Positions 1 to 20,000 of a DNA stretch of 20,000 nucleotides are shown here, one piece after another (within the stretch, counting starts at the first letter, position 1; the number at the start of each line of letters is the position of its first letter). Position numbers and translations under genes: made by a program. The DNA is from an uncultured virus (IMG/VR IMGVR_UViG_3300009678_000003). Lineage: Duplodnaviria; Heunggongvirae; Uroviricota; Caudoviricetes. The notes below the pieces were generated by a model. That model did no database searches. It saw only the letters and a program-made list of their open reading frames with translations, and was not told where the DNA came from. The DNA is taken from the IMG/VR virus record IMGVR_UViG_3300009678_000003; one strand, given 5' to 3'.

Positions 1-2
1 CG

Positions 3-731
3 ACACTGGTTCAGGAAGGGCAGGAATTTGTACTCAAGCAAATATTCCATAAAATTCAGACTGTGACCGAGGTTCAAACGCTCGACATCACGGCAGACGC
101 CGGGACCTACAAGCTGAGCTTTGAAGGCGATGAAACAGCGTCTCTAGCCTTCAATGACAATGCGGCGGCGATTGATGCAGCCTTGGAAGCTCTTGCCAGC
201 ATCCCGGCCGGTGGCGTTGTCGTTTCTGGAACCTTCCCAAACTTCATCGTCACATTCGGAGGCTTCCTGGCAAATACCCCACTGCCTCTGATTGTGCTCT
301 CAACGAACGCTCTGACTATTGGGAGCTCGGCTGGAAGCATTGCGATTACCAGGACGGCAACCGGAGCAGGTAGCGTCCCGCAATACTACTGGGTCGGGCT
401 GTCGCAGTCTCTACGGGCAACGCTCACAGAAGCGGTAACGCTGGCTTCTATCAACGAAGTCACTGGCACGGGATACGCGCGCGTAAAAGTCCGGGCTGAC
501 TCGACGGATTGGGTTGCGGCGCTCATTGGAGGTTTCTGGCAGGGAACATCAAAGACACTCGCATTTTCCGCAACCGGCACTTGGTCCATTGCGCGTTCGC
601 TGTTCCTGGCAACGACCCAAAACAACGATGGAAAAATAATCGACGTTCGTGATCTGGCGTCTGAATTCACCCTAACAACCGGCCAGAGCCGTAGCTTTAA
701 CCTCACGGAAATGTTTGCAGCGGCGGCTTGA
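3..731 (+). CDS. Phage tail/virion structural protein, 5'-truncated by the window edge
   Basis: The frame is open from position 3 (TLVQEGQEFVLKQIFHKIQTV-TEVQTL...), so the true start lies upstream of the window. The motifs YYWVGL, EVTGTGYARV and TSKTLAFSATGTW resemble small phage tail proteins. It sits in a tail-gene context. Confidence 0.65.
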   Translation, partial: TLVQEGQEFVLKQIFHKIQTVTEVQTLDITADAGTYKLSFEGDETASLAFNDNAAAIDAALEALASIPAGGVVVSGTFPNFIVTFGGFLANTPLPLIVLSTNALTIGSSAGSIAITRTATGAGSVPQYYWVGLSQSLRATLTEAVTLASINEVTGTGYARVKVRADSTDWVAALIGGFWQGTSKTLAFSATGTWSIARSLFLATTQNNDGKIIDVRDLASEFTLTTGQSRSFNLTEMFAAAA

Positions 732-737
732 GCATCC

Positions 738-1463
738 ATGCCCGATGAATCTGTATCCGGCAAGATTTGTATAGTCGGGAATCACAATACTCCGGTTGGG
801 AAGTTCTGCATCGTTGGAACGACTTCTCCCGTTCTTGACCCGCAAGACGGCAAGGTCTGCATCGTTGGAGAGCTCCAGCAACACGATTACTTCGGCAAGA
901 TCACGATTGTTGGGCAGGTCCACCAGAGCAGCGTTGACGGCAAGATCTGCATCAAGGGAGAAATACACCAGAGCAGCGTTGACGGCAAGATCTGCATCGT
1001 TAGTGTCGTTCGAGAGTTATCACAGCCGGTAGGCCCTCACCCGATCGGCTCATCAACCCCAGCAGGCGTCCTGCCTCAAACCGGCTCGGCTATCTTCACA
1101 AGTTGGCAAGAAACCACAGCCAAAGAGATCCTGGCGCATCGACACTGGGATGTTCACGAAACCGGGCGTCTAAACTTTGCCGCCGACCGCAAGGGTTGGC
1201 GTCTAGAGATGAATGTTACTGGAACCAAGCAGGCTGAGGTTGCAGCGTTCTTCGTCAGCCACGTCTGGGCAGGGAAGAGCTTCTACTTTTATGATCTTCA
1301 GGCGAACGGCTTTCAGTACGACGGAACTGGAGTCTTGTTGACTGGACGCTACAAGGTCCGCTTCGTTGACGAAAATTTCCCGCGCTACCAAATCAGCTCA
1401 GCCAGCGGCGCAAGTGCTGGAGGACGGTTTACGATTCCATTCTCGATTATTGAAGTGGATTAG
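738..1463 (+). CDS. Tail protein with N-terminal GK(I/F/V)CIVG repeats and a C-terminal DUF2460/distal-tail-like domain
   Basis: Six GKxCIVG-like repeats in aa 8-88. The C-terminal segment 'VAAFFVSH..GKSFYFYD...TGRYKVRF...FSIIEV' parallels the N-terminal domain of the 1964 ORF ('PFWEAH...FYFYDP...VGRYVVRF...VELIEV'). Confidence 0.65.
   Translation: MPDESVSGKICIVGNHNTPVGKFCIVGTTSPVLDPQDGKVCIVGELQQHDYFGKITIVGQVHQSSVDGKICIKGEIHQSSVDGKICIVSVVRELSQPVGPHPIGSSTPAGVLPQTGSAIFTSWQETTAKEILAHRHWDVHETGRLNFAADRKGWRLEMNVTGTKQAEVAAFFVSHVWAGKSFYFYDLQANGFQYDGTGVLLTGRYKVRFVDENFPRYQISSASGASAGGRFTIPFSIIEVD
921..998 (+). repeat. Exact 33-bp direct repeat, 45-bp period, within the coding repeats
   Basis: CACCAGAGCAGCGTTGACGGCAAGATCTGCATC occurs at 921-953 and 966-998. 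Confidence 0.95.
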
Positions 1464-1695
1464 CTTTAGCTCTACGACGAACGAGGCGGTGATACTTGCG
1501 ACGGATACGTTTAGGCTCTTTCTCGCGGGCCGCTTCGGCCTCTTGTTCCAAAGATATAAGCTTTGCTTCCGCAGGGGAGATAGCGAACCTGCGAAGGATC
1601 GACTTAACTAACATCTCCTGGTACTGATTCATCAACGCTGCTTCATCCATAGCGGGCGGTTCACGATTCCGTTTTCGATTATCGAAGTTGATTGA
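1422..1695 (+). repeat. Diverged duplication of the gene 3' end (1422-1463 and 1654-1695)
   Basis: Both copies translate to GRFTIPFSIIEVD-stop. 34/42 nt are identical and all differences are synonymous, including TAG versus TGA. Confidence 0.9.
1447..1650 (-). CDS. Small basic hypothetical protein (moron-like), 67 aa from MDEAALMNQ
   Basis: Internal ATG at 1650 within the 1447..1740 ORF. It lies between the two copies of the duplicated gene end. Confidence 0.45.
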   Translation of the reverse strand: MDEAALMNQYQEMLVKSILRRFAISPAEAKLISLEQEAEAAREKEPKRIRRKYHRLVRRRAKANPLQ

Positions 1696-1697
1696 TT

Positions 1698-1946
1698 TTA
1701 TCGAAGCGAAGTTCTGCTTAGATCGAATCCTTCCGGCCACTTAATCACATGGGTTTCGACGTGAGTTTCTGGCACGCGGCTCGATGCGTGAACAGGATAG
1801 GTGACGCGGCGATTTGCAGAATAGGTAACGACCACAGCCTTGATGGGAAAAGGCATGAGATTGAATATGGACGGCGCCGCTTCGGATGGGAAAGCCATGA
1901 CAGCAGGAACGACAATAGCAGCTCTGAGAAAATCACGTCGATTCAT
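1698..1946 (-). CDS. Small protein with a twin-arginine (Tat)-like N-terminus, 82 aa
   Basis: ATG at 1946 gives MNRRDFLRAAIVVPAVMAFPSEA, i.e. RRxFL, a hydrophobic stretch and an SEA-type cleavage-like site. Confidence 0.55.
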   Translation of the reverse strand: MNRRDFLRAAIVVPAVMAFPSEAAPSIFNLMPFPIKAVVVTYSANRRVTYPVHASSRVPETHVETHVIKWPEGFDLSRTSLR

Positions 1947-1963
1947 ACCGCGCATTCTAATTA

Positions 1964-4900
1964 ATGCCTGACCTTTTCGGCAACTTAATTTCGGTCCCAG
2001 ATCCGACAATCTCAGGCGTCTACCCTATAGCCCTGGAACCCACGGTCGAACGTTCTTCTGGCGCTGAGTACGTTGTCCATAAAATCGGGTTGAAGAAAGA
2101 ACAGCGCATCCTCAAGCGCAAGGGCGGCAACCGCTGGCGGCTTCGACATACATTCCTCACCCAGGCCGATCTTGACAACACGCTCAAGCCATTCTGGGAA
2201 GCGCATCGCAGCCCGCGGGATCTGTTCTACTTTTACGATCCATTCGAGCAGCCCTGCCCAGACGATACTGGCGCGGAAACGGTTGGCCGCTATGTCGTTC
2301 GGTTCCTAACGACCGAGCTGGAAACGACCTACCTTCGGGACGGCGCCGCTGAGGTTCAAGTTGAGCTGATTGAGGTCAACACCTCAACGGTTGCTGAATT
2401 TGTTGGCGTCGGTTGGCAGTATTACAACTGGCGGCATCCTGGCGAGGCACTACCCAATTATGCTCAGGCAGAAATAACCAGCAACGTCGGTCTTGTCCAC
2501 TTCTGCAAGATCCATCCGGCAGAGAATACGCTTACAACGCAGGCGATCAAGGTATCAGACCGCCGGGTTGAGTTGCTTCAAACCTCTGGACCAAACCCAA
2601 TGGCGCGATCAGGAACCTACCTTCCGCGCCTGCTTGCCTGGGACATTCAACAGGAAATCGGCTCGGGCGATCAAGCGTCATTTGTCTTTGACGATGCCGA
2701 TGGCGTTTGGCGCGCCTATTCGGAACAGATTGACCTTTATCGTGCCGACTTTGATTTCACGACCTATATCACTCCAGGCTCGCATCTCGGCCAACTCTGG
2801 CGCGGCTATGTAGTCGATTGGGAATGGGATCAGAAGCAGGGCACCTTCACCTTGCAATGTGAAGGCGGCATCCAGCAGTTGCAACAGCAGTTTCCTAAGC
2901 GGCTCGTTTCGACTACCTGCCCGCTCCGATTCAACGATGGCGGCGAGTGTCCATATGATGCGCAGGGCTCGGGCGGTGATCCTGGTAGCTGCGATAAGAG
3001 TTTAGACGGACTCAACGGATGCGCAGCCCACGGGATGACGAACTACTTTCAGGGCGTCGTCATCAAGCCGCAAGAGGTCTCCGGGAAGCTCAACAATACT
3101 GGATTCTCAGGCCTCTTCAAGAAAAGCTATACCTCGACATCTACGCCATTCAAAACCGTCTATGGCAAGCCGATCCCGATTGTTTATGGCGCGGGCCGCC
3201 AGATTGTTGAGGCAGAAATCTTTGAGACGCGCGATGAATCGGAGTTCTTTGTAGCCAGCAGCATTCTATCCGAGGGCCCGGTTGTAGAAGTTGGGCAAGT
3301 TCTTTTGGACGGAATGACGCAGCACTTCGGCTTTAATCCGGTCGTAGCGCTTGGCGCATTGGGGCAGGACGTTGGAACGATCATCGACCCGGATTTCAGA
3401 AGCTCCAGGACAGCGTTCGTCAGCATCCGCCGCACCGATCTCGTTGGCCTGCAGAGTTCAACTGAACCCCATCAGATTCTCGTCGAGGTTCTGAACGGCG
3501 CGAAGGTGCTGGCTTTCTGGTGGTGGACTGGACCCTTTACCAACTTTGGGGAGTTTGTCAGTTCCAACCCGATTCAGATTGCAGTCGATATTGCGCTCCG
3601 TGCCGCTGGGTTGCGCTTTCCTCCTTATTACCTGACGTCAGATTGGATCAAGGATAACTTCCTAGATCTCAACACCTACCTGGATGCCGTAAACTACTGC
3701 TCCGTAGCAGTTCCGGTATTAGTAGGCACTGGAACGGAACCGCGCTTCGAGTTTCGCGGCACGATCCGCGAACCCAAGCCGGCAATCGATCATATCCGGG
3801 ACGTGCTGGCGCAGGCGGCTTGCGATCTAGTCTTCAGCTTCGGGCAGATATCGCCGAAGGTACGTAGGGATGATATTACGACTCCACGGCCCTGGCGGCT
3901 CACCTTCGAACAGAATCAAAATATTGTCGACGGTAGTTTCCGCAGTCAGCGTCTCGTTCCGAGCTTCAATCACCTGACGCTGGTTTACAGCGATATCGAT
4001 TACGACTTTGCCGAGCGCGACATTAGTCTGTATGACGAAGAGGCTCAGTTGCGCGCCGGCATGTTTGATATCTATGGCGCGCTGACGACCAATAAGCACC
4101 AGCCGCTCGTATTAAAGCAGCAACGCACATTGAGCGGCGGATTCAAGGCATCTCAAGTCATACGCCTTGGCACACAACTACTCGCCGAAGAATTGGGTGG
4201 AGAAATTGGGAATGCCGATGAACAGCGCAAGGCTAGAACGGTAAGCCTTACGGCGCCGCTGATTGGCCTTGGCGTCGAGATTGGAGATGTTTCAAGCGTC
4301 ATCCATGACGAATTGCCAGACGGTCAGGCCTATGTACGCTGGCAGTCCTGGCGCTATTCCAGTGACCTGACCGTTGAATTGAAGGGGCGTACCGTCACCG
4401 CCTCTATGTATGCTTCGCCGAGTCCGCAGGCATATTCACCGACGACAGGTGATCCTGTTCTAGGTATTCCAGGCGGCTCGCAGGGAACGGATGGCACCGA
4501 GAACGCGCCGGAGGCGCTAGAGCCTCCCGTTCTGACGCAACTCAGCATCAACCACAGAACGGCGCAGGTAGGAGCGAGTTGCCAACTCTTTCACCCGCTA
4601 GATCCTCCGGTAGCCCCTGCTCCTAGCGATCCACCGGTGACACCTACACCGATTGATCCGATTCAGCCGTTGCCGCCGCCACCACCTCCACCTCCTCCGG
4701 TTCCGCCAGCGCCGCCTGCTCCTAGCGGGCCGCCTCCTGTTCCACCGGTAGTTGTAGGGGGAACGACTTATTTTGCTTCATTGGCTTCGGGTGCTTCAGA
4801 CGCAAACACTGGAACTCAGCTCTTCCCGTTCCGGACGGTCCAGAAGCTAATGTCTGTGCTAAGGCCCGGTGACTTGGGCTATTTGCGTGGCGGTGCCTGG

Positions 4901-5866
4901 GGCGAGCGCATCCGGAATGACCGCTATGCAATCCCGTCCGGCACGTCCTGGTCAAGTCCTATCACAGTTGCCGGATTCAACTCTGAGACGGTCACCATAC
5001 GTAACATTGGCCTTACGAGCAGCTCGATTCAGTATCTGATCTTCCAGGACATGACCGCGGATGGAAACGACAGTGAACAAGAATCGATCTATCTGCACCT
5101 AGCACACCATTGCCGATTCCTGCGGGTGAAGGTTACGCGGGCGTGGTCGCATGGGATCTTGATCCCGCATGGAAGCGATCACCACCACGAGTTTCTGCAA
5201 TGTGAGATTTTGAACAACGGCCTCTTTAGACCTCCAGACGATCCGCGCCGTACCTATGGTTGCTACATATCTGGCTCAGACATCCTTTTCGATGGCTGCT
5301 CGATTCACGACAACGATGCGCATGGCTATCACGGCTTCAACGGATATGGAGGAACGGACAAAGCCAACCGCCAAATAATTCGATACTGCCGTTTCTATCG
5401 AAACGGGATCACGCGCGCCGCAAATCTAGCCTATGCTGGCCTACTCATCGGTAGTGGTGATGGAACTGTGGCCCACCACAACTTGATTTATGACAATCGT
5501 GGAGGCCTGTGGATCGGGTTCCAGAACCCAACCAACTGTGCGGCCTACTTCAACACGATCTTTAGAAATGGTGGGGCGGTCGGTCTCGATGTCGGAAATG
5601 GATCGGTTGGCGCCATCGTGCGCAACAACATCAGCTATGGGAACACTGGGGCACAATCAAATATGGGAGGCTCTGGAACTATTCAAGATCACAATTTAAT
5701 CGGAATAAACCCGTTCTTTGTTTCGACTGGCAGCACTCCGGATCTACATCTACAGGCAGGCTCGCCAGCCTTGAATGCAGGCGTGGCTGTATCTGGCCTG
5801 ACTCTTGATTTCGACGGAGTAACACGGGGAAATCCTCCAGAAATTGGAGCGTACGAAAAGATTTGA
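1964..5866 (+). CDS. Multidomain tail hub/tip protein: Dit-like domain, 4-Cys gpL-like hub, gpJ-like tail domain, Pro-rich linker and right-handed beta-helix
   Basis: 1300 aa. Contains the Cys cluster CPLRFNDGGECPY...CDKSLDGLNGC and the motif YGKPIPIVYG typical of tail-tip proteins. A polyproline tract lies at about 4595-4750. The C-terminus has GxDxNxGT..PFRTVQK, parallel beta-helix repeats and DLHLQAGSPALNAG...IGAYE. Confidence 0.85.
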   Translation: MPDLFGNLISVPDPTISGVYPIALEPTVERSSGAEYVVHKIGLKKEQRILKRKGGNRWRLRHTFLTQADLDNTLKPFWEAHRSPRDLFYFYDPFEQPCPDDTGAETVGRYVVRFLTTELETTYLRDGAAEVQVELIEVNTSTVAEFVGVGWQYYNWRHPGEALPNYAQAEITSNVGLVHFCKIHPAENTLTTQAIKVSDRRVELLQTSGPNPMARSGTYLPRLLAWDIQQEIGSGDQASFVFDDADGVWRAYSEQIDLYRADFDFTTYITPGSHLGQLWRGYVVDWEWDQKQGTFTLQCEGGIQQLQQQFPKRLVSTTCPLRFNDGGECPYDAQGSGGDPGSCDKSLDGLNGCAAHGMTNYFQGVVIKPQEVSGKLNNTGFSGLFKKSYTSTSTPFKTVYGKPIPIVYGAGRQIVEAEIFETRDESEFFVASSILSEGPVVEVGQVLLDGMTQHFGFNPVVALGALGQDVGTIIDPDFRSSRTAFVSIRRTDLVGLQSSTEPHQILVEVLNGAKVLAFWWWTGPFTNFGEFVSSNPIQIAVDIALRAAGLRFPPYYLTSDWIKDNFLDLNTYLDAVNYCSVAVPVLVGTGTEPRFEFRGTIREPKPAIDHIRDVLAQAACDLVFSFGQISPKVRRDDITTPRPWRLTFEQNQNIVDGSFRSQRLVPSFNHLTLVYSDIDYDFAERDISLYDEEAQLRAGMFDIYGALTTNKHQPLVLKQQRTLSGGFKASQVIRLGTQLLAEELGGEIGNADEQRKARTVSLTAPLIGLGVEIGDVSSVIHDELPDGQAYVRWQSWRYSSDLTVELKGRTVTASMYASPSPQAYSPTTGDPVLGIPGGSQGTDGTENAPEALEPPVLTQLSINHRTAQVGASCQLFHPLDPPVAPAPSDPPVTPTPIDPIQPLPPPPPPPPPVPPAPPAPSGPPPVPPVVVGGTTYFASLASGASDANTGTQLFPFRTVQKLMSVLRPGDLGYLRGGAWGERIRNDRYAIPSGTSWSSPITVAGFNSETVTIRNIGLTSSSIQYLIFQDMTADGNDSEQESIYLHLAHHCRFLRVKVTRAWSHGILIPHGSDHHHEFLQCEILNNGLFRPPDDPRRTYGCYISGSDILFDGCSIHDNDAHGYHGFNGYGGTDKANRQIIRYCRFYRNGITRAANLAYAGLLIGSGDGTVAHHNLIYDNRGGLWIGFQNPTNCAAYFNTIFRNGGAVGLDVGNGSVGAIVRNNISYGNTGAQSNMGGSGTIQDHNLIGINPFFVSTGSTPDLHLQAGSPALNAGVAVSGLTLDFDGVTRGNPPEIGAYEKI

Positions 5867-5867
5867 A

Positions 5868-7802
5868 ATGCCCTGTCCTCCAGAGCTAGTCAATTACCTC
5901 ATCGTTCAAATCGCCAACGACGATACCTTTGCAGTCGTTGACGAAAGAATCTTTCCGGCAGCGCTCACGGATTTTCCCGTCGATGGTACAGCTGGCACAA
6001 GCCGCTGGGTGCGCTCTAAGTGGCGGCGGACGACTGACCCGCTCGAAGAAAGCGGCTGGTCGAATGTATTGCAGCTCGATTTCCCAAGGATACAGGCATA
6101 CGAAATTGAATCGCTGCCTGACCCTGCCGGACTCTCTTACCCGCTTGTACCAGTCATCAGTTGCGTACTGGGCTGGAGCGAGTTCATTGAGTTGGTTCTC
6201 ATCGCGAATCAAGCAGGCGAGGGCTGCGTCGTTGGCTACGGAGTTGGACTAGCTGCGACTGGACGCTCCTGGATCGACATTACAAACACGTCGACCGATC
6301 CTGCGGTCCGCATTGTCGATGCTGCCCTCATCATCGGAGAGCCTGGCGCAATCGTAGATTGTCACGGCGATAAGACAATTGCAGCTGGCTGGCATCCTGG
6401 CGATGACTTTCTCGCGGCCAGTTCGATGCCATCGCCCGTATCGAATTACGCACCTTACTTGGCAACGCCTCCGGTGGCCGATATCTCCGGTCCAAGTGGG
6501 GTGATCAAATACTACGGCACCCCTGTCACTCCACCTGCAGGCGTGGTATTTGGGAATCCCGATTTCTTCTGCCTGTCGCAGCGCTGCCCCGAGGCTGGCG
6601 ATCCTGGCTGGAACTCAGCGTATCGGTGTATCAATGTCTTTGACGTTGCGCGCACGCCAGCGGGTTTCGATCTACCGGGAGGCGGGAACTATTTCGTCAA
6701 GGTAGATGCAGGGATTTGTCGAGCCTTCGGAATCTATCTAAGTGCTGGTCACACGATCTTCCCTCCATTCATGGGAGTATCGATCGGGACCGGGCACTAC
6801 GCCGGCTTCACTCAGGTTGGCTTTGTCTACGTCAGGTTTTCCACGGGGTTCTCCATCTTCCAGCCTGCCGTGGATATGGGGCCTCAGCTCGGTGGGATCC
6901 AACTCCTGCCGGCGACGACTCCACCGAATCTGCAACTGGATGATTTCTTTGTTTTTGCTTCGGAGACTCCCTTTGCGGCGGATTTAGGCGGGAGCCTCGG
7001 GCGCTGGGAGAACGCAGTAATCGAGAACTCGTTGCCAGCGGGCGTGAGCCTGGTAATGGTCTCGCGCTCGACAAATCATCTGGTCTCGAATCTTTCACAA
7101 GTCGCGCTCGATCCGGACGTCACCTATTACTTCCGTGTCGGCGCAAGACGCTTTCAAAACCTCGCGCAAACCCAGTTCCTCTATTCCGCAACACTCTCTG
7201 AGCAGGCCTTTGGGAAGCTTGGAAGCGCCCTGGCCTTGAATCGGGCCGTGGGTTCGGGTACGGCTGAAGGTATTGCTGCATCAGCCCACTGGAAAGCTCC
7301 TGTAGCGACTGTAGCCGATTTGCCAACGCCGGCCACGGTTGGTGACACTCGGTTAGTTCTGGATGAGCGGCTGATTTATAGCTTCGTCAATGGGCTATGG
7401 CGGCGTCCTGGCCTGCCAATTCTGCGAGTAGTGGGCGAGATCGTCTTTGGCGTTCAAACCATAGCCCTCGGCTCAAGCCGAGCCTATCGGCCCACGGTGC
7501 CCAAGGACATGCTCAATGGCGTCCTGACGGGCTGGTGCTTGCAGTGCGACACAGCAGGAAACGGCGATACCATATTCGACATCCACAAGAACGGCGTGAC
7601 GATCTTCACGAATCAGGCAAACCGGCCAAAGCTGGTGAACGCGCAAACGAAGGCGACCATGACAACCGCCGGGACAACGATTGACGTGACCTCGGTCGCG
7701 AGCGAAGACGATTTGACACTGGATATTGATGCAGTACCATCGACGGTGCCAGTGAAGGTGACGGCTATTCTCTATTTCCGGCAGGACGTGAGGGAGATTT
7801 AG
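5868..7802 (+). CDS. Tail fibre/tail-associated protein with FN3-like segments
   Basis: ATG at 5868, 1 nt after the upstream stop. FN3-like motifs (RWVRSKW...ESGWSN; LDPDVTYYFRVGA). The motifs WKAPVATVADLP...GDTRLV and DIHKNGVTIF...DLTLDID resemble phage fibre C-termini. Confidence 0.7.
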   Translation: MPCPPELVNYLIVQIANDDTFAVVDERIFPAALTDFPVDGTAGTSRWVRSKWRRTTDPLEESGWSNVLQLDFPRIQAYEIESLPDPAGLSYPLVPVISCVLGWSEFIELVLIANQAGEGCVVGYGVGLAATGRSWIDITNTSTDPAVRIVDAALIIGEPGAIVDCHGDKTIAAGWHPGDDFLAASSMPSPVSNYAPYLATPPVADISGPSGVIKYYGTPVTPPAGVVFGNPDFFCLSQRCPEAGDPGWNSAYRCINVFDVARTPAGFDLPGGGNYFVKVDAGICRAFGIYLSAGHTIFPPFMGVSIGTGHYAGFTQVGFVYVRFSTGFSIFQPAVDMGPQLGGIQLLPATTPPNLQLDDFFVFASETPFAADLGGSLGRWENAVIENSLPAGVSLVMVSRSTNHLVSNLSQVALDPDVTYYFRVGARRFQNLAQTQFLYSATLSEQAFGKLGSALALNRAVGSGTAEGIAASAHWKAPVATVADLPTPATVGDTRLVLDERLIYSFVNGLWRRPGLPILRVVGEIVFGVQTIALGSSRAYRPTVPKDMLNGVLTGWCLQCDTAGNGDTIFDIHKNGVTIFTNQANRPKLVNAQTKATMTTAGTTIDVTSVASEDDLTLDIDAVPSTVPVKVTAILYFRQDVREI

Positions 7803-8038
7803 GCGGATCCGGTGGACTTGGCTTTTGCATTCTTGCGCGGCCTCCCAGGCTTGCGTTCTTTGACTTTCTTGAGATCAGATTCCTTGATAGTCCATACGGG
7901 GCCGAAGCGAGATGCAGGAAGCCTGCCAGCTTCTATCAGAGCAACGACTCGGCGCTGAGTAACCCCGAGGCGTGCAGCGGCGTCGGCAGTTGTAAGATTG
8001 CGTCCCATCGCGCGGGCGGCTTCGGATAGTTTGGTCAT
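7799..8038 (-). CDS. Excisionase/MerR-like (HTH_17-type) DNA-binding protein
   Basis: LTTADAAARLGVTQRRVVALIEAGRLPASRFGPVWTIKESDL, followed by a basic GRPRK tail. Confidence 0.85.
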   Translation of the reverse strand: MTKLSEAARAMGRNLTTADAAARLGVTQRRVVALIEAGRLPASRFGPVWTIKESDLKKVKERKPGRPRKNAKAKSTGSA

Positions 8039-8478
8039 TAGAGGATCTCAGTCATCTTTCCAAGAAACTTTTGCTTTCGTTCGCACTCGTGCTCTAAGTC
8101 CACAATGACAAGATAGCCGCTCTTATAGACAGAGCTGTTACGTGCCATCTCTGCAACACTGCCTCCAGATTCTTGATCGGAGAAGCCAAGATGGATCTCC
8201 TCACAATCAATTGGCCACAGCCATTTTCTCCATCGAACTTCATATCGATCCAAAGATTTAATTGGGTGGAGTAAAAGCCAGTCCTTTACTCTCCGATAAA
8301 AATCTTGATCGCATGGAATAGGAAGCAGCCGTTCGACCTGAGCTATTATCATTGTCGCTAGTTGTAGTTCCAATTTGAGGTATTCAGCGTGCTCCTTCAT
8401 AGATTGGTGAGCCGATTCCCAATCAGAGATACGCGCCTCAAGCCGGACAATTTGACCAACAAGGTCGGTGTATTCCAT
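8038..8478 (-). CDS. Hypothetical protein
   Basis: 146-aa ORF with a GAGGAGG RBS upstream and a TAATG overlap with the HTH gene. Confidence 0.7.
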   Translation of the reverse strand: MEYTDLVGQIVRLEARISDWESAHQSMKEHAEYLKLELQLATMIIAQVERLLPIPCDQDFYRRVKDWLLLHPIKSLDRYEVRWRKWLWPIDCEEIHLGFSDQESGGSVAEMARNSSVYKSGYLVIVDLEHECERKQKFLGKMTEIL

Positions 8479-8505
8479 GTCTCACGCCTCCTCACAGCGA
8501 TTTGC

Positions 8506-8830
8506 TTAATCCCAATACGGTTCAGCAATCTTTGAAGGAACGCGCCCGTTGGCGCGCTCGATGTATTCTCGACGATAGGCACTGGAGGCGGCAATGCTCA
8601 CGCCCTGCTGATGGACAGATTCTAGACCGAGCAAACTAGCAAGCTCGGTTCTATCCTGCTCACTCATGTAACCGTATTCACTGGCCTTTCGTGAGGTTGG
8701 GGAATCAATCTTGATCCATCCCCAAGAGGTTCCTTTGCCGCCCCTAACGCTCCACGTCTTTCCTGATCTCTGTTTCAGGGCTGACTTAATCTCTGCGATT
8801 GCTTCGTTTCTGTCTGTTCCGTCGGTCATT
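8506..8830 (-). CDS. Hypothetical protein (start probably MTDGTDRNE; a longer leaderless form from 8967 is possible)
   Basis: Strong RBS in AAGGAGAAACAACA-ATG at about 8829. The frame is also open back to the ATG at 8967. Confidence 0.7.
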
Positions 8831-8973
8831 GTTGTTTCTCCTTGTTGAGATTTGATCGCGTCGGCTTTCGCTGCGCTGCCACCGAAGAGGCAACCGGACC
8901 CGTTAGCAGTTAGCTCGTTGTCTCGTTTCCTATCGGTGGCCCGCTGTGCTTTGCCGTCGTTCATCATGGGAAT

Positions 8974-9002
8974 ACTATACTTTCGTCGGAATAGATTGTC
9001 AA
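8974..9002 (-). promoter_or_regulatory. Near-consensus sigma70-type promoter driving the reverse cassette
   Basis: On the - strand: TTGACA (9002-8997), a 17-nt spacer, then TATAGT (8979-8974). Predicted +1 is about 8967. Confidence 0.85.
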
Positions 9003-9042
9003 CAGAAATCGACGCTAGGAACGAATTATTTTTGCTTCCGTC

Positions 9043-9055
9043 TAACCTATTGATT
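9043..9055. promoter_or_regulatory. IHF-consensus-like site
   Basis: TAACCTATTGATT matches YAANNNNTTGATW exactly and lies about 40 bp upstream of the -35 box. Confidence 0.45.
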
Positions 9056-9068
9056 CTTTAGGAGCAAC

Positions 9069-10076
9069 ATGGCGCGAGTAGGAGACTGGGGATTCGAGGG
9101 CGGGCATGACTTGATGTTTTCCTCAATGGCCGGTATCTCGGTCACAACCCTTGGGGCGATCACCGGTCAATATGGAGTCCAAGGCAATCTCGGTCCGGGT
9201 GGTGCTGCCGCTGTGCTGCCGTTTCCGGCTGCTTTGTCTGAGTTCTTTATCGGGCTAAACTTACGGTCTACGAGCTACAGCACTACTGGGGCGCTGTTTG
9301 GATGGCGCAAGACGGGTACGATACTTGGCAGCATCCGGCAGACCGCTGGCAGGCAATTAACGCTCTACGTTGGCGCTTCTCTGGTCGCGACGGGAACGAA
9401 GGTCTTAGTAGACAATCAGACTTACAATTTCCAACTCGGCATCAAGATCCACGATTCCACCGGCTACGTTACCCTAAAGGTCGATGGCGTCACCGATATC
9501 AATTACACGGCGTCGGACACGAAGCCCGGAGCCGATGCAGATGTCAACGAGTGGCAGTTAGGGAACGCGGGCATCGCAGCCGGAGGCGGAATCGGGAACT
9601 ATGACGACCTAATCCTGAACGACACGACCGGCGGCGTTAATAATTCATTCCCAGGAATCCGCTATTTCTACCCGGCTCTTCCAACCGGCGACAGCGCAAC
9701 AAATAACGCTTTGTCTCGCTCTACTGGCTCAAACGGCTGGGCCCTGGTCGATGAACGGCCGCACAACATCACGGATTATGTATTCAGTGGCACCAATGGC
9801 CAGCAGCAAGGATTCACCCATGCGGCCTCGGGCGTGCCGGCTGCCAGCATCGTCAAGTCTGTCAGGTTCGATTACATCGCCTGGATGATCTCTTCGGGTC
9901 AACTCAAGGTAGGCACGAAGTCTGGCTCGACCGAGGACTTGAGCGCGGCTCAAAGTCTCGGGATTTCTCCAACCGTGCTGACGGCCTATTACGAAAACGA
10001 TCCTGACACCGCCGCGGCCTGGGCCAGCATTGCCGCCGCCGATGCGGCTGAATCCCTGGTTGAGTCGGTCATCTAG
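9069..10076 (+). CDS. Putative virion structural protein (beta-sandwich/lectin-like)
   Basis: 335 aa, G/T/S-rich, with an AGGAG RBS. Motifs such as VTLKVDGV and YDDLILNDTTG...W. Located at the end of the tail module. Confidence 0.65.
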   Translation: MARVGDWGFEGGHDLMFSSMAGISVTTLGAITGQYGVQGNLGPGGAAAVLPFPAALSEFFIGLNLRSTSYSTTGALFGWRKTGTILGSIRQTAGRQLTLYVGASLVATGTKVLVDNQTYNFQLGIKIHDSTGYVTLKVDGVTDINYTASDTKPGADADVNEWQLGNAGIAAGGGIGNYDDLILNDTTGGVNNSFPGIRYFYPALPTGDSATNNALSRSTGSNGWALVDERPHNITDYVFSGTNGQQQGFTHAASGVPAASIVKSVRFDYIAWMISSGQLKVGTKSGSTEDLSAAQSLGISPTVLTAYYENDPDTAAAWASIAAADAAESLVESVI

Positions 10077-10078
10077 CG

Positions 10079-10258
10079 ATGGCGGAAGTAGATCTCACAC
10101 AGGTAATCAAGAATCTCGAAGTTGAGGTTAACGAGCTTCGGCTGACTCAGGTAATAAAGCATCTTGAAGTCGAGTCGCTGCAAATCAATCTGACGCAGGT
10201 GATGAAGACTATTGAAGTTGAGATCCCTTTCGACGATGACTTTGCTTGGGTGTCCTAG
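10079..10258 (+). CDS. 59-aa protein with three LTQVxKxLEVE repeats (absent from the ORF track)
   Basis: MAEVDLTQVIKNLEVEVNELRLTQVIKHLEVESLQINLTQVMKTIEVEIPFDDDFAWVS-stop. It fills the gap between 10076 and 10270. Confidence 0.8.
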   Translation: MAEVDLTQVIKNLEVEVNELRLTQVIKHLEVESLQINLTQVMKTIEVEIPFDDDFAWVS

Positions 10259-10269
10259 GGGAAAAGGAA

Positions 10270-10749
10270 ATGACATTCGTACTCGGAAAACGGTCGAGGG
10301 CAGAACTGGTCGGTGTCCATCCTGACCTAGTCCGTGTCGTCAAGCGTGCTTTGGAGTTAACCACCGTTGACTTTGCGGTCCATGACGGCAAGCGCACACC
10401 AGAAGAACAAAAACGTTTGGTAGAGGCCGGGGCATCGCAGACTATGAAATCTCGGCACCTGACTGGACACGCCGTTGACCTCGTGCCCGTGATCAATGGC
10501 AAGCTGCGCTGGGAGTGGCCGCCAATCTATACGATTGCCCGAGCCATGAAGCAGGCAGCGGTTGAACTGTCCATCCCGATCCGCTGGGGCGGGTGTTGGA
10601 GCAGGCTGAACACCCTTGACGAGCCGCTAGAGGATCGGGTTGCGGATTACGTTCAGACGCGGCGAGCACTAGGGAAGAGCTCCTTTCTGGACGGCCCCCA
10701 TATGGAGCTGCCGATTGATTCCTATCCTGAAACCCTAACGGGGAGTTAA
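10270..10749 (+). CDS. Endolysin, peptidase M15 family (L-Ala-D-Glu peptidase-like)
   Basis: LVGVHPDL, GKRTPEEQ, SRHLTGHAVDL (HxxxxxxD zinc ligands), IRWGGCW and DGPHMEL. AAGGA RBS before the ATG at 10270. Confidence 0.92.
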   Translation: MTFVLGKRSRAELVGVHPDLVRVVKRALELTTVDFAVHDGKRTPEEQKRLVEAGASQTMKSRHLTGHAVDLVPVINGKLRWEWPPIYTIARAMKQAAVELSIPIRWGGCWSRLNTLDEPLEDRVADYVQTRRALGKSSFLDGPHMELPIDSYPETLTGS

Positions 10750-10753
10750 AGAC

Positions 10754-10951
10754 ATGGCAGTGAATTCAGATATCGCCCACAGAGTATTGGACATACTGTC
10801 AGTGATCCTGATCACCGGCGTCGCCTACCTAGCACTGAGACTGACCGCCACAAAGTTTGATTCTGGAGAAAATCTGACCGTTTTGGCGCTGTTCTTAGGC
10901 GCCGTGGCAGACAAGCTCGGATTCCGGCTCTTGCACGGCAAGGTAAAATGA
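10754..10951 (+). CDS. Holin-like small protein with two transmembrane segments
   Basis: Two hydrophobic segments and a basic C-terminus. Immediately follows the endolysin. Confidence 0.55.
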   Translation: MAVNSDIAHRVLDILSVILITGVAYLALRLTATKFDSGENLTVLALFLGAVADKLGFRLLHGKVK

Positions 10952-10958
10952 CCGGCCT

Positions 10959-11339
10959 ATGCCAGAACCAAAAACGCAATGGTGGTTTCTAAAGCTAAGC
11001 TGGATTGGATCTGGCTGCATGTATTCTGGTGTGATCGTCGCGGCATATTCGTTCCTCATCCTAATCCGCTATATACGCAGCCCCGATGGCACCATCAAAC
11101 CCTTATGGTTCGGGCCACCCCCGGTAGCGTTTGAAACCGCCGCGCTGTTTGTGATTCTAGGGTTGTCCGTGTTCTGGGCTGGATGGGGATTAGGTTGGAT
11201 CGGGGATAGGCTCTTTCGAGATGACCCAGGGTATAAACATCGTGAGTTGACGTTGGTGGAGCAGGTGCAGGTAGTCATCGCAGTGCTGAGTTCAGCAGTC
11301 ATGCTCGTGTCCAGTATATTTGCCCTGTTGCGTCGGTGA
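10959..11339 (+). CDS. Membrane protein with about three transmembrane segments
   Basis: Three hydrophobic stretches. Part of the lysis-region gene run. Confidence 0.6.
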   Translation: MPEPKTQWWFLKLSWIGSGCMYSGVIVAAYSFLILIRYIRSPDGTIKPLWFGPPPVAFETAALFVILGLSVFWAGWGLGWIGDRLFRDDPGYKHRELTLVEQVQVVIAVLSSAVMLVSSIFALLRR

Positions 11340-11343
11340 GGAC

Positions 11344-11481
11344 ATGCCCGTGCAACCCACCGACGAAGAACTCCTCTTTCCCTGCGTCGTTTGCGGGGAC
11401 GAGTCGGACGCGATGATTTGCGATAAATGCTGGGAGGACTACAAGCGGATCGCAGGCCTATCTAATGGCCAACATGAGTAG
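11344..11481 (+). CDS. 45-aa CxxC...CxxC zinc-ribbon microprotein (absent from the ORF track)
   Basis: GAGG RBS, then MPVQPTDEELLFPCVVCGDESDAMICDKCWEDYKRIAGLSNGQHE-stop. Confidence 0.6.
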   Translation: MPVQPTDEELLFPCVVCGDESDAMICDKCWEDYKRIAGLSNGQHE

Positions 11482-11504
11482 GGCCTTCTAAGGGGGTACG
11501 CATC

Positions 11505-12284
11505 TTGACTGAAGATCCCATATCTAGACCAATTATCAATCCTGATCCGACTCCACTCACAACCCAAGCTCTCTGGCGAGAGATTGCCGCTCTCAAGGAG
11601 TTGTTCGAGACACGCCTACAAGCCGTAGAAACCGGAATCGAGGTTGCGCATGGAGACCTTGTGCGGTTCCCGACTGAGGTTCAGAAACAGATTGCTAACC
11701 TCAAAGAGTTACACGACAGCAAGATTTTGTGCAATGAGCACGAGGTGGGTCTTATTCGTCAGGTCATTGAGACTAGACTCGACGGCATGGATAAAGCGAT
11801 GCAGTTGCTGCAAGCTATTGCAGACGCATTTCCGGCTCGCATCGACGAAAAGATTCAATCACTGGAAAAGGTTCACGAAGAGAAGTTTAGAAGCATCGGG
11901 GTTCAGTTTGTAGAACGAGATACTCGGACGGAGCAGACCTCGCGTGACAGCAAGGTCGCAGTGGACGCTGCTCTTCAGGCGGCCAAAGAAGCAGTGGGAG
12001 AGCAGAATCGGTCCAGCGCTCTGGCGATTGCCAAGAGCGAAGCCGCAACGGCAAAACAGATTGACCAGCAAGGACTGCTTATTTCTACGACTGCGAAAGC
12101 GTCCGATGAAAAGATCGACGATCTAAAGGAACGGCTGACAAGAATCGAAGGCACCGGGACAGGAGCGGCTGGAGCTCGGGCTACTCAGCAAACTTCAAAC
12201 AGTTTCATGGTTGCAGTGGTTTTCGGTTTCTGCGGAGTGTTGGTAGGCATTGTCACACTGATCGCCCGCTTCGCCGGCAGATGA
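11505..12284 (+). CDS. Coiled-coil protein with a C-terminal transmembrane anchor
   Basis: 259 aa with long heptad-rich helices and a hydrophobic C-terminus (FMVAVVFGFCGVLVGIVTLI). TTG start. Confidence 0.75.
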   Translation: MTEDPISRPIINPDPTPLTTQALWREIAALKELFETRLQAVETGIEVAHGDLVRFPTEVQKQIANLKELHDSKILCNEHEVGLIRQVIETRLDGMDKAMQLLQAIADAFPARIDEKIQSLEKVHEEKFRSIGVQFVERDTRTEQTSRDSKVAVDAALQAAKEAVGEQNRSSALAIAKSEAATAKQIDQQGLLISTTAKASDEKIDDLKERLTRIEGTGTGAAGARATQQTSNSFMVAVVFGFCGVLVGIVTLIARFAGR

Positions 12285-12359
12285 GCCGCTCCACCGACTA
12301 CTTCATCATCGCCGTGCTCGCCGGGCTGGTGATTGCCGGGCTGTTGATGGTGAAGTGCT

Positions 12360-12815
12360 GATTCTCTCTTAGTTTCTAAAGAATAAGCACCTAAGGAAAC
12401 GGGGAGGTATTTTGGCGAAGGACTCCCTACAAAACGTCCCTCGCCTGACTGCACCTTGAGGTGTCCGGGTGTGGTCAATGGCCCCAGTGACAGTTATGAT
12501 TGCACTGGATTGAGCAGACTATTCGAGGCATCAAACGCCCACGCTTCCCGCGCTCTACTCTTTCGGACTCACGCTGCGCCCTTGGGATTCCCTACTTGGC
12601 GCCATACCTGTTCAGTCGCTGGCAGGGTCCGCGTCCTTTGCTGAACAGTATTCAGTTGTAAAAACAAAAAAGCCTGTTCTTTGAAGAAAGGCCGGCCGGG
12701 CAGAAGTCTTACTCTTGGGTGATAAAGCCAAGAGAGCCGAGCCTTTCATCGAAAAACAGGCTTAGGTTGCTTCTGCCCCTGCTGTTTACTGCGTCGATCT
12801 ATCAACTTCGACGGG
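12360..12815 (-). ncRNA. Putative structured non-coding RNA or regulatory leader
   Basis: No convincing ORF. Many inverted repeats: 12414-12445, 12484-12508, 12670-12763 and 12792-12813. A putative - strand promoter lies upstream. Confidence 0.5.
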
Positions 12816-12818
12816 TCA

Positions 12819-12848
12819 AGATTAGCGAACCCTGCATCACTTTAGCAA
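12819..12848 (-). promoter_or_regulatory. Putative sigma70-type promoter for the non-coding island
   Basis: On the - strand: TTGCTA (12848-12843), an 18-nt spacer, then TAATCT (12824-12819). Confidence 0.45.
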
Positions 12849-12873
12849 GAAAAAAATAGCACAAGGAGAAACC

Positions 12874-13188
12874 GTGGCCCCTCGCGTTTGGCACTCTTTT
12901 GATACTGTCGACTGGTTCAGAGTAAGCATCTTCATAGCGGCGGTCAGCGTTTTTTGGGCCACGATGGTCGCAGTTATCCCAGACCCTTACGCCAAATGGG
13001 TGTCCACTTTTCTTCTAGGCGTTTCAAATGCCGTGGCTCTGATGCTTCGCTCCGGCAAATCCCGTGTGGAAAAAATTGGGGATAAGTTTGAAGAGCTGGA
13101 GACCAAGAAAGAGGAAACGCGCGTGGAAATAACCGAGCTTCTTTCGAACGAAGCCAAAGAGAAGGCCGAGCAGGCCGAGAAAAAATAG
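12874..13188 (+). CDS. Holin-like membrane protein with two transmembrane segments and a charged C-terminal tail
   Basis: AAGGAG RBS and GTG start. Two hydrophobic helices, then an E/K-rich tail. Confidence 0.6.
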   Translation: MAPRVWHSFDTVDWFRVSIFIAAVSVFWATMVAVIPDPYAKWVSTFLLGVSNAVALMLRSGKSRVEKIGDKFEELETKKEETRVEITELLSNEAKEKAEQAEKK

Positions 13189-13196
13189 GAGGGTTT

Positions 13197-13400
13197 ATGG
13201 TTTCAGGAGATGTGCTTCTATCGTTGCTGGTTCAACTGGTAATAGCAGGGCTGATCTTCTGGCTCATTTGGTGGTTCATCGACTACGTGAAGGTGCCAGA
13301 GCCATTCAACAAGGTCATCCGGGTGATCCTCGGAGTGGTTGTGCTGGTCTACCTCATCAATATTCTGCTGGGTCTGAGCGGCCGACCGCTGATCAGGTGA
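13197..13400 (+). CDS. Small membrane protein with two transmembrane segments
   Basis: AGGAGG RBS. TM - VPEPFNKVIR - TM architecture. Confidence 0.75.
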   Translation: MVSGDVLLSLLVQLVIAGLIFWLIWWFIDYVKVPEPFNKVIRVILGVVVLVYLINILLGLSGRPLIR

Positions 13401-13510
13401 GCTTAATTGCTCATCCTTGCCAAAAATAACGGAGTAAGCTATCAACGCAATCAAACTTCTCCAACGACGCTAGCCCGGCAGGGCGGCGTGTTCAATGGAG
13501 CCAAAGAAGT

Positions 13511-13557
13511 AAAGAGAGGGCTGTCACCGTATACGGCGGTGGGAGCCCTTTCTTTTT
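13511..13557 (+). terminator. Terminator-like hairpin, possibly bidirectional
   Basis: AAAGAGAGGGCT-GTCACCG...CGGTGG-GAGCCCTTTCTTTTT. Confidence 0.5.
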
Positions 13558-13576
13558 GGAATAAGAGGAGGTGAGA

Positions 13577-13927
13577 ATGGCAAAAGAACAACCAGACAAG
13601 AAAGGCCTGTTCGGTTTCGGAGGCGGTGAGGAAAAAAAACTGCTGAAGGAACTCAAGGCCGAGGTCGTGCAACTCAAGTCTGAAGTTCAGAAACTAGGTG
13701 GAGCTGTCAGCGAGTTGTCGAAAGTCGTTGGCGAGGGGAAGCCGATCGACGTTCAATTCTCGTGGCCGATGGATCACGAGTTGTTGCAGATCGTGAAGGA
13801 CATCCAGGCGCGTCTGCCCGCAGCAGACTCCGCGACGAAGGAACAGATTGACCAGATTTTAGGACCAGCGGTAGCCGGTTTGGGAGAAGTAGGCAAGGAG
13901 GCGCCGCCCGTTGACCCACAACCTTAG
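13577..13927 (+). CDS. Hypothetical coiled-coil protein
   Basis: GAGGAGG RBS before the ATG at 13577. Confidence 0.75.
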   Translation: MAKEQPDKKGLFGFGGGEEKKLLKELKAEVVQLKSEVQKLGGAVSELSKVVGEGKPIDVQFSWPMDHELLQIVKDIQARLPAADSATKEQIDQILGPAVAGLGEVGKEAPPVDPQP

Positions 13928-14009
13928 ATAGAGGAACTGGGTAGAGATTCCTGCACCTGCCCAGAAGTAGAAACAAGTCAGGAATCATTTCAAAAAAAGG
14001 AGAATCATC

Positions 14010-14246
14010 ATGGCAACAGAAACTCTGCAGGGATACGCAGATCAGATCAACACCGAGACCAATCGCATTGGGGCTCTTTTGCAGTCCAAGGAAGCAGCCC
14101 TGGCTGCGGCCTCGACCGTGGAAGAGGTTCACGCAGTTCTGGGTCCAGTCTTGATCCCGCTACAGGCGTTAGGCAAGACAGTCGAGCCGGTTCCAGTTCC
14201 AGATCCGGACCCCCCGGTTGATCCGGCTTCCTCTCGCCGACGGTAA
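14010..14246 (+). CDS. Hypothetical protein with a Pro-rich C-terminus
   Basis: AAGGAG RBS, 78 aa, followed by a terminator. Confidence 0.75.
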   Translation: MATETLQGYADQINTETNRIGALLQSKEAALAAASTVEEVHAVLGPVLIPLQALGKTVEPVPVPDPDPPVDPASSRRR

Positions 14247-14253
14247 CAACCTC

Positions 14254-14279
14254 AGCCCGGTCGCAAGGCCGGGCTTTTT
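14254..14279 (+). terminator. Rho-independent terminator
   Basis: AGCCCGGTC-GCAA-GGCCGGGCT-TTTT: a GC-rich stem with a GNRA loop and a U tract. Confidence 0.85.
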
Positions 14280-14288
14280 CATCCTCCC

Positions 14289-15167
14289 ATGAACTATCGA
14301 ACGGCCAGACAAGTCTTGGGCACCCATTCAGCTTCGACCTATACCGATATCAAGCAGGCGTTTCGAAGGAAGGCAAAGGAATTACATCCAGATCACAATC
14401 CTAGCCCAACAGCCGCCGCCAGGTTTGCGACTTTGACACAAGCTCACAAGTTCCTGATGGAGTACCGTTCCCCGTTCCAATCCAGGCGCTATTCAGACAA
14501 GTCAACGCGCGCCCGGGGAATTCACAAGCGCCATCGGTGTTTTGCGCTAGTGCTTCGGCAGACGGCAGCATTGATTCTTATTCTTTGCGCCTCGGCTCTG
14601 GCCCAGACTGAGCCTTATCTGAATGTTGCTTGGGATCTAATACCGGCTACCGAGGGAGTGGCTGTCAATTACCGGGTTCAAACCACGGTCGGGAGCCTGC
14701 CGTTCATCACAGCGGCCGAGTGTGTCTTGCCGCCGTGCCTGGTGACTGGAATTGAGGCTTCGACCACCTACAAGATTCGAGTGGCCGGCATTGAAGCCAA
14801 CGGGACGGAAGGCGATTATTCTGACCCAATCAGCTTCAAGTTCTCATCGATTCAGCCCATTTCTCCAACGTCTTTGAGTGTTTCGTCGGCGACTAGCAGC
14901 CAGCCGGGGAAGATCACCAAACAACTATCCTGGTCAGCTACGACGAAGTTTAGAACTGGAGCTTTGTTTCCTGCTGGCTCAGTGGTCGAATATCGAGTTT
15001 ATCAAGCGGCGGGCAATGGACTTACGTTGGTTGTCTTCAATTCACTAGCAAATTCAATGACGGTCGATCTGGACAAAAATCGCAGCTATCAGTTCTGGGT
15101 CACTTGCATCGTCGATGGCGTGGAGTCTTTCACGTCGCCAGCAGTTCGTATCACCACTCAAACTTAG
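14289..15167 (+). CDS. J-domain (DnaJ-like) protein fused to a signal/TM segment and FN3-like domains
   Basis: IKQAFRRKAKELHPDHNP contains the HPD motif. AALILILCASALA is hydrophobic. FN3-like motifs are VAWD...YKIRVAG...YSDP and SYQFWVT. Confidence 0.75.
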   Translation: MNYRTARQVLGTHSASTYTDIKQAFRRKAKELHPDHNPSPTAAARFATLTQAHKFLMEYRSPFQSRRYSDKSTRARGIHKRHRCFALVLRQTAALILILCASALAQTEPYLNVAWDLIPATEGVAVNYRVQTTVGSLPFITAAECVLPPCLVTGIEASTTYKIRVAGIEANGTEGDYSDPISFKFSSIQPISPTSLSVSSATSSQPGKITKQLSWSATTKFRTGALFPAGSVVEYRVYQAAGNGLTLVVFNSLANSMTVDLDKNRSYQFWVTCIVDGVESFTSPAVRITTQT

Positions 15168-15180
15168 AAAGGAGAATCGC

Positions 15181-15528
15181 ATGGTTCCTAAATTCATCTT
15201 CGAGAATGGCGTTGTCAGGAATGAATTTGGCTACTGGTTAGATCTGAACGAGATCAAATCAAGTTATCCTTGGCTCAATGAGCCATTATTCCTGCTCCAT
15301 TGCGTCTATGAGGACTTTCAGAGAAAGAGTCATCCAGAGTGTATCATCAGCGGTGGCGACCAGGTTCTCGGGACCCGGTTCAACGTGTACGGTCTGCCCA
15401 AGGAGTTTGCGAACTCTTTGACAATGGAAGGGCAGGAGCTCCTACCGAAGTTGCAAGAGTACTTCGGAGAGCAGACAGTAGAAAACGTCAGCAAGAAGGT
15501 GGGCCAAAAAAAGGTTGGTGGGAAATGA
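15181..15528 (+). CDS. Hypothetical protein
   Basis: AAGGAG RBS before the ATG at 15181. ATGA overlap with the next gene. Confidence 0.7.
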   Translation: MVPKFIFENGVVRNEFGYWLDLNEIKSSYPWLNEPLFLLHCVYEDFQRKSHPECIISGGDQVLGTRFNVYGLPKEFANSLTMEGQELLPKLQEYFGEQTVENVSKKVGQKKVGGK

Positions 15529-15971
15529 AGATTCGTGTAAGACAGCAATTAGTCGCAGTGCTCTTGATACTCGTTCTCGCGGCCTGTAAGGATGAGTCGA
15601 TCCGCAAAGCCGCCCGTGCAAGCGACGACATGGCGGTGACGATTTCGCTCGCCATCGACACAAAGCGGCAGTTGGCATTGGCCGGACTACTGAAGCCAGA
15701 GGAAGAGATACCCTTGACGCTGGGCCTCCAGAAGGTCAATACCGCAGTGAAGGCTTTTTACCTCCAGGTCAAGAACACCAGCACGCTGGATCCGGCAGCC
15801 AAGAATCAGTTGCTGCTCTTGTTTTCCGGCATCACCACGTCAGTTGAAGAGCTGAATCAGCAGGGAGTCTTAGGCATCAGGAACGAGGAAGCAAAGACGA
15901 AGATCTCAGCGGTCCTGGCTGCGTTCACCACAGCGTTCGCGGCCATCCAGGTCGCATTGGGAGGTGCCTGA
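15525..15971 (+). CDS. Putative lipoprotein
   Basis: MKIRVRQQLVAVLLILVLAAC: basic N-terminus, hydrophobic region and an LAAC lipobox. Confidence 0.8.
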   Translation: MKIRVRQQLVAVLLILVLAACKDESIRKAARASDDMAVTISLAIDTKRQLALAGLLKPEEEIPLTLGLQKVNTAVKAFYLQVKNTSTLDPAAKNQLLLLFSGITTSVEELNQQGVLGIRNEEAKTKISAVLAAFTTAFAAIQVALGGA

Positions 15972-16159
15972 TGTCAGCACTCATTATTGCTCTACTACCA
16001 CTGATCACCAACCTGACTCCTGTGCTGGTTGCGGCGATCATGCGTATCAAGGCTCAAGGCGGCAAGACAACCGCCGAGATCATCGCTGACGCTGGCGTTA
16101 CTCTGGACGAGAACGATCGTAAGCTTATTGAGGACCTGGTTAGGCTTGGTGTGCTTTGA
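15971..16159 (+). CDS. Small hypothetical protein with a hydrophobic N-terminus
   Basis: GGAGG RBS and a TGATG overlap with the lipoprotein gene. Confidence 0.7.
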   Translation: MSALIIALLPLITNLTPVLVAAIMRIKAQGGKTTAEIIADAGVTLDENDRKLIEDLVRLGVL

Positions 16160-16206
16160 GGTAAGCGGGGCCTGTTTCAGCTCCAGCAGGATTGTAGGTT
16201 GGAGGT

Positions 16207-17022
16207 TTAGGGCGTAGGCTTCCGCTTCGCTGCGAGGAAAGCGGAGATCTGTCTACCAACGCGCAGCTCTCCATAGCTTGTAGACGCATCATCACCTTTG
16301 CAGTAAATGTGCGCTTGGCACAGCAACCCAACCGCCTCGTCCAGCCTGCGTTGCAGGGCGTGAATAGTCGTATCACAAGCGTTGTGTTCGGCCTTAAACT
16401 TCTCATCCTTGCCATCGGATTTGAAGAAGGCAGACTGCTCGTCAAGAATTTCACCAAGCTGACGCTGGCTCTGGGCGAGCTGCTGCGCTAGGTCGTCTCG
16501 TTCGTACCGAGTAACCTGTAATTGACCTAGCAAAGACAACCCTTCTGAGATAGCTCTGTTAGTCAGTGACGAGTCTTCAGCTTCTTGATATGAACTGAGC
16601 CTGTCCGCCCCGCCTTCAGATTGTGCTGTGGTCCCGAGCCGTTCTTCAGGCGTTGTTTCTGCTGGCGTCTCACCCTTCTGGTTCTTATTTTTGAACGCAT
16701 AGCCAACCCGCTTTTTGCGTACCTCATCGTCACGCTGTTTTGTCATCCCAACCAAATCCCTCTTCAGCCACCCAATCTCCTCCCGCGCCTGCTGGAGTTC
16801 GGCGGCAAGCGCATCCAATCTCTGCTGTCTGTCAGCCATTCGAATCTTTGCGTCATCTACGATCTCTTGAAGCCGCTCGTTTTCGGCTTGGAGCACGGCG
16901 AAGTCGATGGTGTAGGCCGCTTTGAGCAACTTTCCCATCCACTTGCTCGGACAGTTAAAATCGTTGTGTAAGTTAATACCAACGGCTGCTTCAATCGCTT
17001 CCTCACTCGGCTCATTTGGCAT
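16207..17022 (-). CDS. Hypothetical coiled-coil phage protein
   Basis: 271 aa, AAGGAG RBS, TAATG coupling to the upstream gene. Confidence 0.7.
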   Translation of the reverse strand: MPNEPSEEAIEAAVGINLHNDFNCPSKWMGKLLKAAYTIDFAVLQAENERLQEIVDDAKIRMADRQQRLDALAAELQQAREEIGWLKRDLVGMTKQRDDEVRKKRVGYAFKNKNQKGETPAETTPEERLGTTAQSEGGADRLSSYQEAEDSSLTNRAISEGLSLLGQLQVTRYERDDLAQQLAQSQRQLGEILDEQSAFFKSDGKDEKFKAEHNACDTTIHALQRRLDEAVGLLCQAHIYCKGDDASTSYGELRVGRQISAFLAAKRKPTP

Positions 17023-17324
17023 TAGCTCGCTCCTTGCGCTTCTACAGTGGATTCAATCTTCTCATCAACAAGGACTTGGCAAACCCTGACACACTCATCA
17101 CAAATGTAAGCTGACTTACCAGCCACAAGTTTACGAACCTCATTTCTCCACTTTGAACAAAACGAGCAGCACATCTCGGCTGGAAGGCTTCGCTCGAAAC
17201 CTTCTAGTACCTTGAACGGGATAGTGACATCGCCAAAAGTTACGAATGCCAAGCCTGATGGAGAAATTCCATTCAAGGTCCCGCAAATAGATCCATACCA
17301 AACTTTGTCGCCTACTCGCATCAT
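17022..17324 (-). CDS. Protein with a ClpX-type C4 zinc-binding domain
   Basis: [30 protein letters not shown] matches the ClpX N-terminal zinc-binding pattern CSFCGK...V.KL.AG...YICDEC. There is no AAA+ domain. Confidence 0.85.
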
Positions 17325-17557
17325 CTCCCCTCCTTGCGCTTGGCTGGCTTGGTACGCTGGACTAAGAACTTCTTGTCGATAAAGTCAATGATGTATTGAT
17401 AGCTCGGCACAATAGAAATCGCATCAGCAAACACCTTTCTCTGACGACGCATCTTTCTCTCCAGCGCCCTCCGCTCCAGCCGTCTGCCCTCGACCTTGCC
17501 TGCCTCGTAGCCGTTCTTATAAACTGGCGATTCTATTTCAATGAATGGCTTCCTCAT
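17321..17557 (-). CDS. Hypothetical basic protein
   Basis: 78 aa, with ATGA overlaps at both ends. Confidence 0.65.
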
Positions 17558-17940
17558 CTCTCTGCTCCTTTGGGTGGGTCGGGTAGGTGTTGCGCTGCCC
17601 TGAGTTGACTGGCAAACTTCAAGTCCCTGACCGCTCTAATCCACCCGTCCACATCTGAGTCAGGAACGTCACTCCAAATCATTGTCACAATTGGACGACC
17701 ACTGAGCACCTGACACAGCTTGATTGCATCACGAGCATCTTGTAGATCACCGCTCGGCTCCTGCTTGGCCAGGGCTGCGGCTCGTGCTTCAATCGCCTTC
17801 TTGTAAGCGGTCAGTTTCTCTGAGATTGGATGGGTGTGCAGGTGTGTTCCCTTCGGGACTAGGAAGGCCAACTCGATCAAGAGTTGTGCCGCCGCATCAT
17901 CCACCGCCGCCTTTAGCGCATCGCTATTCAACTCGCTCAT
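17554..17940 (-). CDS. Hypothetical protein
   Basis: 128 aa, with ATGA overlaps at both ends. Confidence 0.65.
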   Translation of the reverse strand: MSELNSDALKAAVDDAAAQLLIELAFLVPKGTHLHTHPISEKLTAYKKAIEARAAALAKQEPSGDLQDARDAIKLCQVLSGRPIVTMIWSDVPDSDVDGWIRAVRDLKFASQLRAAQHLPDPPKGAER

Positions 17941-18065
17941 CCGCCAAGGTTTTCCTCGTTTGGCCCACGGAGTTGAAGCCGATCAGCCTGTTGGCCAGCT
18001 CCGTTACGCATTAACTCTGTGGTGATCTTCTCAGCCAGCCTCTTGCACAGCGCCGGGTCAGTCAT
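17937..18065 (-). CDS. Small hypothetical protein (MTDPALCKR...), 42 aa
   Basis: GAGG RBS and an internal ATG of the 17937..18233 ORF. It fits the tightly coupled gene chain. Confidence 0.5.
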   Translation of the reverse strand: MTDPALCKRLAEKITTELMRNGAGQQADRLQLRGPNEENLGG

Positions 18066-18249
18066 CGGTAAGCCTCGTCTGGGATGTGTACCGCAGCACC
18101 TTGCCGCAGAAGCAGCAGAAGCGCATCTTGTTGTCTCGCGGCGTGCCTTCGATGATCTCGTAGCTGCCGCCGCATGAAGTCTGCCACACGCCATCCTCGT
18201 CCTGGGTCCAGCGGCATTCTTTAACTTCGTCATTCATGGTAAGGGTCAT
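18058..18249 (-). CDS. Small zinc-ribbon protein (C.W...W.TSCG...FCCFCGK)
   Basis: The ATG at 18249 overlaps the upstream TGA. The Cys pattern is typical of small phage proteins. Confidence 0.65.
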   Translation of the reverse strand: MTLTMNDEVKECRWTQDEDGVWQTSCGGSYEIIEGTPRDNKMRFCCFCGKVLRYTSQTRLTDD

Positions 18250-18437
18250 CTCTCCCAATCTTCCACGCCGTCCTGGTTGCAATTTGGGCAATTGATCTCT
18301 CCATCTCCGTGCATACAGTAACCAGCGCCCCGGCATAGATCGTCGATGCAGACAACAAGGAATCTTGCCCCACCACATTGGTAGCATCCACTATTCCCGC
18401 AAAACTCGTCGTCATAATCAAACTCTTCGTCGCTCAT
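18246..18437 (-). CDS. Small Cys-rich acidic protein
   Basis: 63 aa with CYQCGG...CIDDLC...CMHG...CPNC. Confidence 0.65.
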   Translation of the reverse strand: MSDEEFDYDDEFCGNSGCYQCGGARFLVVCIDDLCRGAGYCMHGDGEINCPNCNQDGVEDWER

Positions 18438-18676
18438 GCTGAGGGACCATTAAGCCATCAAAACACGCTACGATGAACCAATCAAACAGTGATTGAACAC
18501 GATTGGAGCGTTGATCCTATTAGTTTTCAACACTCGAAAAAGTCTTGCCGCTACCTTGACACGGTAGAGGCCACGTGTTCGATCCACGTCGCGCCCACCA
18601 ATCTTTCAATAAGTTACGAGCACTTTCAAAAACCGCTAAAAAGTCAGGGCATCTCTACGGGACCATCTCGAAACAA

Positions 18677-19335
18677 AGGCCGCTCGTTTTTCATGGGTCT
18701 ATCTACTTGCGTGGCTCGCTCCATCGGGTTGGCGCTATCTTTGACCTTGGCTCGCTCGGGGTTGTTGGAGCTATCCCCCTTTATGGCTCGCTCCACCAAT
18801 TTGGTTCTGTCCATATCGTTGGCTCGCTCGCCTTGGATGTTGCTATCCTGAGCGGTGGCTCACTCTTGAATGATGGTCAACTCTGGTTTCGTGGTTCGCT
18901 CTGAAACCCTGTATCTATCTCGCTGTATGGCTCGCTCGTCAATAGTGAATCTATCGCATCACGTGGCTCGCTCTTCTACATTGTTACTGTTCTATCTCTA
19001 TGGCTCACTCCAGTGGCTTGGTTCTGTCGGCATACCTGGCTCGCTCCCGTGGGGTGATTCTATCGCTTCTCTTGGCTCGCTCAAACTGCTTGGTTCTATC
19101 CTCTTAGACGGCTCGCTCCCTAGTTTTGGCACTGTCGGGGAGGGTGGCTCGCTCTCTGGAATTGTTTCTTTCCGAGCTCATGGCTCGCTCTTGTTTCTTG
19201 GACCTATCAAGCGCCTTGGCTCGCTCCCTTCTCATGGTTCTCTTCCTGAGGATGGCTCGCTCCCATATGAATGGTTCACTCCTAACCTCTGGCTCGCTCA
19301 CCTTAAATGGTTCTATCCCGCTGTGTGGCTGACTT
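18677..19335 (-). repeat. TIGR-like (tandem interspaced guide RNA) dual-repeat array, 18 units of 36 bp
   Basis: On the + strand, TGGCTCGCTC or a 1-nt variant starts at 18712, 18748, 18784, 18820, 18856, 18892, 18928, 18964, 19001, 19037, 19073, 19109, 19145, 19181, 19217, 19253 and 19290, with degenerate copies at 18677 and 19326. A second, looser repeat (consensus TGGTTCTATC) lies midway in each unit. Unique spacers of about 8 nt separate the repeats. Confidence 0.93.
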
Positions 19336-19999
19336 CCGGCTCAATCATGTGCGCATGTCCAAGGATAGCAATCGGGTAAGGCTTTGGCGGTGCGACTCCA
19401 AAGTGGTTCTGATACATGATGCCGTGGAGGTGTGCTAGAAACAGTTTTGTTGAGTAACGCTCCGCTCTTTGCTCAATCTGAGCTGGCGGCAACTTCACTT
19501 GAGAGTAAGCTTTGAACGCGTCTGTGCTCTTGTCGATTTTCTTCTTTACCAAAATTGCGTCGGCCTGGTCTTTGAATTCGAGGCGGTCGTTCTTCTCAAC
19601 TTCTTGATTCTTGCGCTGTCGATAGATTTTCCCGTAAAAGCAACTGTCTCGACCTGAGTTCTTCATAAAGCTTTGGCCGATTAGCCAGCAGAGCCGTTTT
19701 AGGCTGGCATTCCAAGGGCGCTTTTCTCCTTTGTTCCATTGCTGTCCTGGCACCAAGCCAGCGAAAGACCAGATGTGTCCAACCGTCGGGGCCTTTGTGA
19801 TGTCAATATTGGAGATCAGCCCTGCTGTCAAAACCGGCCCTATCCCAACCACACTGAGAGCCCATTGACCGTTGACATCAGATTCACAATAGGAGAGCAA
19901 GGCGCGTTTGATTTGACCCTCCAAGCCTTCGGACTTAGAGAAGAGCCATTCAAGCACAGCGCACGGTTCTCCTTCCTTTGCCATCGTTCGAACCTGATG
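19313..19999 (-). CDS. tas: Tas-like Nop-domain protein (IS110-related RNA-binding fold), 5'-truncated by the window edge
   Basis: WALSVVGIGPVLTAGLISNIDI...GHIWSFAGLVPG...PWNASLKRLCW...YGKIYRQRK...RAERY..KLFLAHL resembles the IS110 C-terminal/Nop fold. There is no SG catalytic motif after AGLxP. The frame stays open to the window end (HQVRT-MAKE). The gene abuts the dual-repeat array. Confidence 0.85.
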   Translation of the reverse strand, partial: HQVRTMAKEGEPCAVLEWLFSKSEGLEGQIKRALLSYCESDVNGQWALSVVGIGPVLTAGLISNIDITKAPTVGHIWSFAGLVPGQQWNKGEKRPWNASLKRLCWLIGQSFMKNSGRDSCFYGKIYRQRKNQEVEKNDRLEFKDQADAILVKKKIDKSTDAFKAYSQVKLPPAQIEQRAERYSTKLFLAHLHGIMYQNHFGVAPPKPYPIAILGHAHMIEPEVSHTAG

Positions 20000-20000
20000 A

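What the first reader, a model, noticed from the sequence alone, without database searches (positions are those of the whole stretch)
18677..20000. Phage-encoded TIGR-Tas-like RNA-guided system: IS110/Nop-like gene plus an 18-unit dual-repeat guide array
Seen in the sequence: 18 tandem units, 16 of about 36 bp and two of 37 bp. On the - strand each reads AGCCA-[spacer A]-GATAGAACCA-[spacer B]-GAGCG. All 36 short spacers differ. The array lies directly downstream of, and co-oriented with, an IS110/Nop-like gene. Established knowledge: TIGR arrays alternate an edge and a loop repeat with two short spacers and are processed to about 36-nt guides. These guides are bound by Nop-domain Tas proteins (TasA, TasR, TasH) related to IS110 and box C/D snoRNP proteins, and are common in phages. 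Inference: this is a phage TIGR-Tas locus that may target competing mobile elements or host DNA. It is neither a CRISPR array nor a simple VNTR.
Basis: partly seen in the sequence, partly recalled or inferred. Interest (0 to 1): 0.96.

Follow-up and report, generated by a model that had tools for sequence, protein, structure and literature searches.

The report
Known phage TIGR-TasA guide-RNA locus
This is a real phage-borne TIGR array with its nuclease-free TasA protein, an RNA-guided DNA-binding system, but this exact protein and contig are already listed in the catalogue of the paper that discovered the family.

Summary
On the - strand, 18 units of 36 nt (two of 37) read GAGCGAGCCA, 8-nt spacer, GA(T)AG-NNN-CA, 8/9-nt spacer. 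They start inside the 3' end of a co-oriented gene and end in a half edge repeat.

The gene is cut by the window. The full protein has 275 aa (P0002). It scores 198 bits against NCBIfam TIGR_Tas_endo (cut-off 100). Its closest folds are the solved TasH and TasR structures. It keeps the Tyr/His pair that processes pre-tigRNA in SpTasH. It has no HNH, RuvC or DEDD domain, so it is a TasA.

The source contig carries two further units in the tasA leader, giving 20 guides. Of 80 related viral contigs, 78 carry the same gene-plus-array design.

This protein, on this contig, is in Table S1 of Faure et al. 2025.

The most likely mechanism is guide-directed DNA binding or repression without cleavage. 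Targets remain unknown: I found no self-matches in 25.3 kb and no excess of matches in 1.08 Mb of sibling phage DNA.

The parts
18681..19335 (-). Dual-repeat TIGR array. It holds 18 units (edge GAGCGAGCCA, 8-nt spacer A, loop GA(T)AG-NNN-CA, 8/9-nt spacer B). It opens with a degenerate or 5'-truncated edge (AAGTCAGCCA, 19335-19326) and closes with a 3' half edge GAGCG (18685-18681). The predicted mature guide is AGCCA-spacerA-loop-spacerB-GAGCG, 36 nt.
   Evidence: All spacers are distinct. The same design occurs in 78 of 80 related viral loci.
19313..20000 (-). The 3' 228 codons of tasA. The full gene is 275 codons and continues to window-equivalent 20140 (L083 9359-10186). The protein is a solo Nop-domain Tas protein without a nuclease domain. 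The Tyr255/His262 processing pair is encoded within the window part.

Best explanation
This is a dual-repeat TIGR-TasA module carried in the early or replication-side operon of a tailed phage.

Shown from the sequence:
- A 275-aa Nop-domain protein without any nuclease domain is flanked by 2 TIGR units in its leader and 18 units that begin inside its 3' end, all on the same strand.
- The edge and loop repeats share a GA start (box D position) and a C-A end (box C position).

Inferred from characterised relatives:
- The gene and arrays are transcribed as one precursor.
- TasA binds the repeats as a dimer and cuts each edge repeat in the middle (GAGCG|AGCCA) with its conserved Tyr255/His262 pair, yielding twenty 36-nt tigRNAs.
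- Each tigRNA directs the TasA dimer to a 16-17-bp DNA site. Spacer A pairs with one strand and spacer B with the other.
- TasA has no nuclease, so the outcome is binding, meaning a block to transcription or replication, and not cleavage.

The biological targets (host genes, rival mobile elements or the phage's own genes) are unknown.
For: Array anatomy. The two extra upstream units, followed by AAGGAG and the ATG.

Protein identity:
- NCBIfam NF052498 TIGR_Tas_endo scores 198.4 bits (cut-off 100) over residues 29-240.
- phmmer hits to SpTasH (21kl, E 7e-10) and TaTasR (9mty, E 1e-9) begin only at about their residue 123. The N-terminal nuclease part of those proteins therefore has no counterpart here.
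- The AlphaFold model has pLDDT 90 and pTM 0.85 and is all-helical. The top 10 Foldseek PDB hits are TasH/TasR chains, followed by IS621.
- The alignment places P0002 Y255 and H262 on the SpTasH Tyr and His seven residues apart. These are named Y289/H296 as catalytic for pre-tigRNA processing in PMC13421893 (passages). H262 is invariant and Y255 is at least 90% conserved in 34 homologues.
- Pfam finds no HNH, RuvC or DEDD domain.

Family: 78 of 80 related viral loci have a 36-nt array next to the gene. The flanking genes are not shared with this phage.

Literature:
- TIGR definition, 36-nt processing and tandem-spacer targeting: PMC12045711, sections read.
- TasA as a repressor without cleavage: bioRxiv 10.64898/2026.09.09.750476, sections read.

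The same array is present unchanged in a second assembly that is 99.97% identical over 10 kb.
Against: - I could obtain no expression or processing data.
- Dimer formation could not be tested.
- No terminator-like site follows the array on the - strand, and no convincing promoter was found.
- The loop repeat is unusually degenerate: 2 of 18 match the consensus exactly and 6 of 18 lack the full CCA. Some units may therefore bind poorly.
- No target was found. In 25.3 kb of the phage's own DNA there was no match with 0 or 1 mismatch. The single 2-mismatch match is within chance, and control geometries gave 2.
- Repression by TasA was shown for a stem-loop-type TasA from another lineage, not for this dual-repeat phage clade.
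Confidence: 0.85

Rival explanations
1. TasA is only the targeting subunit, and a separately encoded nuclease is recruited to cut the bound DNA. The system would then destroy rival elements instead of silencing them.
For: A VRR-NUC protein and an HNH-like protein are encoded 3-4 kb upstream on the same strand. HNH genes are the largest neighbour of tasA in 7 of the 140 neighbour ORFs scanned in relatives.
Against: None of the 14 upstream or 7 downstream neighbour proteins of this locus recurs next to tasA in the 80 relatives, apart from 1-2 distant hits to the methylase and the VRR-NUC protein. There is therefore no conserved partner. Faure et al. report no clear association of TasA with other proteins apart from an occasional ParB-like gene. 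HNH genes are common in phage genomes in any case (my own knowledge).
Confidence: 0.07
2. The guides serve the phage's own life cycle. Either they regulate phage genes, or the DNA bend made by TasA helps integration or excision at the neighbouring attP-like site. They would not be used against other DNA.
For: A tRNA-Val-like 3' half lies about 80 bp beyond the array end. Two relatives (L003, L014) have the order integrase, tRNA 3' half, TIGR array, tasA. Faure et al. raise TasA as a possible RNA-guided aid to integrases.
Against: None of the 20 guides matches the tRNA-like piece, its flanks or anything else in the 25.3 kb examined at 0 or 1 mismatch. No integrase was found in that 25.3 kb. Only 3 of 81 loci show the tRNA piece, and 4 of 80 relatives have an integrase nearby. 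About 41.5 kb of the contig was not available to me.
Confidence: 0.1
3. The locus is a decaying remnant that no longer makes functional guides.
For: The loop repeats are degenerate. No terminator or clear promoter was detected.
Against: The reading frame is intact. The catalytic pair and 53 invariant columns of the family are kept. Of the 17 full edge repeats, 14 are exact. The array is identical in a second assembly. Table S1 lists the identical protein on 10 contigs.
Confidence: 0.04
4. The gene is an IS110-type RNA-guided transposase, or the repeats encode a repeat protein or form a CRISPR array.
For: There is a weak Transposase_20 match (20.9 bits against a cut-off of 21.3). A 169-aa stop-free + strand frame covers part of the array.
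Against: The IS110 equivalog scores 23.9 bits against a cut-off of 140, and there is no DEDD domain. The + strand frame has no Pfam match, and the two 37-nt units shift its register. Only 5 of 57 related arrays are open throughout in any frame. The repeats are 10 nt long, not 25-36 nt, and alternate between two kinds.
Confidence: 0.01

Closest known systems
Dual-repeat TIGR-TasA systems of phages (Faure et al. 2025, PMC12045711; e.g. FpTasA)
   Same: A solo Nop-domain protein with an adjacent co-oriented array of two alternating short repeats, two short spacers per 36-nt unit, and truncated edge repeats at both array ends. This very protein on this contig is in their Table S1.
   Different: Nothing categorical. 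This locus uses 10-nt repeats with 8-nt spacers (8+8, sometimes 8+9) instead of the commoner 9+9. It has units on both sides of the gene and an unusually variable loop repeat.
SpTasH of Salicola phage CGphi29 (PDB 9w03/9w04/21kl; PMC13421893)
   Same: It is phage-borne and uses 8+8-nt spacers (the Faure text gives 16 nt in all). The Nop fold is the best structural match (TM about 0.6). The Tyr-x6-His processing pair aligns.
   Different: SpTasH has an N-terminal HNH nuclease and cuts DNA. P0002 lacks that segment entirely. Sequence identity is about 20-29%.
TaTasR (PDB 9mty)
   Same: Nop domain plus coiled coil, 36-nt tigRNA, and tandem-spacer recognition of both DNA strands.
   Different: TaTasR has an N-terminal RuvC nuclease and 9+9-nt spacers. 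Its repeats start UG, whereas these start GA.
MbTasA / PlTasA (stem-loop TasA; bioRxiv 10.64898/2026.09.09.750476 and 10.64898/2026.08.11.744272)
   Same: Nuclease-free TasA. MbTasA was shown to bind DNA and to repress transcription reversibly.
   Different: [quoted passage not shown] This one is a dual-repeat type that keeps the loop.
IS110/IS621 bridge-RNA recombinases and archaeal Nop5 box C/D snoRNPs
   Same: A shared Nop-type RNA-binding domain. IS621 chains are the next fold hits after Tas, and there is a weak Transposase_20 match.
   Different: There is no DEDD or Ser catalytic part, no bridge RNA, and an array of guides in place of a single RNA. It is not a member of these families.

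Membership tests
Dual-repeat TIGR array | Two distinct alternating repeats of 8-12 nt separated by spacers of about 8-9 nt, in a unit of about 36 nt | tested here: met
   10-nt edge, 8-nt spacer, 10-nt loop and 8/9-nt spacer. There are 16 units of 36 nt and 2 of 37 nt. The definition was read in PMC12045711 section 4.
Dual-repeat TIGR array | Box C at the 3' end and box D at the 5' start of both repeats, matching between edge and loop | tested here: met
   Edges: 17 of 18 start GA and 17 of 18 end CCA. Loops: 16 of 18 start GA, 12 of 18 end CCA and 18 of 18 end CA. In relatives the endings change together in both repeats (CCA/CCA, CCG/CCG, CCC/CCC) in most arrays, but not in all: for example GATCGAGACA occurs with GAGAGAACCA.
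Dual-repeat TIGR array | [quoted passage not shown] | tested here: met
   The first edge keeps only AGCCA (AAGTCAGCCA). The array ends GAGCG and then diverges. The upstream 2-unit array shows the same pattern.
Dual-repeat TIGR array | Rho-independent terminator after the array (described as typical, not obligatory) | tested here: not met
   No terminator-like site on the - strand in 18200-20000.
Dual-repeat TIGR array | Transcribed and processed into 36-nt RNAs cut in the middle of the edge repeat | not testable with these tools
Tas protein, TasA subtype | Nop-domain Tas family membership | tested here: met
   NF052498 scores 198.4 bits against a cut-off of 100. The top 10 fold hits are TasH/TasR. 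The protein is listed in Table S1 of the discovery paper.
Tas protein, TasA subtype | No N-terminal HNH or RuvC nuclease domain | tested here: met
   TasH and TasR align only from about their residue 123. In the alignment the HNH segment of SpTasH faces a gap. No nuclease family is found in Pfam. Only 28 residues precede the family profile.
Tas protein, TasA subtype | Tyr/His pre-tigRNA processing pair of dual-repeat Tas proteins | tested here: met
   Y255 and H262 align to the SpTasH Tyr and His seven residues apart (residues named in PMC13421893). H262 is invariant and Y255 is at least 90% conserved among 34 homologues. In the model they lie in a low-confidence C-terminal loop, in keeping with the flexible loop described.
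Tas protein, TasA subtype | Dimer that binds one tigRNA and both DNA strands | not testable with these tools
TasParB-associated TasA loci | ParB-like gene in an operon with tasA | tested here: not met
   No ParB family among the 14 upstream and 7 downstream ORFs at E <= 0.001. None was found among 140 neighbour ORFs of the relatives at E <= 1e-5; these were 140 of 144 chosen, the four largest being left out for size.
IS110 family transposase | Whole-protein match to the IS110 model, with the DEDD catalytic domain | tested here: not met
   NF033542 scores 23.9 bits against a cut-off of 140. There is no DEDD_Tnp_IS110 hit, and Transposase_20 scores 20.9 bits, below its cut-off of 21.3.
CRISPR array | A single repeat of about 25-36 nt alternating with spacers of similar size, usually with cas genes | tested here: not met
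   The repeats are 10 nt long and of two kinds, and the spacers are 8-9 nt. No cas-like family was found among the neighbours scanned.

The most novel reading that the evidence does not exclude
This looks like a temperate phage. It has an attP-like tRNA 3' half about 80 bp from the array and two excisionase-like genes. The TIGR-TasA cassette would then lie at the very end of the prophage and act as a lysogenic-conversion module. Its 20 guides would silence host or rival-prophage genes, or assist integration, by RNA-guided binding without cutting. That would give TasA, the commonest Tas type, its first natural biological role.
Probability: 0.12. Interest if true: 0.6.

Novelty: already known. 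Interest (0 to 1): 0.22.

Why it matters
TIGR-Tas is a recently described class of compact RNA-guided DNA-targeting systems that need no PAM-like target motif. Its natural targets and biological roles are still open questions.

This locus is a clean, long example of the nuclease-free TasA type, with 20 guides, in a near-complete phage contig. It could serve as a test case for finding natural targets once the host is known. As a discovery it adds little: the protein is already in the founding catalogue, a curated NCBI model recognises it, and hundreds of viral contigs carry the same design.

Tried and rejected
1. Self-targeting. All 20 guides were searched in both opposite-strand geometries (rcA+gap+B and B+gap+rcA, gaps 0-2) and in two same-strand control geometries. 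The search space was the window plus 5.3 kb of extension, with the arrays masked. There was no match with 0 or 1 mismatch. With 2 mismatches there was one match in a real geometry and two in a control geometry. Counts at 3 mismatches were alike.

2. Sibling-phage targeting. I took 650 loop-flanking spacer pairs from arrays with a CGAG-type edge repeat and 706 edge-flanking control pairs. These were searched against 1.08 Mb of the 80 related loci plus the window, arrays masked.
- Exact matches for real pairs in the four geometries: 1, 3, 1, 0. For control pairs: 2, 0, 1, 1.
- One-mismatch matches for real pairs: 64, 61, 57, 60. For control pairs: 81, 67, 48, 53.
- There is no excess.

3. Shared guides. 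One of 37 parsed window spacers recurs in relatives, against 0.79 expected by chance.

4. Host identification through the tRNA-like piece. Exact searches with 47 nt and then 25 nt of it in 185,579 species genomes found nothing. ARAGORN and Rfam do not call it.

5. Near-identical phages. None was found in the isolate phage collection or in viral contigs by exact word or by the single protein.

6. Tools that gave nothing:
- No whole genome is held for this window, and L083 is not held as a record.

7. Conserved partner genes. None was found.

8. Target geometry. The order of the two spacer matches could not be fixed from the text I read, because the two statements on the cut position differ. Both orders were therefore tested.

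Full report
OBSERVATION

On the - strand, window 19335 to 18686 reads as 18 head-to-tail units. Each unit is a 10-nt edge repeat (GAGCGAGCCA), an 8-nt spacer, a 10-nt loop repeat (consensus GA-T-AG-NNN-CA) and an 8- or 9-nt spacer. Sixteen units are 36 nt and two are 37 nt.

The edge repeat occurs 20 times in the window at up to one mismatch, against 2.5 expected; 0 of 200 shuffles reach 20. Seventeen of these lie in the array at 36/37-nt spacing, and 14 of the 17 are exact. The first edge is degenerate (only AGCCA is kept). The array ends with the half edge GAGCG at 18685-18681.

Two of 18 are exact, 16 of 18 start GA, 12 of 18 end CCA and all end CA. All spacers differ. Tandem Repeats Finder misses the array.

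THE GENE

The co-oriented ORF at 19313-20000 is cut by the window end. The protein database holds the window's own full product, P0002, of 275 aa. An exact-word search of metagenome contigs returned the source contig (L083; L083 position = window position - 9954), a second assembly that is 99.97% identical (L081), and a short third one (L082). tasA is L083 9359-10186 (-). Its stop codon lies 23 nt inside the first array unit.

- P0002 scores 198.4 bits against NCBIfam NF052498 'TIGR-Tas system RNA-guided endonuclease' (cut-off 100) over residues 29-240. It scores only 23.9 bits against the IS110 model (cut-off 140).
- Among solved structures, SpTasH and TaTasR match by sequence, but only from about their residue 123 onward.
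- An AlphaFold model built from 34 homologues has pLDDT 90 and pTM 0.85 and is all-helical.
- Its ten best Foldseek hits in the PDB are TasH and TasR chains, followed by the IS621 bridge-RNA recombinase.
- In a direct alignment, the HNH segment of SpTasH faces a gap in P0002.
- Pfam finds no HNH, RuvC or DEDD domain, only a sub-threshold Transposase_20 match.

The protein is therefore a TasA, the nuclease-free type. The word 'endonuclease' in the NCBIfam name does not fit it.

P0002 Y255 and H262 align with the SpTasH Tyr and His seven residues apart. A 2026 NAR paper (PMC13421893, passages seen) names these residues, Y289 and H296, as catalytic for pre-tigRNA processing. H262 is invariant and Y255 nearly so in the 34 homologues. 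A 2026 preprint states that this Y/H loop is kept in dual-repeat systems and lost in stem-loop ones.

MORE OF THE SYSTEM

Just outside the window, the 139-nt leader of tasA holds two further complete units (L083 about 10289-10206, - strand). They have the same truncated-edge ends and are followed at once by AAGGAG and the ATG. The locus therefore encodes 20 guides, not 18.

CONTEXT

- The window encodes a major-tail-like protein, a 1300-aa central-fibre-like protein, an endolysin and an excisionase-like HTH protein.
- Upstream of tasA on the same strand lie small ORFs, a second HTH_17 protein, an N6/N4 DNA methyltransferase, a VRR-NUC protein and an HNH-like protein.

This is a tailed-phage genome, and tasA sits in a leftward block of early or replication-type genes.

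THE FAMILY

- At least 2365 proteins of 125-399 aa match P0002 at E <= 0.001.
- In 78 of the 80 best loci (51-60% identity), a 36-nt periodic array lies next to the gene, upstream, downstream or both.
- The arrays have the same GAxxGAxxCA / 8-nt / GAxxGAxxCA / 8-nt design and are almost always co-oriented with the gene.
- The neighbours of this locus do not recur beside tasA in those relatives: 0 to 2 of 80 loci for each of 28 proteins.
- The largest ORF on each side of the module in the relatives is most often a helicase, HNH, ERF, RecT, YqaJ, polymerase, primase or methylase gene. None is ParB-like. This scan covered 140 of 144 chosen ORFs, the four largest being left out for size.

The gene plus its arrays is thus a self-contained cassette that moves among phage replication modules.

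ALREADY IN PRINT

Table S1 (sheet ProteinInfo) of Faure et al. 2025, the paper that defined TIGR-Tas, lists this exact 275-aa sequence ten times. One of the ten rows (row 1797) carries the contig name of L083, with coordinates that fit tasA. A first search by contig name failed only because the table writes the names differently. The part of the file held here is cut, so I cannot say what else it lists.

The 2026 preprint reports 4,126 dual-repeat arrays annotated around those 20,096 tas loci.

MECHANISM

Shown here: the anatomy of the arrays, the Tas fold, the absence of a nuclease domain and the presence of the processing pair.

Inferred from the characterised relatives:
- Tas-dependent processing of the precursor in the middle of each edge repeat gives 36-nt tigRNAs. 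Here that would be AGCCA, spacer A, loop, spacer B, GAGCG: 5+8+10+8+5 nt.
- For proteins without an active nuclease, the outcome is tight binding and reversible transcriptional repression without cleavage. This was shown for MbTasA and two inactive TasR proteins.

TARGETS

The literature calls the natural targets an open problem. I tested what I could, using both possible opposite-strand orders of the two spacer matches, gaps of 0-2, and same-strand orders as controls.

- In 25.3 kb of the phage's own DNA no guide matches with 0 or 1 mismatch. The sole 2-mismatch match is within chance.
- Pooling 650 guides of related arrays against 1.08 Mb of related phage DNA gave no excess over control geometries or over wrongly paired spacers.
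- The window's spacers are not shared with relatives beyond chance.
- The host could not be identified, and about 41.5 kb of the contig was out of reach.

VERDICT

- The protein is a nuclease-free TasA.
- The gene runs off the window.
- Two more guides lie upstream of the gene.

The locus is an ordinary and already catalogued member of a family described in 2025. What remains unknown, for this locus as for the whole TasA class, is what the guides target.

Noticed in passing
window 18551-18600 (+): This is a 3' half of a tRNA-Val(GAC)-like sequence. It has an anticodon arm (CTACC-TTGACAC-GGTAG), a 5-nt variable loop, a T arm (ACGTG-TTCGATC-CACGT), an acceptor 3' strand, a discriminator A and CCA. 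There is no matching 5' half. It lies about 80 bp beyond the array end, on the opposite strand. It looks like a phage attP core. ARAGORN and Rfam do not call it. Neither the 47-nt stretch nor its 25-nt part has an exact match in 185,579 species genomes.
   Followed up: partly
L014 about 6989-10786 and L003 about 6189-10771: Two related phage contigs show the order tyrosine integrase, tRNA 3' half ending CCA, then (after 0-3 genes) TIGR array and tasA. Two further relatives (L004, L067) have an integrase as the largest ORF just beyond tasA. The regular expression used finds only perfect 5-bp T arms, so 3 of 81 loci is a lower bound.
   Followed up: partly
L083 about 10206-10289 (-), i.e. window-equivalent 20160-20243, outside the window: A two-unit TIGR array lies in the tasA leader and ends 17 nt before the ATG, just ahead of the AAGGAG. 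If TasA cuts its edge repeats, it would trim the leader of its own mRNA. This could be a feedback loop, which I did not test.
   Followed up: partly
related loci, e.g. L015/L032, L005/L017, L002/L008, L011/L016, L034/L036: Arrays of closely related phages share blocks of identical spacers interleaved with unshared blocks. In some pairs both ends are shared and the differences are internal. This is unlike the one-ended growth of CRISPR arrays. It fits internal loss, gain or exchange of units. My parser drops a few units at degenerate repeats, so the block edges are approximate.
   Followed up: partly
window 18686-19335 (-): Spacer B is more A/T-rich than spacer A (41% against 55% G+C; the window is 53.5%). 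Its first base is A or T in 17 of 20 units. The sample is small and no test was done.
   Followed up: no
window 18870-19379 (+): A 169-aa stop-free frame runs antisense to the array, with recurring GSL/ARS tripeptides from the edge repeat. It has no Pfam match, and its register is shifted by the 37-nt units. It is very likely an artefact of a 36-nt period.
   Followed up: yes
window 10200-10203: The only three differences between the window and the second assembly (L081) over 10 kb are clustered in 4 bases, in the stretch between the ORFs ending at 10076 and starting at 10246. The TIGR array is identical in both.
   Followed up: no
window 17022-17324 (-): A 100-aa phage protein carries a ClpX-type C4 zinc finger (PF06689, E 1.4e-13) in the block of small genes downstream of the array.
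   Followed up: no

Follow-up and report, generated by a model that had tools for sequence, protein, structure and literature searches.

A phage TIGR-TasA locus whose dual-repeat array follows the 10-nt repeat and 8-nt spacer layout of its clade

How many bases of DNA does a TIGR guide read when its repeats are 10 nt long and its spacers only 8 nt? As described in the founding report on TIGR-Tas systems, arrays contain two alternating repeats of 8–12 nt and spacers of typically 9 nt, box C of the repeats being CCA and box D being UG (Faure et al. 2025, PMC12045711). The question is raised by a 20,000-nt stretch of DNA from an uncultured tailed phage (IMG/VR record IMGVR_UViG_3300009678_000003), the whole of which we call the window. 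An initial annotation had noticed a tract of alternating repeats that it regarded as a variant of the TIGR grammar, and it offered two readings: either each guide specifies an 8+8-nt target, or the ninth spacer base is a fixed G, which would place a central GC, reminiscent of the core dinucleotide of IS110 elements, in every target.

The dual-repeat TIGR array was analyzed for positions, spacing, and per-position information, and it occupies positions 18676–19335 of the minus strand. In the RNA (minus-strand) sense it runs from 19335 to 18686 as 18 units, 16 of 36 nt and two of 37 nt, each consisting of an edge repeat, GAGCGAGCCA, an 8-nt spacer A, a loop repeat with the consensus GAtAGAaCCA, and an 8-nt spacer B. 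The edge repeat is nearly invariant, as had been proposed: its plus-strand form, TGGCTCGCTC, occurs between 18712 and 19290 in 13 exact copies and in four with one mismatch, at a spacing of 36 nt and twice of 37 nt, and no exact copy lies outside the array in the 20-kb window. The array is bounded by a degenerate opening edge repeat (AAGTCAGCCA, 19335–19326) and, at its 3′ end, by a truncated closing one (GAGCGGCCTT, 18685–18676). Thus, the tract first delimited as 18694–19325 does contain the array, but the array extends ∼10 nt further on each side.

Per-position information, computed from the 16 units that are exactly 36 nt long, bears out most of the grammar that had been read by eye. Edge positions hold 1.46–2.0 bits and both 8-nt blocks only 0.02–0.52 bits, in agreement with the view that just 8 nt per spacer vary freely. 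The loop repeat is conserved only at G1, A2, A4, G5, C9, and A10, with 0.4–0.8 bits at position 3 and at positions 6–8; its interior is as variable as claimed, and all five loop variants quoted at the outset are present in the array. The GA and CA ends hold for both repeat types, but with exceptions. All 18 loop repeats end with CA and 17 start with GA, the remaining one being AAGAGAACCA, and the two 37-nt units can be parsed only with an 11-nt loop or a 9-nt spacer. In the first of these minus-strand units (19263–19299), the additional base belongs either to the loop repeat, then 11 nt long (GAGTGAACCAT), or to spacer B, then 9 nt long; the second (18974–19010) has the edge repeat GAGTGAGCCA and the loop repeat GAACAGTAACA. 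The four 18-mers that the initial annotation gave as example targets, from units 17, 15, 11, and 9, are correctly composed of spacer A, GC, and the reverse complement of spacer B. Tandem Repeats Finder, run at a score of 30, did not report the array, and its units may be too unlike one another overall.

Both flanks of the array were read as well. Its first unit (19300–19335, minus strand), read directly from the sequence, overlaps the end of tasA: the degenerate edge repeat and spacer A (19325–19318) encode the final tasA residues, and the TAG stop codon (19315–19313) falls within the first loop repeat (19317–19308). At the other end, no terminator-like site was found 3′ of the array on the minus strand, and RNA folding of that region was no better than that of shuffled sequences; an intrinsic terminator after the array has been described as typical (PMC12045711). 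Directly 3′ of the array, the plus strand holds a tRNA-like fragment at window positions 18541–18600. The Rfam tRNA model scores 18.8 bits here, below its 29-bit cut-off, with model positions 9–63 placed at 18541–18589; ARAGORN calls no tRNA, and the fragment is followed by CGCGCCCACCA, which resembles an acceptor 3′ end. This fragment may derive from a tRNA and form the core of a phage attachment site.

The nature of the array is clarified by the gene that it adjoins. The window holds the 3′ 688 nt of tasA (19313–20000, minus strand), the 5′ part lying beyond the window end. The full product of 275 aa (P0002) was recovered at full length with 100% identity, and the same locus is found on three metagenome contigs with 0 mismatches over 8685 nt. 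A phmmer search of the PDB matched TasH (7.4e-10) and TaTasR (1.3e-9) over the Nop domain. In an AlphaFold model (pLDDT 87.9) the N terminus forms a helical coiled coil, and the first 10 Foldseek ranks for this model are all TasH or TasR (probability 1.00, TM 0.53–0.71), followed by the IS621 recombinase (E 1.3e-3, TM 0.48). On sequence similarity and predicted structure, then, the protein beside the array belongs to the Tas proteins and combines a coiled coil with a Nop domain. No HNH or RuvC family matches its 275 aa in Pfam at E ≤ 1, and it is therefore assigned as a TasA. Its only near-threshold Pfam match is Transposase_20, in the Nop region (E 4.8e-4), and the HNH segment of SpTasH has no counterpart in this protein.

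The residues that matter for function in a studied relative can be followed into this protein. In SpTasH, Y289/H296 are the processing residues (PMC13421893), and W203/K211 are the pair for heteroduplex stacking and DNA unwinding. TasA residues Y255/H262 align with the former at the same 7-residue spacing, and W152/K160 align with the latter. Among 35 relatives, H262 is invariant, and Y255, W152, and K160 are each at least 90% conserved. The alignment thus places a putative Tyr/His processing pair in the C-terminal loop of the TasA Nop domain. The adjoining Tas protein and the dual-repeat units uphold the assignment as a TIGR guide array with the minus strand as RNA strand, and we conclude that the locus is a real, intact phage TIGR-TasA with a dual-repeat array.

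Relatives show whether the layout is peculiar to this phage. We fetched 165 loci encoding relatives of the window TasA, of which 121 have an array of at least four regular units, 19 have too few regular units, and 25, several of them very short, have none. These loci yield 101 distinct arrays, and 92 have a period of 36; periods of 34, 35, 37, and 38 also occur among the relatives. Read in the tasA sense, 84 of the 92 distinct period-36 arrays have the layout R-A-N6-C-N followed by N8. Judged from their printed consensus, four of the other eight (L063, L065, L100, and L348) look like the same grammar rotated by 1–2 bases in the automated parse; L117 and L118 are canonical UG..CCG arrays with 9-nt spacers, and two are AT-rich variants. 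Even where the period is shorter the variable block holds: in four of the seven distinct period-34/-35 arrays (L033, L106, L108, and L109, again from the printed consensus), it is the loop repeat that is shorter, and the spacers remain N8. The clade itself is large, with 2365 proteins at E ≤ 0.001 and at least 498 relatives in IMG/VR; a protein-pattern search of IMG/VR with the partial TasA gave no match, but the alignment query did find relatives.

The same layout is found in Salicola phage CGphi29 (NC_020844), whose SpTIGR-TasH is one of the three founding experimental systems (Faure et al. 2025, PMC12045711; structures 9W03, 9W04, and others). Read directly, its array is AAGCGAGCCA-N8-AAGACAACCA-N8, the same 10+8 layout as in the window, and its edge repeat AAGCGAGCCA is identical to GAGCGAGCCA at nine of 10 positions. 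The window, SpTIGR, and the clade thus all have C-C-A, 8 variable nt, and a conserved purine plus A that opens the 10-nt repeat; box D in the window repeats is R-A-(pairing base), not the canonical UG. Repeats of 10 nt are also mentioned for tasParB-tasA arrays in the Methods of PMC12045711, and the 10+8 grammar had already been noted in print. The description of the grammar as a variant does not, therefore, survive: the 10-nt repeat with an 8-nt spacer is the norm of a large TasA clade and no new variant.

Within this clade, the two repeats of an array resemble each other at their ends. The final base is alike in edge and loop in 82 of the 84 arrays (A,A in 56, G,G in 25, and C,C in one), an agreement to be expected of motifs that a symmetric dimer reads. 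We also observed that both repeats end with CCG instead of CCA in 25 of the 84 arrays (L069, L072, L075, L076, L107, and others), the change being common to edge and loop within one array.

The comparison also fixes the register of the 10-nt repeat against the canonical one. Over 1786 half-units, repeat position 1 is G at a frequency of 0.90, A at 0.08, T at 0.016, and C at 0.004, and A2, G5, and C9 are each at least 98% conserved. Positions 3 and 8 covary: of 34 distinct repeat consensus sequences, 27 have a pair there (G-C in 19, T-A in five, A-T in three). Positions 4 and 7 likewise covary in edge-type repeats (C-G in eight, T-A in five, A-T in one, T-G in one). The loop repeat of the window often lacks the 3:8 pair, its consensus having T3 opposite C8. 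A box C/D pair and an extra pair in the edge repeat are known for UG-N4-CCA repeats (PMC12045711), the same GCGAGCC core recurs in the archaeal arrays L117 and L118, and the canonical geometry has intervals of 3+9+2 nt with 4-nt gaps (TIGRFinder methods). The covariation of 3:8 and 4:7 therefore sets the register: A2 to A10 correspond to the canonical 9-nt repeat, and G1 stands in the slot of canonical spacer base 9.

This register makes the alternative of a ninth base geometrically reasonable. According to it, the spacers would have 9 nt with a fixed last base, the opening G would pair with C, and targets would be 18 bp long with a central 5′-GC-3′, a fixed motif inside the target that would loosely resemble the core dinucleotide of IS110 bridge RNAs. 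A ninth pair with a fixed target C is possible in the geometry, and both TaTasR and PlTasA are reported to pair nine bases (PMC12045711; 10.64898/2026.08.11.744272). We nevertheless hold this reading to be unlikely. SpTasH, which has the same grammar, is reported with eight pairs, its spacer A being termed "8 nt" and its heteroduplex falling one bp short of the nine that TaTasR and PlTasA form (10.64898/2026.08.11.744272), although such an 8-bp heteroduplex is known for a TasH only, which is 19–21% identical to the window TasA in structural alignments. Moreover, slot 9 admits practically only purines (C and T together 0.02), and it therefore looks like a structural constraint and not like a base that is read out. 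The proposal of a ninth base fixed as G is thus right about the slot, as located by covariation, but not about the base, which across the clade is a purine.

The central GC fares worse than the slot. If a core were kept, the slot-9 bases of the A and B sides should match. They agree in 1191 of 1471 tigRNAs, and the mean of within-array permutations is 1190.6, with 984 of 2000 permutations reaching the observed agreement; 228 of the 1471 tigRNAs combine one G with one A. The observed agreement equals the permutation mean, and therefore no palindromic core is kept. The window TasA, furthermore, lacks any recombinase or nuclease domain for which a core would be required. Eight-plus-eight targeting is accordingly the likelier reading than 9+9 in our analysis, because SpTIGR and 84 of 92 clade arrays share the layout and the SpTasH heteroduplex is one bp shorter; the 8+8-nt alternative of the initial annotation agrees with the report on the solved SpTasH (10.64898/2026.08.11.744272).

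Searches for natural targets were made at three scales. For self-targets we modeled a target as spacer A, 0–3 nt, and the reverse complement of spacer B, in both orders and with up to two mismatches. The masked window gave one match. In 25,286 bp, comprising the window and 5.3 kb of the identical contig L313, there were two matches, each with two mismatches, and no excess over shuffled pairs (mean 1.61, SD 1.21; 48 of 100 shuffles reached the real count). Cross-targets of 751 units from 59 arrays, sought on both strands of 1.73 Mb of loci, amounted to two exact matches and again no excess, the controls giving a mean of 3.42 (maximum 9) for shuffled pairs and six for pairing across the edge. 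The paired-target enrichment that had been put forward as the sign of targeting was thus absent, against shuffled-pair controls, from both the 25,286 bp and the 1.73 Mb. Short spacers are said to give many false matches, and most natural targets are described as impossible to determine (10.64898/2026.09.09.750476).

IMG/VR was scanned with four of the 18 units (11, 9, 15, and 17), in one order, with a gap of 0–2 nt and without a shuffled-pair control, a design of low power. It returned 33, 37, 84, and 36 stretches for these units, respectively, and after dereplication the counts at gaps of 0/1/2 were 10/12/8, 12/3/14, 26/18/11, and 15/2/11. A central GC was found in three of eight, none of 14, none of 11, and two of 11 of the respective gap-2 matches. 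The total of five in 44 lies above the 2.75 expected under equal base frequencies, in the direction of a fixed ninth base, but it is not significant (hand Poisson ∼0.15), and the GC-centered matches, whose flanks are unrelated, all come from two of the four units. Flanks of the IMG/VR matches are mostly unrelated overall; the few groups with homologous flanks may represent conserved sequence. No test, then, supported a GC core, and the IS110-like core of the initial annotation is unlikely.

A related and more speculative idea can be framed around the same slot. In the TasA clade and SpTIGR, the ninth base of an ancestral 9-nt spacer might have become fixed as a purine without ceasing to face the DNA, giving targets of 8+2+8 bp. 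We think this quite improbable. If it were true, targets would carry a C opposite each G, giving GC, or more generally a pyrimidine opposite each purine, and a system that has been described as motif-free would possess an internal motif of its own. Target space would be cut ∼16-fold, and the motif might mark the sites from which new spacer pairs are acquired.

Comparison with known systems places the locus among the dual-repeat ones. It shares with SpTIGR-TasH a phage-borne dual-repeat array 3′ of tas, units of 36 nt, and the Nop-domain fold, and both the Y/H processing pair and the W/K unwinding pair are conserved in the window TasA. The proteins differ: SpTasH has an N-terminal HNH nuclease and cuts DNA, whereas the window TasA has only the coiled coil there, and the two are ∼20% identical in structural alignments. 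In the RNA, the slot-9 purine is A in SpTIGR and G in the window, and at position 3, the pairing base of box D, the two Sp repeats have G where the window loop repeat has T, C, or G. Canonical arrays of the TaTasR type (UG-N4-CCA, 9-nt spacers; PMC12045711, 9MTY) likewise have a 36-nt unit, alternating repeats, and a CCA box C, and they share with the window clade a box C/D pair and a further pair in the edge repeat, both of which covariation reveals in the clade. By comparison, the window repeat has one additional base at its 5′ end and its variable part one base fewer, box D begins with A and not U, and there is no RuvC domain. Nuclease-free Tas proteins with dual-repeat arrays are also described for FpTasA, which binds 36-nt RNAs, and for tasParB-tasA loci (PMC12045711).

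A more distant case came to light in the isolated cyanophage Mvi-JY20 of Microcystis (PP438412; L002 3150–3460), which has a dual-repeat array 3′ of a Tas-like gene annotated "hypothetical protein," with 24.5% identity to the window TasA. Its repeats, ATGCGAGCC and ACGAAACCC, flank 9 variable nt; box D is preceded by an invariant A, and the third box C base varies. This array is followed by a terminator-like stem and T-run.

Two further groups of known systems were compared with the locus. IS621 uses a fixed core dinucleotide. The recombinase of the IS110 bridge RNA system has RuvC-like DEDD and Tnp domains, and the core dinucleotide is common to the guide loops. The window TasA is related to these enzymes in fold, as the Foldseek match to IS621 (E 1.3e-3, TM 0.48) and the weak Transposase_20 match indicate, and IS110/IS621 guides are likewise two-part and flanked by box C/D-like motifs (PMC12045711). 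However, TasA lacks a RuvC-like or Tnp catalytic domain, and its guides are arrayed and not carried by a single bridge RNA. Because those domains are missing, strands would not be exchanged, and the mechanism would have no use for a core dinucleotide. An IS110-type bridge RNA system was rejected for this locus on the same absence of domains and on the absence of palindromic slot-9 pairing within tigRNAs. The archaeal and eukaryotic box C/D s(no)RNPs (Nop5/Nop56/58) also have a Nop-domain dimer on a coiled coil and an RNA with two guides between box C-like and box D-like motifs (PMC12045711). TIGR guides differ from these in targeting DNA and not rRNA, in having no K-turn, L7Ae, or fibrillarin, and in being arrayed and cut to 36 nt.

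The remainder of the window is phage, with tail fibre, endolysin, and other phage families, and megablast of the whole window against the isolated phages in the collection found no similar phage. On the identical contig L313, the 5.1 kb upstream of tasA encodes VRR-NUC, DNA methyltransferase, and HTH_17 proteins together with small unknowns. The VRR-NUC nuclease and N6/N4 DNA methyltransferase genes (L313 1951–3542) lie 1.6–3.2 kb upstream of tasA on the same strand, and the small, excisionase-like HTH_17 gene lies 0.8 kb upstream. A linkage to ParB was rejected, there being no parB-like gene in this 5.1 kb. About 1.4 kb from the array, the window encodes a 100-aa phage protein (17022–17324, minus strand) with a ClpX-type C4 zinc finger (Pfam E 1.4e-13). 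Farther away is a 292-aa protein (14289–15167, plus strand) that joins a DnaJ (J) domain to a fibronectin type III domain, an unusual pairing in a phage late region.

Could the array be a decaying or inactive relic without working guides? Its loop repeat is less conserved than in most relatives, notably at the low-information position 3 and positions 6–8, and the two 37-nt units and the missing terminator-like site point the same way. Such decay is nonetheless very unlikely. Of the edge repeats, 13 of 17 are exact and the other four differ at one base, and within the loops the shared motif positions G1, A2, G5, C9, and A10 are kept in nearly all copies. The structural account of TasR describes a loop interior without clear sequence-specific protein contacts (PMC12045711). 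The tasA gene is intact with its conserved residues present, and the locus is identical on three metagenome contigs. That the tract is no guide array at all is scarcely credible: as a protein-coding 12-codon repeat it would fit the overlapping plus-strand ORFs (18489–18851, 18575–18904, and 18870–19379; 109–169 aa) and a period divisible by three, but the 37-nt units disrupt any frame, relatives have periods of 34, 35, 37, and 38, and the variable blocks show no third-position pattern, while a CRISPR array would have one 25–36-nt repeat in place of two alternating 10-nt repeats with 8-nt spacers (PMC12045711), and the neighboring protein is a Tas protein.

The region is, then, probably the guide array of a phage nuclease-free TIGR-Tas system, with tasA followed by the dual-repeat array on the minus strand and with 8+8 pairing. 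By homology to studied systems, tasA and the array would be on one transcript, because the array starts inside the final tasA codons. TasA itself would cut the precursor within each edge repeat through Y255/H262, yielding 36-nt tigRNAs; a Y/H processing dyad is described for dual-repeat systems (10.64898/2026.09.09.750476). A TasA dimer would then hold the RNA, one Nop domain on the reunited ends of the edge repeat and the other on the loop repeat, and both Nop domains would read the same motifs, namely a 5′ R-A, the covarying 3:8 pair, and a 3′ C-A or C-G. The conserved purine before A, G here and A in SpTIGR, would be bound by protein or structure and would read no DNA.

Pairing would follow the pattern seen with SpTasH, the 8 nt of spacer A pairing with one DNA strand and the 8 nt of spacer B with the other strand in the adjoining segment. 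The expected target is thus spacerA(8), 0–2 bp, and the reverse complement of spacerB(8). Published work describes 36-nt tigRNAs, tandem-spacer targeting, and a tolerance of TasR for 1–2-bp gaps (PMC12045711). The order of the spacers is predicted from the C-5 rule together with 3′ overhangs of 8 nt (PMC12045711), and the box D-proximal spacer ends would meet at the target center. Since TasA has no nuclease, the complex would only bind and bend DNA, and its effect would be to repress transcription or to interfere with a host gene or another mobile element. A repressor function has been reported for TasA with stem-loop tigRNAs, not with dual-repeat ones (10.64898/2026.09.09.750476).

For the TIGR-Tas family described in 2025, this locus is one more intact phage TasA locus, with 18 guide units, and in that sense an ordinary result. 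For the TasA clade, it comes with a reading rule: C-A/G, eight variable bases, then R-A, with positions 3:8 and 4:7 covarying and the extra purine in the place of canonical spacer base 9. Targets of this clade should therefore be predicted with 8+8 bases and a 0–2-bp gap, not with 9+9.
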